In this document: in pieces, positions 1 through 64,000 of the stretch
How positions within the stretch are numbered: the first letter of the stretch is position 1
How the letters are laid out: each line of letters begins with the position of its first letter
Assembly (NCBI GenBank): GCA_964636505.1
Contig: CAZWRY010000002.1
Coordinates: 17,248 to 81,247 of the forward strand
Source of the DNA: an uncultured Bdellovibrionales bacterium
GTDB lineage: Bacteria; Patescibacteriota; Minisyncoccia; Moranbacterales; UBA2206
DNA length: 64,000 nt
Direction: 5' to 3'
Position numbers and translations under genes: made by a program
Notes under the pieces: generated by a model
What the model was told of the DNA's origin: nothing
Database searches by the model: none
What the model saw: the letters and a program-made list of their open reading frames with translations, nothing else

Positions 1-404
1 GTTTTGGCCTTTCCGACCAAAAATATGGTTAGGTTTTTGGTAGATAAATTGGTCAAAGCTATGTCCGGACCTAAAATATCGCTTAATTTAAAGAGTAATC
101 TTGACCAATATGTTTGTTCTCTCTGAATATTCTCAATATCCGCTATTTCGGAGTTAATTTGTTTTATTTCAGAATCATATCTTTCCATTTCAGCGTATTT
201 TTCATCTAGGCTTTTTTTATTAAAATTTTCTACTGCTAAACTTAGATCAGTTTTCAAAACATAATTTATGTTTAAAAGAAGAATAAAAAAAACCAATAAA
301 ATTCCCAGCAGTTCTGCTCCCAATTTAAAAACCATTCTCATCTTTTTTGTTTCCCTGATGACTTTTTTTTGCTGTTCGGATATCAAATTTAACTTAATTT
401 TCAT
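1..404 (-). CDS. pilN: Type IV pilus assembly protein PilN. 3' part truncated by the window edge; start codon at 404..402 overlaps the pilM stop by 11 nt.
   Basis: Minus-strand translation MKIKLNLISEQQKKVIRETKKMRMVFKLGAELLGILLVFFILLLN... has the INLL start motif, a TM helix and a coiled coil, and lies immediately downstream of pilM. Not in the ORF track because it runs off the window. Confidence 0.55.
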   Translation of the reverse strand, partial: MKIKLNLISEQQKKVIRETKKMRMVFKLGAELLGILLVFFILLLNINYVLKTDLSLAVENFNKKSLDEKYAEMERYDSEIKQINSEIADIENIQREQTYWSRLLFKLSDILGPDIALTNLSTKNLTIFLVGKAK

Positions 405-1473
405 AATAAAATCCTCGGAGGGCAAGCCCTATTGCCGTTGAAAATTTAACGGAATCTTCCCTGTTGATTACTGGTAAATTATTGCCTAGATTTAAATTTA
501 CCCAGGGGTCTCCCATCTCAACTTCTTTTTTTAATCTTTTCGCCAAATATGGAATAATGCCTTTCAGGTTAGCCCCGACTCCAGAGAGAATCAGCCTGTC
601 TATGCTCCTTACTTTTTGCGATGAGCCGGAGTAAAAGTCGGCCGTGTTTTCAATTTCTTTGGCTAAATTTTCCAAAACCGATTTTACAGAATTGGAAATG
701 GGATTTGTTTTTAATGGATTTTCTATGCCATAATTTTCCTTTATCTTTTCCGTCTGCACTTCATTGATGTTCATCCCTTTGCATATGGCGTCACTTACCA
801 CGTCCGAAGAAAAAGGAATGCTAGATGTAAAACAAGGCACACCATTTTCCACAATGATAAAACTGGTCTTATTTTTACCCAAATCAACAATCAAATCGAG
901 GGATTCTTCCTCGTTTTGGTCTAAAACCAGGCTTCTTGCCGTAGCGATAGATTCCACTTCAAAAACATATGGATCCAAACCCGCTTTCACAAGAACCTCG
1001 GATAAAACATCCACAATTTCTTTTTGAACGGCTACCGTCAAAACTTTTTGTTTGTTCTTTCCTTCATAGCCGATAAACTGCCAATCAAAATAAACATCTT
1101 CAATGGCTAACGGGATATTGGCTTCCATTTCCCATTTTACCGCCTCATAAGCATCCTCCTCTTTTATTTTAGGAATATTAATAACCCTTAAAAAAACTTT
1201 TGATTCAGGCAAAGAGCAAATAACTTTTTTGGTGTTTATTTTTTTAGGCCTGGCTTTTTCTAATGCTTCTTTTATGGAAGAAACGACTGCCTCTTTGTCT
1301 GTTATTTTCCCGTTTTCAATGCTTCCGCTTTTCATTTTGACACAAGAAAAGCTCCTGATTTCATCTTCGGCATTATCTCTTTCTATTTGAAAAATTTTAA
1401 CATCAGAATCGCCGATGTCTATGCCAAAAAATGTTGGTTCAAAATTTATTATTTTTTTATTCAGAAAACTCAT
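394..1473 (-). CDS. pilM: Type IV pilus assembly protein PilM (actin-like ATPase).
   Basis: 359 aa; FGIDIG...VKI N-terminus and actin/FtsA-like fold motifs; lies in the pilus locus. Confidence 0.85.
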   Translation of the reverse strand: MSFLNKKIINFEPTFFGIDIGDSDVKIFQIERDNAEDEIRSFSCVKMKSGSIENGKITDKEAVVSSIKEALEKARPKKINTKKVICSLPESKVFLRVINIPKIKEEDAYEAVKWEMEANIPLAIEDVYFDWQFIGYEGKNKQKVLTVAVQKEIVDVLSEVLVKAGLDPYVFEVESIATARSLVLDQNEEESLDLIVDLGKNKTSFIIVENGVPCFTSSIPFSSDVVSDAICKGMNINEVQTEKIKENYGIENPLKTNPISNSVKSVLENLAKEIENTADFYSGSSQKVRSIDRLILSGVGANLKGIIPYLAKRLKKEVEMGDPWVNLNLGNNLPVINREDSVKFSTAIGLALRGFYYEN

Positions 1474-1500
1474 TTTTGTTTTTTATTTTTCTTTATTCTA

Positions 1501-2958
1501 TCATAACTCTTGCCACAGATCTAGCAAATATTGAGATCCGGTGGGAAAATATGGCGGAGGAAAATATAAAAGGTTATTATCAAAATTGATATTTCTGTTC
1601 TCATATCCTGTATTGCGCGGACAGCTGTCCAGCCAAGAAAAACCGTAGCGTTGATTGGAAGCAATGGCGCCCTCAATTGTTATTGTGTCTTTTTTGTCCT
1701 CACACCAAGTGTGTCCGCAATTACAACCATTGCCCGTGTAATACTCTCTGCCAATCCTACCGTTTTGCGCCAATAAAGCTCCGTCAATATGTAATACATT
1801 CAGACTGTCTCTGATTATTTCAATATCTTTCTCGGCCACAATTCCTAAAACATTAATGCCATCATGCAAATTGTTGTAATAAGTAACATTATTACCAATA
1901 AAAACATTCGGCTGATTACCGGCCCTCATGTCAGCTGCTACGATCGTCAACATTTTTCCGGAATTCGCCGTTCCCAAAATTCCCTCCAACCAAATATTGT
2001 CTTCCACAAAAATGACTCCGTTATCCGGAATAGGGTTATCCAGACTCCAAGTATCATGAACGGAAAAAATCGGATTGTTATTGGAAGCGGCATGATTGTT
2101 AACCTGCCTAATGTCATATTTGTCCCCCTTCAGAATAATCTTCCTGCCATCTCCGGAGCTGTCATAGTATGTTCCTGTTTTAATAGCTTCGGCTTTCATT
2201 AAACTTAAGTCAGCCGAAACGGAAGAAAAATCCTTATTTGAAATCGGATATTTTTTCCCGGATAAAAAAACTTTGCTGTTCATATCCGTATTATATTCTC
2301 CGCTCCAAGTCGTCCAGACACCCGGCTTGATGGCGCGAACATCCGAATCGTTATCGTAATACGAGCTCACTGCGCTAAAAACAGTATTGTGGGCCACACC
2401 GTCAAAATGCACTCCATTATTGGCAAAAATTTTTCCGTAAACATTAGTTCCTACGCCTAAGCGCGTATAATCATTCCCGAGTACCGCATATTCACTCCAC
2501 GATGGTTTTCTATATCTGACTTTTATGGTTCTAGCCGCTTCGGGATATTTATATGTCCAAGCGGTTGATTTTACCTCCACTACCGTAGAGCCTTTTGCAG
2601 GAGGCGTCACTTCAAGACGATATTTACCAATGATTCCTCCTTCTGGATCCCTATATTCCGCTTCGTATGGGCTGGCCACACCCAGAGGACTTCCGTTTTT
2701 CCAAAAATTATCAACTTGTTGCGCCGTTCGACCTTCAGTATTATGCGCTAAATACCAACGATAAAAATAAATTCCGGATTCGGAAATCCTAAAAGCTTCT
2801 TCGCGAAAATTGGTATAGGAGCTGAATTTGACCTGAGAAACAACAAATTGAATAACCGAAAGCATAATGATGGAAACAACTGACATAATAACCAACATGT
2901 ATGCCAAAACAGATCCTTTTGAATTATTGTTTTTTTTACCTCCGTGCCGATTATTCAT
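1501..2958 (-). CDS. PilX-like or minor-pilin-like pilus-associated protein with a large Cys-containing extracellular domain.
   Basis: 485 aa; N-terminal hydrophobic anchor KGSVLAYMLVIMSVVSIIMLSV resembles PilX_N; C-terminal CNCGHTWC cluster; sits between the pilins and pilM. Confidence 0.45.
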   Translation of the reverse strand: MNNRHGGKKNNNSKGSVLAYMLVIMSVVSIIMLSVIQFVVSQVKFSSYTNFREEAFRISESGIYFYRWYLAHNTEGRTAQQVDNFWKNGSPLGVASPYEAEYRDPEGGIIGKYRLEVTPPAKGSTVVEVKSTAWTYKYPEAARTIKVRYRKPSWSEYAVLGNDYTRLGVGTNVYGKIFANNGVHFDGVAHNTVFSAVSSYYDNDSDVRAIKPGVWTTWSGEYNTDMNSKVFLSGKKYPISNKDFSSVSADLSLMKAEAIKTGTYYDSSGDGRKIILKGDKYDIRQVNNHAASNNNPIFSVHDTWSLDNPIPDNGVIFVEDNIWLEGILGTANSGKMLTIVAADMRAGNQPNVFIGNNVTYYNNLHDGINVLGIVAEKDIEIIRDSLNVLHIDGALLAQNGRIGREYYTGNGCNCGHTWCEDKKDTITIEGAIASNQRYGFSWLDSCPRNTGYENRNINFDNNLLYFPPPYFPTGSQYLLDLWQEL

Positions 2959-3026
2959 ATCTTTTTAGAAATCATACTTTAAATAAATTTTATCCGGATT
3001 ATTTTTCTCTAAACTGCCGCAAGAAT

Positions 3027-3641
3027 TTATTGCATATAATCATTTATATTTCTTAGCTGGGCAAAAGACTCAAGATTGACATTATTGGGAGCTCTTACCG
3101 GGTCAATATTTATCATCAAATGAATTTTGATAAGTCTTACATCTATTACACTTACAGGTGTCGCCAGAGGATTATTTGCTGAATCGCCAGGATAATTTTT
3201 ATTAAAATAATAAAATACCGGATCGTCTATCGTATTAACGATGTTTTTTGCAATAACTCTGACACTTTCATCGTTTTCAGAATAAGTTGCCGGATTTCCG
3301 CTTGGATTGGCAATACCTTCCTTAAGTTCTTGATTTTCCAAAAAATAATGGACTTTTTCAATCACATTATCCCTGTCTATATCAAAAAAAACCACCAAAT
3401 CAAACTCGTCTCCGGACTTGATTGGAAATTCTCCGCTGTCAGACTGTTGAATTTTTCTGAGATTTCCGGTTATTTCATTCATCGCCCTGGAAACAATTAG
3501 GGTTGATTGTCCTTCTTCCATAATAAAAGACCTGGCTTGCCAGTTTTTCAAGAAAAGCAAAGTTACGCCTTCCATGCTTAAAACAAAAATAGCAATAGCA
3601 ACTAGCGTTTCTATAAGAGTTATGCCTTTTTTATTTTTCAC
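3027..3641 (-). CDS. Type IV pilin or pseudopilin with a prepilin-type N-terminal cleavage/methylation domain.
   Basis: 204 aa; MKNKKG|ITLIETLVAIAIFVL class III signal with Glu at +5. Confidence 0.7.
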   Translation of the reverse strand: MKNKKGITLIETLVAIAIFVLSMEGVTLLFLKNWQARSFIMEEGQSTLIVSRAMNEITGNLRKIQQSDSGEFPIKSGDEFDLVVFFDIDRDNVIEKVHYFLENQELKEGIANPSGNPATYSENDESVRVIAKNIVNTIDDPVFYYFNKNYPGDSANNPLATPVSVIDVRLIKIHLMINIDPVRAPNNVNLESFAQLRNINDYMQ

Positions 3642-3653
3642 TTTTTTGTTTTA

Positions 3654-5042
3654 TTATTCAGAAATTAATTTTACGGTTTCGCTAACCAAACCTTCTATTG
3701 AAATATCCGATTGATTGTCGTTGAATCCATCAGCGGCTACCTTTATTTGATATGTTCCTTTTGCAAGATATGGCAGTGTTGTCGGGAAAAAGGCCAATCC
3801 ATATTTGTCAGTAGTCAGAGTAACGTCATAACCGGCCGTTTCATTTTTTAAATTAACCGAGGCCCCTTCAATAGCAATACTTTCATCGCTGGCTCTGACT
3901 ACTTTAATCAGCAGCGAGTCGGCTGTTTTATCCGCAAAAATTGCCTTGACATCCATTGCTGTATTGGGTGCCAAATCAAACTGGACATTTAAATTCTGTC
4001 CGGGATCAACTTTTATGAATCGGTACTGGCTGGTTGAATCAGAAAAAACAAAAGTGTATGTTCCATAACTCATATTTTCCAGAATTTTTTCTCCCGTTTC
4101 CCCTGAATTGAGATTTTGGTTAAAAGTAAAAAGCTCAACTGAAGGAACATCCAATGTGTCTCCCTGTTTTCTGCCCCCAGAAAGATTAAATCCTATATTT
4201 TTAACTCTGTTACCCAAGGGATCTTCGGTGGTTAAATTTATACTGGAAATCTTGTCCGTTATGACTGCTTTCATATTTAATGTATCTGCAATAACTGAAG
4301 CGTGTATATCTACCGGATTAAAAGTACTTGTCGGATAGGGCGGATAGGTGTTTGCCGAATAATATCCGCTTTTTGAAACTTCCAATGAATAGTTGCGATC
4401 ACCGACTGGCATAGATGGAAGAGAAATATTACCCGTATCATCAGAAGAAACGGTCATATCCACTCCCTCAGATTGATTCTTGATACGGACTTGAGCTTGA
4501 GGTATGCCGTTGCCTGAATTATCTAAAATATTCAAGGCAAGCGTGCCGCCGCCCACGCTTTTTTCAACTCCGATAGGAGAAAAAATAGAAACAAGGAAAA
4601 CGGTTCGGCTTTTCATCGGATCGGTCCCCCAGGCAACTGTTATCTTTACTTCTTTATAATCATTTGGAATCGCATCATTGGGAACCAACCCTTGTTTTCC
4701 ATCATAAGCATCGTCTATGTATTTTATAAAGGTAGAAACATAATAAGTATTGGTATTTTGAATAACTGTTTCTTCGGCCAAAATATCTCCCCGCGGTACA
4801 CTCGTTGTGGTTCCGATGTCATCGTAGTCAAGATTTCTGATTATTTCCATTTTTTCATTCGCCAAAGCAGTCGCTTCTAATTTGAATTTTGATTCTCTGA
4901 TGTATTTGATTCCCAAAATAGCGGTTTGATAAAAACAAACCGCTATCAAGGAAAAAATAAGCAAAACAATCATTGCTTCCACCAATGTAAAACCGGCTGA
5001 AGCTTTTGTTTTTATTTTCCCTCCAAAAAAATGAACAAGCAT
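3654..5042 (-). CDS. Large type IV pilin-like protein (prepilin N-terminus plus Ig-like/carboxypeptidase-regulatory-like repeats).
   Basis: 462 aa; leader ...ASAG|FTLVEAMIVLLIF; repetitive beta-rich C-terminal region. Confidence 0.7.
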   Translation of the reverse strand: MLVHFFGGKIKTKASAGFTLVEAMIVLLIFSLIAVCFYQTAILGIKYIRESKFKLEATALANEKMEIIRNLDYDDIGTTTSVPRGDILAEETVIQNTNTYYVSTFIKYIDDAYDGKQGLVPNDAIPNDYKEVKITVAWGTDPMKSRTVFLVSIFSPIGVEKSVGGGTLALNILDNSGNGIPQAQVRIKNQSEGVDMTVSSDDTGNISLPSMPVGDRNYSLEVSKSGYYSANTYPPYPTSTFNPVDIHASVIADTLNMKAVITDKISSINLTTEDPLGNRVKNIGFNLSGGRKQGDTLDVPSVELFTFNQNLNSGETGEKILENMSYGTYTFVFSDSTSQYRFIKVDPGQNLNVQFDLAPNTAMDVKAIFADKTADSLLIKVVRASDESIAIEGASVNLKNETAGYDVTLTTDKYGLAFFPTTLPYLAKGTYQIKVAADGFNDNQSDISIEGLVSETVKLISE

Positions 5043-5079
5043 GTCTTTGTAGTTTATTTAAAGTTTTTTCTTTTGGATA

Positions 5080-6300
5080 TTATTTTATGCTTTCCATAAC
5101 GCTATACATCTGTTGTAGCACCGAAATAGCAAAAAATCCCACGGCTATTCCGATAATAATCATCAAAACCGGTTCAATGATAGAAGATATGTTTTTTGTT
5201 AATTGATCCACCTCTTGTTCATAAAAATCGGCTAACTTGGCCAGAACTTCTTCGGTTTTTCCCGTTTCTTCGCCAACTTCAATCATTTGTGGAACCAAGA
5301 CTGGAAATACCTTGGATTCCTCATAAATTATGCTGCTGAGATTTATTCCTTTTTGTACATTTTCCGAAGCTTTGATTAAAACTTTTTTATAACGGAAATT
5401 GCCCAAAGTTCTGGAAAGAATTTTTAATGCTTCAACTACCGGCACTCCGCTGCCCAGCAATGAACTGTAGATTCTGCAAAACCTGGCGCAATTAAGCTTT
5501 ATCACAATATTGCTTACTCCCGGAAAATTGATAGCCATAACTCCTAAAACTCTTTTGCCAACATTGGTTTTTAGAGACATAAAAACAGCCGTAAAAAAAG
5601 CCACAATTCCAATAATCATTATTCCCCAATGATTTTTAAACAAGTCACTCAAAAAAATTATAAATTTGGTGGAAGCCGGCAATTCAGAATCAAATTCTTC
5701 AAACATATCCACTAGCTGGGGAACAACAAAAACCATCATCAAAAAACCAATGACCACCATAACTACCAGAATAACGGCCGGATAAACCAAGGCACCCCTG
5801 GTTTTTCGTAAAATATCGTGGTCTTTTTCCATCTGTAAAGCCAAGATAGTCAAGACTTGTTCCAAATTTCCGCTTACTTCTCCGACTCTGATCATATTCA
5901 CAAATAAATCGCTGAAAACTCCCGGAAATTTAGCCATACCCTCTGAAAGTTGATTGCCGGCTTGAACGCTTTCTTGGATATTTTTTAGAATGGATTTAAA
6001 TTTCTTGTTTTTAGTTTGAACAGCCAAATTTCCCAAAGATTTAGATACCGATAAGCCTGAGGCCACCATCACACTCAAATTGCGGGTAAACATCAACTTC
6101 TCCTTAAGAGGAATGGTTGAAAAACGATCCCAAAAACCGATTCCATCGCTTTTTTCTTTCTTATCTTCCAATTTCTTGCAGAAGGTCAGGACATAATTTT
6201 CGGACCGCAAAATTCTAGCCAGATCTTTTTCGTCTTTAACCTCAATTTCTCCGCTTTTCGTTTCTCCGGAATAATTTTTGGCTTTGAAAAAAAATTTCAT
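5080..6300 (-). CDS. pilC: Type IV pilus inner-membrane platform protein PilC (GspF family).
   Basis: 406 aa; two T2SSF repeats and TM segments (GALVYPAVILVVMVVIGFLMMVFVVPQ). Confidence 0.85.
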   Translation of the reverse strand: MKFFFKAKNYSGETKSGEIEVKDEKDLARILRSENYVLTFCKKLEDKKEKSDGIGFWDRFSTIPLKEKLMFTRNLSVMVASGLSVSKSLGNLAVQTKNKKFKSILKNIQESVQAGNQLSEGMAKFPGVFSDLFVNMIRVGEVSGNLEQVLTILALQMEKDHDILRKTRGALVYPAVILVVMVVIGFLMMVFVVPQLVDMFEEFDSELPASTKFIIFLSDLFKNHWGIMIIGIVAFFTAVFMSLKTNVGKRVLGVMAINFPGVSNIVIKLNCARFCRIYSSLLGSGVPVVEALKILSRTLGNFRYKKVLIKASENVQKGINLSSIIYEESKVFPVLVPQMIEVGEETGKTEEVLAKLADFYEQEVDQLTKNISSIIEPVLMIIIGIAVGFFAISVLQQMYSVMESIK

Positions 6301-6327
6301 GAACGAATAATTTATAGTTTAAAAAGC

Positions 6328-8085
6328 TTACTCGGTTGTAACTCTAAGTATCTCCTCTATTGAAGTAAGGCCCATAGCCGCCTTAATAAATCCGTCTTCT
6401 ACCATGCTTAACATTCCGTCCTCCTGGCATTTTTTTTGCATTTCTTCTTCTGATGCCTTATGAGAAATCATTTTTTTCATTTCATCATTCACCTCCAAGA
6501 CTTCAAATATACCCAACCTACCCCTATAGCCTTCTTTATTGCACTGCTCGCATCCGGCCGAACGATAAAATTTTATACTTTTCCATTTATCCTTATCTCC
6601 GGAACTTTCTTTTATCTTCATAGCATCGCTATTTTTTATTATTTCAAATATCCTGTTCATATCATAATTTTTTTCCAGATTCTTAATATCGTCATTATCT
6701 AAAATGTATTCCTTGCGACAATTTGGGCAAAGTTTTCTGACTAATCGTTGGGCAATGATGGAATTTATAGTAGAAGCCAAAAGAAACGGTTCGGCTCCCA
6801 TATCAATGAGCCTGGGAACTGTTCCTATGGCGCTATTAGTGTGTAAAGTTGACAAAACAAGATGTCCGGTCATAGCAGAATGAATAGCCATTTCCATCGT
6901 TTCATTGTCTCTGATTTCACCGACCATTATCACATCCGGATCCTGACGCAAAAGCGAACGTAAACCGGCAGCAAAAGTCAGTCCGACCTTGGGATTAATT
7001 TGAGTCTGGTTGATCCTGACCATTCTATATTCAACCGGGTCTTCTACTGTGCTAATGTTTAGCTCTGGTGTATTTAAGATATCCATTATTGTGTATAAAG
7101 TAGTAGTTTTTCCTGATCCGGTCGGACCGGTCACTAAAATCATCCCGTTTGGTTTTTTGATATGGCGATGAACTGTTTCCAATCCCTTACCCGAAAACCC
7201 GACTTCTTCCAAAGTAAGCCCTTTGGAATTTTCATTCAAAAGACGCATTACGATTTTTTCTCCGTCAAAAATAGGCAAGATGCTTACACGAAAAGAAATT
7301 TTCAAGTCATCTTTTTCAATCTTGAACCTTCCGTCCTGCGGAACGCGATGCTCATCCAGTTTTAAATTAGAGAGAACTTTTATTCTGGCAATGATGCCTT
7401 GCATTACCTGCTTGGGCAAGGTCATCGCATCATGCAAAACTCCGTCAATACGATATCTTACTCTTACTTCTTTTTCGTCCGGTTCAATATGAATATCGCT
7501 GGCCTCTTGCAAAATAGCGTGTTTAATGAGCGTGTCTACTATCCTGATTATTGGTAAACCTTGGGCCACTTTTTCCAAGTCTTCTTCTTTACCTTCTTCC
7601 TTTTCGATGCCCTCTGAATCCTTGGTAATCATATCTCCAAATTCGGCCTTTAAGCTTTTTTCGTAATATTTTAGGACATTATCAATACTTTCCCCTGTCG
7701 TAAGACAAGCTACGACTTTCAATTCCGATTTTTTTTTAATGAAATCAATCGTTTGAATGTCTTCAGGGTTCAACATTGCCACTTTTAATTCTTTGCCTGT
7801 TTTGCTAAAAGCAATTATTTTGTATTTTTTGGCAATCGGTTCCGGAATCATTTGCAGGACTTCTTGAGGAATTATTTCCTTAGTTAAATCAACAAAAGGC
7901 ACGCCCAAAATATAGGCATAAAGTTTTCGTAAATTAATCTCGTCAATGAGACCCTCTTTAAGAAGAATTTCTCCTAATTTTATTTTTTCTTTTTCCGCTT
8001 TCTGATAGGCCTTTTCCAAATCCTCCGCTTTTATTATGTCGGAGTCGCTTATAAATTCCTTCAGTTGTTTGTTTTTTATTTGCAT
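6328..8085 (-). CDS. pilB: Type IV pilus assembly ATPase PilB (GspE family).
   Basis: 585 aa; N-terminal GspII domain, Walker A GPTGSGKTTTLY, C-terminal tetracysteine motif (CPNC...CEQC). Confidence 0.9.
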   Translation of the reverse strand: MQIKNKQLKEFISDSDIIKAEDLEKAYQKAEKEKIKLGEILLKEGLIDEINLRKLYAYILGVPFVDLTKEIIPQEVLQMIPEPIAKKYKIIAFSKTGKELKVAMLNPEDIQTIDFIKKKSELKVVACLTTGESIDNVLKYYEKSLKAEFGDMITKDSEGIEKEEGKEEDLEKVAQGLPIIRIVDTLIKHAILQEASDIHIEPDEKEVRVRYRIDGVLHDAMTLPKQVMQGIIARIKVLSNLKLDEHRVPQDGRFKIEKDDLKISFRVSILPIFDGEKIVMRLLNENSKGLTLEEVGFSGKGLETVHRHIKKPNGMILVTGPTGSGKTTTLYTIMDILNTPELNISTVEDPVEYRMVRINQTQINPKVGLTFAAGLRSLLRQDPDVIMVGEIRDNETMEMAIHSAMTGHLVLSTLHTNSAIGTVPRLIDMGAEPFLLASTINSIIAQRLVRKLCPNCRKEYILDNDDIKNLEKNYDMNRIFEIIKNSDAMKIKESSGDKDKWKSIKFYRSAGCEQCNKEGYRGRLGIFEVLEVNDEMKKMISHKASEEEMQKKCQEDGMLSMVEDGFIKAAMGLTSIEEILRVTTE

Positions 8086-8111
8086 TTTAAAATAAAAAAA
8101 TTATCTTTCAA

Positions 8112-8492
8112 TTATTTTTCTAGGCCCAAACTTTCTTTTATTTTTTTAACAATATCTTCCAAGGCATAGCTGGATTTAATCAAGTAAGTGGTCGCACCCA
8201 GTTCAAATGCTCGATTAACATCCTCGGCACTTTCCAGGTTAGTCAGCAAGATAACCGGTATTTTTTGAGTCTTCTTGTTTTTTTTGATTTCTTCCAAAAC
8301 CTCAAAGCCGTTTTTTTTAGGCAAAATTATGTCCAAAAGAATCAGATCCGGATTCTCTCTTCCTACTAAGGTTATCCCCTCTTCACCATTAAAAGCACTG
8401 ACTGTTTCAAATTTTTCTAAAGTTAAAAATTCCTTCAGGGATTCCTGAAGCGAAACTTCATCTTCAATAATTAATATTTTATATTTTTTCAT
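8112..8492 (-). CDS. Stand-alone CheY-like response regulator receiver protein.
   Basis: 126 aa; ILIIEDE...DLILLDIILP...K signature residues; no output domain. Confidence 0.8.
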   Translation of the reverse strand: MKKYKILIIEDEVSLQESLKEFLTLEKFETVSAFNGEEGITLVGRENPDLILLDIILPKKNGFEVLEEIKKNKKTQKIPVILLTNLESAEDVNRAFELGATTYLIKSSYALEDIVKKIKESLGLEK

Positions 8493-8539
8493 ATATTTTA
8501 AAAAAATAATTTTAAATTTGCATTTTTCAAAAATTACTT

Positions 8540-9481
8540 TCAGGCCGCCGGCAAAGAAATATAAAAAATTGATCCGATATCTTCTTTTGATTTAAACCAT
8601 GTTTTTCCGCCGGATTCTTCAATGATATTTTTCACAATGTATAAACCCAGCCCGGTGCCTTCGGCTCGGTAACGAGACACATTATAGCTCCGAAAAAATT
8701 TGCTAAAAACTTGTTTTTGCTGGCTCCCGGGTATTCCAATACCGTTATCTTTGATGCTAAGGATCCAAAAATTGTTATTTCTCTTGAGTAAGACTTCAAT
8801 TTTACCGTGTTTCCTGGAATATTTTATTGAGTTGCTGAGAAGGTTTTCCACGGCTAGTTTTATTTTTTCCGGATCGCCCACCACCCTCGCCTCCTTTTTG
8901 TTGTTTTTTACGCTAATTTTCATGGAAACTCCGCTATTTTTCAGTAACGGACCTAGGTCATTACCAACTTCTCTCACGATATCAGCTAAGTCAATCTTTT
9001 CTCTTTTTAAAGAAAGTCTTTTTTGGTCAATTCTAGCTACATCCAAAAGATCGCTCACGAGTCTGGACATCCGCTTTGTCAAAACTTCTATATTTTCTAT
9101 GCCTTGCAATTGTCTTTTATTTAAGCCATTTTTAAACTTTGAATTTAAAAGTTCTAACTCCCATTTAATTGCTGAGATTGGCGTCCGCAATTGATGAGAA
9201 GCCAAGGAAATAAATTCGCTTTTAGTTTTATTGAGCCTGTTTACCTGTTCAACTCCTTTAACAACCATGCCTCCAAAAAAGAAAATTGTTATCGTTACAA
9301 TAGTTTCTGATAAAATCAAGACCTCTGGATTATCATAATTTTTAGCAATAAAATAGGTGGCTGTCATCGCCATGGAGTTAACAACGCCTAAAACAATAAA
9401 CAAAAACGATGGAGTTTGCCAAACACTAACACCAAGATCGTTGGCTTGTTTTTTTAGATTTAAATCGTTTATTATTTTCAT
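8540..9481 (-). CDS. Membrane sensor histidine kinase.
   Basis: 313 aa; N-terminal TM helices, H-box SHQLRTPISAI, HATPase_c G-box GTGLGLYIVK. Confidence 0.8.
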   Translation of the reverse strand: MKIINDLNLKKQANDLGVSVWQTPSFLFIVLGVVNSMAMTATYFIAKNYDNPEVLILSETIVTITIFFFGGMVVKGVEQVNRLNKTKSEFISLASHQLRTPISAIKWELELLNSKFKNGLNKRQLQGIENIEVLTKRMSRLVSDLLDVARIDQKRLSLKREKIDLADIVREVGNDLGPLLKNSGVSMKISVKNNKKEARVVGDPEKIKLAVENLLSNSIKYSRKHGKIEVLLKRNNNFWILSIKDNGIGIPGSQQKQVFSKFFRSYNVSRYRAEGTGLGLYIVKNIIEESGGKTWFKSKEDIGSIFYISLPAA

Positions 9482-9585
9482 TTTTGTTTTAGCTCAAACT
9501 TCTTCTGCCTCATTTGCCAGAAGATAAGTTTTTAGCCGAATATTTTATTTTTTGCAAATAAATTATACCACAAAAAACAAATAAC

Positions 9586-9610
9586 AAAAAACGCCTATAG
9601 GGCGATTTTA
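9586..9610 (-). terminator. Rho-independent terminator candidate for the 9633..10589 gene.
   Basis: Near-palindrome CGCCTATAGGGCG followed on the minus strand by a TTTTTT run. Confidence 0.45.
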
Positions 9611-9632
9611 AGACTTACGTATGATTTAAAAT

Positions 9633-10589
9633 TTAACCCAACAGCGACAATTCGCTTAATTTTTTGCAAAATTTTTCATAGGTTTTTACCCCTTGGGGCT
9701 CAGGCAAAAAAACCATTTTTTTATCATTAGCAATAATCACACTCCCGGCCCGATGCGTTCTTGGATCTTTGGCAATTCTTTCCATCTGCCATTTTTTCAA
9801 TCTTTCTTCAATGAAATCGGCTTGAAAAATTTTTTCTCCTATTTTTCTGATTATTTTAGCCGGACAAAAATCTTCCACAAATTTTAAGTTAGATTCTTCA
9901 AAGATACCGTAATTGACTTTATATTTTTTCATCCAAATATTTTTTTCTCTGAATTTTTGGAATGTTTTTGATCCGAAAAGCGGGAGTAAAAAATAATATT
10001 CTGAAGCAGAAAAAAAATATTCCGGTTCGGAAAAATCATCTTTCAAATTGATCTCCAGATATTTTTTATTAAGGAAATGATTGAGACAGGCCCTGTCTTC
10101 TATTTTTGTTCCATATCTTCTTTTGCCCAAAAGATGCACTGTTAAAGTTACCAAAAGTCTGCCGGTAAATATTTTTCTGTTTTTAAGCACGATTAAAAAA
10201 TCCAGATCGCTCTTTTTTTCAGTATTTTTCATTGCCAATCTTCCGCTCACGGCCACCATCCTCACGAAAGGTACAAAACGCAATATTTTTGCTATTTTTA
10301 TGGCTATTTTAAGCTTTTTTTCAGCTATTTTATTTCTTTCCAATCTTTGTTTGACCAAATTTTCCCGACCCCGCAAAAAATAAAAACCTTCCGAAGTGCA
10401 GATAAATCTTCGCAGTTTATCGCCTTCAAGCTCTTTTATGACATTGGCTAAAGTCATTTTTTCTTCCCCTGTTTCAATTGGCTCCATCCGCGTTAAATAT
10501 TTCCAAATTTCAAAAGCCGTCATGGGATAATCCAGGGCATCATAATAGGCCAGGGTAGTAAGAACATACTTGCTTAAATTTGAAGACAT
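9633..10589 (-). CDS. Hypothetical protein with a Pol-beta-type nucleotidyltransferase motif.
   Basis: 318 aa; VAVSGRLAMKNTEKKSDLDFLIV matches the GS-x9-13-DxD nucleotidyltransferase signature; nothing else recognised. Confidence 0.4.
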   Translation of the reverse strand: MSSNLSKYVLTTLAYYDALDYPMTAFEIWKYLTRMEPIETGEEKMTLANVIKELEGDKLRRFICTSEGFYFLRGRENLVKQRLERNKIAEKKLKIAIKIAKILRFVPFVRMVAVSGRLAMKNTEKKSDLDFLIVLKNRKIFTGRLLVTLTVHLLGKRRYGTKIEDRACLNHFLNKKYLEINLKDDFSEPEYFFSASEYYFLLPLFGSKTFQKFREKNIWMKKYKVNYGIFEESNLKFVEDFCPAKIIRKIGEKIFQADFIEERLKKWQMERIAKDPRTHRAGSVIIANDKKMVFLPEPQGVKTYEKFCKKLSELSLLG

Positions 10590-10609
10590 AATTTAAAAAT
10601 TATAAAATT

Positions 10610-13459
10610 CTACAGGTATTTCCCCGTCCAGCTTTTTTTGATTTTTTTGAGCTTGTCCGGTGTACCAGCATAAACAACTTCCCCTCCCTGGTCTCCGCCA
10701 TCCGGTCCCAAATCAATGACCCAATCTGAATTCCTGATCACATCTATATTGTGCTCCACGACCACAACCGTATTGCCTTTATCCACTAGCGCGTCTAACA
10801 CGCCTAATAACATTTTAACATCTTCAAAATGAAGACCGATAGTTGGTTCATCCAAAATATAGAGGGTTTGGCCGGTTGATTTTCTGGCCAATTCCGTAGC
10901 CAGCTTTATTCTTTGCGCTTCTCCGCCGGATAAACTTGTGGCGCTTTGACCAAGCTTAAGGTAGCCCAAGCCCACATCCTCAAGAGTTTTTAATTTTTCA
11001 AAAATCAAAGGCGATTTCTTGAAAAATTTTAAAGCATAAGAAACACTCATGTCCAAAACTTCGGCGATATTGGCTCCTTGATATTCAATATCCAAGGTTT
11101 TACGATTATATCTTGTTCCTCCGCATGATTCACATTTAACATACATATCCGGTAGGAGATACATTTCAATTTTTTTTGTTCCTTCTCCTTGACAATTTTC
11201 GCATCGCCCGCCCTTCATGTTAAAACTAAAACGGCTGGCCGTATAGCCTCTTTTTTTAGCTTCCGGCGTTGCCGCGAAAAGATCGCGAATTAAAGAAAAA
11301 ACACCCGTATAAGTAGCCGCGTTTGACCTTGGTGTCCTTCCAATCGGAGTTTGATTAATGTTAATTACTTTATCAATGTTTTTTATGCCATCAATTTTTC
11401 TGTATTTTCCCGGCACATCCTTGGCTCTATAAAAATATTTGGCCAGATATTTAGCCAAGATATCTGAGACTAACGTTGATTTGCCCGATCCGGAAACACC
11501 CGTGATTGAAACAAATTTGCCCAAAGGAATTTCCACATCAATATTTCTCAGGTTATGCTCGCTGGCGCCGGTTATTTTTATGAATTTTTTATTGCCTTTG
11601 CGATATGTCTTTTTATTCACGACTTTTTTGCGGCCGATAATATAGTCGGCTGTAGCTGTTTTTGACTTGAGAAGCTTTTGAAAATCCCCCTGAAAGATAA
11701 CTTCTCCGCCTTCCTCTCCGGCACCGGGACCCATATCAATAATCCAGTCAGCTTTACGGATAATGTCCTCGTCGTGTTCCACAACTATCAAAGAGTTTCC
11801 GCCTTCTCGCAAAGATTGCATGGTCCCAATTAACTTTTCCGTATCCCGATTATGGAGTCCGATAGAAGGCTCGTCCAAAACATAGGTGATGCCGGTAAGT
11901 TCCGCTCCAATTTGAGTTGCCAAACGAATTCTTTGGGCTTCTCCGCCGGAAATCGATTCTGCCCGGCGAGAAAGAGAAAGATAGTCCAAGCCTACATTTA
12001 TCAGCGCTTCGGTTTTTATCAATATTTCTTTAATAATACCGTTGGCAATTTCTTTCTTGTCCGAACTGTCACAAGAAGCTTTGACTTCTTTTAGAAAAGC
12101 CTTTAGCTTTTCTAGATCCAAATTGACCACATCGTCAATTGATTTTTCACCGATCATAACCGCCAGATATTCCTTTTTTAGTCTTTTGCCTTCACAAGCC
12201 GGACAAACTTTTTCCAACATATATTTTTCCAGGTCGCTGCGGACATATTCAGAAGTTGACTCTTCATATTTTTTCTTAAGAATGGCAGCAACGCCTTCAA
12301 AAGGAACTTCAATCTGCTTAAGTCCGCCCATGTCGTTTTTCTGTTCCACTCTGATCTCTTTTTTGTCCGGTCCATAAAAAATAATTTCCAGAGCTTTAGG
12401 TGAAAGTTTTTTGACCGGAACATCAACAGAAAAAGAATATTCCTTAGCCAAAGCCCTCAAAATATTTAGATAATTGCTCTGTCCGCTCAGTCTTCCGTTA
12501 GATTTACTCCAAGGTAAAATGGCTCCTTCTGAAAGGGTCAGGTTTTTATTTGGGATTACTAAATCCAAATCAACTTCTTTGGTAATTCCAAGGCCGGCGC
12601 AATATCCGCAAGCTCCTTCCGGATTGTTAAAAGAAAAGTGTCTGGGAGTTATTTCATTTATCCTGGTTTGACAAGTATGACAAACAAAATCGCGATTAAA
12701 GACTGAATCTCCTTCTTCTTCGGAAAAAACAATAATAGATCCGCCGCCAACTTTCATGGCTGTTTCAATTGAATCCAAGAGCCTTTCTTCATCCTGGTTT
12801 TCACCCCTAATATTGATTCTATCTACCACCACTTCAATGGCCGAGTTAAACTTATCACTCACAATCAGCAAAGCCTCATTGGTTAACATTATCTTTCCAT
12901 CAAATCTGACTCTGGCGTAACCCAAATGACTGATGCTACGCAAAATTTCACGCGAACTTTTGCCTTCTTCTTTTACTTTAGCCATAATAACTACTTGCGA
13001 ATTTTTGGGAAATTTTAAAATTCTTTCTAAAATTTCCTGGTTGGTTTTCTTGGACATAAGTTCTCCGCAAACCGGACAATAAGGCATTCCGATTTTGGAA
13101 AAAAGAATCCTAAGATAATCATAAATTTCCGTAAGTGTTCCAACAGTTGAACGCGGGCTACGACTCAAACTTTTCTGATCAATGGAAATAGTCGGGCTAA
13201 GATTTTCAATTTTATCCATATCCGGCTTAGCCGCTACATCCAAGAATTGCCGGGCATAGGACGACATTCCCTCCAGATATCTGCGATTGCCTTCCGCATA
13301 AACTAAATCAAAGGCTAAAGATGATTTACCTGAACCTGAAAGCCCGGTTACCACCACCAATTGATTGCGAGGAATATCAATATCCACATTTTTCAGATTA
13401 TTGACTCTGGCCCCGCGAATAATTATCTTATCCCTTGAGGAAGAAACTTTTTTTGACAT
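10610..13459 (-). CDS. uvrA: Excinuclease ABC subunit A (UvrA), copy 1.
   Basis: 949 aa; two ABC modules (GLSGSGKSSLAF..., [11 protein letters not shown]), zinc-finger insertions, LSGGEAQRI signatures. Confidence 0.92.
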   Translation of the reverse strand: MSKKVSSSRDKIIIRGARVNNLKNVDIDIPRNQLVVVTGLSGSGKSSLAFDLVYAEGNRRYLEGMSSYARQFLDVAAKPDMDKIENLSPTISIDQKSLSRSPRSTVGTLTEIYDYLRILFSKIGMPYCPVCGELMSKKTNQEILERILKFPKNSQVVIMAKVKEEGKSSREILRSISHLGYARVRFDGKIMLTNEALLIVSDKFNSAIEVVVDRINIRGENQDEERLLDSIETAMKVGGGSIIVFSEEEGDSVFNRDFVCHTCQTRINEITPRHFSFNNPEGACGYCAGLGITKEVDLDLVIPNKNLTLSEGAILPWSKSNGRLSGQSNYLNILRALAKEYSFSVDVPVKKLSPKALEIIFYGPDKKEIRVEQKNDMGGLKQIEVPFEGVAAILKKKYEESTSEYVRSDLEKYMLEKVCPACEGKRLKKEYLAVMIGEKSIDDVVNLDLEKLKAFLKEVKASCDSSDKKEIANGIIKEILIKTEALINVGLDYLSLSRRAESISGGEAQRIRLATQIGAELTGITYVLDEPSIGLHNRDTEKLIGTMQSLREGGNSLIVVEHDEDIIRKADWIIDMGPGAGEEGGEVIFQGDFQKLLKSKTATADYIIGRKKVVNKKTYRKGNKKFIKITGASEHNLRNIDVEIPLGKFVSITGVSGSGKSTLVSDILAKYLAKYFYRAKDVPGKYRKIDGIKNIDKVININQTPIGRTPRSNAATYTGVFSLIRDLFAATPEAKKRGYTASRFSFNMKGGRCENCQGEGTKKIEMYLLPDMYVKCESCGGTRYNRKTLDIEYQGANIAEVLDMSVSYALKFFKKSPLIFEKLKTLEDVGLGYLKLGQSATSLSGGEAQRIKLATELARKSTGQTLYILDEPTIGLHFEDVKMLLGVLDALVDKGNTVVVVEHNIDVIRNSDWVIDLGPDGGDQGGEVVYAGTPDKLKKIKKSWTGKYL

Positions 13460-13566
13460 ATTAAAAGATTTATTTAATGGGAAATTATTCTAAAAATAAG
13501 TTCCTGTTTGCAATAACTAATAGTACAGCAATCCTTTTTGTTTGTAAACCCCTTATCAACAAAAGA

Positions 13567-13604
13567 AGCCCGGAAAGGATAACGATCCTTTCCGGGCTTT
13601 TTGG
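13567..13604 (-). terminator. Strong bidirectional rho-independent terminator downstream of uvrC.
   Basis: 13-bp perfect stem AGCCCGGAAAGGA / TCCTTTCCGGGCT with a 6-nt loop and T-runs on both strands. Confidence 0.75.
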
Positions 13605-13787
13605 TCTTTCCCAATCAGCCTCAACGGATTCCTCGGACTCCGTTGAGATTTTTTAAATAACCGCTCTTATCATCTTCCTAACCTCCCTCTTGGATTTGGA
13701 TTTGGTTTTTCCCCGTTTTTCCGGGCTCCGGCTCCATTAGCCTCCTTTCTTAGGATTTTTGGCAACTCTCTTTTTATCCTATTTTAC

Positions 13788-15086
13788 TTATTTTGTCAAG
13801 AATTCGCTTTTTCTCATCTTTCTGTGATATCCAATTGCAAAACGATGCGCTTCATCTATGATTCTACCTAATAACTCTCTATCGTCTGCTATTTTTTTAA
13901 AATCATTTGAAAATTCTGTAATTGGAAATTGCTTGCCCGCTGGGCACAGCCAGAGATCAGAAATTAGAAATTGGAAATTGGAAGTTTTTCGTGTAGGACC
14001 CTTGGCAACAGCAATAATCGGAACTTTTATTCCTAAGCTCCTTAATAATTTCTCTGCCATGTTTAAGTGTCCTTGCCCTCCATCCAAGAGAATCAAGTGA
14101 GGCATCGGCCAATCATTTTTAAATCTACGTAGCAGCACCTCTTGCATCATTCCGATATCATTAATGCCCTCAACGGTTCTGATTTTGAATTTTCGGTACT
14201 GAGATTTGTTTGGCTGGCCTCCCTCAAAAACCACCATGGAGCCGACTGCGTTTTTTCCGCTAATATTGGAAATGTCGTACGCTTCAATACGAATAGTTTT
14301 TAGTTTATGTTTTTTAGTTTTTAGATCAATTTCAAAATCTTTTGAAATCAAAGCCACATCACGAATATGATTTAGCGCAAAAACTTTATTTCTTATTTCC
14401 GCCGCCTTTTCAAATTCATGATTCTTGGCTGCTAACTGCATTTCTTTTTCCAGTGTTTTAACCAGATTTTTTTTCTTACCTTCCAAAATCATCTGGATAC
14501 CATGGATATTTTTTTGATAATCTTTGAGAGTAATTGCACCGGCGTGTGGTCCCGGACAAAGTCCCAACTGAAAATCCAAACAGCCTTTTTCGGTTTCCTG
14601 CTTATTGGAATGAAAGGGGAAAATACGGCGAATTATTTTGAGCGCTACCTCCATTTGTTTTTTAAAAGTATATGGACCAAAAGCAGTTCGTAGTTTATAG
14701 TTTTTGGTTTGTAGTTTTTTAAAATCAATTTCCGTTTTTCGTAAAATCAAAACTCGCGAAAATTCTTCTTTAGTAATAACGAAATAGGAAAATGATTTAT
14801 CATCTTTAAGTTCAATGTTATATTTCGGCTGATATTTTTTGATCAAATTGCTTTCCAAAATCAAAGCCTCCAGAACAGAATCAGTCTTTTGAAAGTCAAT
14901 ATCGGCAACTTTCGGCATCATAACTTCAATATGATTTCTGGTTTCCGCGCCCCGAAAGTACGAAGCCACCCGGCTTTTTAAATTAGTTGCTTTTCCAATA
15001 TATAAAATATTTTTGGCTTTATCTTTGAAAATATATACTCCGGGATCTGATGGCAATTTGGCAATTTTTATTTTCATCTTTGACAT
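13788..15086 (-). CDS. uvrC: Excinuclease ABC subunit C (UvrC), short form without the C-terminal HhH2 domain.
   Basis: 432 aa; N-terminal GIY-YIG (PGVYIFKDKAKNILYIGKATNLKSRV), UVR domain (EFEKAAEIRNK), RNase H-like endonuclease region (RIEAYDISNISG...LLDGGQGHL...HRFAIGYHRK). Contains in-frame heptamer-repeat insertions. Confidence 0.85.
   Translation of the reverse strand: MSKMKIKIAKLPSDPGVYIFKDKAKNILYIGKATNLKSRVASYFRGAETRNHIEVMMPKVADIDFQKTDSVLEALILESNLIKKYQPKYNIELKDDKSFSYFVITKEEFSRVLILRKTEIDFKKLQTKNYKLRTAFGPYTFKKQMEVALKIIRRIFPFHSNKQETEKGCLDFQLGLCPGPHAGAITLKDYQKNIHGIQMILEGKKKNLVKTLEKEMQLAAKNHEFEKAAEIRNKVFALNHIRDVALISKDFEIDLKTKKHKLKTIRIEAYDISNISGKNAVGSMVVFEGGQPNKSQYRKFKIRTVEGINDIGMMQEVLLRRFKNDWPMPHLILLDGGQGHLNMAEKLLRSLGIKVPIIAVAKGPTRKTSNFQFLISDLWLCPAGKQFPITEFSNDFKKIADDRELLGRIIDEAHRFAIGYHRKMRKSEFLTK
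13921..13985. repeat. Miniature heptamer-repeat element inside uvrC, in frame: ATTGGAAATTG, a GC-rich hairpin segment, then AGAAATT AGAAATT GGAAATT GGAAG.
   Basis: Shares the 11-mer ATTGGAAATTG and AGAAATT tandem units with the rpoB-rpoC spacer at 60730..60775, and a GGCAAG-containing GC-rich segment with the uvrB insertion at 21855..21880. Confidence 0.7.
14295..14324. repeat. AGTTTTT-type heptamer tandem array (4 units) inside uvrC.
   Basis: AGTTTTT AGTTTAT GTTTTTT AGTTTTT; a second array lies at 14685..14720. Confidence 0.6.
14685..14720. repeat. AGTTTWT heptamer tandem array (5 units) inside uvrC.
   Basis: AGTTCGT AGTTTAT AGTTTTT GGTTTGT AGTTTTT; encodes the Lys-rich KKLQTKNYKL segment. 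Confidence 0.6.
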
Positions 15087-15130
15087 TTCTTAAAAATAAT
15101 TATAGCTTAATTCTAGCACCTTAAAACAAT

Positions 15131-15526
15131 ATGCCAAAGAAAGGAGACAGTATGTGCATGATGTATCCGGTACCGTCAAAAAAATGCGTTTTTGGGCCTG
15201 ATTTTAAGGCTGTAATTGAACATTTGCTCATGCACTTTAAAGTACATGAGTTGTATTTTTGTCGACCTGGAAATGACTGCTTGATCGTCTATCCGAGAGA
15301 AAATGTTCCTTTTAAAGTTACTGAGCCCCTGGAATTCTTTTATGACTCCGAGCAAAAGAAAAGAGGAATAATCAGCCCGGGAACCTATTTCATAAAAGAA
15401 CATTCTGTTTTTCCGTCGGGCCATCAACTGGTCTTGCAAAAAAACAACGCGGATAACCGGCTTCTCCCTTGTTTTACCTGGAAAGATGGCCCGGGCATTG
15501 ATTGGAGAGGAATAACAGCACAATAA
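15131..15526 (+). CDS. Hypothetical protein (cassette gene 1); probable start at 15152 after a GGAG ribosome-binding site.
   Basis: 131-aa ORF on the opposite strand from the flanking uvr genes; AAAGGAGAC precedes the ATG at 15152 by 7 nt; locally GC-richer; no recognisable domain. Confidence 0.5.
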   Translation: MPKKGDSMCMMYPVPSKKCVFGPDFKAVIEHLLMHFKVHELYFCRPGNDCLIVYPRENVPFKVTEPLEFFYDSEQKKRGIISPGTYFIKEHSVFPSGHQLVLQKNNADNRLLPCFTWKDGPGIDWRGITAQ

Positions 15527-15545
15527 ATTCTTAAAGGAGAAAAAA

Positions 15546-15857
15546 ATGCAGATAATAGAAGAAGTATTGCTGGAAGATTTAAGAGCAGGCGATATTCTGC
15601 TTTATGAAGTCAAAAGCGACGGCAGTTTTATCCTTGAAGCCTTTAGGCAAAATTGCCTATCGGGAGAAACGTCAACTTATTTCAGAGTGTTTTTTGATGA
15701 TTACTTCATCAAAAAACTTTGGGAACACCACTGCTACAATCAACCGGGCAGTCACAACGCTTTTATTAAATCTCTGGCTGATTGGGTTGCCTTAAAAGGG
15801 GTGGTTATGACCGAACGTCAACTTTGGCCTAAGTATCCGCTCTGCAAGGTGTCCTAA
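15546..15857 (+). CDS. Hypothetical protein (cassette gene 2).
   Basis: 103 aa; AAAGGAGAAAAAA then ATG; 19-nt gap after gene 1; followed by a terminator. Confidence 0.5.
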   Translation: MQIIEEVLLEDLRAGDILLYEVKSDGSFILEAFRQNCLSGETSTYFRVFFDDYFIKKLWEHHCYNQPGSHNAFIKSLADWVALKGVVMTERQLWPKYPLCKVS

Positions 15858-15864
15858 CCGACGA

Positions 15865-15903
15865 AAAGCGCAGCTTCTTATCAAGAGTTGCGCTTTTTAT
15901 TTT
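15865..15903 (+). terminator. Rho-independent terminator of the two-gene cassette.
   Basis: Stem AAAGCGCA / TGCGCTTT, 16-nt loop, then a TTTATTTT run. Confidence 0.55.
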
Positions 15904-15938
15904 CCCAAAAAAATTCAGAAAAATGTTTAACTCTGTTT

Positions 15939-18824
15939 TTATTTTTTCAAAACATCCCCGAGATATTTAGCAGTGTAACTTTCCTTTTGATATTTGATAA
16001 TTTCTTCCGGCGTTCCGCTTACAATGACTCGCCCGCCTTGCTCTCCGCCTTCCGGTCCCAAATCAATAATCCAGTCAGCTGTTTTGATAATGTCCATATT
16101 GTGCTCAATAACCACCACGGTATTGCCGGCATCAACTAATTTATTAAGTACGCCTAAAAGTTTTTTAATGTCATCAAAATGAAGACCCGTCGTCGGCTCA
16201 TCTAAAATATACAGCGTGTTTCCGGTTGAACGGCGCGCCAGTTCTGTGGCTAATTTTATCCTTTGCGCTTCTCCGCCGGAAAGAGTTGTGGCTGATTGGC
16301 CCAAATGAATATAGTCCAGTCCGACTTCTTCCAAAATTTTAAGCTTGTCATGAATTTCTGGAAAATTTTCAAAGAAAATTTTGCCTTCTGAAACCGTCAT
16401 TTCCAAAACATCGGCAATATTTTTACCTTTATATTTTACTTTCAGAGTTTCACTGTTGTATCTTTTGCCTTTGCAGACATCGCAAGGCAAATAAACGTCT
16501 GGCATAAACTGCATTTCAATTTTCAAAAATCCTTCGCCTTGGCAATTTTCACATCTTCCCCCATTTACATTAAAGGAGAATCTCCCTGGCAAATATCCCT
16601 TGGCTTTAGCATCTTTAGTTTTGGCAAAAAGTTCTCTGATCGGAGAAAAAAGCCCTGTGTAAGTGGCAGGATTAGAACGCGGAGTGCGACCGATTGGAGA
16701 TTGATCAATCATAATTACTTTATTGACATGTTGCGACCCAATTATTTCCGAATGTTTCCCTGGACGATCCAATGATCGCATTATCTTTGAAGCTAAAGAT
16801 TTATACAAAACATCTTCTACTAGAGTTGATTTTCCTGATCCGGAAACTCCAGTCACAACAGTCAAAACTTTGAGTGGAAATTCCACGGTAATATTTTTTA
16901 GATTATTTTCTCTAGCTCCACGCACCACAATCATTTTTTTATTTTTAATCGGACGACGAAAACTGGGGACTTCAATTTTTTCTTCACCACTAAGATATCT
17001 GGCCGTTAAAGATTTTTTGCTTTTCATCACTTCTTGAGGAGAACCTTCGGCCACAATTTCTCCGCCCGCTTTACCTGCGCCTGGACCAATATCAACTAAA
17101 TAATCCGCAGCTCTAATCGTTTCCTCATCATGTTCAACCACAATCAAAGTATTTCCGATATCACGTAAATCCAAAAGTGTTTTTAATAATTTTTTATTAT
17201 CCCGCGCATGCAGACCGACTGATGGCTCATCCAAAATATATAAAACTCCGACTAATTGCGATCCGATTTGAGAAGCCAAACGAATTCTTTGCGTCTCTCC
17301 TCCAGCCAAAGTGGCCGCTGATCTTCCCAGCGTTAAGTATCCAAGGCCAACATTATCCAAAAATCCCAAACGCGCTTCAATTTCTTTCAAAATTCTGCCC
17401 GCAATCAAATCTTCTTTTTTGCTGAGTTTTAATTTTTTGAAAAAATCCAAAGCTTCACTCACACCGACGGTAGAAACTTCGTAGATATTCTTCCCGCTAA
17501 CGGTCACCAGCAAAGCTTCCTTCTTGTATCTTGAGCCATGGCAAACCGAACAAGGATTTTGCGACATATATTTTTCAATGTCTTTTCTCACTCCATCTGA
17601 ATCAGTTTTTGCGTAGCGATCTTCCAAATATCCGGTTATGCCCCGCCAATTCAAATTATATTTCCAAACCGAACCGGTTTTACTGCGCAAAGTTACCGGA
17701 ACTTCTTCGGCTTCTTCTGCCGAAATCGGACAATAAGCATTTTCTTCGCCATAGAGCAAAATATTCAAATTTTCTTGGGATAAATCTCTGATACGAACAT
17801 TATCTTTGATATGAAAATGATTGGTCACCGCTCGTAGAATCGTGCCTTGCCAATTATTTTTTTTGTAGCTCCAAGGCATTATTCCGCCCTCGGCAATCGT
17901 TTTGTTTTTATCAGGAATCACCAAATTAATACCCATTTCTTTTTTAGTTCCCAATCCCTCACAAACCGGACAAGCCCCATAAAGAGAGTTAAAAGAAAAA
18001 AGTCTCGGTTCCATTTCCGGAAAATTTATTTCGTCATGAACCGGACAAGATAATTTTTGATTAAAAATAAGTTCCGCTTCTTTTTGCTTCCTATCTCTTG
18101 TTCCTTGTTTCTTTATTTTCACCAGCCCATCCGACAACTTCAAGGCCTTTTCAGTATCTTCAAAAATACGAGGAATATTTTCATCACTAATAGCCATCGT
18201 ATCCACTACAACATCAATTGTGTGTTTTTTGTATCTATCTAAAGTTATTTTTTCTTTAGGATTAAGCTCAACTTTTTTGCCATTAACATAGGCTTTGGAA
18301 TAACCGCGGCGATACATATCCAAAAGAAGGGCTGAGTATTCACCTTTGCGTCCGCGTACAATCGGACTCAGAATTTCAATTTCTTTTTTATCGCCGACAC
18401 TTAAAATACGATCCACAATTTCATCCGTGGAAAGCTTGGTTATTTCTCGTCCACAAATCGGACAATGAGGAATACCAATTTTGGCATAAAGCAAACGCAA
18501 ATAATCATGAATCTCTGTCACCGTTCCGACAGTTGACCTCGGATTATGCGAAGCTGATTTTTGATCAATAGAAATTGCCGGCGAAAGACCCTCAATGTAG
18601 TCCACATTTGGTTTGTCCATTTGCCCCAAAAATTGCCGAGCGTAACTGGACAAACTTTCCAAATATCGTCTCTGGCCTTCGGCAAAAATAGTATCAAAAG
18701 CTAGCGTTGATTTTCCGCTACCGGAAATCCCCGTAAATACAACAAATTTATTGCGCGGCAAATTCAGATTTATATTCTTAAGGTTATGCTCTCTCGCCCC
18801 GCGAATGATGATTTCGTCTTTCAT
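15939..18824 (-). CDS. uvrA: Excinuclease ABC subunit A paralogue (UvrA, copy 2), full length.
   Basis: 961 aa; same architecture as copy 1 ([23 protein letters not shown], zinc fingers) but clearly diverged in sequence. Confidence 0.9.
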
Positions 18825-18891
18825 ATTTTATTACCTTAAGGCAAATTACATTATATTATTTTAAGGAACTTTAATCAAGCCCATAAAAATC

Positions 18892-18932
18892 AAAAAGGCA
18901 TTGACTGATATTGCATGTCAATGCCTTTTTTT
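18892..18932 (-). terminator. Bidirectional rho-independent terminator after the 18945..19919 gene.
   Basis: Perfect 9-bp stem GGCATTGAC / GTCAATGCC flanked by A- and T-runs. Confidence 0.7.
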
Positions 18933-18944
18933 GCGTTTGCGAAA

Positions 18945-19919
18945 TTATTCCATCAGGACTAGGATCTTCCCCCTGATTTCAGCCTTTTTGGCCTCCATAA
19001 CGGAGAGGAATTTTTGGGCCGCCGCTAGCTCATCCTCCAGCCTCCGAACATTTTCGGCCAGGTTTTTTGTCTCGGTCTGAAACTCTACATATTCAGCCGA
19101 AAGAACTTCCAATTCCGTCTTGGCCGGTTCTTTTTGCTCGGAATTAAGACTGGGTATCTCCGCTTTTTTCTGTTCCTGATCCGAATGTCCAGCTTGTATA
19201 TCTTTTTGTAAGCCAAGAAGTTTTTGTCCCTTCTCAGCCAAAGAGAAATAAACTTTTATACGAGAAGTGGACGCCACTTTCTCAATATATCTCTCCTTTT
19301 CCAAAAATTTCACAGCCTGGGTTTCTGAACACTTGATACCCAGAGAAACAATAGTCTTCTTCAGCTGGCTCTGAAGAATCCTGCCGAACTCCGCCATCTG
19401 GACCTCCAGGAGAATAACCTTTATAGTTTCTTCGTCCAGAACATCGGCCACTATCCTCCGCGTAAAAAGCAGAGGGGCTTCTGTTAGGGCTGGAATTCCA
19501 GATGCAACTCTGCCCGCATTGTTTGCTCTCATCTTTTCTTGTCCCCTTTCTCCTTTTTTTATTTTATTTTTCTTTTCGTTCCGAAGATTAAATTCAACTT
19601 CGGCCTTTTTTAACAGATTAAAGAAGCTTTGTTCTTTTTCCGTATAGCCTTCCGGACGGAAAAAGAAGCAGTTAAACCGAGTCCCATTATCTCCCGGCTT
19701 CACTGCCACAACAACTGACCCTCTCTTGGGGTCTATTCTTTTAACTTCCAGCGGGCAGCAATGGGCAGAGCCTTTGATTTGCTCACCCAGATGAATATTT
19801 AATTCATAATCTTTTCTGTCAAACTGGACCAGTTCGAGGAACTCCTCAAGCAATTTCAACATTCCTTTCGGAATGTCTGTTGAGTGGGGTCCCTTCTTTA
19901 TACAAACTCTTTTTACCAT
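18945..19919 (-). CDS. Hypothetical protein: Cys-containing N-terminal domain, central winged-helix-like segment, C-terminal coiled coil. GC-richer than its neighbours.
   Basis: 324 aa; segment AEFGRILQSQLKKTIVSLGIKCSETQAVKFLEKERYIEKV...YFSLAEKG resembles a MarR/ArsR-type wHTH; heptad-rich tail; about 47% GC against about 35% in flanking genes. Confidence 0.5.
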   Translation of the reverse strand: MVKRVCIKKGPHSTDIPKGMLKLLEEFLELVQFDRKDYELNIHLGEQIKGSAHCCPLEVKRIDPKRGSVVVAVKPGDNGTRFNCFFFRPEGYTEKEQSFFNLLKKAEVEFNLRNEKKNKIKKGERGQEKMRANNAGRVASGIPALTEAPLLFTRRIVADVLDEETIKVILLEVQMAEFGRILQSQLKKTIVSLGIKCSETQAVKFLEKERYIEKVASTSRIKVYFSLAEKGQKLLGLQKDIQAGHSDQEQKKAEIPSLNSEQKEPAKTELEVLSAEYVEFQTETKNLAENVRRLEDELAAAQKFLSVMEAKKAEIRGKILVLME

Positions 19920-20058
19920 CCCTCGCTTCCTCCTTTCTCCTTTGAGTATTTTGTTGTTCAGGTACAGCTTGAAAATTTAGCATAAATTGGCTAAAAAGTC
20001 AAGAAAAAAGCCCTGAGCATTTCTGTCTAGGGCTCTAAAAAGTCTTTATTTAAAGGTT

Positions 20059-21015
20059 TTATTGGCAACTGCCACCTTGTGTTGTGGTGGTTGCCGAACT
20101 TAAAACCTTGGCACATTCGGCTGGAGCTTTGTTGAAAGCACTGCAAATGGCTTTTTTGTAGCCTTCTGAATCGCCATAGGAATATACGACATTTGATAAA
20201 ACCTCGTTAATTAAAAATGTTGGCGAGCCATTGGCTCCCGCCGCATTTGAAACTTTTTCGTTTTCTTTCATAAGAGTAACGCCTTGAGAGGATACACAAC
20301 TATTAACCGCAGCTACACTCAGGCCAGCATTTTTAATTCCGGCCTCCCAACAAGATCCATCGCTACTACAATTTTTGTTTATATAAGACACAAATGTAAA
20401 CCATTTATCTTTGCCATAGGTTTTTAAAACACAAGCTTCTCTTTCATTTTGAGCCACTTCCTTATCGCCATGCAAAGATCGAATGGCATCACCTTCAGAA
20501 TTTACAATATAGTGAAAATTGAAATTAACTTTATTCTTTAATAAATCATAAACGGGCTTTAATGTGTCTTCGGCTTTATTGCCAAAAGGACAAAAACTCA
20601 TTGTATATAGGTCAACTGTCGGCTTGTCATTTTTCGGAATTTCCATATTGGCTTTCTGCGCTGCCGCTTGTTGCTGGTTTTTCATCTCCTGAATTTTTTT
20701 CTTAATTTCATCAATATTAATTGCTTCCGGAAAAAATAATTTTCCGTCTTTGGTTGCATAGGATTCAACTTCTTGTTGCCCGTCATTCAAACTGATAGCT
20801 ATTTTATATATTCCGTTTTCCGAAACAACCTTTTTAATTTCGGCTTTCATTCCAGCTTGCAACAAGTTTTCATTGATAAAAGACTCCATGTTAACTTTGA
20901 CTTCTTCAGGACTCATCTGTAAAGAACTTCCTTTGATGGTAAGTAACGGACGACTGCAACCGGTAACAACGATCGCAGCCAGAGCTACAAATATCAATAT
21001 GCCTGTTTTTTTCAT
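20059..21015 (-). CDS. Lipoprotein of unknown function.
   Basis: 318 aa; signal peptide with lipobox VVTGC|S. Confidence 0.6.
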   Translation of the reverse strand: MKKTGILIFVALAAIVVTGCSRPLLTIKGSSLQMSPEEVKVNMESFINENLLQAGMKAEIKKVVSENGIYKIAISLNDGQQEVESYATKDGKLFFPEAINIDEIKKKIQEMKNQQQAAAQKANMEIPKNDKPTVDLYTMSFCPFGNKAEDTLKPVYDLLKNKVNFNFHYIVNSEGDAIRSLHGDKEVAQNEREACVLKTYGKDKWFTFVSYINKNCSSDGSCWEAGIKNAGLSVAAVNSCVSSQGVTLMKENEKVSNAAGANGSPTFLINEVLSNVVYSYGDSEGYKKAICSAFNKAPAECAKVLSSATTTTQGGSCQ

Positions 21016-21090
21016 GTTTTTTGCTATAATTTATTAATTAAGATTTGGCTTTTTCTATTTTAGGCTAAATAGAAAATTAAGGCAAACACA

Positions 21091-23142
21091 TCATTTTACC
21101 TTCAATTTTCGTAACTCGGAGATTTCATCGCGAATAATAGCCGCACTTTCAAACTGAAGACTGCGAGCCGCTTCTTTCATATCCTTTTCTCTTTGCTTAA
21201 TATACCCCGCAATGTTTTCCAGGCTTTCCAAATTGACAAATTCTTTGGAAATTTCCGGTTTGATTTCATGATCCACAATAGATTGAATTTTTTTCTGAAT
21301 AGTCTGAGGAGTAATGTGATGCTTTTTATTATACTCAGCTTGAATTTTTCTTCGGCGATTGGTTTCATCAATCGCTCGCTTCATTGAACCGGTAATTTGA
21401 TCGGCATACAAAATAACCCGCCCGGAAACATTTCTGGCCGCACGTCCGATTGTTTGAATAAGTGAAGTTTCACTGCGCAAAAATCCTTCCTTATCCGCAT
21501 CCAAAACCGCTACTAATTTAACTTCCGGCAAATCCAGTCCTTCACGCAATAAGTTTACTCCAACCAGAACATCAATTTCCCCCCGACGCAATTTTTCCAA
21601 AATTCTGACCCGATCCAAGGTTTCCACATTAGAATGCAAATATTCCGCTTTGATTTTATTTTCCTTTAAGAAATCGGATAAATCTTCGGCCATTTTTTTG
21701 GTAAGCGTCGTAATTAAAACTCGACCATTATCCTCCACTACTTTTCCAATTTCAATTAAAACATCTTTGACTTGTCCTTGGGTTGATTTTATCGCGAGCT
21801 CAGGATCAATGAGACCTGTTGGACGAATAACTTGCTCCACAATACCGTATTTTGCATCTTGCCTACCGGCGAGACAGATATTTTTTAATTTGTTTTTAAT
21901 TTGCGATTTGGAATTTATTTGGAATTTAGAATTTAGAATTTGTGATTTGATATATTCATACGGCCCAGGTGTCGCTGAAGTAAAAATTACCTGGTTTGTT
22001 TTTTCTTCAAATTCAGAAAATCTGAGCGGACGATTTTCATAGGCACTGGGCAAACGAAAACCATTATCAATCAAAGCGGTCTTGCGAGCCCGATCACCAT
22101 TAAACATGGCATTCAGCTGCGGCACGGTCACATGCGATTCATCAATGACCAAAAGATAGTCTTTATTAAAGTAATCCATCAATGTATATGGCGGTTCGCC
22201 TTTTTTTCTTTCAGTCAAATACAAAGAATAATTTTCAATACCATTGCAATAGCCGACTTCGCGCATCATTTCAATGTCCTGCTTGGTTCTTCTTTTCAAT
22301 CTTTCCGCTTCCAATAATTTATTTTCTTTTTTCAAATAAGCGACTCTGCCTCGCATCTCTATCTCTATCCTTTTTAATGCTTCTTCCATCAAGCCTTCAG
22401 GAACCACAAAATGTTTGGCTGGATAAATCAAAGTTTGTTTCAAGGTTCCCAGCTCTTCACCGGTCAAAAAATCATATTCCACAATTTTCTTTACCCTGCC
22501 CTTTTCAGCATTAATTCTGGTCACAATTTCGCGATCTGTCGGCATAATTTCCAATGTTTCACCGGTAAGTCTGAATTTGCCGCGGCTAAGCAATTCGCTT
22601 CTTTGAAACTGCATATCAATCAACTCTTTTATTTTTTCTTCTCGTTTGAATTCTTCGCCCACTTTTACTTCAAAACTGATATCCCGATAAAAATCCGGCG
22701 AACCCAAACCATAGATACAAGAAACAGAAGCCACAATAATCACATCACTCCGTGAAAGCAAGGCGGAAGTTGAAGCATGGCGCAAACGATCAATTTCATC
22801 ATTAATCTGCGCCTCTTTTTCAATATATGTGTCCGAAGAAGCGATGTAGGCTTCCGGCTGATAATAGTCATAGTAAGAAACAAAATATTCCACCGCATTC
22901 TTGGGAAAAAACACGCGAAATTCTTGCGCCAATTGGGCTGCCAAAGTTTTGTTGGGCGCAATCACCAAGGTTGGTTTTTGTACTTTTTCAATGACATTGG
23001 CAATTGTGAAAGTTTTACCCGATCCCGTCACACCCAAAAGCGTCTGGAATTTTTGTCCCTTTTTGAGTCCTTCCGTCAGCTTTTTAATCGCCTCTGGCTG
23101 ACTTCCGGCCGGTTTAAATTTTTTATTCAGAATAAATTTCAT
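21091..23142 (-). CDS. uvrB: Excinuclease ABC subunit B (UvrB) carrying an in-frame insertion of about 28 aa.
   Basis: 683 aa; helicase motifs (GVTGSGKT, DESH), beta-hairpin region, C-terminal UVR domain (FESAAIIRDEI). The insertion YIKSQILNSKFQINSKSQIKNKLKNICLAGRQDAKYG lies between ...SATPGPYE and IVEQVIRPTGL. Confidence 0.92.
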   Translation of the reverse strand: MKFILNKKFKPAGSQPEAIKKLTEGLKKGQKFQTLLGVTGSGKTFTIANVIEKVQKPTLVIAPNKTLAAQLAQEFRVFFPKNAVEYFVSYYDYYQPEAYIASSDTYIEKEAQINDEIDRLRHASTSALLSRSDVIIVASVSCIYGLGSPDFYRDISFEVKVGEEFKREEKIKELIDMQFQRSELLSRGKFRLTGETLEIMPTDREIVTRINAEKGRVKKIVEYDFLTGEELGTLKQTLIYPAKHFVVPEGLMEEALKRIEIEMRGRVAYLKKENKLLEAERLKRRTKQDIEMMREVGYCNGIENYSLYLTERKKGEPPYTLMDYFNKDYLLVIDESHVTVPQLNAMFNGDRARKTALIDNGFRLPSAYENRPLRFSEFEEKTNQVIFTSATPGPYEYIKSQILNSKFQINSKSQIKNKLKNICLAGRQDAKYGIVEQVIRPTGLIDPELAIKSTQGQVKDVLIEIGKVVEDNGRVLITTLTKKMAEDLSDFLKENKIKAEYLHSNVETLDRVRILEKLRRGEIDVLVGVNLLREGLDLPEVKLVAVLDADKEGFLRSETSLIQTIGRAARNVSGRVILYADQITGSMKRAIDETNRRRKIQAEYNKKHHITPQTIQKKIQSIVDHEIKPEISKEFVNLESLENIAGYIKQREKDMKEAARSLQFESAAIIRDEISELRKLKVK
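21845..21952. repeat. Miniature heptamer-repeat element inside uvrB, in frame: a GC-rich segment plus a GGAATTT / AGAATTT tandem array.
   Basis: GATTTGGAATTTATTTGGAATTTAGAATTTAGAATTTGTGATTTG plus GCCTACCGGCGAGACAG; the encoded ICLAGRQ parallels LCPAGKQ encoded by the uvrC element. Confidence 0.65.
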
Positions 23143-23333
23143 TGCTATATTTTATTTAGAACAGAACTTACACGTTTGACAATAAAAATCTGTCTCGGAG
23201 GCGTGAATTTGAAATTGATTGTTTCATGCCGTAGCACAGATTTTTAGGGGCAAACATGTGAGTTCTTTGGAATTTGATTTTATTAAAAATAAAATTCATA
23301 TTTTATTTGATAACCAATAATACTCCAAAGAAA

Positions 23334-23363
23334 CAAAAAAATCCAGGTTCACTGGATTTTTTG
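23334..23363 (-). terminator. Rho-independent terminator downstream of the mannose-1-P guanylyltransferase gene (bidirectional).
   Basis: Stem ATCCAG / CTGGAT, loop GTTCA, flanked by A7 and T6 runs. Confidence 0.6.
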
Positions 23364-23366
23364 TTT

Positions 23367-24407
23367 CTACAAATATTTTTCCAAACCCTTTTCTCTCATA
23401 TCTTTTACCAGATCTGAGATTTGGACTACTTTGTCTTTTGGAACCACTACAATCGCATCTTTGGTGTTGACCACTACCATGCCCTCCAGGCCAACAGTCG
23501 CCACGATTTTTTCATTTTCCAAATTATAGACCAAGGAATCTTTAGTTTTAAAATCAACCACATTGCCCATGACCACATTATCCTCTATCTTTTTAGCCAG
23601 CGCTTCTTTCAGAGCATAGAGTGTCCCCGGATCGCTCCAGCCCATATCCGTCTTTAAAATCACCGCGCTGGAAAGATCCACTTTTTCAATAATAGCATTA
23701 TCAAAAGATATTTTGGGCGCTTCTTCATAATTTCCTTGCGTAACTTTCCCGTAAACTTCCGGCGCCAATTTTTGATAACATTCTGTCAGAAATGAAACAG
23801 AGGTTATAAAATATCCCGGATTCCAAAAATATTCTCCCGAGGAAAAAATTTCATTGCAAACTTCTTGCTCCGGCTTGTATTTCCAACCCAAAAAAGAATA
23901 GAATTCTCTGCCCCCGATTTCTCCCGCTTTCTTTCCCAATTTCATCCAGCCCAAATTATTATTGGCAAATCTTGGTTTTTCAGCAATAAAAATAAATCTG
24001 TTTGGATTTTGCTCAATTAGTTTTTCTCCCGATTGAAGTGCCTTTTGAAATTCTTCCACTTTGTCCATTAAATGGTCCGCCCAAACAATAGCCATAGCTC
24101 CGAAATATCCCAATCCAGAAAGTTTATTGAGAGCAAAACAAACAGCTGGCCCAACATCGCGCCTGGCTGGTTCCAAAAAAATATTTTCTGCCGGCAACTC
24201 TGGCAATTGAGACTTGATATTTTCGGCATATTTTTCATTTGTCTGCACATAAATATTTTCAGCGCCAAAAACAGGCGCCACCCTTTCAAAAGCTAATTGG
24301 ATAGTAGACTTTCCATTAAAAATTTTATCAAATTGTTTTGGCGAATTTTCTCGGCTTATCGGCCAAAGCCTGGTCCCCGCCCCGCCAGCAAAAATTATAA
24401 TCTTCAT
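23367..24407 (-). CDS. Mannose-1-phosphate guanylyltransferase (GDP-mannose pyrophosphorylase).
   Basis: 346 aa; N-terminal IIFAGGAGTRLWPISR nucleotidyl-transferase signature. Confidence 0.8.
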   Translation of the reverse strand: MKIIIFAGGAGTRLWPISRENSPKQFDKIFNGKSTIQLAFERVAPVFGAENIYVQTNEKYAENIKSQLPELPAENIFLEPARRDVGPAVCFALNKLSGLGYFGAMAIVWADHLMDKVEEFQKALQSGEKLIEQNPNRFIFIAEKPRFANNNLGWMKLGKKAGEIGGREFYSFLGWKYKPEQEVCNEIFSSGEYFWNPGYFITSVSFLTECYQKLAPEVYGKVTQGNYEEAPKISFDNAIIEKVDLSSAVILKTDMGWSDPGTLYALKEALAKKIEDNVVMGNVVDFKTKDSLVYNLENEKIVATVGLEGMVVVNTKDAIVVVPKDKVVQISDLVKDMREKGLEKYL

Positions 24408-24743
24408 AGACTTTATGACTTTAGACTTGTTATCTTATGTTATAATTAAAACATAATGAACAAGAAATTAAAAGCCGAAAAACGCGAAGCCAAAAAGAAG
24501 CCTAAAATGAAAATTTCCGGCCGGAGTGTTTTTGGTTTAAAAGCAATTATCATCAAAAAGGCTAGAAAAACATCCCGACAGTAAGTTTAGTCGTATATAA
24601 TTTTAGAGGCTTATTGCAAAAAGTATAAATAGAGTTTTATTCATATCAATTCGGCTCTAAAATTATATGCAACTAAGCTTGCCTCTTGCTAATTGGAGTC
24701 AATTGACTAAATAACCTAGATATGCTAAGCTGGGATAAGTTAT

Positions 24744-25103
24744 ATGAGCATAATAATCCGAATTTTGGCTAATTCACTGGCTATTTTGATAGCCGCAAGA
24801 CTTATTCCAGGGTTCGTTTTCTCGGGTGATATTTTGAATTTACTTATCGCCGGAGCAGTTATCGGGCTCATAAATTCCATTGTAAAACCAGTCTTACAGA
24901 TTCTTTCTTTTCCGATCATTCTCCTGACCCTAGGACTTTTTAACCTGTTAATTAACATTTTTCTTCTGTTTCTGGCAGCCAGATTTTTGCCGGATCTCCA
25001 TATTCAAACTTTCTGGGCCGCTTTCTGGGGAGTTATCATTATCAGTTTCACTAACTACCTCATTTCATATTTGAGTAAACCAAGGAAAACTGATGAGACT
25101 TAA
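24744..25103 (+). CDS. DUF360 / phage-holin-4-like small membrane protein.
   Basis: 119 aa; four predicted TM helices; MSIIIRILANSLAILIAARLIPG N-terminus typical of the family. Confidence 0.55.
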   Translation: MSIIIRILANSLAILIAARLIPGFVFSGDILNLLIAGAVIGLINSIVKPVLQILSFPIILLTLGLFNLLINIFLLFLAARFLPDLHIQTFWAAFWGVIIISFTNYLISYLSKPRKTDET

Positions 25104-25123
25104 CCTATTAAACTAACGCTAAA

Positions 25124-25360
25124 ATGCTGCGAATTTTAAATATAATAGAAATAATTGTGGCCATTGTTCTGACCATTTCCATTCTCTTGCAAAACAGAGG
25201 TGCCGGACTAAGCGGAACATTCGGAGGAGATTTTGGTGGATATTATAGTAAAAGAGGGTTTGAGAAATTTCTGGTTTCTTTTTCTATTCTTCTTTCCATT
25301 TCCTTTATTCTTTTGGCTATAGCCAACTTTATTCTTTCAAGCAAAATCACTAATCAGTAA
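25124..25360 (+). CDS. secG: Preprotein translocase subunit SecG.
   Basis: 78 aa; two TM helices flanking LLQNRGAGLSGTFGGDFGG...KRGFEKFL. Confidence 0.7.
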   Translation: MLRILNIIEIIVAIVLTISILLQNRGAGLSGTFGGDFGGYYSKRGFEKFLVSFSILLSISFILLAIANFILSSKITNQ

Positions 25361-25468
25361 TTCAAGTATATTAGTAACGACACTTTTCAAAAATGGCCAA
25401 TTATAAATAAGTGGCCAAAAATACACAATATTCTAGATCTCAAAGAAAAGATTATCTTTTATTTTCTT

Positions 25469-27076
25469 TTGGTTATTCTTTTAATCTCTTTAGTGACTTG
25501 GGGAATTATTACTTACTACAACAAAACCAAAGCTATCCCAAAATACGGAGGAGAATATATCGAAGGCATTGTCGGACAACCTCAACACATTAATCCGGTT
25601 TTGTCTCTTTCTAATAATACCGACGATGATTTGTCTCAATTGATTTATAGCAGCTTAATGAAATATGACAGCACCGGCAATCTGACTAATGATGTGACCG
25701 ACAGTTATGATCTTTCCGATGACAAAACATTGTACACTTTTCGTTTGAAAAACAATGTTTTGTGGCATGATGGAGAAAAACTCACGGCCGAAGACATTGC
25801 TTTTACTCTAAGTTTAATCGTAGATCCTTCCTATAAAAGTCCTCTGCGTTACAATTGGCAAAGCGTAGAAACTAATATCGTAGACGAAAATACCATAACT
25901 TTCAAAATCAAAAGTCCACACGCCGGATTCTTGAATAATCTTACCTTTGGAATCTTGCCCAAGCACATTTGGGAAACAGTGGAAGCGGAAAAATTTCCTC
26001 TGACCAGCTTGAATCTTGAGCCAATCGGTTCAGGACCATACAAATATGGTTCCATCCAAAAAGACTCCAAAGGCAATATCATTTCCTATAAACTTTCTGT
26101 TAATCCAAATTATTACTTGGGCAAGCCCTATGTTTCTAAGATAACCTTTAATTTCTATGCCGACGATGATTCGGCTATTGTCGCCTACAACAAGAAAGAA
26201 ATTATGGGCATCAGCAGCCTGCCGACCGATAAAATTTCAGCTATCAAAAATGCCCGCAGCACGAATGTGCATAAGTCAAATCTGCCTCGATATTTTGCTA
26301 TTTTCTTTAATCAGGGCAAAAATGTTCCTTTGGGAAGTTCTGAAGTCCGGGAAGCTTTAAATTTAGCCACTGACAGACAAGAAATTTTGAATAAAGTTTT
26401 ATCAGGAAACGGTTATCCGATCTACACACCTATAACCAAAGGTATGTTAGGTTACGACGAAAATATCGGTAAAAAAGATTTCAATTTAGACAGGGCTAAT
26501 CAAATTTTAGATGAAGCCGAATGGAAGCGCGGTGATGATAGCATAAGATCAAAAAATAATACTGTTTTAGAAATAAATCTGGTTACCGCCAATTGGCTGG
26601 AACTTTCCGGAACAGCCGATATAATTAAAGCACAATGGGAAAAAATCGGCGCCAAAGTAAATGTAAGCGTGCTTTCAATTTCTGACATCCAGCAAAACCA
26701 TATCCGCACACGCGAATATGATGCTTTGCTTTTTGGACAATTCTTGGGAGGCGACTCTGATCCATATTTCTTCTGGCATTCATCTCAAGTTAAAGATCCG
26801 GGCTTGAATCTATCTTTGTTTGGAAAAGACGAAACGGATAAATTAATTGAACAAGGCAGAACTGAATTTGATAGGGAAAAAAGAGCTTCCATTTACCGTG
26901 ATTTTCAAGAAAAATTAATCGCTGTGAGTCCTGCCATATTTCTGTATAGTCCTTACTACATCTATCCAGTACGCGCTTCAGTCAAAGGCATTGATAATCA
27001 AAACTTAGTTTCACCTTCTTATCGTTTTTCTTTGATTAACAATTGGTTTATCAAGACCAAAAGAATTGGTAAATAA
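25469..27076 (+). CDS. ABC transporter substrate-binding protein, family 5 (peptide/nickel type). Apparent TTG start.
   Basis: 535 aa; N-terminal anchor; SBP_bac_5-like sequence (EGIVGQPQHINP..., LWHDGEKLTAEDIAFT...). Confidence 0.75.
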   Translation: MVILLISLVTWGIITYYNKTKAIPKYGGEYIEGIVGQPQHINPVLSLSNNTDDDLSQLIYSSLMKYDSTGNLTNDVTDSYDLSDDKTLYTFRLKNNVLWHDGEKLTAEDIAFTLSLIVDPSYKSPLRYNWQSVETNIVDENTITFKIKSPHAGFLNNLTFGILPKHIWETVEAEKFPLTSLNLEPIGSGPYKYGSIQKDSKGNIISYKLSVNPNYYLGKPYVSKITFNFYADDDSAIVAYNKKEIMGISSLPTDKISAIKNARSTNVHKSNLPRYFAIFFNQGKNVPLGSSEVREALNLATDRQEILNKVLSGNGYPIYTPITKGMLGYDENIGKKDFNLDRANQILDEAEWKRGDDSIRSKNNTVLEINLVTANWLELSGTADIIKAQWEKIGAKVNVSVLSISDIQQNHIRTREYDALLFGQFLGGDSDPYFFWHSSQVKDPGLNLSLFGKDETDKLIEQGRTEFDREKRASIYRDFQEKLIAVSPAIFLYSPYYIYPVRASVKGIDNQNLVSPSYRFSLINNWFIKTKRIGK

Positions 27077-27151
27077 TAGTCTTCTTTTTAAAAAAATTAT
27101 CTTTTCCCCTTGCTTGCTGCCCATCAGGTAAGCCGCGAGGCCAATAAAATT

Positions 27152-28165
27152 ATGGAAAAAACACATAACCAAATAGACAAAGAAAATCTGCGCCAAGTTA
27201 TTATTGACTTTCCCAAGCAGTTTGCAGAAGGTTTTGAATTAGCCCAAAATATCAAAATTAAAGGTAATTTTTCTTCTGTGATTGTTTCTGGCATGGGCGG
27301 CTCCGCTTTGCCCACCGAAACAGTAAAGCTCTATTTGGATGAAAATGCATCATACAAGAAAGATTTTAATCTTTTAGCCAACCGGACATATTCTTTGCCT
27401 AAAAACCATGACAAAAATTGTTTGTGCATTATTTCTTCTTTTTCCGGCAATACCGAAGAAACTTTGTCTTCTTTAAATGAAGCTATTAAGAAAAAGCTTC
27501 CTGTTGTCGGAATTGCCCACGGCGGAAAATTGATTGAAATCTGCAAAAAAAATAATATCCCCTGCATTGAACTGCCCTTCGTATCGCAGCCGCGCTATGC
27601 CACAGGATATTTCTTTGCCACCTTTCTTAAGGTATTGTCTAACTCAGGTCTGATCAGATTGGATGAGAAAAAAATAATCCAAGAAGCCCAGATTCTTGGA
27701 AAAGAAATTTTGAAAATTGAAAATAAAGGCAAAAGTCTGGCGCAAAAATTAGTCGGAAAAACCCCCCTTATTTATGCTGCCGATAAACTTAGAGCTGTGG
27801 CCATGATTTGGAAAATAAAAATAAATGAAAACGCCAAAACTCCGGCCTTCTATAATGTTTATCCGGAACTCAGCCACAATGAAATGGTCGGCTTTACTTT
27901 GCCACAAGGAAAATTTCATGTTCTGACTCTGATGGATAAAAATGAACATCCGCAAATCATAAAAAGAATGAAAATAACCGCCAAACTCTACAAACAAAAA
28001 GACATTGATACCTCTTTGATTGATATTGATAATTCAAGTGTTTTCAACTTAATTTTTAAGTCTCTCCTTTTAGGCGATTGGATTTCCTACTATCTGGCCT
28101 TGGAATACAAGCAAGACCCGACACCGGTAAAAATGGTTGAGGACTTGAAAGCCATGTTGGCTTAA
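27152..28165 (+). CDS. Bifunctional phosphoglucose/phosphomannose isomerase (SIS domain family). The ORF track starts at 27110; an ATG at 27152 is more likely.
   Basis: SIS motif VIVSGMGGSALPTE; archaeal-type PGI/PMI architecture. Confidence 0.7.
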   Translation: MEKTHNQIDKENLRQVIIDFPKQFAEGFELAQNIKIKGNFSSVIVSGMGGSALPTETVKLYLDENASYKKDFNLLANRTYSLPKNHDKNCLCIISSFSGNTEETLSSLNEAIKKKLPVVGIAHGGKLIEICKKNNIPCIELPFVSQPRYATGYFFATFLKVLSNSGLIRLDEKKIIQEAQILGKEILKIENKGKSLAQKLVGKTPLIYAADKLRAVAMIWKIKINENAKTPAFYNVYPELSHNEMVGFTLPQGKFHVLTLMDKNEHPQIIKRMKITAKLYKQKDIDTSLIDIDNSSVFNLIFKSLLLGDWISYYLALEYKQDPTPVKMVEDLKAMLA

Positions 28166-28230
28166 AAAACTTTATAAATATTAACTAACTAATTAACCTT
28201 AACATTCTTTGTTAAGTAACTTTTAATCTT

Positions 28231-29952
28231 ATGATAAAAAGAACAGAAAACTTGTCTGCCTCTGGCGGACAGCGTTCTTATTCTCGAAATAATTTGAGAA
28301 TAATTCCTCTCGGAGGCCTTGAGGAAGTGGGACGCAATATGACCGTATTTGAATACGGACAAGACATAATAATCGTTGACATGGGCCTTCAATTTCCTGA
28401 TGAAGATATGCCGGGAATAGATTACATCATTCCCGATATCAGTTATCTCAAGGGAAAAGAAAAAAATATCCGCGGGATAATTATTACCCACGGACATTAC
28501 GACCACATTGGGGCTATTCCTCATATTATGGAAAGGATTGGCAATCCGCCAATCTACATGACGGAACTTACCCGTGGTATCGTTCTTAAAAGACAAGAAG
28601 ATTTCAAGGACAAAACTCCTTTGAACATTCATACTGTCAAAAAAATAGACCGCTTAAGATTGGGCGTGTTTAATATTGAATTTTTTCATGTTAACCACAC
28701 CATCCCCGATGCAGTCGGCTTGGCTATCAATACGCCGGTTGGAACCGTTATTCATACGGGGGATTTCAAATTTGACCACTCTCCGATTTCGGATGCTCCG
28801 GCCGATATCGCTAAAATAGCCAGACTTGGCAGCGAAAACATCCTGGCTTTAATGTCGGACTCAACTGACTCACAAACTCCGGGATATTCACTTTCTGAAT
28901 CGCGTATTGCCAAAACTTTGGATGAGATATTTGAACGCACGGATGGTCGCCTCATTATTGCTACTTTTTCTGCGCTCATCAGCCGTATTCAATCGGTGGT
29001 TTCGGCGGCGGAAAAACATGGTCGCAAATTAGCCGTAGATGGATATTCCATGCGCACTAATGTTGAAATAGCCAGGACCCTAGGACATCTGCAAAGCAAA
29101 AAAGGCACCCTAATTCCAATTAATAAAGTTAATGAATATCCGGATAACAAAGTTGCCATTATTTGTACTGGCGCGCAAGGTGAAGCTAATGCAGTTTTGA
29201 TGCGCATTATCAATGATGAGCACCGCTTTGTAAAAGTTCACAAAAATGACACTTTCGTGCTTTCTTCCTCAGTTATTCCGGGCAATGAGAGAACCGTGCA
29301 AGCCATTATGGACAGCATCTATCGTAAAGATGCCAAAGTCATCAATTACAAAATGATGGATGTCCATGCCGGAGGACATGCCAGACAAGAAGACCTTAAA
29401 ATGATGATTAATTTGATTCGTCCCAAATATTTGATTCCGATTCATGGAAATTATTTTATGCTCAAGCTTCACGGCGAGCTGGGAGTTTCTGTAGGAATGG
29501 ATCCTAAAAATATTTTGATTGGTGAAAACGGTCGGGTTATGGAATTTGACTATCGCGGTAACGGAAAAGTTATGACTGAAAAAGTTCCGACTAACCATAT
29601 TATGGTTGACGGATTGGGCGTAGGCGACATTGGTCAGGTTGTTTTGCGCGATCGCCAATTGTTAGCTAAAGACGGAATGTTTGTTATTACGACTATCGTT
29701 GACGGCAAAACTAAGCAAATCGTCGGCAAACCGCAAGTTACTTCCCGAGGCTTTATTTTCGTCAAAGAAAATTTTGATCTGGTTAATGCCACCAAGAAAA
29801 AAGTGGAAGAAATTATTGCACAGAAAACTTCGCCCAATGAACCAGCTAACTGGGAATATGTCAAAAACAATATCCGCGAAACAGTCGGCTCATTCCTCTT
29901 CACAAAAACCCAAAGAAGACCAATGGTACTGCCGGTGATTATTGAAGTCTAA
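28231..29952 (+). CDS. rnj: Ribonuclease J (metallo-beta-lactamase / beta-CASP).
   Basis: 573 aa; IIPLGGLEEVGRNMTVFEY..., HxHxDH motif ITHGHYDHIGAIP, beta-CASP and C-terminal domains. Confidence 0.88.
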   Translation: MIKRTENLSASGGQRSYSRNNLRIIPLGGLEEVGRNMTVFEYGQDIIIVDMGLQFPDEDMPGIDYIIPDISYLKGKEKNIRGIIITHGHYDHIGAIPHIMERIGNPPIYMTELTRGIVLKRQEDFKDKTPLNIHTVKKIDRLRLGVFNIEFFHVNHTIPDAVGLAINTPVGTVIHTGDFKFDHSPISDAPADIAKIARLGSENILALMSDSTDSQTPGYSLSESRIAKTLDEIFERTDGRLIIATFSALISRIQSVVSAAEKHGRKLAVDGYSMRTNVEIARTLGHLQSKKGTLIPINKVNEYPDNKVAIICTGAQGEANAVLMRIINDEHRFVKVHKNDTFVLSSSVIPGNERTVQAIMDSIYRKDAKVINYKMMDVHAGGHARQEDLKMMINLIRPKYLIPIHGNYFMLKLHGELGVSVGMDPKNILIGENGRVMEFDYRGNGKVMTEKVPTNHIMVDGLGVGDIGQVVLRDRQLLAKDGMFVITTIVDGKTKQIVGKPQVTSRGFIFVKENFDLVNATKKKVEEIIAQKTSPNEPANWEYVKNNIRETVGSFLFTKTQRRPMVLPVIIEV

Positions 29953-29967
29953 AAAAACTTCATTACA

Positions 29968-29996
29968 AAAAGCCCCGCAATTGTGGGGCTTTTAAG
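29968..29996 (+). terminator. Rho-independent terminator of rnj.
   Basis: Stem GCCCCGC / GTGGGGC with AATT loop, followed by TTT. Confidence 0.6.
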
Positions 29997-29997
29997 T

Positions 29998-30026
29998 TTG
30001 CAAAATGCGTTTATTTTGAGTATTAT
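29998..30026 (+). promoter_or_regulatory. Sigma-70-like promoter candidate for trpS (TTGCAA-17-TATTAT).
   Basis: -35 at 29998..30003 and -10 at 30021..30026 with a 17-nt spacer; ATG at 30059. Confidence 0.45.
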
Positions 30027-30029
30027 TAT

Positions 30030-30065
30030 CTTATAAACCTTATGGGCCTTATAACTCTATGAACT
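30030..30065 (+). repeat. Four tandem 9-mers (CTTATAAAC CTTATGGGC CTTATAACT CTATGAACT) running into the trpS start codon.
   Basis: Direct reading of the sequence; the trpS ATG (30059) lies in the last unit. Confidence 0.6.
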
Positions 30066-31048
30066 CGCAAAAGCGCATTTTTTCCGGCGTTCAGCCGAGT
30101 GGAAATCTGCATATTGGCAATTATCTGGGTGCCATCAAAAACTGGGTCAAGCTTCAAGATGAATTTGAGTCTATTTTTTGCATTGTTGATTTGCATGCCA
30201 TTACAGTCCCCCAAAAACCGGAAGAACTCAGAAAACGAGTCTTGGAAGTTGCCAAAATATATTTAGCTTCCGGTATTGACCCCGAAAAATCCAGCATCTT
30301 TATTCAATCGCACATCAAAGAACATGCAGAATTAGCCTGGGTTTTAAATTCTATTGCCAAGATGCCAGAATTGGACAAGATGACTCAATTTAAAGACAAA
30401 ACGCAAAAGGGCGGACGTGAAAGTGCCGGAGTTGGACTATATGACTATCCGGTTCTGATGGCCGCTGATATTCTCTTGTATGACACAGAAAAGGTTCCCG
30501 TCGGAGAAGATCAAGTTCAGCATGTGGAACTGACTCGAACATTAGGCAAAAGATTCAATAGTCGTTTTGGTGAAACGTTTGTTATTCCGGAACCCTACAT
30601 CACTAAAGAGGGTATGAGAATAATGGGACTTGATGACCCAGCCAAAAAAATGTCTAAATCAGCTGCTTCAGAATATAATTATATTGCTCTAACCGATGAA
30701 CCGGACGTGATTCGCAAGAAAATCAAAAAGGCCGTGACTGATTCTGGTAGTGAAATAAAATACGAAGATTCAAAGCCGGCCCTCAAAAATTTGATTAATA
30801 TCTATTCCGGATTTTCCGGCAAATCCACCAAAGAAATTGAAGCCATGTATGTCGGCAAAGGGTATGGAGATTTCAAGGCCGACTTAGCTGAAGTTATTAT
30901 TTCTAAGCTACAGCCAATTCAAGAAAAAATGAAGGCTTTATCCGATGAGGAAGTTTTGCAAATTTTGAAAGAAGGCGCTGAAAAAGTTCAAAAAATCGCC
31001 GAAAATAAAATGAAAGAAGTGAAAGAAAAAATCGGATTCATCCTATAA
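30059..31048 (+). CDS. trpS: Tryptophan--tRNA ligase.
   Basis: 329 aa; HIGH-type motif PSGNLHIGNY and KMSKS motif. Confidence 0.92.
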   Translation: MNSQKRIFSGVQPSGNLHIGNYLGAIKNWVKLQDEFESIFCIVDLHAITVPQKPEELRKRVLEVAKIYLASGIDPEKSSIFIQSHIKEHAELAWVLNSIAKMPELDKMTQFKDKTQKGGRESAGVGLYDYPVLMAADILLYDTEKVPVGEDQVQHVELTRTLGKRFNSRFGETFVIPEPYITKEGMRIMGLDDPAKKMSKSAASEYNYIALTDEPDVIRKKIKKAVTDSGSEIKYEDSKPALKNLINIYSGFSGKSTKEIEAMYVGKGYGDFKADLAEVIISKLQPIQEKMKALSDEEVLQILKEGAEKVQKIAENKMKEVKEKIGFIL

Positions 31049-31057
31049 ATTGAAACA

Positions 31058-31090
31058 TTAAAAAAAACCGCCAGAAGGCGGTTTTTTTGT
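31058..31090. terminator. Bidirectional terminator shared by convergent trpS and PMM/PGM.
   Basis: AAAAAAAA CCGCC AGAA GGCGG TTTTTTT. Confidence 0.75.
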
Positions 31091-32455
31091 TTATCCCCTT
31101 ATGAGCCCCAATAGTTCATCTCTCTTTTTTTCCATAAGTTCTTTGCTTTTAGCTTCTACGTTCAGACGAATAACAGGCTCCGTGTTTGAACCACGAAGGT
31201 TAAATCGCCAATCAGCATATTCAATGGAAACTCCATCTATTTCATCAACACTCTCAGCTTCTGGAGCATATTTTTCTTTGGCCGCGGCTATTTTTGATTT
31301 TACATCCTGAACCTCACTGTTTATTTCTCCGCTCACAAAATATTTTTTCCAAAACATTTCAGTCATAATTTCTGAAAGTGTTTTATCTTCCGTTGAAAGA
31401 AATTCCAGCATCATCACAAAAGGAATGAGTCCATTATCACAATAAAAATAATCTTTGAAATAATAATGGGCACTCATCTCGCCTCCAAAGACAACATTAT
31501 CTTTTCTCATTCTTTCTTTAATAAAAGCATGCCCGGACTTATTGATAATATCCTGGCCTCCATTTTCCGAAGCCACATCTCGAATGGCCCAAATAAGTCT
31601 TGGGTCATGTAAAATAGTGGCTCCTGGATTTCTTTGTAAAAATATCTTACCCAATAAGGCCGTAATAAAATAGCCCTCGATAAATTCGCCTTTCTCTGTA
31701 AAAAAGAAGCAGCGGTCGGCATCCGCATCCCAAGCCACTCCAAAGTCAGTCCCATTTTCCACAACTAGCTTGGAAATTTCTTCCCTGTTTTCTGGAATGA
31801 GCGGATCTGGACGACCCTTGGGAAAATTGCCATCTGATTCCCAATTCAATTTCACGATATCAATATCCACTCCTTCCAACAGTTTATCGATAGCTCTGCC
31901 ACCAACTCCAAAATTTGGATTAGCTACAACTTTAAATTTTTTGAATTTGGAAAAGTCAGCAAAAGTTTTTATTTTGGCGATGTAATCAGCCATAATATCT
32001 TTTTTCTCAACTAGCTTCAAATTTTCTTCAGTTAATTCAAAATCCGTGATTTCTGTCTCATCTTTCAAAACCATGTCCCGAATTTCAAAAAGTCCAGTGT
32101 CCGACGAAATGGGTCGCGATTCTTCTCGCACAAACTTCAAACCATTATATTCCTTGGGATTATGTGAAGCCGTAAGAGAAAATCCTCCAGCATAACCATA
32201 ATTAGCCACAGAAAAATAGAGCATATCGGTGGAAACTTCTCCTACATCAATGACTTTTATTTTTTGATCGGTCACCGCTTTGATGGCCGCTTTTTTGAGT
32301 GATGGCGAAGAAAGGCGTACATCGGATCCAATCACAACTTCACTGGGTTTCACAAATTCACAATACGCCTTAGCAATTTTATAAACATCCTGTTCGTTTA
32401 TTTCAGAAGGATAAATTCCTCTCACATCATAGGCTTTGAATATGGACTCTTTCAT
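31091..32455 (-). CDS. Phosphomannomutase/phosphoglucomutase (alpha-D-phosphohexomutase family).
   Basis: 454 aa; active-site TASHNP, Mg-binding DADADR, AYDVRG N-terminal motif. Confidence 0.85.
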   Translation of the reverse strand: MKESIFKAYDVRGIYPSEINEQDVYKIAKAYCEFVKPSEVVIGSDVRLSSPSLKKAAIKAVTDQKIKVIDVGEVSTDMLYFSVANYGYAGGFSLTASHNPKEYNGLKFVREESRPISSDTGLFEIRDMVLKDETEITDFELTEENLKLVEKKDIMADYIAKIKTFADFSKFKKFKVVANPNFGVGGRAIDKLLEGVDIDIVKLNWESDGNFPKGRPDPLIPENREEISKLVVENGTDFGVAWDADADRCFFFTEKGEFIEGYFITALLGKIFLQRNPGATILHDPRLIWAIRDVASENGGQDIINKSGHAFIKERMRKDNVVFGGEMSAHYYFKDYFYCDNGLIPFVMMLEFLSTEDKTLSEIMTEMFWKKYFVSGEINSEVQDVKSKIAAAKEKYAPEAESVDEIDGVSIEYADWRFNLRGSNTEPVIRLNVEAKSKELMEKKRDELLGLIRG

Positions 32456-32661
32456 ATGGATTTAAACGTATTACTTAAAAATTTAACGCACTGTTATTTT
32501 AGCATTGACAACCCAAAGCAGACAAGGGAGAATAACCATCATTCTCATTTATCTGTTTTATTATAAAAAAAGACACAAGACAAACGTTATTATTCATTTC
32601 TCAAGCGAAAGCAAAAATCGTTAAATAGGTATACTTCCAACAAAGTCAAATTATAATAATA

Positions 32662-32694
32662 CAAAAAAAGCCGTCAACTCATAGTTAGCGGCTT
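32662..32694 (-). terminator. Terminator candidate for the 32733..33002 gene.
   Basis: Imperfect 10-bp stem GCCGTCAACT / AGTTAGCGGC with minus-strand T-run. Confidence 0.4.
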
Positions 32695-32732
32695 TTCTAA
32701 TTCGCGATGGATGATGATGTAGAAGTCTGGAA

Positions 32733-33002
32733 TTATTCATCTTCTTCCGATAGGTCGAAATAGATTATCTTACTCAAATCGCCAGTGGCTATATCCTCTT
32801 CCCTCTTCTTACGCTTTCTCTCCTCAAGAATGTCGGTAAAGCGGTATTTTACCCATGATTGCCATCTATTATGACAGATGGGACAATCCTGATACGGTTC
32901 AATTACCTTTCCACAACGGCAACAACGCAGAACGCCACCCTTGCTGTTTTTACGTACTGTCTCTATACACTCCTGAACATCTGCTTCGCTGAGCTGTTTC
33001 AT
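32733..33002 (-). CDS. Small zinc-ribbon protein, hypothetical.
   Basis: 89 aa; CCRCGK...CPIC pattern. Confidence 0.4.
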   Translation of the reverse strand: MKQLSEADVQECIETVRKNSKGGVLRCCRCGKVIEPYQDCPICHNRWQSWVKYRFTDILEERKRKKREEDIATGDLSKIIYFDLSEEDE

Positions 33003-33259
33003 AGAATTTCTCCTTCTCGTTGAGATATTTTGACAATATGGTTAAATAAAACAAAAATAAAATCAAATTTTTTAATTTTATCGCCTCTCTCTTTCTACAT
33101 CTAAAGAACGACCTGCAATGGTAGCATGAATAGAGTGATTTGTCAAATAAAAAATAATTTTTGCCTAATTTAAGCCATTAAAATAGTATGAAATGGAATA
33201 ATTAGCGCAAGAAACACTTTTCTTAGGTACTCACACAACCTAAAACCACAAATTCCTTT

Positions 33260-34024
33260 CTACTCGATTATCATTTGCTCCCCAACAAAATATTTACCGT
33301 TCCAATCGTCAATAATTTTATTAAAACCTTGTTCCAAAAACAGTTTTTTTATTTCCTTATAAATCTTTTTTTGCGTTTCCAAATCTCCTGTTTCCAAGAT
33401 ATGCCTATAATCGGCGATAAATTCTTTTGGCTTCCATGGCAAAAAATTGAGTGGATAGTTTTCTAATTCCCATTCAAAATATTTATTGTATGGTTTTATT
33501 CTTTCTTCAAGGGCATAAAGAGCAGTCATCAACGGCGGTAATGATTCGACAGCATCTAAGTATGCAGCCAAATTATTGCCATCTCTATAATATTTGGCGG
33601 AACGATAAACTTGGTTAATATAGTTATCGAGAGCATCTTCTATTACTGTTTTTTGTACTTCTTTCGGCAATTTACCTTTCTCATCCATCATTTTTTGTAT
33701 ATTTCCGGTTTTATCAATGATAGCTTTGTTGTGGGCAAAATTATATCTTTCCCATTCTCTGTCACTGCCCCAATCAGCATATTTGGAAAACTGGCTCAAT
33801 GTGTGTACCCAGATTTCAAAATCGCTTGAGTTGTAACTTAAAATTTTTTCCTTCAGATTTTCAGAAGCATCATCTGACACAACAACATACACATCCATAT
33901 CAGAATCTTTGGTTATAAATTTTTCGCTTTTCCCCATTGAACCACCCAAAAAAAGTCCTAGCACATCAGGATCTTTTTTACACTCATTCAAAACTTCTGT
34001 ATATTTTTTTTGTTGATTATCCAT
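33260..34024 (-). CDS. Nucleotidyltransferase-domain protein with ANT(6)/aminoglycoside-NTase-like architecture; substrate unknown.
   Basis: 254 aa; GLFLGGSMGKSEKFITKDSDMDVYVV (GS...DxD) followed by a helical C-terminal domain. Confidence 0.5.
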   Translation of the reverse strand: MDNQQKKYTEVLNECKKDPDVLGLFLGGSMGKSEKFITKDSDMDVYVVVSDDASENLKEKILSYNSSDFEIWVHTLSQFSKYADWGSDREWERYNFAHNKAIIDKTGNIQKMMDEKGKLPKEVQKTVIEDALDNYINQVYRSAKYYRDGNNLAAYLDAVESLPPLMTALYALEERIKPYNKYFEWELENYPLNFLPWKPKEFIADYRHILETGDLETQKKIYKEIKKLFLEQGFNKIIDDWNGKYFVGEQMIIE

Positions 34025-34383
34025 AACTATTAAATATTTATATTAAACAATTTTTTAATCTATATCTTAAGCATATTTGATTATTATTAAAATGTAAACT
34101 AAAGTATAAAAAGAGTTAACCCTAAATGTTTTTATATATGAAAATTGGCATAATGCAAACTCAATCAGACATTATTTAAGCGATAGTTCTGAAAAATGCA
34201 TCCCCTTTGACTTCATAATAAAGTTGCCACCGCCCCAATACGAACGTGTAATAGTGGCTCGTGATACGCAAGGAAGAATTGTTCGGTCAATTCCAATTCA
34301 ATGAAATAAAAAAGGAGTATACTCATATTCCAGATTTAAGTCCGCAAATATAAACTACTCCTCTAGTGCTACTCACTATATTT

Positions 34384-34782
34384 TTATTCAGTCGTTTTCC
34401 CTTCAAATTCCGCTTCATTGGCTTCCGCTTCTTCCTTGGTAAGCCTGACAATCCCGTCTTTGTGATGAGCAGGAGAATAAATGGTGTAAAGTTTCAATTC
34501 TTCAGTTTCAGAAACGTTAATGACATTATGCTGAGCACCAGATGGAACAATTATAGCTGTGCCATCCTTGACATCATATTCATTGCTATCGATTATCACT
34601 TTTCCATCTCCCTGTTCGAATCTGAAAAACTGGTCGTTTTCTTCGTGAACCTCCATTCCAATTTCCTCTTTTGGTTTTAGGCTCATAAGAACCAACTGGC
34701 TGTGCTTGCCAGTATAGAGCACTTTGCGAAAATTTCCGTTTTCCAAAGTGTCTTTTTCGATTTCTCCAAAAAATCCTTTCAT
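34384..34782 (-). CDS. Cupin-domain protein.
   Basis: 132 aa; cupin motifs G(x)5HxH-like (MEVHEEND...) and IIVPSGAQHNVIN. Confidence 0.55.
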   Translation of the reverse strand: MKGFFGEIEKDTLENGNFRKVLYTGKHSQLVLMSLKPKEEIGMEVHEENDQFFRFEQGDGKVIIDSNEYDVKDGTAIIVPSGAQHNVINVSETEELKLYTIYSPAHHKDGIVRLTKEEAEANEAEFEGKTTE

Positions 34783-34815
34783 ATTGTTTTTGTTAATGAT
34801 TAAATTCCTATTGTA

Positions 34816-35550
34816 TTATTGAGCTGTCCAACCTCCATCCACATAAAGAATTGAACCTGTGACATATTTTGATTCATCGGAAGCTAAATATACGGCTGCA
34901 TAAGCGATATCATTCGGTTCTCCCATATGTCCTAGTGGCGTAGCGGAACAAATACCTTTATTAGCATCTTCATTATCTTGCATCCCTTTGGTCATTTGCG
35001 TCTTGATAAATCCTGGAGCAATAGCATTCACTCTGATTCCGTCAGATGCTAATTCTAAAGCAGAAGTGCGAGTTAGCTGGTTTACTCCGCCTTTAGAAGC
35101 ACAATAGGCTCCAGCGGTTTTAAATCCGACTTGTCCCAAAATGGAAGTAGTATTGATGATGGAACCTTTAATACCTTTTTCTTTCATATAGCTACTAGCT
35201 TCCCTGATTCCATAAAAAACCCCGCTTAAATTGATAGCAATTACTTTATCCCATATCTCATCAGACATAGTGGCTATTTCTCCCACAAGTCCCACGCCAG
35301 CATTGTTTACTATAATGTCTAATTGCCCAAATTTTTCTACAGCACTATCTATCAAATTTTTCACTTCTTCTTTTTTTGAAGTATCCGCTTTGACAAAAAT
35401 TGCATTTTCTCCTAAATCGTTTTCATTTGAATATGGATTAACATCCGAGAAAACCACTTTTGCTCCTTCTTTGAGATACATTTCGGCAATTGCCTTGCCG
35501 AGTCCCGATGAAGCTCCTGTTACGATTGCCACTTTGTTTTCCAGTCGCAT
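34816..35550 (-). CDS. SDR-family NAD(P)-dependent oxidoreductase (glucose-1-dehydrogenase / 3-oxoacyl-ACP-reductase-like).
   Basis: 244 aa; TGASSGLGKA Rossmann motif, NNAG, catalytic YCASK. Confidence 0.85.
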   Translation of the reverse strand: MRLENKVAIVTGASSGLGKAIAEMYLKEGAKVVFSDVNPYSNENDLGENAIFVKADTSKKEEVKNLIDSAVEKFGQLDIIVNNAGVGLVGEIATMSDEIWDKVIAINLSGVFYGIREASSYMKEKGIKGSIINTTSILGQVGFKTAGAYCASKGGVNQLTRTSALELASDGIRVNAIAPGFIKTQMTKGMQDNEDANKGICSATPLGHMGEPNDIAYAAVYLASDESKYVTGSILYVDGGWTAQ

Positions 35551-35599
35551 AGTTTTTGTTTTTATTTGAATTTTTGATTAAAAATACAAATAAAAAAAT

Positions 35600-36112
35600 T
35601 TAATTATTATTCATTGCTAAATCAAGTTTTTTATAAAATTTTGAATGAATTATAATCGGCAATAAAAATCGATATGTGAAAAATGATACTATGAAAGCAA
35701 TAATAATACTGCCTGCGATATCAATCGAATGATGGATTCCTGCCATCACTCTGGCTATGCCAACTAATATAGAGAGCCCGAAAAGCAATATCCCAGCTTT
35801 TCGATTAAAGCAAAAAATAACAGCGGCTATCGCACTGCCAAGTAACATATGATTTGAAGGAAATCCATTGTTTGCTTCGTGAAAAATAAGAGGGAGTGAA
35901 TTATCCAATACAAATGGACGTGGATTATAGTAAAAAATAGCCGATATTTTCGCTATCAAATAAATAAGAGGGAAAGAAACAAGACCGAAGATTGTTATTT
36001 GTTTTTGATGGTTTCTCGATTGTTTCAGAAAATAAAACAAGACAATAATCACTATTAAAATAAGTAAATATTCTGCATTAAAAATTATCAGATTATTTAA
36101 CAGATTTTTCAT
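35600..36112 (-). CDS. PAP2-family membrane phosphatase.
   Basis: 170 aa; PSNH and ARVMAGIHHSIDIAGS motifs (PSGH / SRx5Hx3D). Confidence 0.65.
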   Translation of the reverse strand: MKNLLNNLIIFNAEYLLILIVIIVLFYFLKQSRNHQKQITIFGLVSFPLIYLIAKISAIFYYNPRPFVLDNSLPLIFHEANNGFPSNHMLLGSAIAAVIFCFNRKAGILLFGLSILVGIARVMAGIHHSIDIAGSIIIAFIVSFFTYRFLLPIIIHSKFYKKLDLAMNNN

Positions 36113-36123
36113 ATGTTTTTATT

Positions 36124-36399
36124 TTATTCTTCAATTCTTAACGCTTTTCCTTTAACAATCGCTTCGGCGATTTTAATTCTGGCAGAAGACAAAATCCGCT
36201 GAAAAGTGCTTTGAGAAGTGTTCATTTTTTTTGAAGCCTCAATTTGCTCCAGCCCGTCAAAATCCTTAAGTTTTACCGCTTCCATTTCTTCTTTAGTTAG
36301 AATAACCTCGTCCAATTCATACATCGGTATTCCCTGGGGTTTGAAATAATGAGCCTTGGGTTTGAAGCGTAATCGCTTGCATAGTTTTGGTCTTGTCAT
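36124..36399 (-). CDS. DUF134 / UPF0251 predicted DNA-binding protein.
   Basis: 91 aa; typical family length and C-terminal HTH-like QSTFQRILSSARIKIAEAIV. Confidence 0.65.
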   Translation of the reverse strand: MTRPKLCKRLRFKPKAHYFKPQGIPMYELDEVILTKEEMEAVKLKDFDGLEQIEASKKMNTSQSTFQRILSSARIKIAEAIVKGKALRIEE

Positions 36400-36400
36400 A

Positions 36401-37453
36401 TTATTTTCTTTCTAAATTAACATTACACTCGGGACATTTTAGACTTGAGCAAGGCACTCCTCTTTCGTGTGGCACGCTATAACCGCATTTCGGACATACA
36501 CATTGTCCATCCGGTCCCTTTCCAACCGCCTCTTCTATTTTTTCCTTAAATCTTCCTCTTCTTTGCCAGCCAAAACTTCTACCGAAGCTAGGTTTGTAGA
36601 AACTGCTTTCAATTTCGTGGCTGGATATTTGAATGACCACATATTGCAGACTCTCGATTCCGTTTATAAGTTTATCCCTTAAGTTATTGGAAATTTTCGT
36701 TGCTTCTTCTACTTTTAAATCGCTGGGAAGATTGATTTCTAAATTAGCTGTAATAGTCGAGCCCTTCTTTTGGGTTTTCAATGAAATAAGTTCAATGTTC
36801 TCATTTTTAGCGATTTCTTTTATTATATTTTCTGTTTCTTCTCCGGCAGAAACATCTAACAATGAACCTGCCGCATCTTTTCCCACAATAAACGCTTCCT
36901 TTATTATATATACCCCCATCAGCATCGCCAAAACAGAATCGGCATAAATCCAATAAGGCGTTAGAAATAATCCGCCTAATATGGCAAGGGAGGTGTAAAC
37001 ATCAATTCTGGAATGGACTCCGTCTGAAAGCAGACTAATTGAGTTTTCTTTTTTGCCGTAGTAAGTTTTGAGCCTTGCCATTGCTTCGTTCACAATGCTG
37101 GAAAAAATCATTATTCCAAAAGCCAAATATCCAACTTCGACTTCTTGCGGAGAAAATATATTTTTGAAAGCATTATAAATAATTCCGATGCCAGTTGCCA
37201 AAATAATTATTGTAATAATAACTCCGCCCAAAACTTCAAACTTGTAATGTCCGTAGGGATGTTCTTTGTCGGCTGGTTTTTTTGCTATTTTTATCCCAAT
37301 ATAGCTTATGATTGAAGAAAAAATATCCACTAAAGAATCAATACCTGCCGTCAAAATAGCCGATGAATTGGAAAAAAATCCAACGGCAATTTTACCTCCA
37401 GCCAAAGTCGCATTTGCGATTATTGATAATATAGCAATTTTTTCTTTCATCAA
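36401..37453 (-). CDS. Cation diffusion facilitator (CDF) metal-efflux transporter fused to a C-terminal Cys4 zinc ribbon.
   Basis: 350 aa; six TM helices, HPYGHYKFE motif, cytoplasmic domain, tail CVCPKCG...CPEC. Confidence 0.8.
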   Translation of the reverse strand: MMKEKIAILSIIANATLAGGKIAVGFFSNSSAILTAGIDSLVDIFSSIISYIGIKIAKKPADKEHPYGHYKFEVLGGVIITIIILATGIGIIYNAFKNIFSPQEVEVGYLAFGIMIFSSIVNEAMARLKTYYGKKENSISLLSDGVHSRIDVYTSLAILGGLFLTPYWIYADSVLAMLMGVYIIKEAFIVGKDAAGSLLDVSAGEETENIIKEIAKNENIELISLKTQKKGSTITANLEINLPSDLKVEEATKISNNLRDKLINGIESLQYVVIQISSHEIESSFYKPSFGRSFGWQRRGRFKEKIEEAVGKGPDGQCVCPKCGYSVPHERGVPCSSLKCPECNVNLERK

Positions 37454-37468
37454 TTTATATTACACTTT

Positions 37469-38674
37469 TTATCCAAACATCAGCCACTGTGGTTTGAATA
37501 TCAAAAGTATTCCGATAATAAGCATAATCATTCCACCAATTAGTTGCGAGTATTTTGAATACTTGGTAGAAATTCCTGTCATTTCCAGAGTAATCATCGC
37601 TACAAAGAAAATAAACAAATCATCCAGCATAAAGAAAAAAATGTATAGCAAAATGTAAAGATAGTATTGTAATTTGGAAAGTTCGTTGAGTGCCAAGACT
37701 TGAGTGTATACCGCAGGAAGTCCCGCTGAACAAATGAGTTCCACTAAATTTACCAAAAAAGCCAATGCGATAATTCCTCCCAGTGCTAGCCAAAAACTAT
37801 TTTTACCGACTGTCGCTTTCAATTTTTGGAAAACTTTCTGTCGACTTTCGTCATTAGCGACTTTGCATCCGCTTTCTTTGTTGAATAAAAATTCTTTCAA
37901 ACTGTATCCTCCGCCAAATAACGCTAAAATTCCAATCAATATCCGCACCCAAATCACAAAGCCGAGAAATAAAATAAGATTAAGCCAGGCAGACATAAAC
38001 AAAAAATAGACGGAAGCGGAGGCGATAATAAAAGCTGTTCCCAAAATCCACATCCTTTTTCGGTCTTTCATCCCCAAAAGCAGACTAATAAGAAATAGGA
38101 GGGTCCACATCGCACAAGGGTTGAAACCGTCCAGAAAACCCATAATTATCGTGAGAATCGGCAGAGAAAATTTGTAAGCGTCAATTTTTCCAATAAGCGG
38201 AAGATTGATAATTTTCTCTTTTTCATTATTTTCAGATTCGGTGTTTTGTTTTGAATCTTTTTTATTTTCATCTTTAGAATTCATTATACTCGCTATCTTG
38301 TCAGGACAGCCACTATTGTTGCATTTTTCTATCTGGCTTTTGATTTCTTCCGAAGTTATGCTTTCAGCATATCCGACAAAATTTTTGTCACTGATAACCG
38401 AAAACGGAACGCCTGAAACATCTACATTCAATGATTTACCAATTTTTTGCAAAAGCAATGCGTTTTCCTTGTTGTGATATATTTCAAAACTCCTTATTTC
38501 CAAATTCGGATAAACTTTTTGCATTTCCTGCAAGAATTGCATCTCCTTGGCACAATGCGGGCAGCCATCACCGTAAAAGAAATATGCCTTTATTGATTCT
38601 GAAGCGTTAACCGAAATTACTGGTAGAGTCAGAAATGAAATTGAAAAAAATAATAGTAAAAAAAACTTCTTCAT
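37469..38674 (-). CDS. Thioredoxin-domain protein fused to a CcdA/DsbD-type thiol-disulfide transmembrane transporter.
   Basis: 401 aa; signal peptide, GCPHC thioredoxin motif, then multi-TM region with FNPCAMW (DsbD_2-like). Confidence 0.7.
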   Translation of the reverse strand: MKKFFLLLFFSISFLTLPVISVNASESIKAYFFYGDGCPHCAKEMQFLQEMQKVYPNLEIRSFEIYHNKENALLLQKIGKSLNVDVSGVPFSVISDKNFVGYAESITSEEIKSQIEKCNNSGCPDKIASIMNSKDENKKDSKQNTESENNEKEKIINLPLIGKIDAYKFSLPILTIIMGFLDGFNPCAMWTLLFLISLLLGMKDRKRMWILGTAFIIASASVYFLFMSAWLNLILFLGFVIWVRILIGILALFGGGYSLKEFLFNKESGCKVANDESRQKVFQKLKATVGKNSFWLALGGIIALAFLVNLVELICSAGLPAVYTQVLALNELSKLQYYLYILLYIFFFMLDDLFIFFVAMITLEMTGISTKYSKYSQLIGGMIMLIIGILLIFKPQWLMFG

Positions 38675-38677
38675 ACG

Positions 38678-38947
38678 CTATTTGTTTTGGTTTTGATTGA
38701 TAATTTCAACCAGCTTGTCCTTATCAATTTCTCCGTTTAAACGCAAAAATTCTTTTTCTTCTTTGTCTAAAAAAACAAAAGTGGGAAGCGTTTTGTCAAT
38801 TTTATGTTTCTTCACCATTTCTTTGTCATTGTCAAAATCATAATACTCGGTTTTAAGCCAGGGATTTTCCTCTTCAATTTTTTTCCATCTGGGCTTCATA
38901 ACTAGACACCCAGAGCACCAAACAGCCCCGAATTTTAATACTTTCAT
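38678..38947 (-). CDS. Small thioredoxin-like protein.
   Basis: 89 aa; WCSGC CxxC motif. Confidence 0.6.
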   Translation of the reverse strand: MKVLKFGAVWCSGCLVMKPRWKKIEEENPWLKTEYYDFDNDKEMVKKHKIDKTLPTFVFLDKEEKEFLRLNGEIDKDKLVEIINQNQNK

Positions 38948-39831
38948 AAATTTTGTTTTAAATTATTGTTCATTTCTATATTGCTAATTATTTCCTGAAA
39001 CAAACTTTTGTATTCTGGGTTCATCTCTAAAATCGGCTTCATCTCAATAGTTGCATCAACAAAATCTTTTCGGTATGGAATTTTGCCTAATATCGGAATA
39101 TCACTCTCTTTGGCAAATTTTTCTATTTCCAAACAAAAATTATTTGCTAAATCGTATTTATTGATAACAATTCCGTGCTTGATTTGGAAATGACGAGCCA
39201 GATACAAAACTCTTTTTAAATCGTGTAGAGCTGAGGGCGTTGGTTCGGTTACGGCCACAATATAATCAGTGCCGACCAACGAAGCTATAACCGGGCAACC
39301 GACTCCAGCTGAAGAATCTATAAGAAGCATTTCAATTTTTAATTGCTGGCTAATTTTGTCCGCATACTTTCTGACTTCCGCTACAATCTCTCCTGAAGCC
39401 AGTTCTCCCAGTTTAAGCTCGCCCGAAACAATATTTACTTGATAATTTTTTCCTGTGTATATTTCTCCGATTTCCTTTTTATCTTCCGAGATAGCTCCTG
39501 TTGGACAAGCTACTTTGCAAGCCTTGCATCCGATGCAAATATCTTGCACGAAAGCGGGATATTTATCTTTGACAAAAACAATGGCGTTTTGCTTGCAAAC
39601 TTCGGCACATTTTCCGCATTTCTTGCATTTAGAAAAATTCCACTTGGGAATGGCCTGATAAACAGTTTCAGATTTTTTTCTTTGAACAGAAAGCAAAAGA
39701 TGGTCATTGGGACATTCCACATCGGCATCAACTAAAAGTGTTTTATATTTTCTGGCAAATTCAATCGCCAAGGAAGTGGCAACCATCGATTTTCCCGTTC
39801 CGCCTTTCCCCCCAGTAACCGCTATCTTCAT
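38944..39831 (-). CDS. MinD/Mrp-like P-loop ATPase with an inserted 2x[4Fe-4S] ferredoxin domain.
   Basis: 295 aa; GGKGGTGKS deviant Walker A; two CxxCxxCxxxCP motifs (CKKCGKCAEVC, CIGCKACKVACP). Confidence 0.8.
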   Translation of the reverse strand: MKIAVTGGKGGTGKSMVATSLAIEFARKYKTLLVDADVECPNDHLLLSVQRKKSETVYQAIPKWNFSKCKKCGKCAEVCKQNAIVFVKDKYPAFVQDICIGCKACKVACPTGAISEDKKEIGEIYTGKNYQVNIVSGELKLGELASGEIVAEVRKYADKISQQLKIEMLLIDSSAGVGCPVIASLVGTDYIVAVTEPTPSALHDLKRVLYLARHFQIKHGIVINKYDLANNFCLEIEKFAKESDIPILGKIPYRKDFVDATIEMKPILEMNPEYKSLFQEIISNIEMNNNLKQNL

Positions 39832-40187
39832 AGTTTATGCTCTTCGCAAACATCTTCCAAAGATGCTTTCTGAAGTTTATTATTTTTCCACATCTCAAAA
39901 ATTTCTTTTACTGTTTCCGCTGATTGAACATATACTTCAATATTAAACTCTCGGCATAAATTCAAAGCCCGTGGACCCAATCCTCTGCAAAGCAAGACAT
40001 TCGCACTATGTTTTTTCATAAGTTCTGGCGGAAGCCCAATTCCTCCCATATGTTCGCTGGTATTATCTATTATTTCAAGAACTTGCCCATTTTCATCAAG
40101 AAACGTATAAGTATTGCACCTGCCGAAATGTTCGGCTATTTTGTCGTCTAAACCTTTTTTACCGTCTGTTGGAATGACAATTTTCAT
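39828..40187 (-). CDS. NifX/NifB-C-terminal-like dinitrogenase FeMo-cofactor-binding-domain protein.
   Basis: 119 aa; MKIVIPTDGK...FGRC...; small alpha/beta fold of this family. Confidence 0.7.
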   Translation of the reverse strand: MKIVIPTDGKKGLDDKIAEHFGRCNTYTFLDENGQVLEIIDNTSEHMGGIGLPPELMKKHSANVLLCRGLGPRALNLCREFNIEVYVQSAETVKEIFEMWKNNKLQKASLEDVCEEHKL

Positions 40188-40194
40188 ATTGGTT

Positions 40195-40527
40195 TTAATT
40201 GCTTAATTTTTTATCAATAAATTTCTGGATAACATCTTTTACTGCTCCATCCCCATTATATACTTCAATATTGAATTGCTTCAAAACATCCATTGCTCTG
40301 GGCCCTATGGTTCTGGCGATTACAACATTAACATTATTTTCTGCTAAAAGCTTGGCAGCCGACATTCCTGCCCCGCTAGCTTGATTTTCGTTATCGTTCT
40401 TTATGGCATCCGCTTTTGTTATCTTGCCGTTTTCAATATCTGCAATGACAAAATATGGGCATCTGCCAAATAACTCGGCAACACTATCGGACAATTCTTT
40501 GCCTTCCGAACTAATAGCTATTTTCAT
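40195..40527 (-). CDS. NifX/NifB-C-terminal-like FeMo-cofactor-binding-domain protein (second copy).
   Basis: 110 aa; MKIAISSEGK...FGRCPYFVI family signature. Confidence 0.7.
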   Translation of the reverse strand: MKIAISSEGKELSDSVAELFGRCPYFVIADIENGKITKADAIKNDNENQASGAGMSAAKLLAENNVNVVIARTIGPRAMDVLKQFNIEVYNGDGAVKDVIQKFIDKKLSN

Positions 40528-40547
40528 AACATTGAAATCTTAAAAAA

Positions 40548-40820
40548 TTATTTTTGATTTTTAATCTCTTCCAAACGGGATTTGACCGCTTTTAATTCTT
40601 CTTCCAGAACTTCCGCTTCTTTAGCAAGAATTTCAGCTTCTTCTTTTTTGTCTACGATTGGAGCAGGATAGTATCCCCAAAATCTTCTCCAGCCCAATCC
40701 GCGACCACCGCCTCGTCTTCGTCCATAATCCATACCGCCACCACAAGGACCCATTCCTCTTCCTGACATCGGTCCCATTCCCATCGGGCCTGTTCCATTT
40801 TGTCTTGGCATATTTATCAC
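40548..40820 (-). CDS. DUF5320-family small protein (Gly/Met-rich N-terminus plus coiled coil).
   Basis: 90 aa; MPRQNGTGPMGMGPMSGRGMGPCGGG typical of DUF5320, which is found next to NifX-like and MinD-Fd genes in anaerobes. Confidence 0.6.
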   Translation of the reverse strand: MINMPRQNGTGPMGMGPMSGRGMGPCGGGMDYGRRRGGGRGLGWRRFWGYYPAPIVDKKEEAEILAKEAEVLEEELKAVKSRLEEIKNQK

Positions 40821-40929
40821 CTCACTTTCTATTTTAGTTTTTTAGTTGAGTATATACTATGAATATATACCCATAATATATTACTGTCAAACACGCAGAC
40901 TATTTCAAAATTTTTTATCCGGGCATCCC

Positions 40930-40958
40930 TTGATTTTTTCAGCTTTTTAGCGTAAAAT
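40930..40958 (+). promoter_or_regulatory. Sigma-70-like promoter candidate (TTGATT-17-TAAAAT) for the 757-aa gene.
   Basis: -35 at 40930..40935, -10 at 40953..40958, ATG at 40983. Confidence 0.4.
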
Positions 40959-40982
40959 AAGGAAAATTATAATTACAATTAT

Positions 40983-43256
40983 ATGCCTCTTGATTTCGAT
41001 ATACCCGCCTCAAAAGCTAGAAAATTCGGTCTGATTGAAGAACTTCCAAAAATAAAGGATACAGAGAGGGTTTTAATTGAGGTTAATTCAATAAAAGAGA
41101 CAGCTAGTTCCGTTGACATTGATTGCAGGGTTTCGGTCAGAGGGAAACAAAGTGAGAATAAGATAAAATATTCAATAAACGATATTACGCCAGAAAAAGC
41201 CACCTTCGCAGGATGGGCTTTTATTTTGTCTTATACAGAACGAGGTGGATTCTATTCTGGCGAAAAAATTTCCGAGAAAGAAGAAAAATCTCTAAAGGAT
41301 AGTGCTAAAGCATTTCTCGAAATAGCAACAAAAGAGGATTCTTCAAAATCAAAAAAAATATCTTGTTTGCCTTATTATTTAATAGCAAAACATCACTTAT
41401 ATGATTATAAGGATAGGGCGAAAACAAACCTTCATAAATCGTTAGACTGTCCCGATGTATTTCCAGATGCATACGATGCTTTAATAAATCTAGAAAGCTA
41501 TTCCGTAAAGAAATTGCTTATTGCCCAAGAAGGATTAAAAAAATTCCCAAGTGAAGAAAAACTTATAACTGAAATAGTAGATTACTATGTTGAACATAAC
41601 GAAAATAAAAAAGCAACCGATTTAATTCTAAGCAAAAAAGAAGTCATTCCACCGGACAAATGGATAAATTATAAAAGTCTAAGATTGTTGCTGGTTTTTT
41701 GCTTAATCAAACTTAAAAAATTCGATGAAGCAAGAAAAGAAACAAAAATACCAATATGCGAAACTGACTTTGAAGAAGATGCAAATCTTTTTCTAAAAGG
41801 ATTCATTGAATATGAAGCTGGTGATTATCAAAAGGCAACCGACTTTTTTCTTGATACAATAAAAATTTCCACTTATAACTCTAGCGAAGTAAGAGCAAGT
41901 TATTATTTCCTATTGGGATGCTATTATAATCTGGGACAGACAAGCCAACTGGAAGAACTAGCCAAGGAATTTGAATTAGCCAGTGATTACTTTTACGTAG
42001 AAGCTCTTAGGGGGTTTCACTATGTGGAGAATGTTAGAAAAATTCTCAAAGATATAATCAAATCTGAAGTTGATGAACTCGTAAAAGCTAAACTTTCTGG
42101 ATTATTGGCTTTCTCTTATTTTCAGGAAATTGAAACTAATCAGCAAAGCATTAAAAACAGAGCTTTCTGGGGCGGAGATTTAACAAAAAAGGAGAAGGAG
42201 AGAATAAAGAAAAACCTTTCACTTTTAGAGGATACCTTGAGATACTATCCGCGTGTTTCATTTTTTAATGCCTTGTATGCAAATTTATGTAATTATATTG
42301 GATATTATGATAAAGCTGTTAAATTTGACTTGAAGGCAATTGACGGCAAGGAAAATGAAAATATGGATGCATACAGCTATACGGAACTTACTGAATGTTC
42401 TAAGGAATTTATTGATAATTATGCAGAAATAATCAAGGAAAATGTTAGAGATATTGATAAATATATCGAAGAAAGACTTAGTTCAGACATAAACTCTTTA
42501 TACGAAATAAAAAAATACAATGTAATATCAGAGATATATTTCTATCTTAAAAATCAGAACAAGCTTGATACAATATGGGGAGCAGAAACTGAAAGCTTTA
42601 ATGGCTTCCTATTCCGTCTTGCATATAGCCTGAATGAAAAGGGACATATAAAAGACGCTTCGGTGGCATACAAAAAACATATTGAATTTTACGATGAAGA
42701 TTCGAGTGTTCTGAATAACTTGGCACTAATAAGAGAAAAAGAAGGCAAACTGGAAGAAGCAAAAAGCTTAATAACCAAGGCTAAAAATATTTCTGAAGAA
42801 AATGATGAGGTGGTTGATAGAAATTATGCCCGATTGACTTCGAGTTCAAAAAAAATACAATCAACTTCAGAAATTATTGAAAAAGCAGAAGAAATAAAAT
42901 CAACATTCACACCCCAAGCATTGATTGAAAAAGGCATAGGATATTTCCAATTTCGCAAACAGCGACCAAAAATAAAAATTGGCCAATCTGATAGTCGGCA
43001 TTTCAGATTGTTGCAATTTTTATCCAGTCCTCTTGGCTCTTCCAGAACCATCGACAGCGTTTTTGACGCCATTAAATTGCCGAAAGATAAAAATGACCAG
43101 ATGCTGAACGGCTATAACACCTATCAATCAATCGGCAGAAAAATAGACCTAATAGAGTATGCTAAGAAAGAACTTCAAAAAAATAAGGAGCTTCAGGGCA
43201 GACTCAAGTTTGAATTAGACCGCAATCAAAAAACATATAGGCTTCGGCTTGTTTAG
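40983..43256 (+). CDS. Large TPR-like / alpha-helical repeat protein of unknown function.
   Basis: 757 aa; several TPR-like helix pairs (for example AYKKHIEFYDEDSSVLNNLALIREKEGKLEEAKSLI); no catalytic motif recognised; starts the putative integrative island. Confidence 0.6.
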   Translation: MPLDFDIPASKARKFGLIEELPKIKDTERVLIEVNSIKETASSVDIDCRVSVRGKQSENKIKYSINDITPEKATFAGWAFILSYTERGGFYSGEKISEKEEKSLKDSAKAFLEIATKEDSSKSKKISCLPYYLIAKHHLYDYKDRAKTNLHKSLDCPDVFPDAYDALINLESYSVKKLLIAQEGLKKFPSEEKLITEIVDYYVEHNENKKATDLILSKKEVIPPDKWINYKSLRLLLVFCLIKLKKFDEARKETKIPICETDFEEDANLFLKGFIEYEAGDYQKATDFFLDTIKISTYNSSEVRASYYFLLGCYYNLGQTSQLEELAKEFELASDYFYVEALRGFHYVENVRKILKDIIKSEVDELVKAKLSGLLAFSYFQEIETNQQSIKNRAFWGGDLTKKEKERIKKNLSLLEDTLRYYPRVSFFNALYANLCNYIGYYDKAVKFDLKAIDGKENENMDAYSYTELTECSKEFIDNYAEIIKENVRDIDKYIEERLSSDINSLYEIKKYNVISEIYFYLKNQNKLDTIWGAETESFNGFLFRLAYSLNEKGHIKDASVAYKKHIEFYDEDSSVLNNLALIREKEGKLEEAKSLITKAKNISEENDEVVDRNYARLTSSSKKIQSTSEIIEKAEEIKSTFTPQALIEKGIGYFQFRKQRPKIKIGQSDSRHFRLLQFLSSPLGSSRTIDSVFDAIKLPKDKNDQMLNGYNTYQSIGRKIDLIEYAKKELQKNKELQGRLKFELDRNQKTYRLRLV

Positions 43257-43302
43257 AGTATTTCAGAGTAAAACATAGAAAATTAAAAGGCATCAGTTTA
43301 GA

Positions 43303-43330
43303 GGGCTTTATTGGAAAGCCTTTTTTATTT
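43303..43330 (+). terminator. Rho-independent terminator of the 757-aa gene.
   Basis: GGCTTT ATTGG AAAGCC followed by TTTTTTATTT. Confidence 0.6.
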
Positions 43331-43437
43331 GGATAAAATAGCCGCATTTTCTATACAAAACCCTCTTTAACCCTCTCACTCATTTTTCACTGAGAGGGTT
43401 ATTCATACTGGACATATAACCATTAACAAAAAATTAT

Positions 43438-43731
43438 ATGCCCAGAAAATTATCCAAAAGTAACTCGGAGAAATTGGGTCGGATTTCATCCGATAACTAT
43501 CAAGATTTTTTAACTACTTATGACTTAGGCTGTTCAGCCGCACTGGTGAGCAGTGGCTTTGAGCTTGTCTCGCTGGATAAATCCAATCCGAAAAAAGTCC
43601 AGTTTATTTTCAAAAGAGAAATCGGCATTGAAAAAGTTGTTGACCAATACTGGGCAGACCGTCTGGATGTGAAGGCTAGGACGTTTTTCGACAACGTGAA
43701 AATGCTCAAAAATCGCATCTGGAGCGAATAA
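43438..43731 (+). CDS. DUF5659-like small protein.
   Basis: 97 aa; core TTYDLGCSAALVSSGFELVSLDKSNPKKVQFIFKRE resembles the DUF5659 family recalled from memory. Confidence 0.45.
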   Translation: MPRKLSKSNSEKLGRISSDNYQDFLTTYDLGCSAALVSSGFELVSLDKSNPKKVQFIFKREIGIEKVVDQYWADRLDVKARTFFDNVKMLKNRIWSE

Positions 43732-43745
43732 TTAACTTTGCCCAG

Positions 43746-44087
43746 ATGAAAACAAATACCCGAAAAATTTGTAGCCACAGAAGCTATACGATAGACGAAC
43801 TATCGAAAATTCTGGGCAAATGTGAAAAGACTTTTTCCCGTTGGATTGAAGAAGGCTTGAAAACAATCCCTGGATGCAAGAAGCCAATTCTGATAAGTGG
43901 CCGAGAAGTTAAAGAATTTATGAAGAATAGAAGATTAAAAAGAAAAATCCCGCTCAACCGCAACCAGTTTTTATGTATGACTTGTAAGGCCGCAAGATAT
44001 GCCAAAAGAGGTTCAATTAAGGTTGTCGGCGACAAAAAAACTGCTCTCTGTCGTGTCTGCAACGGCAAAATGAGCCGAATAATTTAG
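43746..44087 (+). CDS. Small HTH-like plus zinc-ribbon protein, hypothetical.
   Basis: 113 aa; C-terminal CMTCK...CRVCNG Cys4. Confidence 0.45.
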   Translation: MKTNTRKICSHRSYTIDELSKILGKCEKTFSRWIEEGLKTIPGCKKPILISGREVKEFMKNRRLKRKIPLNRNQFLCMTCKAARYAKRGSIKVVGDKKTALCRVCNGKMSRII

Positions 44088-44112
44088 CCCTACCAAAACG
44101 ACTATATGATAT

Positions 44113-45279
44113 TTGCAATCCTCGCTTAAATGTCTATTTTCACTGCTAATTATTATTTTCAACATTATGACAAAAATACTCTACCAAAATGAGCAAAGAA
44201 AACGGGAATTTCTCGAGCATTTGAAAGGTGCGGAAGGTTTCTCTGAAAGCTCCATCAATACCTTTGCTGAAGCCGTAGACCAATGGCAGATTTTCACCGA
44301 AAACGATGACTTTGCTAATTTCAACAAGTCAAAGGCTCTATCTTTTCGAGACTGGCTGAAAACTAGAAAATCCAACACTGAAAACGGCACAATTTCACTG
44401 GTAACACAATATAACTATCTTCGCCGAGTAAAAAGATTTTTCACTTGGCTAGCGGGGCAACCAGTTTATAAAAACAAAATTTTAAAGAATGACGTGGAAT
44501 TTTTACGCCTTTCTAAGGGAGATGCCCGCATAGCTCGCCAAGGCACGACCAAGCAAATGCCCACTTTTGAAGAAGCAAGGGCAATAATTGAAAGCATAGC
44601 GATAAAAAACGAAATAGATATGCGAGACCGAGCATTTATCTCCTTTATTCTTACTACTGGTATTCGCATTCACGCCGCCGCAACCTTGCGAATGAAAAGT
44701 TTTGACGCGAAAAACAGACTGATAGACCAAAATCCGGCAGACGGTATAAAAACCAAAAATTCAAAACGGATACTAACCACTTTCTTTCCTATAGGCTGGG
44801 ATGAACCGGAAAAATATTTTTTGGAATGGTTTGATTATTTAAAATCAAAAGGTTTCCGGCCAGATGACCCGATTTTTCCAGCTACACTAAATAATTTGAT
44901 TTCTGGAAGACAAGCTTACAGCCAAAATTCAATCGGCAGAAATTTTTGGAGCGGCACGAGCGGTGCAAGAAAAATTTTTGAGAAAAGATGTAAAAATGCT
45001 GACCTGCCATATTTTCATCCACATTCTTTCCGCCATTTGGTAGTTAACATTTTGAGTAAAACCCGTCTCACAGAAGAAGAGAAACGGGCCATAAGTCTTA
45101 ACCTTGGGCACGCCAATGTCGGCACGACTTTTGGTTCATATGGCTATGGAAGTATGACTGAAGATGACGCAGTCAAAATAGTGCAGAAATTGAAAGCAAC
45201 CAATCAAGACGGGAGCAATTTAGTCCTTTCAGATGATGAAAGAGCTGTTTTTGAGCGAGTTATAAATAGAATTTTATAA
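44113..45279 (+). CDS. Tyrosine-type site-specific recombinase/integrase. The true start is probably the ATG at 44167 (MTKILYQNEQ...).
   Basis: 388 aa; N-terminal SAM-like core-binding domain; catalytic R...HSFRH...LGHANVGTTFGSYGY (R-H-R-Y). Confidence 0.8.
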   Translation: MQSSLKCLFSLLIIIFNIMTKILYQNEQRKREFLEHLKGAEGFSESSINTFAEAVDQWQIFTENDDFANFNKSKALSFRDWLKTRKSNTENGTISLVTQYNYLRRVKRFFTWLAGQPVYKNKILKNDVEFLRLSKGDARIARQGTTKQMPTFEEARAIIESIAIKNEIDMRDRAFISFILTTGIRIHAAATLRMKSFDAKNRLIDQNPADGIKTKNSKRILTTFFPIGWDEPEKYFLEWFDYLKSKGFRPDDPIFPATLNNLISGRQAYSQNSIGRNFWSGTSGARKIFEKRCKNADLPYFHPHSFRHLVVNILSKTRLTEEEKRAISLNLGHANVGTTFGSYGYGSMTEDDAVKIVQKLKATNQDGSNLVLSDDERAVFERVINRIL

Positions 45280-45297
45280 ATAATACACGAGAAGAGA

Positions 45298-45528
45298 ATG
45301 GCTATCAAAGCTCGGATACAATTTCAGAGGATTTATAAAAATCCCGAAAAAACAATTTCTTTCAGAGAGGCTTTTATGTGCTCGGAAATTTCAACAAAAA
45401 AGATACATCAGCCCTCAGTGGATTATCAGCTCGCCGAAAATGAAGACGGGTTGTTTGAGAAAGCCTTTGACATTTTGTTTGAAGAAACATTGAGGCAAAA
45501 TAATGATTTGACAACTAATGACAATTAA
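45298..45528 (+). CDS. Hypothetical small protein.
   Basis: 76-aa ORF between the two recombinase genes; no motif. Confidence 0.3.
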   Translation: MAIKARIQFQRIYKNPEKTISFREAFMCSEISTKKIHQPSVDYQLAENEDGLFEKAFDILFEETLRQNNDLTTNDN

Positions 45529-45543
45529 GTATATAATAAAATT

Positions 45544-45723
45544 ATGGAATTTCTCACACTTGAACAAGTGGCTAAATACTTTGGAGTTCATCCTCGCACC
45601 GTTATGCGTTGGCTTAAGCAAGGCAGTCTCAAAGGTTATAAGTTGGGCAAAGGCAAAACGGCTCTTTTACGCATCCCCAAATCAGAAGTAAGTAAATTTT
45701 TAGAAAAACATAAAATCAAATGA
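45544..45723 (+). CDS. Excisionase / MerR-like HTH DNA-binding small protein; its stop overlaps the recombinase start (ATGA).
   Basis: 59 aa, below the ORF-track cutoff: MEFLTLEQVAKYFGVHPRTVMRWLKQGSLKGYKLGKGKTALLRIPKSEVSKFLEKHKIK; helix-turn-helix_17-like. Confidence 0.55.
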   Translation: MEFLTLEQVAKYFGVHPRTVMRWLKQGSLKGYKLGKGKTALLRIPKSEVSKFLEKHKIK

Positions 45724-47360
45724 ACTCGTTGAATGATGACAAATCAATAAAGCTTATAGCCACTTACGCTCGTGTTTCTGAAAATCCTGATGATGAAGAA
45801 GGGACTATAAAAAATCAGTCAATGACTTTTAATGAATTGGCTGAAAAGAATAATTGGCAGATAATCCAAGAATATAAAGATGATGATTGGAGTGGCGACA
45901 TTTTGGAACGACCCGCACTTGATAAACTTCGGCTTGATGCAAAAAACAAAAACAGAGTTTGGGAAGCAGTCCTTATTTATGACCCAGACCGTTTGGCTCG
46001 CCGATACTCTTATCAAGAACTGGTGATGGATGAATTGCGGGAAGCAGGCATTGAGGTGATTTTTGTAACCGTTCCCGCTCCCCGAAATACTGAAGAAAAA
46101 ATAATGTATGGCTTCAAGGGCTTGTTTGCCGAGTATGAACGAGCAAAAATTGCCGAGAGATTTCGTTTAGGCAAACTTCGCAAAGCCAGAAACGGACATA
46201 TTTTGACAACACAACCTTTATACGGCTATAACTATATTCCAAAACAAGGTGATAGGCACGGCTATTATGAAATCAATCCGATAGAAGCAAGAGTTGTTAA
46301 AATGGTATTTTCTTGGATTGCTAATGACGGAATGACTTTGAGGGGCGTGGTAAAAAAATTGCACGAGTTGGGCATCAGACCACGCAAAAGCAAAAGGGAT
46401 GTTTGGAACACGGGCACATTGAGCACAATGCTTCGGCATAGAGGATATATTGGTGAGGCACACTGGGGCAGTTCGTATGCAGTTGTTCCTGAAAGGCCGC
46501 TCAAAAATGAAAAATATAAAAAAGTAAAAAAGACCAGCCGCAGGATTAGACCAAGAGAAGAATGGATAACAATTCCTGTTCCAGCAATTATTGAGACAGA
46601 ATTATTTGAAAAAGCGAACACTCAATTGCAAGCAAATTTTGCATTATGCAAACGTAACAAAAGAAATGAATATCTCTTGGCTGGTAAAATTGAATGCGTC
46701 TGTGGCAGAAAAAGAACTGGCGAAGGATATTACAATAAGCCAAATCTTTATTATCGTTGCAGTGATAGAGTGCTAAATTTTCCCTTACCATCAAAATGCA
46801 AGGAAAGAGGCATCAATGCCAGAGTAGCTGATGAGCTTGTTTGGAAAAAAATTGCAAGACTAATGAGTTCTCCAGAATTGCTGGCAGAGCAAGTCAATCG
46901 CTGGTTCAAAAACAAGCAAAGTAAAACGGGAACGGTATTGATTGATATTGAAGCTCTAAAAAAAGAAGTTGAAAAACTGGGCAAACAAGTTGAACGATAT
47001 AATAAAGGCTATGGAGTGGGAGCGTTCACTCTGGATGAGCTCAAGGAATACACTGACCCTCTACGAGAGCAAATTAGCCAGCTTCAAGCCCAAATTTCAA
47101 AAGCTACAAGTGAAAGCAATCAAACTCATCTGAAAGCACCAAATGAGCAAGAAATGGAAGCATTTGCCGAAAAAGCGAGAAAGACCCTTCAAAACTTGAG
47201 TTTTACTCTCAAACGTGCGATAATTTTAAATACTGTTGAAAAAGTAATTGCTTCAAAAGAACATTTACGGGTAAACGGTTATTTACCCCTAAATGTCTCA
47301 TTGTGTTATGAAGATAGGAATTGTAGGACTGCCGAATGTGGGCAAAAGCACTCTGTTTAA
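45720..47360 (+). CDS. Large serine recombinase (resolvase, recombinase and zinc-ribbon domains).
   Basis: 546 aa; catalytic YARVSE serine, DxxRLAR motif, recombinase domain, Cys-rich zinc ribbon (CVCGRK...CSDR), coiled coil; 3' end overlaps ychF by 50 nt. Confidence 0.88.
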   Translation: MNSLNDDKSIKLIATYARVSENPDDEEGTIKNQSMTFNELAEKNNWQIIQEYKDDDWSGDILERPALDKLRLDAKNKNRVWEAVLIYDPDRLARRYSYQELVMDELREAGIEVIFVTVPAPRNTEEKIMYGFKGLFAEYERAKIAERFRLGKLRKARNGHILTTQPLYGYNYIPKQGDRHGYYEINPIEARVVKMVFSWIANDGMTLRGVVKKLHELGIRPRKSKRDVWNTGTLSTMLRHRGYIGEAHWGSSYAVVPERPLKNEKYKKVKKTSRRIRPREEWITIPVPAIIETELFEKANTQLQANFALCKRNKRNEYLLAGKIECVCGRKRTGEGYYNKPNLYYRCSDRVLNFPLPSKCKERGINARVADELVWKKIARLMSSPELLAEQVNRWFKNKQSKTGTVLIDIEALKKEVEKLGKQVERYNKGYGVGAFTLDELKEYTDPLREQISQLQAQISKATSESNQTHLKAPNEQEMEAFAEKARKTLQNLSFTLKRAIILNTVEKVIASKEHLRVNGYLPLNVSLCYEDRNCRTAECGQKHSV

Positions 47361-48354
47361 GGCTTTAACGCGGGTAACCGTAGACATCAACAATTACCCC
47401 TTTTGCACCATTGAGCCCAATGTGGGCATTGTTAAGGTACCCGATGAACGCCTTCAAAAATTGGCTAAAATGTCGCATTCAAAAAAAATAATCCCGGCCG
47501 TGGTGGAATTTGTGGATATTGCCGGCATTGTTAAAGGCGCTTCCGTCGGCGAAGGTCTGGGTAATAAATTCCTGTCTCATATTCGCGAAGTAGATGCCAT
47601 TGCCGAAGTTGTGAGAGTTTTTAAAAATTCCAATATTACTCATGTGCACAACAAGATTGATCCGGAAAATGATATTGAAATTATCAATTCAGAATTAATG
47701 CTGGCCGACCTGGAAACCATTGGCAAAGTAAAAATCAGATTGGAAAAGGATAAGCGCGGGAATAAGAAAGGCGCTACCGAGCAATTGGAAGTTTTGGAAA
47801 AAATTCAGAAAAATTTGGAAAATGGACATTTGGCCAATGAAACAGTTTTGGATATGCAAGAAGAAAATACCCAAATCATTGTCCGCGAACTTTCACTTTT
47901 GACCATGAAACCGTTCTTGTATGTCTACAACATAGCTGATGTTAATCAAAAGTTATCAGATAGCTTGGAAAAAAGAAGCCATGTGAAATTGGATATAAAA
48001 ATAGAAGAAGAGCTTTTGGAAATGTCTCCCGAAGAAGCCACAGAAATGGAAATCAAATCATCAATTGATGGCTTGATAGTTAAGGCTTACGAAATTCTTG
48101 GGCTCATCACCTTCCTCACAACCGGCGAAGATGAAACTCGCGCCTGGACTATCCGCAAAAATTCAACTGCGCCGATAGCCGGCGCTGCTATTCATAATGA
48201 CTTCAAAGACCGTTTCATTCGAGCTGATATCATCCAATGGAACAAGCTCCTGGAAGCCAGCTCTTGGTCCAAAGCCAGAGAGATGGGAATGCTTAGGACC
48301 GAAGGCAAAGACTACATTGTCCAAGATGGAGACGTAATAGAATTTAAGATATAA
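47311..48354 (+). CDS. ychF: Ribosome-binding ATPase YchF (Obg-family GTPase).
   Basis: [18 protein letters not shown]1 motif, TGS domain at the C-terminus. The ORF track's upstream extension (47293) belongs to the overlap with the recombinase. Confidence 0.85.
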
Positions 48355-48517
48355 CTTGACCATTTCCAGACCAGATGCTAAACTAAAAACAATCTAGAAA
48401 GACCAGGATTTTCCCGCCCGGAGTATTCAGGGATAGGAAAATATTCATCCGCAAGAAATGGCTTTCTTTGAGGATTTTTTAATACTTTAAGATATAAATA
48501 TAAAGCACGAAAATATT

Positions 48518-48564
48518 GAAATGTTTTGTTTCATGTTTCATGTTCTATGTTTTATGAGTGTATG
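48518..48564 (+). repeat. NNNNATG heptamer ladder (CATGTT units) ending at the rpsF start codon.
   Basis: ATG triplets at 48521, 48533, 48540, 48547, 48554 and 48562 (spacing 12,7,7,7,8); the last is the S6 start. Confidence 0.65.
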
Positions 48565-49053
48565 AAATACGAACTGTTTTATCTAGTCGGTGTTTCGAAA
48601 GAAGCCGAACTGCCAAAAATAAAAGAAGATCTCAGAAATATCGTTTTGGAAGAAGGTGGTGTTTTTGAAGAGAAAGAAACCGAAGAAAAAAGAAAACTTT
48701 CCTATGCAATCAAACATGAAACCCATGGCATCTATATCGCCCAAAGATTTGAACTTGCTGAAAATGAAAAGATTCAAACTATCATCCGAAAAGTTAACCT
48801 TCATCCTAATGTTCTAAGATTTTTAATCAGCAAAACTAAAGATTTACCAGGGTTGAGAACCAAAGAAGAAAGAATCAAAGGATTTCCTGTTCAACCAGTC
48901 AAAGAAAAACCTGCAAAAAAATCCCCAGAAAAGTCAGTGAAAAAAATTGAAAAAACTGAAGTCCAAAAAGAAAAGACCGAGAAAGAAACCGCTAGTGAAA
49001 AAATTGACAATGAAGATATTGACAAAAAATTAGAAGAAATTTTAAATATTTAA
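48563..49053 (+). CDS. rpsF: 30S ribosomal protein S6 with a Lys/Glu-rich C-terminal extension.
   Basis: MKYELFYLVGVSKEAELPKIKEDL...; S6 fold followed by a KE-rich tail; classic rpsF-ssb-rpsR order. Confidence 0.8.
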
Positions 49054-49054
49054 T

Positions 49055-49190
49055 TTGTCCCTCACCATTTTTCAGCTGCTTACAAATAAAAAATAAATAA
49101 TTTTTGGAAATATAAATAATTATTTAATAACAACTTAATTATTAATAAAACCCTCGCCCTAGGCGAAAGCCGAAAAATGGTGAGGGACAA
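49055..49190. repeat. 19-bp perfect inverted repeat (TTGTCCCTCACCATTTTTC ... GAAAAATGGTGAGGGACAA) enclosing a 98-nt AT-rich loop between rpsF and ssb.
   Basis: Left arm 49055..49073, right arm 49172..49190; the right arm contains the ssb GAGGGA Shine-Dalgarno, 11 nt before the ATG at 49199. Confidence 0.8.
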
Positions 49191-49198
49191 GAAATATT

Positions 49199-49672
49199 AT
49201 GAATGTCAATAAAGTTCTTCTCGTGGGCCGGCTTACTCGCGATCCTGAAATAAGGACAACTGCCGGAGGCCAAAATGTCGCTTCACTTAGTTTGGCCACT
49301 AATCGTTTTTGGAAAGATAAAAATGGACAAAGACAAGACAAGACCACTTTTCATAATGTTATCCTTTGGGGAAGATTAGCTGAAATTGCAGGGCAATATT
49401 TGACTAAAGGGCAAGAAGCTTATATTGAAGGCCGCATAGAAACACGCAAATATACTGCCAAAGACGGAAGTGACCGCTATATTACGGAAATAATCGCTGA
49501 AAATATGCAGCTTGGATCGAAACCCCAGGGAGGAAACGGCGCCTATAATGCTTCAACTTCTAGGCCTGCCCAAAACACTCCGAGTGGACAAGGCTCAGCA
49601 CCCGAGGAAATCCCGACCATCAACCTGGATGAAGAGCAAGAAGAAGTAAAAATTTCAGATGTACCCTTTTAA
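49199..49672 (+). CDS. ssb: Single-stranded DNA-binding protein.
   Basis: 157 aa; OB-fold (LVGRLTRDPEIR...), Gly/Gln-rich linker, acidic C-terminal DVPF tip. Confidence 0.88.
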   Translation: MNVNKVLLVGRLTRDPEIRTTAGGQNVASLSLATNRFWKDKNGQRQDKTTFHNVILWGRLAEIAGQYLTKGQEAYIEGRIETRKYTAKDGSDRYITEIIAENMQLGSKPQGGNGAYNASTSRPAQNTPSGQGSAPEEIPTINLDEEQEEVKISDVPF

Positions 49673-49749
49673 GTAAAGATAATCACTAAATAGCACGAAT
49701 TCTATAGCTAATCATCATGATTTAGAAAAGATTCGTTATTTCAATTATT

Positions 49750-49956
49750 ATGGAAAAGAAACTTTGTTTTTTTTGTGAAAATAAACTGGATAAAATTGAT
49801 TTCAAAGATGCCTACCTTCTGCGAAGGTTTATGAATTCTCAAGGCAAAATTTATCCCCCCAAACGCCACGGCACTTGTTCCAAGCATCAAAGAACTCTTG
49901 CCAACGCCATCAAAAAAGCCCGCTTTATGGCCTTGGTTCCGTTTGTAGTTAAATAA
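49750..49956 (+). CDS. rpsR: 30S ribosomal protein S18.
   Basis: 68 aa; CFFCENK...IDFKD...LRRF...GKI motifs. Confidence 0.85.
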   Translation: MEKKLCFFCENKLDKIDFKDAYLLRRFMNSQGKIYPPKRHGTCSKHQRTLANAIKKARFMALVPFVVK

Positions 49957-49993
49957 CTTCACATAATGTGGGACATAGACTAAAAACTTGATT

Positions 49994-50038
49994 TATTTTC
50001 ATGTTATATGTTCCATGTTTTATGTTTCATGAATTATG
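49994..50038 (+). repeat. Perfect 7-nt NNNNATG ladder of six units ending at the efp start codon.
   Basis: ATG at 50001, 50008, 50015, 50022, 50029 and 50036, each exactly 7 nt apart; the last is the efp start. Confidence 0.7.
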
Positions 50039-50593
50039 TTAGGTATAAGTGAAATAAAAACAGGAAAAAACATCATTTTAAATAAAGAACCCTTCGCGGT
50101 TCTTTACCACGAACATTCTAAAACAGGCCGTGCTGGATCCGTTCTCAGAACCAGACTTCGCAACCTCTTAACAGGTGCTGTCTTGGAAAAAACATTTCAA
50201 GGCGCCGAACAAGTTACCGAAGCTGATATTACAAAATCCAAAGCTCAATTTCTCTATAAAGAAAAAGAGGTCTATTCTTTTATGGATACGGAAAACTACG
50301 ACCAATTTTCTCTTTCGTCTGAAACTTTGGGCGATGCCGTAAATTATTTAATTGAAGGCACGGAGGTCTCAGTTTTGAATTTCAATGGCAACCCGATCAA
50401 CATTGAATTGCCGGTTAAGATAAGCTTGGAAGTTATGGAAGCTCCACCCGGAATAAAAGGCAACACTGTTTCTACTGGCGGAAAAGTTGTAACTCTGCAA
50501 ACCGGACTCAAGATTTCTGCACCTCTTTTCATTAACCAAGGCGATGTCATCATCGTAAACACAGAGCGAGGAGAATATGTCGGGCGAGCCTGA
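50036..50593 (+). CDS. efp: Elongation factor P.
   Basis: 185 aa; KOW-like N-domain and two OB domains; GKG region; ...RGEYVGRA C-terminus. Confidence 0.85.
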   Translation: MLGISEIKTGKNIILNKEPFAVLYHEHSKTGRAGSVLRTRLRNLLTGAVLEKTFQGAEQVTEADITKSKAQFLYKEKEVYSFMDTENYDQFSLSSETLGDAVNYLIEGTEVSVLNFNGNPINIELPVKISLEVMEAPPGIKGNTVSTGGKVVTLQTGLKISAPLFINQGDVIIVNTERGEYVGRA

Positions 50594-50894
50594 ATCATAG
50601 AACATGCGCAACATAAAACATGCCTGCCCGCTAACGCGGGACGCAACCATGGAAACATACAACGGACTTGTTTAATTTTCTGCAATATTTTTCATCTCTT
50701 ATTTAAAGAAAAAGCCGAGCTTTGAAAAATTTTTCTCTTAAATATAAACAAAAAAACTCTGAACCAATCAGAGTTTTATTTTTATTTTCTATTTTTAAAA
50801 TATCCTTAAGCTTATTTCAATAATCTTTTTTTATTATTGTAAATATTTTTACCTCTATTATTGTTTCAAAAAAGCTTTTTGATATTTTGTTCTT

Positions 50895-51059
50895 TTATAA
50901 TATTCCGGCAGTGCTAATGAAGGTGAACACCATCACTGGGACCATGGCAACCAGAATGGCGAAGTTTCTTTCTTCTTCTCTTTTTATTTGTTTCGCCCGC
51001 TTTCGACACTCGGGACAATCTGACCCGCACCCTTCTTCTTTTTTGATATCTTCTTCCAT
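50895..51059 (-). other. Cryptic 54-codon ORF (CxxxCxxC N-terminus plus C-terminal TM helix) inside a GC-rich structured island; could equally be a small ncRNA.
   Basis: Minus-strand ATG...TAA translates to MEEDIKKEEGCGSDCPECRKRAKQIKREEERNFAILVAMVPVMVFTFISTAGIL. It has no clear SD and uses GC-rich codons atypical for the genome. Confidence 0.25.
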
Positions 51060-51154
51060 GTTGTTTTTTGTTTCCGCATGAGGCGCCTTCCTGCCGGTAT
51101 GCAGGGATTCGCCTTGGTTGGAAAAAATTACTAATTAAGCCTGGATTTAACACT

Positions 51155-51192
51155 AAAAAATAAAAAAGCGGGAATTCACCCGCTCCTTTTTT
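51155..51192 (-). terminator. Rho-independent terminator of recA (bidirectional).
   Basis: AGCGGG AATTCA CCCGCT flanked by A-run and T-run. Confidence 0.7.
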
Positions 51193-51249
51193 AGCTTCTT
51201 CTGCACTACATTATAATTATACACCTAAGCGCCTTAAAAGTCAATGTTT

Positions 51250-52254
51250 TTAATCCTGCGCGTCTTCTTTTTCTTTCATCTTTTCATAAATTTTTTTGGA
51301 AATTTCTTTCATCAGCTTCCCATCACTTTTGATGGCTGCCTTGGCTGCCTCGCGTCCTACGCCCAATTTTGTTTCTCCAAAAGAATACGAGTTACCCTTT
51401 TTATCAATTGCTTCAAGTTTGACTCCGGTATCCAAAATATCTCCGGAAGCGGAAACTCCTTCATTATACATGATATCAAATTCGGCTGTCTTGAAAGGCG
51501 GCGCTACTTTATTTTTTACAATCTTGACTTTCACTCTGTTGCCAACGATATCTTCGCCTTTTTTTATTTGCGCCGATCGCCTGACTTCAATGCGCACGGA
51601 AGAATAAAATTTAAGAGCGTTTCCGCCGGTAGTCGTTTCCGGATTTCCAAAAACAATTCCAATTTTCATTCTGATCTGATTGATAAAAATAACCGTGCAA
51701 TTTGATTTAGCCACAATAGCCGTGAGTTTCCTAAGAGCTTGAGACATTAGCCTGGCCTGCCTGCCCATATGCTGGTCTCCCATCTCACCCTCAATTTCTG
51801 CTTTGGGCACCAGAGCCGCTACAGAATCAACGACAATAACACTCACGGCTCCGGAATTAACTAAAGTTTCCACAATATCCAAAGCTTGCTCTCCGTTATC
51901 CGGCTGGGAAATAAGCAAATCTTTAATATTAACACCTATTCTTTTGGCATATTCAGGATCAAGAGCATGTTCAGCATCAATAAAAGCAGCTACACCTCCG
52001 GCTTTTTGCGCATTGGCAATAATATGTAAAGTTAAAGTTGTCTTTCCGGATGATTCAGGCCCATAAACTTCAATTATCCTGCCACGTGGAATGCCGCCAA
52101 TTCCTAGAGCGATATCCAAAGAAATTGAACCGCTCGGAATAGATTCAACATCAACTTTTTTAACATTACCAAGTGTCATAATAACCCCTTCACCGAATTT
52201 GTCTTTTATTTGTTCCACAACTGTACTGATAGCCTTGTTTTGTTCTTCTTTCAT
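51250..52254 (-). CDS. recA: Recombinase RecA.
   Basis: 334 aa; Walker [11 protein letters not shown]1/L2 loops, typical RecA sequence. Confidence 0.95.
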
Positions 52255-52288
52255 AGAAAATTAAATTATTAAATAGTTATGCTGCTGG

Positions 52289-53311
52289 TCAATATTTCAT
52301 ATCTTTCGTAAAAGTAACACCTTTTATGGCCGAGGGTTTATCTCCCAATGCTCCTACATCTTTTCCATTAAATTTCACAAAAGTACTGCTGGCTTTTCCT
52401 GAATCAATCACTATTTTTTCCTTGGCTGTAAACGATTGGACTCCGCCAGAAAGTACTGTACCGCTAAAAATCAAATTTCCGTCAGACTCCACACTTATTT
52501 GTACCGGACCGGAATCAATTCTGATTTCCAAATTAACGCCTTCTGAATATAGATTATTGTTCCCGGAATAATTTTCACTTTGCGCGGTATTTTCCGTAGG
52601 CTGATTTTCTTGAAAAACAGCTTGCACGGTAATGATTTCTTCCGTTTCTTTTTCAAAGCGATTTACGGCTTTTATATTTATGATGTTTGATCCGGATTGT
52701 AAAATTAAATTTTCCCTGAAATTCCCTTCGTCACCCACTAAAACCGGCTGTCCGTTGACCGAGAGTTTAGCATCTCTGTCTGTAATGCCTTCTACCAGAA
52801 CTGAGCTGCCCTGAATAACAGTATTTTGCTCGGGACCCAAAACAACCAATCTAGGTACGCTCGCAAAAGATCCAATTTCTTTATAAAGATAAGTGAAGCC
52901 GGCCAAAACTAAAATTGTAACCAAAGTTCCGGCGATAATTTTGGGAGTAAAAACAAAAGATTGGATTTTGAGTGGTTTCAATAATCGGAAACTATTTTTG
53001 CCTTCTTCCTTTTTATCGGCAGACATCCTTAGGTTCTTTTTTATCTCTTTTTCTTTTTCAAATAACTTTATCATGACGTTTTCATCAATTCCCAAAAATT
53101 CAGCATAGCTTTTTAAAAATCCTTTCGCATAAACATCCACGGGCAATTTTTCATAAGCCCCCTCTTCAATAAATTCCAAATATTTAACTTGGATATTGGT
53201 ATTGCGGGAAACATCAGCCAAACTCATTCTCCTGTCGCTTCTGATTTTTTTAAGCTTTTCTCCTAAAGTAAGTGTCCCGATACTTTTTTTAGTAAAACCG
53301 TTCATAGACAA
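52289..53311 (-). CDS. rodZ: RodZ-like cytoskeleton protein (XRE-type HTH, TM helix, C-terminal DUF4115-like domain).
   Basis: 340 aa; N-terminal HTH (LGEKLKKIRSDRRMSLADVSRNTNI), TM at about 115-140, beta-rich periplasmic domain. Confidence 0.6.
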   Translation of the reverse strand: MSMNGFTKKSIGTLTLGEKLKKIRSDRRMSLADVSRNTNIQVKYLEFIEEGAYEKLPVDVYAKGFLKSYAEFLGIDENVMIKLFEKEKEIKKNLRMSADKKEEGKNSFRLLKPLKIQSFVFTPKIIAGTLVTILVLAGFTYLYKEIGSFASVPRLVVLGPEQNTVIQGSSVLVEGITDRDAKLSVNGQPVLVGDEGNFRENLILQSGSNIINIKAVNRFEKETEEIITVQAVFQENQPTENTAQSENYSGNNNLYSEGVNLEIRIDSGPVQISVESDGNLIFSGTVLSGGVQSFTAKEKIVIDSGKASSTFVKFNGKDVGALGDKPSAIKGVTFTKDMKY

Positions 53312-53382
53312 TTAAACTTTTCAATCCTTATGAAATCTATAGAATTTATAAACTTTACGAACTTTATAAGCTTTTAGCTTCT

Positions 53383-55731
53383 CTACATTTGCCATTTGTC
53401 CCTTTTTTCTTGATCTAATGTCGGATTAACATAATCCGGATTTTCTCCGGAAAGATAAACTTCTCTAGGTTTAGCTCCGTCGGCCGGTCCTATGATTCCC
53501 TTGTTTTCCATGATATCCAAAAGCCGAGCTGCTCTGGCATAACCGACACGCAGTCTTCTTTGCAAGAGTGAGGCTGAAGCTTTTTTGGCTTGAGTCACCA
53601 CTTCCTTAGCTTGTTCCAGCAGCTCGTCTTCATCATCTTCGCCGCCAGAATTAAAATCCAAAAGTCCCTGGGAAGCCGGAGTAGAACTCTTTGGCACATC
53701 TTCTTCCGTGCCCGTATCCAAATCATTGGGAACATCTTCTGCATCAACTTTTTGGTTACGAATGAATTTAACTACTCTTTTCACCTCCGTTTCACTCACA
53801 AAAACGCCTTGAATCCTTTTCGGTTTTGGAGAAGAAGCCGAGAGATAGAGCATGTCGCCATTACCTAAAAGCTTTTCCGCTCCACCCATATCAATAATTG
53901 TTCTGGAGTCTATTTGAGTAGCCACTTGAAAAGCAATTCTGGTTGTAATGTTGGCTTTAATAAGTCCGGTTAAAACTTCCACTGACGGCCTTTGAGTGGA
54001 AACAATCAAATGAATCCCAACCGCCCGTGCCATTTGCGCTAAACGGACGATTGAGCCCTCCACAATCTTACCGTGACTGCCCATGAGATCTGCCACTTCA
54101 TCAATGACAATAACAACAAACGGTAAACTTTCCAGATCCTCTTCAGCAATTTCTCCGGTTTCCGGATTTTGATATTTTCTCTTTTCTCCTTTTTTAATTT
54201 TATCATTGTATGATTTAATATCTCGGGATGAAATTTCCTGAAGCAAACGATACCTTCTTTCCATTTCGCCAACCGCCCACTTGAGAGCATTTAAAACTTT
54301 ATTATTGTCCACAATTACATCACTCAAAAGATGGGGGATTTTATTATACAAAGAAAGTTCAACTCTTTTTGGATCAATCATTAAAAATTTCAAATTCTTT
54401 GGTGAATTTTGATAGAGCAATGTTGTAATAATGGAGTTTATGGCCACTGATTTTCCCGTTCCGGTTGAACCGGCAATCATAAGGTGTGGCATTTTTTCCA
54501 AATTTCCCAAAATGAAATTTCCGCTCACATCTTTACCCAAAGCCAATGTCAAATCTGATTCACGCTGAGCAAAGTCTTTGCTCCCCACAACATCTCGCAG
54601 GCATACCATTTCCGGAACCTTGTTGGGTGCCTCAATGCCTATCATGGATTTCCCCGGAATTGGCGCTTCGATTCTGATCGGATGCACTGCCATAGCCAAG
54701 GCCAGATCATTTTGCAAAGCTAAAATTCTGGATATCTTGACTCCTACTGCCGGACGAAAACTGTATTGGGTAACTGCCGGACCCACTTTGATTTCTCCTA
54801 TTTCCACATCTATTCCAAAATTTTTCAAAGTCTTTTGAATGATCTCGGCATTCTTCCGGGTATCTCCGCCTACAGCTCCACCGGAACTTTTTTCCAAAAT
54901 ATCCACCGGCGGCAAAATCCAATTATCATCCTTGGATTTTTTTCCGGATGGATTTTTTCGGATTGAAAAAGTGTTTTTTATTGAATCGGAAAATGATTTT
55001 CGGGAAAAATTGCTGCCCTCTTTATCATTTTCAAATTTATCCGGACCCTCCACAAATTCTATTTTCCCGATATTGCCTTCGTCTTCTTTTGTTTTTTTAT
55101 CTTCTTTGGCTGGAATTATTTTTTCTACCATTTCCGGTTCTTTTGTTTCAGCAGCTTCAGTCGTTTCTTCCTCTGTTTTTTCTTTTTTTCCAAGAGATCT
55201 TAGTTTATTAATAAAATTAATAATAGAAAAATTGAAAGCCACGATAAAACCGCAAAGAATGAGAGCCAAAATAATCACAAAACCTCCAGCTTGTCCCAAA
55301 TATTTGACCGCCAAGCTGGCCAGTCCAAAACCAACATAGCCTCCGCCTGATCCGGCCTTGGCAATCTCAGCCATTTTTCCTGCCGGAAAAAACCAATGAA
55401 AAAAACCTGAGAGTCCGGCTAACACAACTGCCAGCCCCAACAATTTAGAAACATAAAAAGATGTTTCTTTTCTGAGTAATAAAATTATTCCAGCTAATAA
55501 TAAAAAAATAGGCAAAACCATTTTGACCCAACCAATGGCTAGCCCAAAGACATTACTTAGGCGCTCACCAACAACTCCAGCCTTACCCACAAAACCCAAG
55601 ATTAAAACCAAGGCCAGAGCAAACAAAAAAACCGCTGCCACGCCCCTTTTGGCATCGGAGGCAATATTAGGCCTTTTTCCTTCGAATTCAAGATCTTCTT
55701 CGTTTTTGTTATTTTTCTTTTTTCTCCCCAT
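53383..55731 (-). CDS. ftsK: DNA translocase FtsK/SpoIIIE.
   Basis: 782 aa; N-terminal TM helices, linker, motor domain with Walker A GSTGTGKSV, C-terminal gamma wHTH domain. Confidence 0.9.
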   Translation of the reverse strand: MGRKKKNNKNEEDLEFEGKRPNIASDAKRGVAAVFLFALALVLILGFVGKAGVVGERLSNVFGLAIGWVKMVLPIFLLLAGIILLLRKETSFYVSKLLGLAVVLAGLSGFFHWFFPAGKMAEIAKAGSGGGYVGFGLASLAVKYLGQAGGFVIILALILCGFIVAFNFSIINFINKLRSLGKKEKTEEETTEAAETKEPEMVEKIIPAKEDKKTKEDEGNIGKIEFVEGPDKFENDKEGSNFSRKSFSDSIKNTFSIRKNPSGKKSKDDNWILPPVDILEKSSGGAVGGDTRKNAEIIQKTLKNFGIDVEIGEIKVGPAVTQYSFRPAVGVKISRILALQNDLALAMAVHPIRIEAPIPGKSMIGIEAPNKVPEMVCLRDVVGSKDFAQRESDLTLALGKDVSGNFILGNLEKMPHLMIAGSTGTGKSVAINSIITTLLYQNSPKNLKFLMIDPKRVELSLYNKIPHLLSDVIVDNNKVLNALKWAVGEMERRYRLLQEISSRDIKSYNDKIKKGEKRKYQNPETGEIAEEDLESLPFVVIVIDEVADLMGSHGKIVEGSIVRLAQMARAVGIHLIVSTQRPSVEVLTGLIKANITTRIAFQVATQIDSRTIIDMGGAEKLLGNGDMLYLSASSPKPKRIQGVFVSETEVKRVVKFIRNQKVDAEDVPNDLDTGTEEDVPKSSTPASQGLLDFNSGGEDDEDELLEQAKEVVTQAKKASASLLQRRLRVGYARAARLLDIMENKGIIGPADGAKPREVYLSGENPDYVNPTLDQEKRDKWQM

Positions 55732-55871
55732 AATACAATTATTTTAGCACAAAAAAAGCAAAACAAGAAATCTTAAATAAAAAACATATTTGCTGATGAT
55801 ATTATATCACTACTCTTCTTTTCTGCCTAGCCCTACTTGTGGATAAGTTATCAAAAGGGCAACCATGCACA

Positions 55872-55900
55872 TTGACAGAATGAAGTCTCTGTCGTATTAT
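55872..55900 (+). promoter_or_regulatory. Near-consensus sigma-70 promoter (TTGACA-17-TATTAT) for the LysM/L,D-transpeptidase gene.
   Basis: -35 at 55872..55877, -10 at 55895..55900; followed by the palindrome ATTGCAGCAAAATGCAAT at 55906..55923, then a GGAGGGAG RBS and the ATG at 55956. Confidence 0.55.
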
Positions 55901-55955
55901 TGTTCATTGCAGCAAAATGCAATATTTCTCAACAAAATCATATAGGAGGGAGAAA

Positions 55956-56573
55956 ATGATAAACGTTCTTTTTATTGTGTTGTTTGCTTGGATTGTTTTT
56001 TCATCGGAAACTTCTTTTGCCCAAGCCATTCCCGAAGGTTTTATCGAGTATAAAATCAAGAAGGGTGATGTCTTGGAGAAAATTGCTCCACGCGAACACT
56101 GGAATTTGATTCAGAAGGTCAATCGAATCGATGAACGCCATTTGATTATCGGCAAAAAAATCCTGCTCCCTGTTGATTTAAAAAGAGCCAGCGATTTTCT
56201 GCCGATTCCAAAGTTTATTGAGCAAAAAAGATTGAACCAGCGTTGTCTCTATGTTTTCCTCGACACTCAATATTTTGGCGCCTATGAAGATGGAAAGCTC
56301 GTTTTCTGGGGGCCGATATCTTCCGGGAAAAAAGACACATCCACTCCAGCGGGAAAGTTTAGCGTCATGTGGAAATCAAAATTTTATCGTTCCAGAAAGT
56401 TTGATGCTGACATGCCATTTGCGGTGAATATATCTCATGTCGGATACTTTCTCCATGAACAGTCATTGCCGGGAAGACCAGCCTCACACGGATGCATTCG
56501 ACTGCTACGTGAGGATGCCAAAAAGATTTATGCCTGGATTAAAAAGAATGATCCGGTCATAATCATTCCTTAA
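55956..56573 (+). CDS. LysM-domain L,D-transpeptidase (YkuD family).
   Basis: Signal peptide MINVLFIVLFAWIVFSSETSFA, LysM (YKIKKGDVLEKIA), catalytic HGCIRL motif. The ORF track starts at 55917; the start at 55956 has a strong RBS. Confidence 0.78.
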   Translation: MINVLFIVLFAWIVFSSETSFAQAIPEGFIEYKIKKGDVLEKIAPREHWNLIQKVNRIDERHLIIGKKILLPVDLKRASDFLPIPKFIEQKRLNQRCLYVFLDTQYFGAYEDGKLVFWGPISSGKKDTSTPAGKFSVMWKSKFYRSRKFDADMPFAVNISHVGYFLHEQSLPGRPASHGCIRLLREDAKKIYAWIKKNDPVIIIP

Positions 56574-56589
56574 GAAATTTTGTCTCACA

Positions 56590-56622
56590 AAAAAGGTCTT
56601 GAAGTTTCAAGACCTTTTAAAT
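56590..56622 (+). terminator. Rho-independent terminator of the L,D-transpeptidase gene.
   Basis: AGGTCTTGAAGTTTCAAGACCT perfect inverted repeat followed by a T-rich tail. Confidence 0.7.
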
Positions 56623-56737
56623 TATTTTGGGCAGTTATATTTTGGTATATATTTTTGCTTTATTAACTTATTTTATAGACAATTTAGTACTTTCATTTAT
56701 ACATTTTTTGCTAACTTTCTAATAAGCTCTGTGCTTT

Positions 56738-56986
56738 TTAAAAAATATCTGGATAATTCAAATGCGCTATATCTATTCTTTTTTTTGTAATAATTGTTAT
56801 TGGATTATCCTTATCATTTTTATAATCCTTTGCTAATTTAGCTATTTTTGAAATCCAATCATCTTTTTCCCTTTTTCCACAAAAATTTTTAATTACTTTA
56901 TAAAGAGATAGAAAATTCCAATTAAGACTTTTATTGCTTTCTCCAAATAGACTTATTAGCCTTTGTATTTTTTTATTAAAATCCAC
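56738..56986 (-). CDS. Hypothetical small protein.
   Basis: 82-aa ORF in a very AT-rich region; no motif; weak support. Confidence 0.3.
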   Translation of the reverse strand: MDFNKKIQRLISLFGESNKSLNWNFLSLYKVIKNFCGKREKDDWISKIAKLAKDYKNDKDNPITIITKKRIDIAHLNYPDIF

Positions 56987-57004
56987 ACTTAATTATACCA
57001 CCAA

Positions 57005-57043
57005 AGAAACAAAAAACACTCCGTTCTAAAAGCGGAGTGTTTT
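57005..57043 (-). terminator. Rho-independent terminator of rpoC.
   Basis: Stem AAACACTCCG / CGGAGTGTTT, 9-nt loop, minus-strand T-run. Confidence 0.75.
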
Positions 57044-57064
57044 AAATTGGAAGCGAGATATTCC

Positions 57065-60000
57065 TTAGTCTTTCTTGCGATAACCGGTCCCAGCTGGGAT
57101 AAGTTTACCAATGATGACATTCTCCTTGAGACCTCGAAGCTTGTCTTCTTTGCCAACCACTGCGGCATTGATGAGAACTCTGGCGGTTTCTTGGAAAGAT
57201 GCAGCTGAGAGGAAGCTTTCAGTTGAAAGAGCTACTTTGGTAATACCCATGAGCAGTCTTTCGCCTTTAGCCAACTCTTTGCCCTCGGCTTTCATTTGAG
57301 CATTAACTTCGTCAAATTCATCTTTTTCAACAATTTCACCTGAAACCAAAGTTGAGTTGCCTGAATCACTAATGAGCACACGGCTCAGCATCTGACGCAC
57401 GATAACTTCAATGTGCTTATCATTGATGCCTTCTCCCTGGGAAGCATAAATTTCCTGAATTTCACGGACAATATATCTGTGAACTTCTTCCCATCCCATT
57501 GTCTTGTATAAATTCTTGAGCTCAATATTACCTTCAACCAATTTGGAACCCTTGCCAACCAAATCACCTTCGGCTACTTTCAAAGTGCTGCCGGCTGAAA
57601 CTTGATATTCTTCAATCTTCTTAGTTTTGTCTTGCGATTCAATTTTGACAGTAATTACTTTTTCGCCATGAATAATTTCCGTTACTTTCCCATCCACTTG
57701 AGCGATAGCTGCTTCTCCTTTTGGGGGCCTGGCTTCAAAAAGTTCTTCTACACGCGGCAAACCTTGGGTGATGTCAGATCCGGCAATACCTCCAATATGG
57801 AAAGTACGCATGGTTAGCTGTGTTCCCGGTTCGCCAATAGCCTGAGCAGCTACAATTCCAACTGCCTGTCCAACTTGAACCAGCTGCCCGCGTCCCAAAT
57901 CAACTCCGTAACATTTCTGGCAAACACCGCGAGAAGTTTTGCAAGTCACGACTGATCTGATTTTTACTTTAGGAATATTCAATTTCTCAATTCTGTTGCC
58001 TTGCTCCTTGTTGATCAAAGCGCCTTTTTCCACAATGATTTCGCCGGAATGCGGATCAGTTACATTTTCCAGAACTACTCGGCCAATAACACGTGCGGCA
58101 AAACTTTGTCCGATTCTATCCGAATCTTCCTTATACAAATATATTCCAGTCTTGTCTTTGCAATCTTCCTCTTGAATAATAACATCCTGAGAAACATCCA
58201 CGAGCCTTCGGGTTAAATATCCGGCGGTCGCAGTTCTGAGGGCAGTATCGGCCATACCTTTTCTGGCTCCGTGAGTAGAAATGAAATATTCAAGTACATT
58301 CAAACCTTCTTTGTAGCAGCTCTTGATTGGCAGTTCAATGGTTTCCCCGGTTGGTCCAGCCATGAGTCCTTTCATACCAGACATCTGTACCACCACCGAT
58401 TCGGAACCTCTGGCTTTGGAATAAACCATAGAATAAACTGGGCCTTCCTTGTCCATCGATCCGCGCACCAATTCAGTGATAGTATTTTTAGTGTTGTTCC
58501 AAATTTCAATCACTCGGACTTTTCTTTCCTCTTCAGTCAAAAGTCCCATGTTATATTGTTGTTTGACCACTTCCACTTTTTCTTCCGCTTCAGCCATCAG
58601 TCTTTGCTTTTCAGCCGGAACAGTCAAATCTTCCATGCCCCAGCTTATACCTGATTTGGTCACAAATTCAAATCCAAGGCTCTTGATATCATCAATAAAT
58701 CTGACTGCTTCATCATGTCCGGATGTTTCCATTACTTTGGCTACTAAGGCTTTGAGTTCCTTTTTGGTCATTTCTTCATTTAAAAATCTCATGGATTCCG
58801 GCAAAATTTCATTGAGTCTGATTCGGCCAATAGTCGTTTCAATTATCTGACCGTTGTACATGACTTTTATTTTTGCTTGGATATCAATCACTCCCAATTC
58901 ATAGGCCATTACCGCTTCATTGAAAGATCCAAAAACTCGGCCCTCGCCTTTAGCTCCAGCCAAAGTGTGGGTAATATAATAACAGCCCAAGACCATATCC
59001 AAAGTCGGAGTGGTAATTGGATCGCCACTGGCCGGCTTCAAAAGATTTTTAGAACTGAGCATTAAGTTTTCGCTTTCCCATCTGGCTTTATCTGTCAAAG
59101 GAACATGTGCTGCCATCTGGTCTCCATCAAAGTCAGCATTGAAAGCGCTACATACCATTGGATGAACCTGGATAGCTTTGCCTTCAATTAAAACTGGCCT
59201 GAAAGCTTGGATACTCAAACGATGCAAGGTCGGAGCACGGTTCAACATTACATAGTGATGCGAAATGATTTCATCCAAAATTTCATATGATTCTTCGCTT
59301 TCAGCTTCTACCATTTTGCCGGCGCTGCGCACATTGTAGGCAGCTTCTCTTTCAATTAATTTATTAATAATGAACGGTTTAAAAAGTTCCAAAGCCATTT
59401 TCTTTGGGATACCGCATTGATAAATTTTGAGTTTTGGTCCAACCACAATAACGCTTCTTCCGGAATAATCCACGCGCTTACCCAAAAGGTTTTGTCTGAA
59501 ACGTCCTTGCTTTCCTTTCAGTGTGTCCGCCAAAGATCTGAGGGCTCTCTTTTGACCAGTAGAAGCAGCAACGCTTACTTGTCCGCGTCTGGCATTGTTA
59601 TCAAACAAAGCATCTACAGCTTCCTGAAGCATTCTTTTTTCATTACGGGTGATAACTTCCGGCGCACCGATTTCAATTAATTTTTTAAGACGATTATTTC
59701 TGTTAATAATTCGACGATAAAGATCGTTCAAATCGGAAGTCGCAAAGCGTCCTCCGTCCAAGGCTACCATCGGGCGAAGATCTGGCGGGATAACCGGAAT
59801 AACTGTCGGCAACATCCATTCTAATTTTAAGCCTGCTTTCAAAAAGCCTTGGAACAACTTAATTCTCTTTAATATTTTTTTCTTATCGGCAATTTCTTCG
59901 TCATTCAATTCATTTTTAAGTTTTTTTATTTCCTCTTCAACTTTGATGCTTTCTAAAACTCTTCTGACTGCTTCAGCTCCGATGCCGGCTGAAAAAACTT

Positions 60001-60640
60001 GCCCGTAGCGGGAAGACAAATTGAAATATTCAAGTTCAGAAATAATTTTCAGCTTAGCCAGACTCTTAAGTTCATCCTTGGCTGTTTTGTAAATATTTTT
60101 CAGTTCTTCTGTTTTCTGGTTTTTTTCTGCCTCTTCCAGCTTATTGATTTCTTTGATTTTGCCCTTGTATTCCTGATCCAACTGATTCAAAGCTTTGCTT
60201 CTTTCTTCTTCGTCTACATTCAAAATCATGTAGCTGGAAAAATAGATAATCTTTTCCAACTCTTGTGGACTCATGCCAAGCGCCATTCCGATTTTTGAAG
60301 GAACACCACGCAAAAACCAAATATGTGAAACCGGCACAGCCAACTGGATGTGTCCCATTCTTTCGCGTCGTACGCTGGAGCGAGTTACTTCCACTCCGCA
60401 CTTATCGCAGACAATACCCTTATATCTGATTCTTTTGTATTTTCCGCAATAACATTCCCAGTCCTTGGAAGGCCCAAATATTTTTTCACAGAAAAGGCCG
60501 TCCTTTTCATAGCGTTGCGTTCTGTAGTTAATGGTTTCCGGACGAGTTACCTCTCCGTTAGACCAACCCAAAACTTCATCGGGACTGGCGAGTTTTATTT
60601 TGACACTGTTAAAATCACTTACTTTAGTTATAGAGTCCAT
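57065..60640 (-). CDS. rpoC: DNA-directed RNA polymerase subunit beta'.
   Basis: 1191 aa; zinc-binding CYCGKYK...CDKCGVEV, NADFDGD catalytic motif, trigger loop and bridge helix regions. Confidence 0.97.
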   Translation of the reverse strand: MDSITKVSDFNSVKIKLASPDEVLGWSNGEVTRPETINYRTQRYEKDGLFCEKIFGPSKDWECYCGKYKRIRYKGIVCDKCGVEVTRSSVRRERMGHIQLAVPVSHIWFLRGVPSKIGMALGMSPQELEKIIYFSSYMILNVDEEERSKALNQLDQEYKGKIKEINKLEEAEKNQKTEELKNIYKTAKDELKSLAKLKIISELEYFNLSSRYGQVFSAGIGAEAVRRVLESIKVEEEIKKLKNELNDEEIADKKKILKRIKLFQGFLKAGLKLEWMLPTVIPVIPPDLRPMVALDGGRFATSDLNDLYRRIINRNNRLKKLIEIGAPEVITRNEKRMLQEAVDALFDNNARRGQVSVAASTGQKRALRSLADTLKGKQGRFRQNLLGKRVDYSGRSVIVVGPKLKIYQCGIPKKMALELFKPFIINKLIEREAAYNVRSAGKMVEAESEESYEILDEIISHHYVMLNRAPTLHRLSIQAFRPVLIEGKAIQVHPMVCSAFNADFDGDQMAAHVPLTDKARWESENLMLSSKNLLKPASGDPITTPTLDMVLGCYYITHTLAGAKGEGRVFGSFNEAVMAYELGVIDIQAKIKVMYNGQIIETTIGRIRLNEILPESMRFLNEEMTKKELKALVAKVMETSGHDEAVRFIDDIKSLGFEFVTKSGISWGMEDLTVPAEKQRLMAEAEEKVEVVKQQYNMGLLTEEERKVRVIEIWNNTKNTITELVRGSMDKEGPVYSMVYSKARGSESVVVQMSGMKGLMAGPTGETIELPIKSCYKEGLNVLEYFISTHGARKGMADTALRTATAGYLTRRLVDVSQDVIIQEEDCKDKTGIYLYKEDSDRIGQSFAARVIGRVVLENVTDPHSGEIIVEKGALINKEQGNRIEKLNIPKVKIRSVVTCKTSRGVCQKCYGVDLGRGQLVQVGQAVGIVAAQAIGEPGTQLTMRTFHIGGIAGSDITQGLPRVEELFEARPPKGEAAIAQVDGKVTEIIHGEKVITVKIESQDKTKKIEEYQVSAGSTLKVAEGDLVGKGSKLVEGNIELKNLYKTMGWEEVHRYIVREIQEIYASQGEGINDKHIEVIVRQMLSRVLISDSGNSTLVSGEIVEKDEFDEVNAQMKAEGKELAKGERLLMGITKVALSTESFLSAASFQETARVLINAAVVGKEDKLRGLKENVIIGKLIPAGTGYRKKD

Positions 60641-60780
60641 ATTATAAATAAATTTTCAAATCTCAATTTTCAATTTTCAATCAATGATCAATTTTCAATT
60701 TTTTAATTTCAAAAATTTAGTCATTGAATCATTGGAAATTGTTTAGAAATTAGAAATTAGAAATTAGAAATTTGTTAATC
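60641..60780. repeat. AT-rich heptamer tandem arrays (TCAATTT x about 5, then ATTGGAAATTG plus AGAAATT x4) filling the rpoB-rpoC spacer.
   Basis: Direct reading; shares the 11-mer ATTGGAAATTG and AGAAATT units with the uvrC-internal element. Confidence 0.75.
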
Positions 60781-60794
60781 AAAAAATTCATTGC

Positions 60795-63700
60795 TTATAC
60801 CTGTGTGTCAGTATCACCTTTCTCTTCTTTCATGTCTTCATCTTCTTCTTTCTTGGCACCAATAAGTTCAATGCTGAGTGATAAGCCTTTGAGCTCATTT
60901 ACCAAAACATTGAAAGATGTCGGGATATTTGGACTCTTTATCATTTCACCCTTAATAATAGATTCATAAGCTTTCGATCTGCCCATTACATCATCTGATT
61001 TTATGGTAAGCATTTCTTGCAATGTATACGCTGCTCCATAACCTTCAAGCGCCCAAACTTCCATTTCTCCAAATCGCTGTCCTCCAAACTGAGCTTTTCC
61101 TCCTAGAGGTTGCTGCGTAATCAAGGAATACGGACCAATGGAGCGCATATGAATTTTATCATCCACCAAATGATGCAGCTTCATCACATACATAACGCCC
61201 ACGGTGGATTTATTGTCAAAATATTCACCGGTCTTTCCATTAACTAATCTTATTTTTCCATCTTCCGGCAAACCGGCTTTAGTTAGTTCTTCTTTAATTT
61301 GTTTTTCCGAAACTCCGTCCAAAGCTGGAGAAGCCGCTTTATATCCAAGCCTAGAAGCTGCCCAACCTAAATGAGTTTCCAAAATTTGACCAATGTTCAT
61401 ACGACTGGCCACACCCAAAGGATTAAGCACCATATCTACCGGAGTTCCATCCGGAAGATAGGGCATATCTTCAGCCGGAGCAATTCTGGAAATAACACCT
61501 TTGTTTCCATGGCGTCCGGCCAATTTATCTCCTACAGAAATTTTCTTGAGTTGGGCAACGGAAACTTGAATCTGCTGGATAACTCCAGTAGTAAGCTTGT
61601 CTCCTTGTTCGCGTGAAAATATTTTAATATCCACAACCTTTCCGTATTCTCCGTGCGGTAAATAAAGCGAACTGTCTTTAACATCTCTGGATTTCTCCCC
61701 AAAGATGGCACGCAGCAATCTTTCCTCACTGGTCAGATCGCCTTCGCCTTTGGGAGAAATTTTTCCAACCAAAATATCGCCAGATTTTACTTCCGCTCCA
61801 ATTCTGATAATCCCGGTTTCATCCAAATTCTTAAGCCTTTCTTCTCCAATATTTGGAATATCTCGGGTCACTACCTCCGGCCCAAGTTTTGTATCGCGAA
61901 CATCAATAGAAAAATCTTCAATGTGAATTGAACTGTATCTATCGTCTTGCAAAAGTTTTTCAGAAATTACGATAGCATCTTCGTAGTTGAAACCTTCCCA
62001 AGGAATAAAAGCTACCAAGATGTTTTGTCCGAGCGCCAATTCTCCATGATCAGTTGAAGCACCATCTGCCAAAAGTTTTCCCTTTTTCACTAAATCACCT
62101 TTTTTGACCCTTGGAATTTGGTTCATACAAGTGAAGGCATTGGATTTAACAAAATTTTGCAACAAATATTCTCGGCGCAAGTAAGGTTTTTTAGAGCCAA
62201 CCTTGGCTTCTTCTTTAACTACGATGTGAGAACTGTCTACTTCCACAACTTCACCAGCCTCTTTGGCATTAACAACTTGTCCTGAATCAGAAGCTGATTT
62301 GTCCTCGATTCCGGTTCCAACAATTGGCGCTTCCGGCTTTACACAAGAAACAGCTTGTCGCTGCATGTTTGAACCCATGAGTGCACGGTTGGCATCGTCA
62401 TGTTCCAAAAATGGAATCAAGGCGGTTGCCACCGAAATCATTTGCTTGCAAGAAACATCGATATAATCAATTTTTTCCGCTTCAATTTCAGCCGCATTAC
62501 CTCTTACTCTGGCTTCAACAATTTTATCCATTACATTTCCAAACTCATCCAATCTTATTCCGGCATGAGCGATATTTTTTCTGTCTTCTTGGGTTGCATT
62601 CACATATTCAATCTCATCGCTCATCCAAGGTTTGATTTTTACAGTCTTTATTTTTTTATTGCCAGCTAAAGCTTTGGCTATTTTTTCATCTATAAAAGTT
62701 TCCGCTTTAATGCCGTCAATATCTTCACTTAAAAATTTGTGCAGTATTTTTTCTTCGATGTTTTCAACTTCTTGATAAACCTTGAAGTAAGGAGTTTCCA
62801 AAAATCCATATTTATTTATCTTAGCGTAGGTTGCCAAATGTCCAACCAAACCAATGTTTGGACCTTCTGGAGTTTCTACTGGACAAATTCTTCCATAGTG
62901 CGAATGATGCACATCACGGACTTCAAACCCAGCTCTTTCGCGGGTTAGCCCTCCGGGGCCCATGGCCGAAAGCCTTCGTTTGTGTTCCAGCTCGGCCAAT
63001 GGATTAACCTGATCCATGAATTGAGAAAGCTGAGAACTGGAAAAAAATTCTTTAATAGCCGCTGCAATTGGACGAGAGTTAATGAGTTGTCCCGGAACCA
63101 CTGTATTAATTTCACAAGTACTCATTCTGTCTTTGATGTTTCTGACCATTCTGGCAAAACCGACGCGTAATTTATTTTGTACTAATTCTCCAATCGCTCT
63201 CACTCTTCTGTTGCCCAAGTGATCAATATCGTCCGCTACCGCAGTTTTGTCATTATTCAATCGGATAATTTCTTTGATGATAGCCACCAAATCTTCTCTG
63301 CGCAGAACACGATAATCTTCCGTGTTTGGAAAATCAAATTCCAATCTTTGGTTGAGTCTATACCTGCCGACTTCTCCAAAGTCATATCTTTCAAAATTAA
63401 AAAACATTGAATCAATCATTTGTTTGGCATTATCTTCGGTTGCCAAATCTCCTGGACGAATTCTTTTGTAAACTTCTTTATATCCTTCGCCTTGATTTTT
63501 GGTAATATCCTTTTCAATAGTTTTTTGGATATATTTTGTTTCACCATTATCAGTATCTTTGAAAAGATCCAATAAATCTTTATCACTAGAATATCCAAAA
63601 GCCCGGAGCAAGGCTGTTACCGGTACTTTTCTTTTTCGGTCAATTTTTACCGAAAGGACGCCTTCAAAGTCCGTATCAATTTCCAGCCAGGCTCCACGGT

Positions 63701-64000
63701 TAGGAATAATTTTGGCCCCAAAAAGTCTCTTGCCTTTTTGATATTCCATCGTAAAGAAAACTCCCGGGCTTCTGATAAGCTGGCTAACTACGACTCTTTC
63801 CACTCCGTTAATCAAAAAAGTTCCGCGATCAGTCATAATAGGAAAATCCCCCAGGTAGATTTCCTGTTCTTTTATTTCGCCTGTGCTCTTGATGACTAAT
63901 TTTACTTTGCAACGAAGCGGGGCTTCATAGGAGATGTTTTTATTCTTAGCGGTTATTTCATCATATTTCGGATCATCCAAATAGTAATCTTCAAAGTAGA
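60795..64000 (-). CDS. rpoB: DNA-directed RNA polymerase subunit beta, 5'-truncated by the window edge (about 70 N-terminal residues missing).
   Basis: Reading frame stays open to the window end (...EDYYLDDPKYDE...); the ORF-track start M at 63980 is a TTG codon, not the true start. Conserved rpoB blocks throughout (GDK..GRHGNKGV, NADFDGD-partner regions). Confidence 0.95.
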   Translation of the reverse strand, partial: YFEDYYLDDPKYDEITAKNKNISYEAPLRCKVKLVIKSTGEIKEQEIYLGDFPIMTDRGTFLINGVERVVVSQLIRSPGVFFTMEYQKGKRLFGAKIIPNRGAWLEIDTDFEGVLSVKIDRKRKVPVTALLRAFGYSSDKDLLDLFKDTDNGETKYIQKTIEKDITKNQGEGYKEVYKRIRPGDLATEDNAKQMIDSMFFNFERYDFGEVGRYRLNQRLEFDFPNTEDYRVLRREDLVAIIKEIIRLNNDKTAVADDIDHLGNRRVRAIGELVQNKLRVGFARMVRNIKDRMSTCEINTVVPGQLINSRPIAAAIKEFFSSSQLSQFMDQVNPLAELEHKRRLSAMGPGGLTRERAGFEVRDVHHSHYGRICPVETPEGPNIGLVGHLATYAKINKYGFLETPYFKVYQEVENIEEKILHKFLSEDIDGIKAETFIDEKIAKALAGNKKIKTVKIKPWMSDEIEYVNATQEDRKNIAHAGIRLDEFGNVMDKIVEARVRGNAAEIEAEKIDYIDVSCKQMISVATALIPFLEHDDANRALMGSNMQRQAVSCVKPEAPIVGTGIEDKSASDSGQVVNAKEAGEVVEVDSSHIVVKEEAKVGSKKPYLRREYLLQNFVKSNAFTCMNQIPRVKKGDLVKKGKLLADGASTDHGELALGQNILVAFIPWEGFNYEDAIVISEKLLQDDRYSSIHIEDFSIDVRDTKLGPEVVTRDIPNIGEERLKNLDETGIIRIGAEVKSGDILVGKISPKGEGDLTSEERLLRAIFGEKSRDVKDSSLYLPHGEYGKVVDIKIFSREQGDKLTTGVIQQIQVSVAQLKKISVGDKLAGRHGNKGVISRIAPAEDMPYLPDGTPVDMVLNPLGVASRMNIGQILETHLGWAASRLGYKAASPALDGVSEKQIKEELTKAGLPEDGKIRLVNGKTGEYFDNKSTVGVMYVMKLHHLVDDKIHMRSIGPYSLITQQPLGGKAQFGGQRFGEMEVWALEGYGAAYTLQEMLTIKSDDVMGRSKAYESIIKGEMIKSPNIPTSFNVLVNELKGLSLSIELIGAKKEEDEDMKEEKGDTDTQV

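What the first reader, a model, noticed from the sequence alone, without database searches (positions are those of the whole stretch)
50660..51249. 650-bp gap between convergent efp and recA contains a GC-rich structured island and a cryptic Cys-motif/TM small ORF
In a compact genome a 650-bp non-coding gap is conspicuous. Positions about 50880..51130 are much more GC-rich than the flanks and are full of short hairpins (CGGGACAATCTGACCCG, GGCGCC). The minus strand holds a 54-codon ORF (CGSDCPECRK motif plus C-terminal TM helix) without a convincing SD and with atypical codons. The island could be an unannotated small RNA (candidates such as SRP RNA, 6S or tmRNA could not be confirmed by eye) or a tiny metal-binding membrane protein.
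Basis: seen in the sequence. Interest (0 to 1): 0.5.

Follow-up and report, generated by a model that had tools for sequence, protein, structure and literature searches.

The report
Small conserved membrane-protein gene beside recA
The GC-rich island between efp and recA is not an RNA gene but a real 54-codon gene for a tail-anchored Cys-motif membrane peptide, found only in Patescibacteria and of unknown function, with its own strong promoter and an unusual terminator hairpin right after it.

Summary
The 656-bp efp/recA gap is real. Its GC-rich part has coding-type composition and no more structure than shuffled sequence (z about 0.2). No Rfam family matches it, and there is no tRNA or tmRNA.

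The minus-strand 54-codon ORF (50895-51059) is a real gene:
- Synonymous sites between homologues are saturated (pS 0.57-0.92) while pN is only 0.05-0.12.
- All indels are multiples of three.
- It is the only frame open in all 12 lineages compared.

It belongs to an uncurated family of at least 150 protein clusters from Patescibacteria/Moranbacteria/Parcubacteria, all labelled "hypothetical". The pattern is an acidic N-terminus, CP[E/H]C, a 14-residue charged helix, then a 22-residue transmembrane segment that ends the protein.

In 6 of 8 distant lineages the gene adjoins ftsK-rodZ-recA. In every lineage, including relocated copies, it carries the same 5' module:
- a consensus TTGAC-N17-TATAAT promoter;
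- 15-34 nt later, a terminator hairpin with an invariant CGGGUG arm and a U-tract;
- an AU-rich spacer and, in about 10 of 12 lineages, a second hairpin;
- in all 12, an A-rich tract without a Shine-Dalgarno sequence before the ATG.

The missing Shine-Dalgarno sequence is normal for this genome. What the protein does (metal or redox knuckle at the membrane?) and how read-through is controlled are inferences only.

The parts
51239..51244 (-). -35 hexamer TTGACT of the sORF promoter. It starts 5 nt after the recA stop codon.
   Evidence: scores the site 11/12 against the consensus. It is one of only 3 TTGAC-N17-19-TATAAT sites in 64 kb, against 0.22 expected. TTGAC(T/A) is kept in all 12 lineages compared.
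51210..51221 (-). -10 hexamer TATAAT (51216-51221), directly followed by a second -10-like hexamer TATAAT (51210-51215). The transcription start is predicted near 51209.
   Evidence: GTATAAT is invariant in the 4 close lineages and TATAAT is kept in all 12. A second TATAGT/TATAAA/CATAAT-like hexamer lies 0-6 nt downstream of the -10 in most lineages (sequences printed). The start site itself is inferred and has not been mapped.
51155..51189 (-). Hairpin 1: an A-tract, the stem-loop GCGGGTGAATTCCCGC (core 51168-51183) and the U-tract TTTTTTATTTTTT. It is a promoter-proximal intrinsic terminator that also ends recA transcripts. It scores as a terminator on both strands.
   Evidence: - One search detects it as terminator-like on both strands, and one search gives the coordinates.
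- It is the only CGGG...CCCG+T-run hairpin in the window.
- The 5' arm CGGGTG is invariant in 12/12 lineages. The closing pair covaries G-C / G-U / A-U / C-G, and dG ranges from -9.8 to -18.1 kcal/mol.
- It is also present where the upstream gene is divergent (L016, L021) and where recA has its own terminator (L003/L009).
51122..51140 (-). AU-rich spacer motif GCTTAATTAGTAATTTTTT, related to CTAATTAATTTAATT in other lineages.
   Evidence: Related motifs appear in L001, L015 and L021 (TTAATTAATTTAATT), L019, L013, L022 and L006. Its function is unknown. The background is AT-rich, so this conservation carries limited weight.
51081..51114 (-). Hairpin 2: the GC-rich stem-loop AGGCGAATCCCTGCATACCGGCAGGAAGGCGCCT in the 5' UTR.
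   Evidence: - The last 60 nt before the ATG fold to dG -17.6 kcal/mol, z -4.2.
- About 10 of 12 lineages have a stable hairpin of unrelated sequence ending 7-21 nt before the ATG, with mean z -3.3.
- Only 4 of 26 window genes with long upstream gaps show such structure.
51060..51074 (-). Unpaired A-rich tract GAAACAAAAAACAAC directly before the start codon. This is the SD-less initiation region.
   Evidence: - 11 of the last 14 nt are A.
- The same AAAACAAAAAT-type tract occurs in all 12 lineages.
- It matches the typical upstream context of genes in this window.
50895..51059 (-). sORF of 54 codons plus stop: MEEDIKKEEGCGSDCPECRKRAKQIKREEERNFAILVAMVPVMVFTFISTAGIL. It encodes a tail-anchored small membrane protein with a CPxC motif.
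   Evidence: - Homologues are 72-98% identical and lie in the same position.
- pS is 0.57-0.92 against pN 0.05-0.12. Differences sit at the third codon position 19-33 times, against 0-10 at the first or second. Indels are multiples of 3.
- It is the only frame open in 12/12 lineages.
- The family has 33 representatives at 50% identity and at least 150 clusters at 90% identity.
- C15, C18, L36 and P41 are invariant and G52 is nearly invariant (at least 90%).
- AlphaFold2 predicts one helix, residues 16-51/53, with pLDDT up to about 90 in the TM part.
- It is single-copy in the window.
50818..50863 (-). 3' UTR element: the inverted repeat CAATAAT...ATTATTG enclosing AGGTAAAAATATTTAC.
   Evidence: It is conserved among the four close lineages although their synonymous sites are saturated. 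It is not recognisable in distant lineages. Its function is unknown. A weak RAGATH-17 hit here (24.8 bits against a gathering score of 102.3) is chance-level.
50750..50777 (.). Bidirectional intrinsic terminator AAAACTCTGATTGGTTCAGAGTTTTTTT, shared by the sORF (-) and efp (+).
   Evidence: One search detects it on both strands. One search shows it almost invariant in the close lineages, loop included. L017 has the same loop TGATTGGTTCA with a covarying stem.

Best explanation
The gap holds a self-contained, monocistronic small-gene unit on the minus strand.

Transcription. A near-consensus sigma-70-type promoter (51244-51216) starts transcription just after the recA stop codon. About 20-30 nt into the transcript lies an intrinsic terminator (hairpin 1, 51189-51155). 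This hairpin also ends recA transcripts. I infer that most transcripts from the promoter stop there as an RNA of about 50 nt, and that a fraction reads through. That fraction may be regulated.

Translation. Read-through RNA carries an AU-rich spacer, a GC-rich hairpin 2 and an unstructured A-rich tract. From that tract the 54-codon ORF is translated without a Shine-Dalgarno sequence, as is normal in this genome.

The product. It is a tail-anchored peptide with these parts, in order:
- a disordered acidic N-terminus;
- a C-x3/4-CPxC knuckle that caps one long helix;
- 14 charged residues;
- a 22-residue transmembrane segment that ends the protein.

Its family is restricted to Patescibacteria (Moranbacteria/Parcubacteria-type genomes) and is usually linked to ftsK-rodZ-recA.

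Most likely function (inferred, low confidence). The peptide acts as a small membrane-bound metal-binding or thiol-redox module. Two or more copies could share a Zn/Cu/Fe site through their CxxC pairs. It would modulate a membrane process encoded next door: FtsK/RodZ-dependent division or chromosome handling, or RecA-linked repair.

What is shown and what is inferred. Shown: coding status, family, synteny, promoter/terminator/leader conservation, and the absence of any known RNA family. Inferred: the transcription start site, attenuation, topology, metal binding, and any partner.
For: Coding status:
- It is the only frame open in 12/12 lineages.

Not an RNA gene.

Synteny:
- The order ftsK-rodZ-recA-sORF is seen in the window and in P0062, P0071, P0096, P0046 and P0093.
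- In P0089 the sORF lies directly upstream of ftsK-rodZ-recA instead.

The 5' module belongs to the sORF:
- All 23 family loci, and the window exactly once, match TATAAT-N8-35-CGGGTG just upstream of the sORF.
- None of 120 control contigs that match the promoter+CGGGTG pattern by chance has the hairpin plus T-run or a family ORF.
- The module persists where the upstream gene is divergent (L016, L021) and where recA has its own terminator (L003/L009).
- Hairpin 1 energetics, covariation and U-tracts are.
- Hairpin 2 and the A-tract are.

Promoter quality: it is one of 3 consensus sites in 64 kb.

The SD-less context is normal here: and PMC9297842.
Against: - There are no transcript, proteomic or topology data, so the start site, termination efficiency and translation are all unverified.
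- I found no antiterminator structure upstream of hairpin 1 (15-34 purine-rich nt only). Regulated read-through therefore has no visible RNA mechanism.
- Family-wide only two Cys are invariant. The N-terminal part is net acidic (mean -3.7), so the positive-inside rule does not fix the topology.
- No neighbouring protein (FtsK, RodZ, RecA) carries a matching CxxC (read from the translations).
- Linkage to ftsK-rodZ-recA could be inherited gene order rather than functional coupling. Two of 8 distant members lie elsewhere.
- The candidate operator palindrome at recA/ftsK promoters is absent from the sORF promoter.
Confidence: 0.85

Rival explanations
1. The GC-rich island is a structured non-coding RNA gene: SRP RNA, 6S RNA, tmRNA or an undescribed sRNA. 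On this reading the ORF is fortuitous.
For: There is local GC enrichment and there are some hairpins in the 5' UTR.
Against: - No Rfam family reaches its gathering score in the window, and only chance-level hits appear in the gap. Eight related loci have none either.
- There is no tmRNA or tRNA.
- Folding energy equals that of shuffles.
- Substitutions concentrate at third codon positions, and amino acids are conserved while synonymous sites are saturated. That is a protein signature, not an RNA one.
Confidence: 0.03
2. The promoter plus hairpin 1 is a separate gene for a tiny trans-acting sRNA of about 50 nt: a purine-rich 5' tail such as AUAGUGAUAAA followed by a terminator hairpin. The sORF merely lies downstream and is expressed by leak-through or from another weak promoter.
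For: - The arrangement is a canonical sRNA layout: a strong promoter, a short single-stranded 5' region, then a terminator with A- and U-tracts.
- The invariant CGGGUG arm suggests sequence-specific recognition.
- There is no antiterminator partner.
Against: - The module is never seen without the sORF in the 23 loci and travels with it to new genomic sites.
- In L016 and L021 no other promoter-like element precedes the sORF.
- The 5' tail is only loosely conserved across distant lineages.
- No target has been identified.
Confidence: 0.25
3. The sORF is the toxin of a type I toxin-antitoxin system: a small hydrophobic peptide with a long structured leader, repressed by an antisense RNA.
For: It is a small single-TM peptide. 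It has a strong promoter and a structured 5' UTR with a hairpin close to the initiation region. A conserved AT-rich element lies just 3' of the ORF, where 3'-overlapping antitoxin RNAs often start.
Against: - It is single-copy.
- It holds a stable syntenic position next to core genes across lineages that share only 35-50% identity.
- It is under very strong purifying selection and has a conserved soluble CPxC-helix part.
- No conserved plus-strand promoter was found by inspecting the aligned 3' region.
- PADLOC models give no consistent hit.
Confidence: 0.06
4. The sORF is a DNA-damage-induced small membrane inhibitor of cell division. It would be a functional analogue of SidA/DidA, YneA, SosA or ChiZ, which explains its place beside recA, ftsK and rodZ.
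For: It adjoins the ftsK-rodZ-recA cluster in 6 of 8 distant lineages, at either end of the cluster. Its size and membrane anchoring resemble those inhibitors (my own knowledge of those systems).
Against: - The palindrome GTGATATAATATCAC overlaps the -10 of recA/ftsK promoters and is the best operator candidate. It is absent from the sORF promoter, which looks constitutive and consensus-like.
- No lexA gene was identified among the cluster's neighbours checked. The gene divergent from ftsK is an L,D-transpeptidase. The window was not searched systematically for lexA.
- There is no sequence similarity to known inhibitors.
Confidence: 0.1
5. The gap is decayed or non-functional DNA, and the ORF is a chance open frame.
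For: None beyond its small size and slightly low codon index.
Against: The ORF, promoter, hairpins and terminator are conserved across lineages whose synonymous sites are saturated.
Confidence: 0.01

Closest known systems
TIGR04104 (cxxc_20_cxxc putative zinc-finger membrane proteins) and the LITAF-like zinc ribbon (PF10601)
   Same: Both have a CxxC knuckle directly joined to a membrane-embedded hydrophobic helix. 22 of 35 family members give weak TIGR04104 hits and 8 of 35 give weak LITAF-like hits.
   Different: Those families need a second CxxC or HxCxxC knuckle after about 20 residues or after the hydrophobic stretch. Here the protein ends with the TM segment and has only one CxxC. The window protein scores 14.4 bits against a 45-bit cut-off.
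NapE (PF06796 / TIGR02973), the small single-TM subunit of periplasmic nitrate reductase systems
   Same: The size is similar (about 55 aa) and there is one TM helix with an E...F..L....P pattern. 11 of 35 members hit weakly, and one JGI record for a family member (P0131) carries a truncated 'nitrate reductas...' name, presumably NapE.
   Different: The window protein scores 13.6 bits against a 25-bit cut-off. NapE has no CPxC motif (my own knowledge). None of the neighbouring genes in the loci examined is a nap gene.
CxxC-at-helix-N-cap motifs: the HMA copper-binding domains (GMTCxxC; ATP7A 1y3j) and the DsbA/thioredoxin active sites (CPHC, CGPC)
   Same: The CxxC sits at the N-terminus of a helix. 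Many members carry exactly CPHC. The best PDB sequence hit is the ATP7A HMA domain, aligned over CxxC plus the helix, at E = 0.035.
   Different: The hit is not significant. There is no ferredoxin-like or thioredoxin fold, only a single helix. The chemistry (metal versus disulfide) is untested.
FeoB-associated Cys-rich membrane protein (PF12669)
   Same: It is a small, single-TM, Cys-rich bacterial peptide. The window protein gives a weak hit, E = 0.09.
   Different: The order is reversed: in that family the TM comes first and the Cys cluster last (my own knowledge). The score is 13.5 bits against a 27-bit cut-off. There is no feoB gene nearby.
Promoter-proximal intrinsic terminators and attenuators, e.g. 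lambda PR'-tR' '6S' RNA with Q antitermination, and the B. subtilis pyrG leader (my own knowledge)
   Same: A strong promoter is followed within a few tens of nt by an intrinsic terminator ahead of the gene. A -10-like hexamer lies in the initially transcribed region, as at sigma-dependent pause sites.
   Different: No antiterminator protein, qut-like site, reiterative-transcription start or alternative RNA pairing has been identified. There is no Rfam model.
SOS-induced small membrane division inhibitors (SidA, DidA, YneA, SosA) and type I toxins (TisB, DinQ)
   Same: They are small membrane peptides encoded next to DNA-repair or SOS genes.
   Different: There is no shared operator with recA/ftsK and no sequence similarity. 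The gene is a core-like, syntenic, single-copy gene with a conserved soluble CPxC helix.

Membership tests
Known structured RNA families (SRP RNA, 6S RNA, tmRNA, any Rfam 15 family) | A covariance-model score at or above the family's gathering threshold | tested here: not met
   There are 0 hits in the window at gathering score. The best permissive hit in 50550-51300 is the L20 leader at 22 bits against 58.7. ARAGORN finds no tmRNA. Eight related loci have no hit in the leader or ORF.
Protein-coding gene (generic) | The reading frame is conserved, substitutions are mostly synonymous, and indels are multiples of three | tested here: met
   pS is 0.57-0.92 against pN 0.05-0.12, and dN/dS is about 0.05 where it can be computed. 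Indels are 3, 12 or 15 nt. It is the only frame open in 12/12 lineages.
Tail-anchored single-pass membrane protein | A single hydrophobic helix of about 20 residues at the extreme C-terminus and no signal peptide | tested here: met
   Hydropathy is 2.0-2.3 over residues 32-54. All 35 members have exactly 22 residues from the F33 position to the C-terminus, with at most one charged residue. AlphaFold2 predicts a helix over residues 16-51/53. Membrane insertion and orientation cannot be tested here.
TIGR04104 cxxc_20_cxxc zinc-finger membrane proteins | Two CxxC pairs about 20 residues apart and a score of at least 45 bits | tested here: not met
   The score is 14.4 bits. There is only one CxxC and the protein ends after the TM segment.
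LITAF-like zinc ribbon (PF10601) | An N-terminal CxxC knuckle, a hydrophobic helix, and a C-terminal (H)xCxxC knuckle | tested here: not met
   No residues follow the hydrophobic helix. Only sub-threshold hits appear, in 8 of 35 members.
NapE (PF06796) | A Pfam gathering score of 25 bits and a nap operon context | tested here: not met
   The score is 13.6 bits. The neighbours are recA, efp, ftsK and rodZ.
FeoB-associated Cys-rich membrane protein (PF12669) | A gathering score of 27 bits, an N-terminal TM followed by a Cys cluster, and feoB linkage | tested here: not met
   The score is 13.5 bits and the hit covers only residues 6-20. The domain order is the opposite. There is no feoB gene adjacent.
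Intrinsic (Rho-independent) terminator | A GC-rich stem-loop immediately followed by a U-tract | tested here: met
   Hairpin 1 has a 5-11 bp stem with 3-5 consecutive G-C/C-G core pairs, dG -9.8 to -18.1 kcal/mol, and 3-6 U in the tail left unpaired after the stem, which already pairs part of the U-tract with the A-tract, in 12/12 lineages. Termination in vivo cannot be tested here.
Transcription attenuator or riboswitch-type leader | A terminator between promoter and ORF, plus an alternative (antiterminator) structure or a ligand- or protein-binding element that controls it | tested here: inconclusive
   The position criterion is met in all lineages. By inspection, the 15-34 nt upstream of hairpin 1 have no complementarity to the terminator arm (sequences). 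There is no aptamer and no Rfam hit. The invariant CGGGUG arm could be a protein site, which is untested.
Type I toxin-antitoxin | A small hydrophobic toxin plus a cis- or trans-encoded antisense RNA, usually multi-copy or patchily distributed | tested here: not met
   The peptide is small and hydrophobic. However, it is single-copy, stably syntenic and under strong purifying selection. No conserved antisense promoter was seen by inspecting. Absence of an antisense RNA cannot be proven without RNA data.
SOS-regulated small division inhibitor | The promoter carries the same repressor operator as recA/lexA, and the gene is damage-inducible | tested here: not met
   The candidate operator GTGATATAATATCAC is found at recA promoters in L013, L015, L019 and L022 and at the window's ftsK promoter (55796-55810). 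It is absent at the sORF promoter. Inducibility cannot be tested here.

The most novel reading that the evidence does not exclude
The invariant CGGGUG terminator hairpin, placed 15-34 nt after a consensus promoter and followed by a -10-like hexamer, would be a new Patescibacteria-specific cis-regulatory device: a protein- or polymerase-controlled attenuator, or a tiny sRNA of about 50 nt. It would gate the synthesis of a lineage-specific tail-anchored CPxC peptide. That peptide would couple metal or thiol-redox state at the membrane to the FtsK/RodZ/RecA machinery of these ultra-small cells.
Probability: 0.15. Interest if true: 0.6.

Novelty: new member of a known kind. Interest (0 to 1): 0.35.

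Why it matters
The result removes a false lead: there is no hidden SRP, 6S or tmRNA here. It also shows that 'empty' gaps in compact Patescibacteria genomes can hold real, strongly constrained small genes.

The family is widespread in Moranbacteria/Parcubacteria-type genomes and has no curated model and no known function. It sits next to division, shape and recombination genes in organisms whose cell biology is almost unknown.

Its leader is a clean, testable example of a promoter-proximal terminator with a sequence-invariant arm in a lineage that largely lacks Shine-Dalgarno-led initiation.

The practical value is modest: a family definition for annotation, and a candidate regulatory motif for metatranscriptomic checks.

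Tried and rejected
- **Rfam.** I scanned the whole window at gathering score, the gap permissively, and eight related loci permissively. Nothing credible came up. The L20-leader, SpF25 and STnc hits only reflect the terminator hairpin and AT-rich flanks.
- **ARAGORN** found nothing.
- **Single-sequence folding** of the island on both strands showed no excess stability.
- **Protein libraries.** Pfam, NCBIfam, PADLOC and PHROGs gave only sub-threshold hits on the window peptide and on 35 family members.
- **PDB profile search.** The best hit was the ATP7A HMA domain at E = 0.035, which is not significant.
- **Fold search** was not run, because the model is a single helix and matches would be meaningless.
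- **Metagenome DNA scan.** I scanned with TTGAC-N17-19-TATAAT-N8-35-CGGGTG to find leaders independently of the protein. None had the hairpin or a family ORF. They served only as negative controls.
- **RNAalifold on MAFFT-aligned hairpin 1 segments** failed because the 3' arms were misaligned by variable loops. I replaced it with per-sequence folds anchored on CGGGUG.
- **Domain fusions.** Longer 'homologues' are mis-called N-terminal extensions, and one PAS-kinase match is a low-complexity artefact.
- **Other frames.** The alternative ORFs in the island (79 aa on the minus strand, 64 aa on the plus strand) have no Pfam hits and are interrupted in relatives.
- **LexA link.** The gene divergent from ftsK is an L,D-transpeptidase, not lexA.
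- **Literature.** Searches found no description of this family.
Full report
**Observation.** efp (50036-50593, +) and recA (51250-52254, -) are confirmed by Pfam, so the convergent gap is 656 bp. GC rises to 0.43-0.48 between about 50900 and 51100 and falls to 0.16-0.26 in 50650-50900. This is not exceptional. Genes in the window have GC 0.30-0.44 and intergenic DNA 0.32, so the island simply has coding-type composition. Folding 50880-51160 on either strand is no more stable than dinucleotide shuffles, with z +0.15 and +0.21.

**Is it an RNA gene?** The evidence says no.
- Rfam 15 gives no hit at gathering score anywhere in the 64 kb.
- A permissive scan of 50550-51300 gives only chance-level matches (E at least 0.08, scores less than half of the gathering values), and these sit on a terminator hairpin and AT-rich flanks.
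- ARAGORN finds no tRNA or tmRNA.
- Eight related loci have no Rfam hit in the equivalent region.

**Is the ORF a gene?** The evidence says yes.
- The 54-aa product of 50895-51059 (-) has homologues of 72-98% identity. All are encoded just downstream of recA on the same strand, while the gene on the other side differs: efp in some contigs, other genes in others.
- Codon-aligned comparison of four lineages gives 19-33 third-position differences against 0-10 at first or second positions. pS is 0.57-0.92 (saturated), pN is 0.05-0.12, dN/dS is about 0.05 where it can be computed, and indels are only multiples of three.
- Across 12 lineages this is the only one of six frames that is always open. 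The plus-strand 64-aa ORF of the window is interrupted in 8 of 12.
- The start codon is unambiguous, being the first ATG/GTG/TTG after the upstream stop.
- The missing Shine-Dalgarno sequence is not an argument against translation. Almost all of about 48 genes in the window have A/T-rich upstream regions such as AAAAACAAAA-ATG. A subgroup of Parcubacteria has been reported to lack the anti-SD motif of 16S rRNA (PMC9297842).
- Codon usage is only mildly low: index 0.64 against 0.71 +/- 0.05 for equal-sized windows, the 7.7th percentile.

**The protein family.**
- A profile search of 1.84 billion representatives finds 33 proteins. The word-indexed search finds at least 150 clusters.
- Nearly all are 45-80 aa. 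The longer ones are mis-called N-terminal extensions or a low-complexity artefact.
- Every name the sources give is 'hypothetical protein', except one truncated JGI 'nitrate reductas...' (NapE-like) label on P0131, and every named organism is Patescibacteria, Candidatus Moranbacteria or Parcubacteria.
- The alignment shows C15, C18, L36 and P41 invariant and G52 nearly invariant. The motif is C-P-[E/H]-C in most members. 22 of 35 have a third Cys 1-5 residues upstream. The spacer to the hydrophobic segment is fixed at 14 residues, and exactly 22 residues run from the F33 position to the C-terminus.
- AlphaFold2 predicts a disordered N-terminus and one continuous helix from the CPxC to the end, with pLDDT about 90 in the TM part.
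- No Pfam, NCBIfam, PADLOC or PHROG model reaches its threshold. The recurrent weak hits are NapE, LITAF-like, TIGR04104 and DUF2116.
- The best PDB sequence match is the GMTCxxC-helix of an ATP7A copper-binding domain at E = 0.035. This is an analogy in local geometry, not homology.
- The gene is single-copy in the window.

**Genomic context.** I checked eight distant members (33-50% identity) that lie on long contigs.
- Five have the window's arrangement: ftsK-rodZ-recA-sORF, then convergent efp-rpsR-ssb-rpsF.
- One has the sORF directly upstream of ftsK-rodZ-recA.
- Two lie elsewhere: beside a sortase locus, and beside SHOCT and MgsA/RarA genes.

The linkage to ftsK-rodZ-recA is therefore frequent and occurs at both ends of the cluster, but it is not obligatory.

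**The non-coding anatomy.** This is the most interesting part of the gap. Reading the minus strand, the elements are:
- the recA stop codon (51250-51252);
- the -35 hexamer TTGACT (51244-51239);
- a 17-nt spacer;
- the -10 hexamer TATAAT (51221-51216), directly followed by a second TATAAT;
- about 30 purine-rich nt;
- hairpin 1, GCGGGTGAATTCCCGC, flanked by an A-tract and the U-tract TTTTTTATTTTTT (51189-51155);
- an AU-rich spacer containing GCTTAATTAGTAATTTTTT;
- the GC-rich hairpin 2 (51114-51081);
- the A-rich tract GAAACAAAAAACAAC;
- the ATG, the ORF and the TAA stop;
- a conserved AT-rich inverted repeat (50863-50818);
- a bidirectional terminator (50777-50750) shared with efp.

The promoter is one of only three TTGAC-N17-19-TATAAT sites in the window, against 0.22 expected, and all three lie in long gaps ahead of ORFs.

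*The module belongs to the sORF.* The pattern TATAAT-N8-35-CGGGTG occurs exactly once in the window and exactly once in each of the 23 family loci, always just upstream of the sORF. It is retained in three informative situations:
- In L003/L009, recA has its own terminator and a 230-nt insert separates it from the module.
- In L013, the unit sits in front of ftsK.
- In L016 and L021, the upstream gene is divergent, so there is no upstream transcript to terminate.

Hairpin 1 is therefore part of the sORF unit and not merely the recA terminator, although in the window it must serve as that too.

*Properties of hairpin 1.* Its 5' arm CGGGUG is invariant in 12 lineages. The 3' arm and closing pairs vary with compensation (G-C, G-U, A-U, C-G). 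dG ranges from -9.8 to -18.1 kcal/mol, and a U-tract always follows. It is the only hairpin of this type in the window. As a control, none of 120 metagenomic contigs that match the promoter+CGGGTG pattern by chance has the hairpin with a T-run or a family ORF.

*Properties of hairpin 2.* It has a different sequence in each lineage. In about 10 of 12 it ends 7-21 nt before the ATG, with mean z -3.3, and all 12 lineages have an A-rich tract directly before the ATG. Only 4 of 26 window genes with long upstream gaps show comparable structure.

**Mechanism: what is shown and what is inferred.**
- *Shown:* a monocistronic unit with a conserved promoter, a promoter-proximal terminator, a structured leader, an SD-less A-rich initiation region, a constrained ORF and a terminator.
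- *Inferred:*
  - Transcription starts near 51209.
  - Most transcripts end at hairpin 1 as an RNA of about 50 nt.
  - The strong promoter compensates for this, so that read-through yields the mRNA.
  - Read-through may be controlled through the invariant CGGGUG arm and/or the -10-like hexamer in the initially transcribed region, which could act as a sigma-dependent pause site. No antiterminator pairing is visible.
- *The peptide:* most plausibly it is tail-anchored with the CPxC-capped helix in the cytoplasm, where a CxxC pair would bind metal, possibly shared between protomers. However, the N-terminal part is net acidic (mean -3.7). An N-out orientation with a DsbA-like CPHC redox pair is therefore not excluded.
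- *Functional link:* a link to FtsK, RodZ or RecA rests on synteny alone.

**Rivals.**
- An ncRNA gene and decayed DNA are effectively excluded.
- A separate tiny sRNA (promoter to hairpin 1) remains possible and is compatible with the attenuator view.
- A type I toxin is unlikely, given single copy, stable synteny and strong constraint on the soluble part.
- An SOS-type division inhibitor is weakened by the operator evidence. The palindrome GTGATATAATATCAC overlaps the -10 of recA promoters in four lineages and of the window's ftsK promoter (55796-55810), yet it is missing at the sORF promoter.

**Organism.**
- The two closest species-representative genomes are MAGs labelled 'uncultured Bdellovibrionales bacterium'.
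- Every other named family member is Patescibacteria, Moranbacteria or Parcubacteria.
- The window shares its gene order with a Candidatus Moranbacteria contig.
- I therefore take the window to be a Patescibacteria genome. I could not verify the discrepant label.

**Verdict.**
- The ncRNA interpretation is wrong.
- The small membrane protein interpretation is right as to gene and architecture, and unproven as to metal binding.
- The family and its leader are undescribed but belong to known kinds (a small membrane protein and a leader terminator). Novelty and interest are therefore moderate.

Noticed in passing
window 48532-48551, 50000-50040, 50594-50622: Tandem heptad-like repeats (C/T)ATGTTnn lie directly upstream of the efp start and of the probable rpsF start. 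An inverted copy lies right after the efp stop. A perfect 13-nt inverted repeat, CATGTTTTATGTT (50014-50026) / AACATAAAACATG (50610-50622), brackets efp. There are 14 matches with at most 2 mismatches against 4.2 expected. A similar run lies upstream of the sORF promoter in L003/L009. It could be a 5'/3' UTR pairing or a protein-binding array.
   Followed up: partly
window 55796-55810; L013, L015, L019, L022 upstream of recA: The palindrome GTGATATAATATCAC overlaps the -10 of recA promoters in four distant lineages and lies upstream of ftsK in the window, with 1 mismatch. It is a candidate repressor operator, possibly SOS-box-like, for the ftsK-rodZ-recA cluster. The gene divergent from ftsK is a LysM+YkuD L,D-transpeptidase, not lexA.
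   Followed up: partly
whole window: Almost no gene has a Shine-Dalgarno sequence. Upstream regions are A/T-rich, for example AAAAACAAAA-ATG. A few exceptions carry GGAG-like motifs (15546, 18945-19919, and the small ORF at about 33002). This fits the reported loss of the anti-SD motif in part of the Parcubacteria (PMC9297842).
   Followed up: partly
window about 32733-33002 (-): The 804-bp 'gap' 32456-33259 holds an ORF of about 89 aa, rich in Cys (…RCCRCGKVIEPYQDCPICHNRW…), preceded by AAGGAG. A consensus promoter TTGACG-N16-TATAAT (32677-32650) follows it, ahead of the next gene. The ORF was not analysed further.
   Followed up: no
window 45508-45723 (+): The consensus promoter TTGACA-N18-TATAAT (45508-45537) lies only about 6 nt before the ATG of a 59-aa ORF (45544-45723) that looks helix-turn-helix-like. 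The ORF overlaps the next gene's start in the sequence ATGA. This is probably a leaderless mRNA. The ORF was not scanned against Pfam.
   Followed up: no
window 50818-50863 (-); L001, L006, L009 equivalents: The AT-rich 3' UTR block AAACAATAAT-AAGGTAAA…TTTAC…-ATTATTG is conserved among close relatives even though their synonymous sites are saturated. It has an outer 7-bp inverted repeat and an inner GUAAA/UUUAC stem. Its function is unknown.
   Followed up: partly
window 50750-50777; L017 about 4175-4200: The sORF/efp bidirectional terminator keeps the same loop, TGATTGGTTCA, in the window group and in L017, whose protein is 43% identical. The stem covaries: CTCTGA/TCAGAG against CTTTGA/TCAAAG. 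That is unusual sequence conservation for a terminator loop.
   Followed up: no
window 50594-50749: The efp 3' UTR is about 160 nt long in the window, against about 30 nt in L001. It contains the inverted heptad motif and a small GC hairpin, CCCGCTAACGCGGG (about 50631-50644). It may be an insertion.
   Followed up: no
L001 about 880-905; L006 about 575-605: A similar hairpin element, GATCAGCC(nn)GGGCTGAAA, occurs upstream of the sORF in L001 (where it serves as hairpin 2) and downstream of the sORF in L006/L009-type loci. This suggests a small repeated or mobile hairpin.
   Followed up: no
L009, L010 (genome contigs): The closest species-representative genomes are MAGs titled 'uncultured Bdellovibrionales bacterium'. 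Their gene order and the family distribution point instead to Patescibacteria/Moranbacteria. This may be a taxonomic mislabel.
   Followed up: no
window 8540-9481 (-) and 49199-49672 (+, ssb) upstream regions: Two other genes share the layout of a stable GC hairpin ending 9-12 nt before the ATG, followed by an A-rich tract. Their z-scores are -5.3 and -3.7. This may be a recurrent initiation or mRNA-stability architecture in this SD-less genome.
   Followed up: partly

What the first reader, a model, noticed from the sequence alone, without database searches (positions are those of the whole stretch)
60641..60794. rpoB-rpoC spacer is composed almost entirely of tandem heptamers
The 154-bp spacer reads TCAATTT x about 5, then ATTGGAAATTG TTT AGAAATT x4. 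The same 11-mer and AGAAATT units occur inside uvrC, and TCAATTT/CAAATTC-like units occur in the uvrB upstream region (23190..23280). Period-7 AT-rich arrays in a core operon spacer could act as A-tract-like bent DNA, binding sites for a nucleoid or regulatory protein, or copies of a mobile miniature element.
Basis: seen in the sequence. Interest (0 to 1): 0.55.

Follow-up and report, generated by a model that had tools for sequence, protein, structure and literature searches.

The report
Dispersed palindromic repeat in rpoB–rpoC spacer
The run of 7-base repeats between the two RNA polymerase genes is one copy of a small, AT-rich, hairpin-shaped repeat element scattered through the genomes of these uncultured Patescibacteria (between genes, inside genes, even inside ribosomal RNA), so it behaves like a miniature mobile element and was not built as a signal for this operon.

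Summary
The 154-bp rpoB–rpoC spacer (60641–60794) holds two period-7 arrays, and period 7 is the only repeat period enriched in the window (10 segments against 0.13 in shuffles).

The arrays are not local slippage products. Together they form one ~126-nt imperfect palindrome (60650–60775). Its 25-nt core occurs exactly in at least 120 metagenome contigs with unrelated flanks, in hosts of 27–55% GC.

A profile of 67 copies found 165 copies in the DNA held:
- They usually fill the stop-to-start gap between co-directional housekeeping genes, in either orientation.
- Partial copies lie in-frame inside ORFs, including this window's uvrC.
- One copy lies inside a 23S rRNA gene.

Close relatives show presence/absence, replacement and unit-number changes at the same spacer. 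Where the copy is retained it is 77–95% identical, while rpoC fourfold sites are saturated.

I found no Rfam match, terminator, phased A-tracts or covariation. No transposase or target-site duplication turned up either.

Best reading: an apparently undescribed MITE/RPE-like repeat family of Moranbacteria-type Patescibacteria. A secondary role in rpoC expression is possible but unproven.

The parts
60795..63980 (-). 3' part of rpoB (beta subunit); stop codon TAA at 60795-60797
   Evidence: ORF list and NCBIfam TIGR02013, 1525 bits
60776..60794 (-). Short non-element linker between the rpoB stop codon and the element
   Evidence: Lies outside the nhmmer envelope. Differs in length and sequence between relatives
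60650..60775 (-). One full copy of the dispersed heptamer-built palindromic element (profile positions 12-137 of 142)
   Evidence: nhmmer 85.8 bits, E 1.9e-24 on the minus strand and 36.6 bits on the plus strand. The 25-nt core is found in at least 120 metagenome contigs
60721..60772 (-). 5' arm in mRNA sense: (AATTTCT)x4 AAACAATTTCCAATGATTCAATGA. On the plus strand this reads as ATTGGAAATTG, TTT, AGAAATT x4
   Evidence: Sequence; TRF 60743-60772, 100% matches. Most conserved block of the family
60699..60720 (-). Variable central region, the loop of the predicted hairpin
   Evidence: MFE fold. Central regions differ between copies, 61% median identity
60650..60698 (-). 3' arm in mRNA sense: TTGAAAATTGATCATTGATTG(AAAATTG)n...GAAAATTT. 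On the plus strand this is the TCAATTT array
   Evidence: TRF 60651-60702; family consensus CATTGTTTGAAAATTGAAAATT..GAAAATT
60641..60649 (-). 9-nt linker ATTTATAAT between the element and the rpoC start codon; no Shine-Dalgarno motif
   Evidence: Sequence. Conserved in L083, L084, L088 and L089
57065..60640 (-). rpoC (beta' subunit), 1191 aa
   Evidence: NCBIfam TIGR02386, 1618 bits, full length
13898..13990 (-). In-frame half copy (5' arm, profile positions 11-79) inside uvrC. It encodes ..SNFQFLISD[LWLCPAGK]QFPITEF.., interrupted by a 24-nt GC-rich mini-hairpin at 13932-13955
   Evidence: nhmmer E 1.6e-7; translation; alignment with 19 UvrC homologues
21850..21939 (-). 30-residue insert in UvrB (residues 402-431), made of heptamer repeats (AATTTGG/AATTTAG-type, 21898-21956) plus a GC-rich segment. 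Probable degenerate relative of the element; below the profile threshold
   Evidence: TRF, translation. The insert is absent from all solved UvrB chains. No nhmmer hit at E<=1e-3

Best explanation
**What it is (shown).** The spacer is occupied by one copy of a non-coding, AT-rich (~17-20% GC), ~110-140-nt imperfect-palindromic repeat element. Both arms are built from ~7-nt units: AATTTCT/AATTTTC on one side and their near-complement TTGAAAA on the other. The element belongs to a family that is dispersed in many copies through the genomes of Moranbacteria-type Patescibacteria.

**How it got there (inferred).**
- The family spreads like a miniature, non-autonomous mobile element (MITE/RPE-like).
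- It survives mainly where it does little harm: in the few bases between a stop codon and the next start codon inside operons, in surface loops of proteins as in-frame partial copies, and in a variable helix of 23S rRNA.
- Unit number inside the arms then drifts by slippage.

**What it does here (inferred).**
- In this window it is co-transcribed with rpoB and rpoC.
- It carries no terminator.
- Its arms can fold back into a long, weak AU-rich hairpin.
- Its A-rich 3' arm now forms most of the SD-less leader of rpoC.
- That position probably explains why this copy has been kept nearly unchanged in several related species.
- It was not built as an rpoBC-specific signal.
For: **Family membership**
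There are 107 distinct contexts with unrelated flanks.
- A profile of 67 full copies scores the window spacer at 85.8 bits, E 1.9e-24.

**Dispersal and context**
- 165 distinct copies were found in the DNA held. Of those placed between two called genes, 79 lie between co-directional genes (44 sense, 35 antisense), 5 between convergent and 1 between divergent genes. 12 lie inside ORFs. The median gap is 3 nt from the upstream stop and 6 nt to the downstream start.
- Ends are sharp (AATTTCT... ...TTGAAAATT) and abut unrelated DNA.
- Neighbouring genes are housekeeping genes: rpsH, atpF/H/A, sufBC, ssb, pgi, scpA.

**Signs of mobility**
- Host loci range from 27 to 55% GC while the element stays at ~17-20%.
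- L083 and L085 have 99.6% identical rpoC yet carry different spacers. L082 has no element, and P0009's spacer is only 34 nt.
- At the ftsK-downstream site, L130 has a full copy, L213 a degenerate one, and L210 and L211 none.
- Three copies on contig L100 share a 91-98% identical variable centre, against a 61% median between contigs.
- The Logan contig L081 breaks inside the array.

**Other contexts**
- In-frame half copies translate as ISNFQFLISKQFPISNF or ENCLEIRNWKLEI. These include uvrC of this window.
- One copy lies in a 155-nt expansion of a 23S rRNA loop.

**Operon compatibility**
- No terminator-like site is present in 60300-61100.
Against: - No target-site duplication could be recognised.
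- No transposase or autonomous partner was found. All ten ORFs examined between pairs of copies have housekeeping functions.
- The 64-kb window holds only one full copy plus one or two partial copies.
- The predicted hairpin of the window copy is no better than shuffles (z -0.9 to -1.7).
- Neither the five orthologous copies nor 60 family members show compensatory changes.
- The orthologous rpoBC copies are 77-95% identical while rpoC fourfold-degenerate sites are saturated at 41-51%. Six other orthologous spacers are unalignable. This points to constraint, which a purely selfish element does not predict.
- All DNA comes from metagenome assemblies, which can mis-join at repeats.
Confidence: 0.7

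Rival explanations
1. Exapted operon-internal RNA module. The family, whatever its origin, is kept by the host because the transcribed AU-rich palindrome does something general inside polycistronic mRNAs. Candidate roles are an RNase III processing or stability hairpin (as proposed for REP/BIME, ERIC and Correia elements), or a platform for a single-strand RNA-binding protein with a ~7-nt footprint (cold-shock or S1-type) that promotes re-initiation at SD-less start codons. Because the element is a palindrome, either orientation presents the same U/C-rich arm first and the same A/G-rich arm last.
For: - The orthologous rpoBC copies are 77-95% identical while rpoC fourfold sites are at 41-51%. 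Other spacers of the same genome pair are unalignable.
- Copies sit almost exactly between stop and start codons of core, highly expressed operons: rpoBC, spc, atp, suf.
- They are depleted in divergent (promoter) spacers: 1 of 85, against 56 of 635 adjacent gene pairs.
- No SD motif precedes rpoC, rpsF or efp.
- Several family relatives fold far better than shuffles, z -3 to -7.
- One copy occupies a 23S rRNA site of the kind where intervening sequences are cut out by RNase III in other bacteria (the IVS point is my own knowledge).
- A similar proposal exists for TAACTGA heptamer repeats upstream of start codons (PMC4679880).
Against: - There is no covariation. G-to-T changes in all 3'-arm units of L083 and L084 break C-G pairs without compensation.
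- The hairpin of the window copy is not significant.
- The element is dispensable or replaceable in close relatives: L082, L085, P0009.
- It is not conserved at the orthologous ftsK-downstream site.
- Partial copies occur inside ORFs, where no such role applies.
Confidence: 0.25
2. Local slippage product. The two arrays are ordinary heptanucleotide long simple-sequence repeats that arose in situ by replication slippage, with no relation to sequences elsewhere.
For: - Heptanucleotide repeats are the commonest long SSR class in many bacteria, and a polymerase-slippage origin has been proposed (Mrazek 2007, as summarised in PMC4679880 and PMC4692102).
- Unit number differs between relatives: 3 units in L089 against 4 in the window. 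L088 lacks a 15-column block and a 7-column block of the 3' arm.
- Period 7 is the only enriched period in 203 kb of this clade, with 23 arrays against at most 3 for any other period.
Against: - The arrays are embedded in a conserved non-repetitive core (AAACAATTTCCAATGA ... CATTGTTTG) that recurs in more than 100 unrelated loci.
- The element has sharp termini.
- It is present with the same sequence in hosts of very different GC content.
Confidence: 0.03
3. A dedicated cis-regulatory element of the rpoBC operon, such as an attenuator, a processing site or an internal promoter evolved for rpoC control.
For: - Strong conservation in five species of the clade.
- Several distant Patescibacteria also carry heptamer palindromes in this same spacer: L014, L019, L037, L043, L071, L073.
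- Weak sigma-70-like matches lie in the 3' arm.
Against: - The same sequence sits in more than 100 other contexts, and none of the 120 fetched metagenome loci contains rpoB or rpoC.
- It is absent or replaced in close relatives.
- There is no terminator and no Rfam family.
- The promoter-like matches number 4 against 2.1 +/- 1.6 in shuffles, and none is placed to produce a usable rpoC leader.
Confidence: 0.05
4. A DNA-level signal: intrinsically bent A-tract DNA, or an array of sites for a nucleoid-associated protein.
For: - Extremely AT-rich, with an AATT core recurring every ~7 bp.
- The arms are conserved in sequence, not in pairing.
- Fold energies are similar on both strands, so the symmetry exists at DNA level.
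Against: - AA/TT periodicity shows no power at 10-11 bp; 7-bp phasing does not add up to a planar bend.
- No candidate protein is known.
- Copies inside ORFs and rRNA, and the depletion from promoter regions, are not what a transcription-related DNA signal predicts.
Confidence: 0.05

Closest known systems
Rickettsia palindromic elements (RPE) (own knowledge: Ogata et al. 2000)
   Same: Both are ~100-150-bp palindromic, non-coding, dispersed repeats. Both are found in intergenic DNA, inside RNA genes, and in-frame inside protein-coding genes, where they add a peptide segment without destroying the protein. Both occur in small genomes of host-dependent bacteria.
   Different: Different phylum, and no sequence relationship was tested. 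The present element is built throughout from ~7-nt units, and mostly half copies are seen in ORFs. Its preferred site is the stop-to-start gap of operons.
Intergenic MITE-like palindromes of proteobacteria: Neisseria Correia elements, enterobacterial ERIC/IRU (own knowledge)
   Same: Both are 100-155-bp imperfect palindromes with long inverted terminal regions and tens to hundreds of copies. They are often co-transcribed with neighbouring genes, show presence/absence between strains, occur in either orientation, and encode no transposase.
   Different: Correia elements have a TA target duplication, an IHF site and demonstrated RNase III processing. None of these could be shown here: the TSD test was inconclusive. 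Those elements also lack an internal heptamer periodicity.
Heptanucleotide long simple-sequence repeats: TAACTGA repeats of Beggiatoaceae, cyanobacteria and Bacteroidetes (PMC4679880); GGGAATC of Xanthomonas and GGGGAYT of Nostoc (PMC4692102); cyanobacterial STRR
   Same: All are 7-nt units in tandem, mostly intergenic, often directly upstream of SD-less start codons and inside ribosomal-protein or other core operons. Unit number and sequence vary between close relatives, and some occur as inverted pairs. Function is unknown.
   Different: Those are open-ended arrays of one unit. Here the units form the two arms of a bounded element with a conserved non-repeat core and sharp ends, copied as a whole to many loci.
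REP/BIME and REPIN-RAYT systems (PMC3116915 listed; details from own knowledge)
   Same: Both are short palindromic extragenic repeats inside operons. REP/BIME are thought to act as mRNA stabilisers and are spread by a domesticated transposase.
   Different: REPs are 20-40 nt, GC-rich and strictly extragenic. No RAYT-like gene was seen next to any copy examined.
Intervening sequences of 23S rRNA (helix 25/45 IVS; own knowledge) and the rRNA insertions reported for Candidate Phyla Radiation bacteria (own knowledge: Brown et al. 2015)
   Same: In L108 a copy forms the tip of a 155-nt expansion that replaces a 13-nt loop of 23S rRNA domain II.
   Different: This is only one context of many for this element. 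Excision from the rRNA was not tested.

Membership tests
Heptanucleotide long simple-sequence repeat (local slippage array) | Head-to-tail copies of a 7-nt unit, longer than chance allows | tested here: met
   TRF scores 55 and 60. Period 7 gives 10 segments against 0.13 in shuffles.
Heptanucleotide long simple-sequence repeat (local slippage array) | Unit number varies between close relatives | tested here: met
   AATTTCT is x4 in the window and x3 in L089. 3'-arm units are missing in L088.
Heptanucleotide long simple-sequence repeat (local slippage array) | The array arose locally and shares no non-repeat sequence with arrays at other loci | tested here: not met
   A conserved non-repeat core and both arms recur in at least 107 unrelated contexts.
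MITE (miniature inverted-repeat transposable element) | Small (<~300 bp) and non-coding | tested here: met
   The core-to-3'-end distance is 70-148 nt and the profile has 142 positions. Stop codons occur in all frames of the consensus arms.
MITE (miniature inverted-repeat transposable element) | Terminal inverted repeats | tested here: met
   The 5' arm AATTTCTAATTTTCAATTTCTAATTTCTAAACAATG.. is matched by the reverse complement of the 3' arm, AATTTTCAATT..CAATTTTCAATTTTCAAACAATG. Every copy is also hit on the opposite strand.
MITE (miniature inverted-repeat transposable element) | Many dispersed copies with unrelated flanks, several per genome | tested here: met
   165 copies were found. Up to 4 lie on a 9.4-kb contig (L103) and 3 on L100, the latter sharing a near-identical centre.
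MITE (miniature inverted-repeat transposable element) | Filled and empty orthologous sites | tested here: met
   In the rpoB-rpoC spacer, L082 is empty, L085 has the same 73 bp plus a 133-bp related element, and L083 carries the window type. At the ftsK-downstream site the element is present in L130 and absent in L210 and L211.
MITE (miniature inverted-repeat transposable element) | Target-site duplication | tested here: inconclusive
   The flanks of 50 full copies show no consistent direct repeat. AT-rich, variable-length termini blur the junction.
MITE (miniature inverted-repeat transposable element) | A cognate autonomous element or transposase with the same ends | tested here: inconclusive
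   All ten ORFs lying between pairs of copies are housekeeping genes. No genome-wide search was possible.
Rickettsia-palindromic-element-like behaviour | In-frame copies inside conserved protein genes, absent from homologues | tested here: met
   UvrC carries a half copy. UvrB has a 30-residue insert absent from solved structures. 12 intragenic copies have open frames.
Rickettsia-palindromic-element-like behaviour | Sequence homology to a described RPE family | not tested
REP / REPIN-RAYT | 20-40-nt GC-rich palindromes, strictly extragenic, with a RAYT gene in the genome | tested here: not met
   The element is 110-140 nt and ~17-20% GC, and occurs in ORFs and rRNA. The RAYT gene was not searched genome-wide.
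23S rRNA intervening sequence | Extra stem-loop in a variable 23S helix | tested here: met
   This applies to the L108 copy only: a 155-nt insert replaces 13 model positions (~681-693) of Rfam LSU_rRNA_bacteria.
23S rRNA intervening sequence | Excised from the mature rRNA by RNase III | not testable with these tools
   Needs RNA data.
TIGR (tandem interspaced guide RNA) array | ~36-nt units of two alternating 8-12-nt repeats with 9-nt variable spacers, next to a Nop-domain Tas gene (PMC12045711) | tested here: not met
   The only period is 7, there are no variable spacers, and the flanking genes are rpoB and rpoC.
Known structured RNA (Rfam) | Match to a curated covariance model | tested here: not met
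   No hit at gathering score in the window. The best E-value in the spacer is 2.3, far below the gathering score.
Intrinsic terminator / attenuator | GC-rich stem followed by a U tract | tested here: not met
   0 terminator-like sites in 60300-61100.
Phased A-tract bent DNA | A/T tracts repeated in phase with the helix (~10-11 bp) | tested here: not met
   AA/TT power at periods 10, 10.5 and 11 is below the shuffle mean.

The most novel reading that the evidence does not exclude
The heptamer-built palindromes may be more than tolerated junk. They could be a Patescibacteria-wide class of operon-internal RNA modules that the host depends on. As symmetric elements they work in either orientation between a stop and the next SD-less start codon. 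They would set relative expression of neighbouring cistrons in core operons (rpoBC, ribosomal protein, ATP synthase), either through RNase III cleavage or through cooperative binding of a protein with a 7-nt footprint. The same element would supply the raw material for the rRNA expansions and protein inserts typical of these organisms.
Probability: 0.2. Interest if true: 0.7.

Novelty: new member of a known kind. Interest (0 to 1): 0.5.

Why it matters
- **Annotation.** It explains an odd-looking core-operon spacer without invoking a new regulatory signal. It also flags a repeat family that, as far as the searchable literature shows, has not been described.
- **Assembly.** The family is abundant in Moranbacteria-type Patescibacteria. 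It breaks short-read assemblies: L081 starts inside the array.
- **Source of inserts.** It inserts into essential operons, proteins and 23S rRNA. That offers a concrete origin for some of the rRNA expansions and low-complexity protein inserts (ISNFQFP-type) seen in these reduced genomes.
- **Open question made testable.** One copy is conserved far beyond neutral expectation inside rpoBC. Metatranscriptomes could show whether such elements have been recruited for mRNA processing or translation in organisms that cannot be cultured.

Tried and rejected
- **Rfam.** No family matched, either at gathering score over the whole window or in an E-value scan of the spacer.
- **Promoter and terminator scan.** No terminator was found, and promoter-like matches were not above shuffles.
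- **RNA hairpin as the selected feature.**
  - The window copy has z -0.9 to -1.7.
  - Sense and antisense energies are alike, so there is no strand-specific G-U signature.
  - RNAalifold on 5 orthologues and on 60 family members gave one compensatory pair each and a weak consensus energy.
- **Bent DNA.** There is no 10-11-bp AA/TT periodicity.
- **TIGR or CRISPR-like array.** The unit size is wrong, there are no spacers, and there is no Tas gene.
- **Composite transposon.** All ten ORFs examined between neighbouring copies are housekeeping genes.
- **Phage carriage.** The 25-mer core has no match in 2.9 million viral contigs.
- **Recombination tract between L083 and L085.** SNPs are scattered, so no imported tract explains the swapped spacer.
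- **Target-site duplication.** None was recognisable.
- **Literature.** Searches for the motif strings and for MITEs or heptanucleotide repeats in Patescibacteria returned nothing relevant.
- **Coverage gaps.**
  - The species-representative genome scan contained no relative closer than 75% rpoC identity, so close relatives had to be fetched by protein identity.
  - One relative (P0009) gave gene coordinates but no DNA.
Full report
**1. The observation**

The window is AT-rich (37.6% GC). rpoB (60795 to beyond 63980) and rpoC (57065–60640) both lie on the minus strand and were identified with NCBIfam equivalog models. The gap between the rpoB stop codon and the rpoC ATG is exactly 60641–60794, 154 bp.

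Tandem Repeats Finder gives two period-7 arrays in the spacer:
- 60651–60702: 7.9 copies at 75% matches.
- 60743–60772: 4.3 copies at 100% matches.

My own autocorrelation scan found ten period-7 segments in the window against 0.13 in block shuffles. Among periods 4–15, period 9 gave two segments, periods 5 and 14 one each, and the others none.

The remark about the region upstream of uvrB is not: there is no array there. There is one inside uvrB at 21898–21956.

**2. Organism**

The best rpoC matches are metagenome-assembled Patescibacteria (Candidate Phyla Radiation). Named hits are mostly Moranbacteria/Moraniibacteriota or Parcubacteria. No tRNA gene and no Rfam family is found in the 64 kb.

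**3. Period 7 is a property of the lineage**

| DNA set | Size | Period-7 arrays | Any other period |
|---|---|---|---|
| Window plus nine loci from close relatives | 203 kb | 23 | at most 3 |
| rpoBC loci from 80 more distant Patescibacteria species | 639 kb | 14 | at most 5 |

Several of the arrays in distant species again lie in the rpoB–rpoC spacer. They are often arranged as two arms that are reverse complements of each other. Heptanucleotide repeats are already known as the commonest long simple-sequence repeat in many bacteria (Mrázek 2007, as summarised in PMC4679880 and PMC4692102).

**4. The same spacer in close relatives**

I fetched contigs encoding rpoC proteins 88–100% identical to the window's.

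| Locus | rpoC aa identity | Spacer |
|---|---|---|
| Window | – | 154 nt |
| L081 | 100% | identical sequence, but the contig starts inside the array |
| L089 | 88% | 157 nt |
| L088 | 91% | 115 nt |
| L083 / L084 | 93% / 92% | 123 nt |
| L085–L087 | 92% | 206 nt |
| L082 | 93% | 73 nt |
| P0009 | 90% | 34 nt (coordinates only, no DNA) |

Sources.

- In mRNA sense the window-type spacer reads: (AATTTCT)n AAACAATTTCCAATGA, then a loop, then TCATTGATTG(AAAATTG)n … TTTATTTATAAT ATG.
- L082 has no such element.
- L085–L087 carry the L082 73-bp spacer plus a different 133-bp heptamer palindrome inserted directly after the stop codon. Three independent assemblies agree on this.
- L083 and L085 are 99.6% identical in rpoC and 99.4% in the last 900 nt of rpoB. 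Their SNPs are scattered, yet they carry these two unrelated spacers.
- Unit number also varies: AATTTCT ×3 in L089 against ×4 in the window, and 3′-arm units are missing in L088.

**5. The spacer is one copy of a dispersed family**

I scanned the metagenome collection for the 25-nt core shared by all five window-type spacers, AATTTCTAATTTCTAAACAATTTYC.

- The flanks are unrelated, with 107 distinct contexts.
- None of the fetched loci contains rpoB or rpoC.

Sixty-seven full copies give this consensus:

AATTTctAATTTtcAATTTCTAATTTCTAAACAATTTcCAATga…(variable centre)…cATTGTTTGAAAATTGAAAATTgaaAATTGAAAATT

It is an imperfect palindrome with an AATT core recurring about every 7 nt.

A profile HMM of these copies scores the window spacer at 85.8 bits (E 1.9e-24) over 60650–60775 on the gene strand, and 36.6 bits on the other strand.

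**6. Where the copies sit**

Across all DNA held there are 165 distinct copies.

| Context | Copies |
|---|---|
| Between co-directional genes | 79 (44 sense, 35 antisense) |
| Between convergent genes | 5 |
| Between divergent genes | 1 |
| Inside ORFs | 12 |
| Next to contig ends or uncalled genes | the remainder |

- In the same loci, adjacent gene pairs number 520 co-directional, 59 convergent and 56 divergent.
- The element typically fills the gap. The median is 3 nt from the upstream stop codon and 6 nt to the downstream start.
- Ends are sharp and abut unrelated DNA. I could not recognise a target-site duplication.
- Genes bracketed by copies have housekeeping functions and none is a transposase: rpsH in the ribosomal-protein operon, atpF/atpH/atpA, sufB/sufC, ssb, pgi, scpA and a glycosyltransferase.
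- Host loci range from 27 to 55% GC while the element stays near 17–20%.
- A 53%-GC locus (L130) is also Moraniibacteriota, judging by the named FtsK hits.
- A related copy lies upstream of rpoB in an Azambacteria MAG (L043).
- The core is absent from the viral contig collection.
- Three copies on contig L100 share a 91–98% identical variable centre. The median between contigs is 61% and the 99th percentile 85%. This indicates amplification within a genome.

**7. Copies in genes and in rRNA**

Intragenic hits are mostly half elements with an open frame. They read ISNFQFLISKQFPISNF in sense or ENCLEIRNWKLEI in antisense.

*uvrC of this window.*
- It contains such a half copy at 13898–13990 (E 1.6e-7). 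It encodes SNFQFLISD…QFPITEF.
- The same peptide motif sits at that position in many UvrC homologues. Other homologues carry NQISNSKFLISNKIPNSKSQ- or NFQFPISNFQ-type inserts elsewhere.
- The window copy is interrupted by a 24-nt GC-rich mini-hairpin that none of 19 homologues has.
- Similar GC-rich mini-hairpins are nested in several metagenome copies.

*UvrB of this window.* It carries a 30-residue insert (residues 402–431) made of heptamer repeats. The insert is absent from every solved UvrB.

*23S rRNA.* In L108 a copy forms the tip of a 155-nt expansion that replaces a 13-nt loop in domain II. From my own knowledge, this region is where intervening sequences occur in other bacteria.

**8. 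What the element is not**

- It matches no Rfam family.
- It has no terminator, and promoter-like matches do not exceed shuffles.
- AA/TT periodicity has no 10–11-bp component, so it is not phased A-tract DNA.
- It is not a TIGR array. Those have ~36-nt units with variable spacers next to a Nop-domain gene (PMC12045711).

**9. Structure**

- The window spacer folds into one long imperfect hairpin (−24.9 kcal/mol), but shuffles do as well (z −0.9 to −1.7).
- Other members and related palindromes fold much better than shuffles, with z from −3 to −7.
- Energies are alike on both strands, so the symmetry is a DNA-level property. There is no strand-specific G–U signature.
- Neither five orthologous copies nor 60 family members show compensatory changes.
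- In L083 and L084 all three 3′-arm units changed G to T, which breaks C–G pairs.

**10. Constraint against turnover**

*Constraint at rpoBC.*
- Between genome pairs whose rpoC fourfold-degenerate sites are saturated (41–51% identical), the rpoBC copy is 77–95% identical.
- Six other orthologous spacers of window against L089 are unalignable.
- The rpoBC copies share private features, such as GATCATTG and GAGATTTGAAAATTT. They are therefore orthologues kept by descent, which implies constraint at this site.

*Turnover elsewhere.*
- The site has been emptied or refilled in L082, L085 and P0009.
- At the ftsK-downstream site of another clade the element is full in L130, degenerate in L213 and absent in L210 and L211. 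An adjacent terminator-like hairpin is conserved in all four.

The family as a whole therefore turns over, and constraint is local.

**11. Interpretation**

*Shown.* The spacer is a member of a dispersed, bounded, palindromic, non-coding repeat family that occupies many unrelated sites, including ORFs and rRNA.

*Inferred.*
- The family spreads as a non-autonomous mobile element, by a mechanism I could not identify: no target-site duplication and no transposase was found.
- Slippage adjusts the unit number.
- The rpoBC copy is co-transcribed. Because it now supplies the leader of an essential, SD-less gene, or through an acquired processing or binding role, it is held under constraint.

I put 0.7 on the mobile-repeat reading. 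I put 0.25 on the stronger claim that the family has a general host function in operon mRNAs. The other rivals receive only a few per cent each.

**12. Comparison and novelty**

- In behaviour the closest known elements are the Rickettsia palindromic elements (in-frame in genes, in RNA genes and in spacers) and Correia/ERIC-type intergenic palindromes. Both comparisons rest on my own knowledge.
- In composition it resembles the heptanucleotide repeat arrays described for Beggiatoaceae, Xanthomonas and cyanobacteria (PMC4679880, PMC4692102).
- It differs from the former by its pervasive 7-nt periodicity, and from the latter by being a bounded unit copied as a whole.
- I found no description of it in the searchable literature. 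I therefore rate it a new member of a known kind.

**Limits**

- All sequences are metagenome assemblies.
- No complete genome of the source organism was examined.
- No RNA or protein-binding data exist.

Noticed in passing
window 48521-48561 and 49997-50038 (+ strand): (NNNNATG)n heptamer arrays (TTTCATG-type) lie directly upstream of rpsF and efp. The last ATG of the second array is the efp start codon. L089, L104 and L155 have (ATGTTCC)n arrays directly upstream of ssb in the same gene cluster. In L089 the last ATG of the array is the ssb start codon. In L104 the array is one arm of a palindrome. This is probably a second family of heptamer-built elements.
   Followed up: partly
window 53313-53374: A period-9 array (TAAACTTTA, 6.9 copies) fills the 71-bp spacer between ftsK and the RodZ-like gene. 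In relatives the same spacer holds unrelated heptamer palindromes of 130-175 nt.
   Followed up: partly
window 13932-13955 (inside uvrC): A 24-nt GC-rich mini-hairpin (CTCTGGCTGTGCCCAGCGGGCAAG, encoding LWLCPAGK) is inserted in-frame within the half element. It is absent from 19 UvrC homologues. Similar GC-rich hairpins (e.g. GTCCGCCnAAGGCGGATCCGCC..GGCGGA) are nested in element copies of L095, L101, L114, L120, L137, L165, L181, L187, L197 and L207. This is possibly a second, smaller insertion element.
   Followed up: partly
window 21850-21939 (inside uvrB): A 30-residue insert (about ILNSKFQINSKSQIKNKLKNICLAGRQDAK) lies between the two blocks that align to solved UvrB structures. It is encoded by heptamer repeats plus a GC-rich segment.
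   Followed up: partly
window 14294-14324 and 14683-14719 (inside uvrC): Two further period-7 arrays (TAGTTTT/TAGTTTA on the plus strand) lie inside the uvrC reading frame. Some UvrC homologues carry long low-complexity inserts (NQISNSKFLISNKIPNSKSQ) near the second position.
   Followed up: no
window 13788-15086: UvrC is only 432 aa against a 574-position equivalog model. Its nearest homologues are 403-487 aa, so the short form is typical of the lineage and is not a truncation in this window.
   Followed up: partly
window 13460-13787: A 330-bp gap without a long ORF lies between the 949-aa ORF and uvrC. It contains two GC-rich inverted repeats (cccggaaaggataacgatcctttccgggc and cctcaacggattcctcggactccgttgagat). 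No Rfam hit.
   Followed up: no
L130 2693-2780, L210, L211, L213 (ftsK-RodZ-like spacer): A terminator-like hairpin ACAAAAACAGG-N7-CCTGTTTTTGTGT is conserved in four species whose ftsK fourfold sites are saturated. It sits next to the variable insertion site.
   Followed up: no
L083 9878-10000 versus L085 4047-4252: Two assemblies with 99.6% identical rpoC and 99.4% identical rpoB 3' ends carry entirely different rpoB-rpoC spacers. No recombination tract is visible in the flanks.
   Followed up: yes
L108 12405-12536: A second, weak (22-bit) match to the element profile lies further along the same 23S rRNA gene. Its position in the rRNA structure was not examined.
   Followed up: no
window, whole: No tRNA gene and no Rfam family at gathering score in 64 kb. 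Start codons of rpoC, rpsF, efp and uvrB are not preceded by a recognisable Shine-Dalgarno motif.
   Followed up: no
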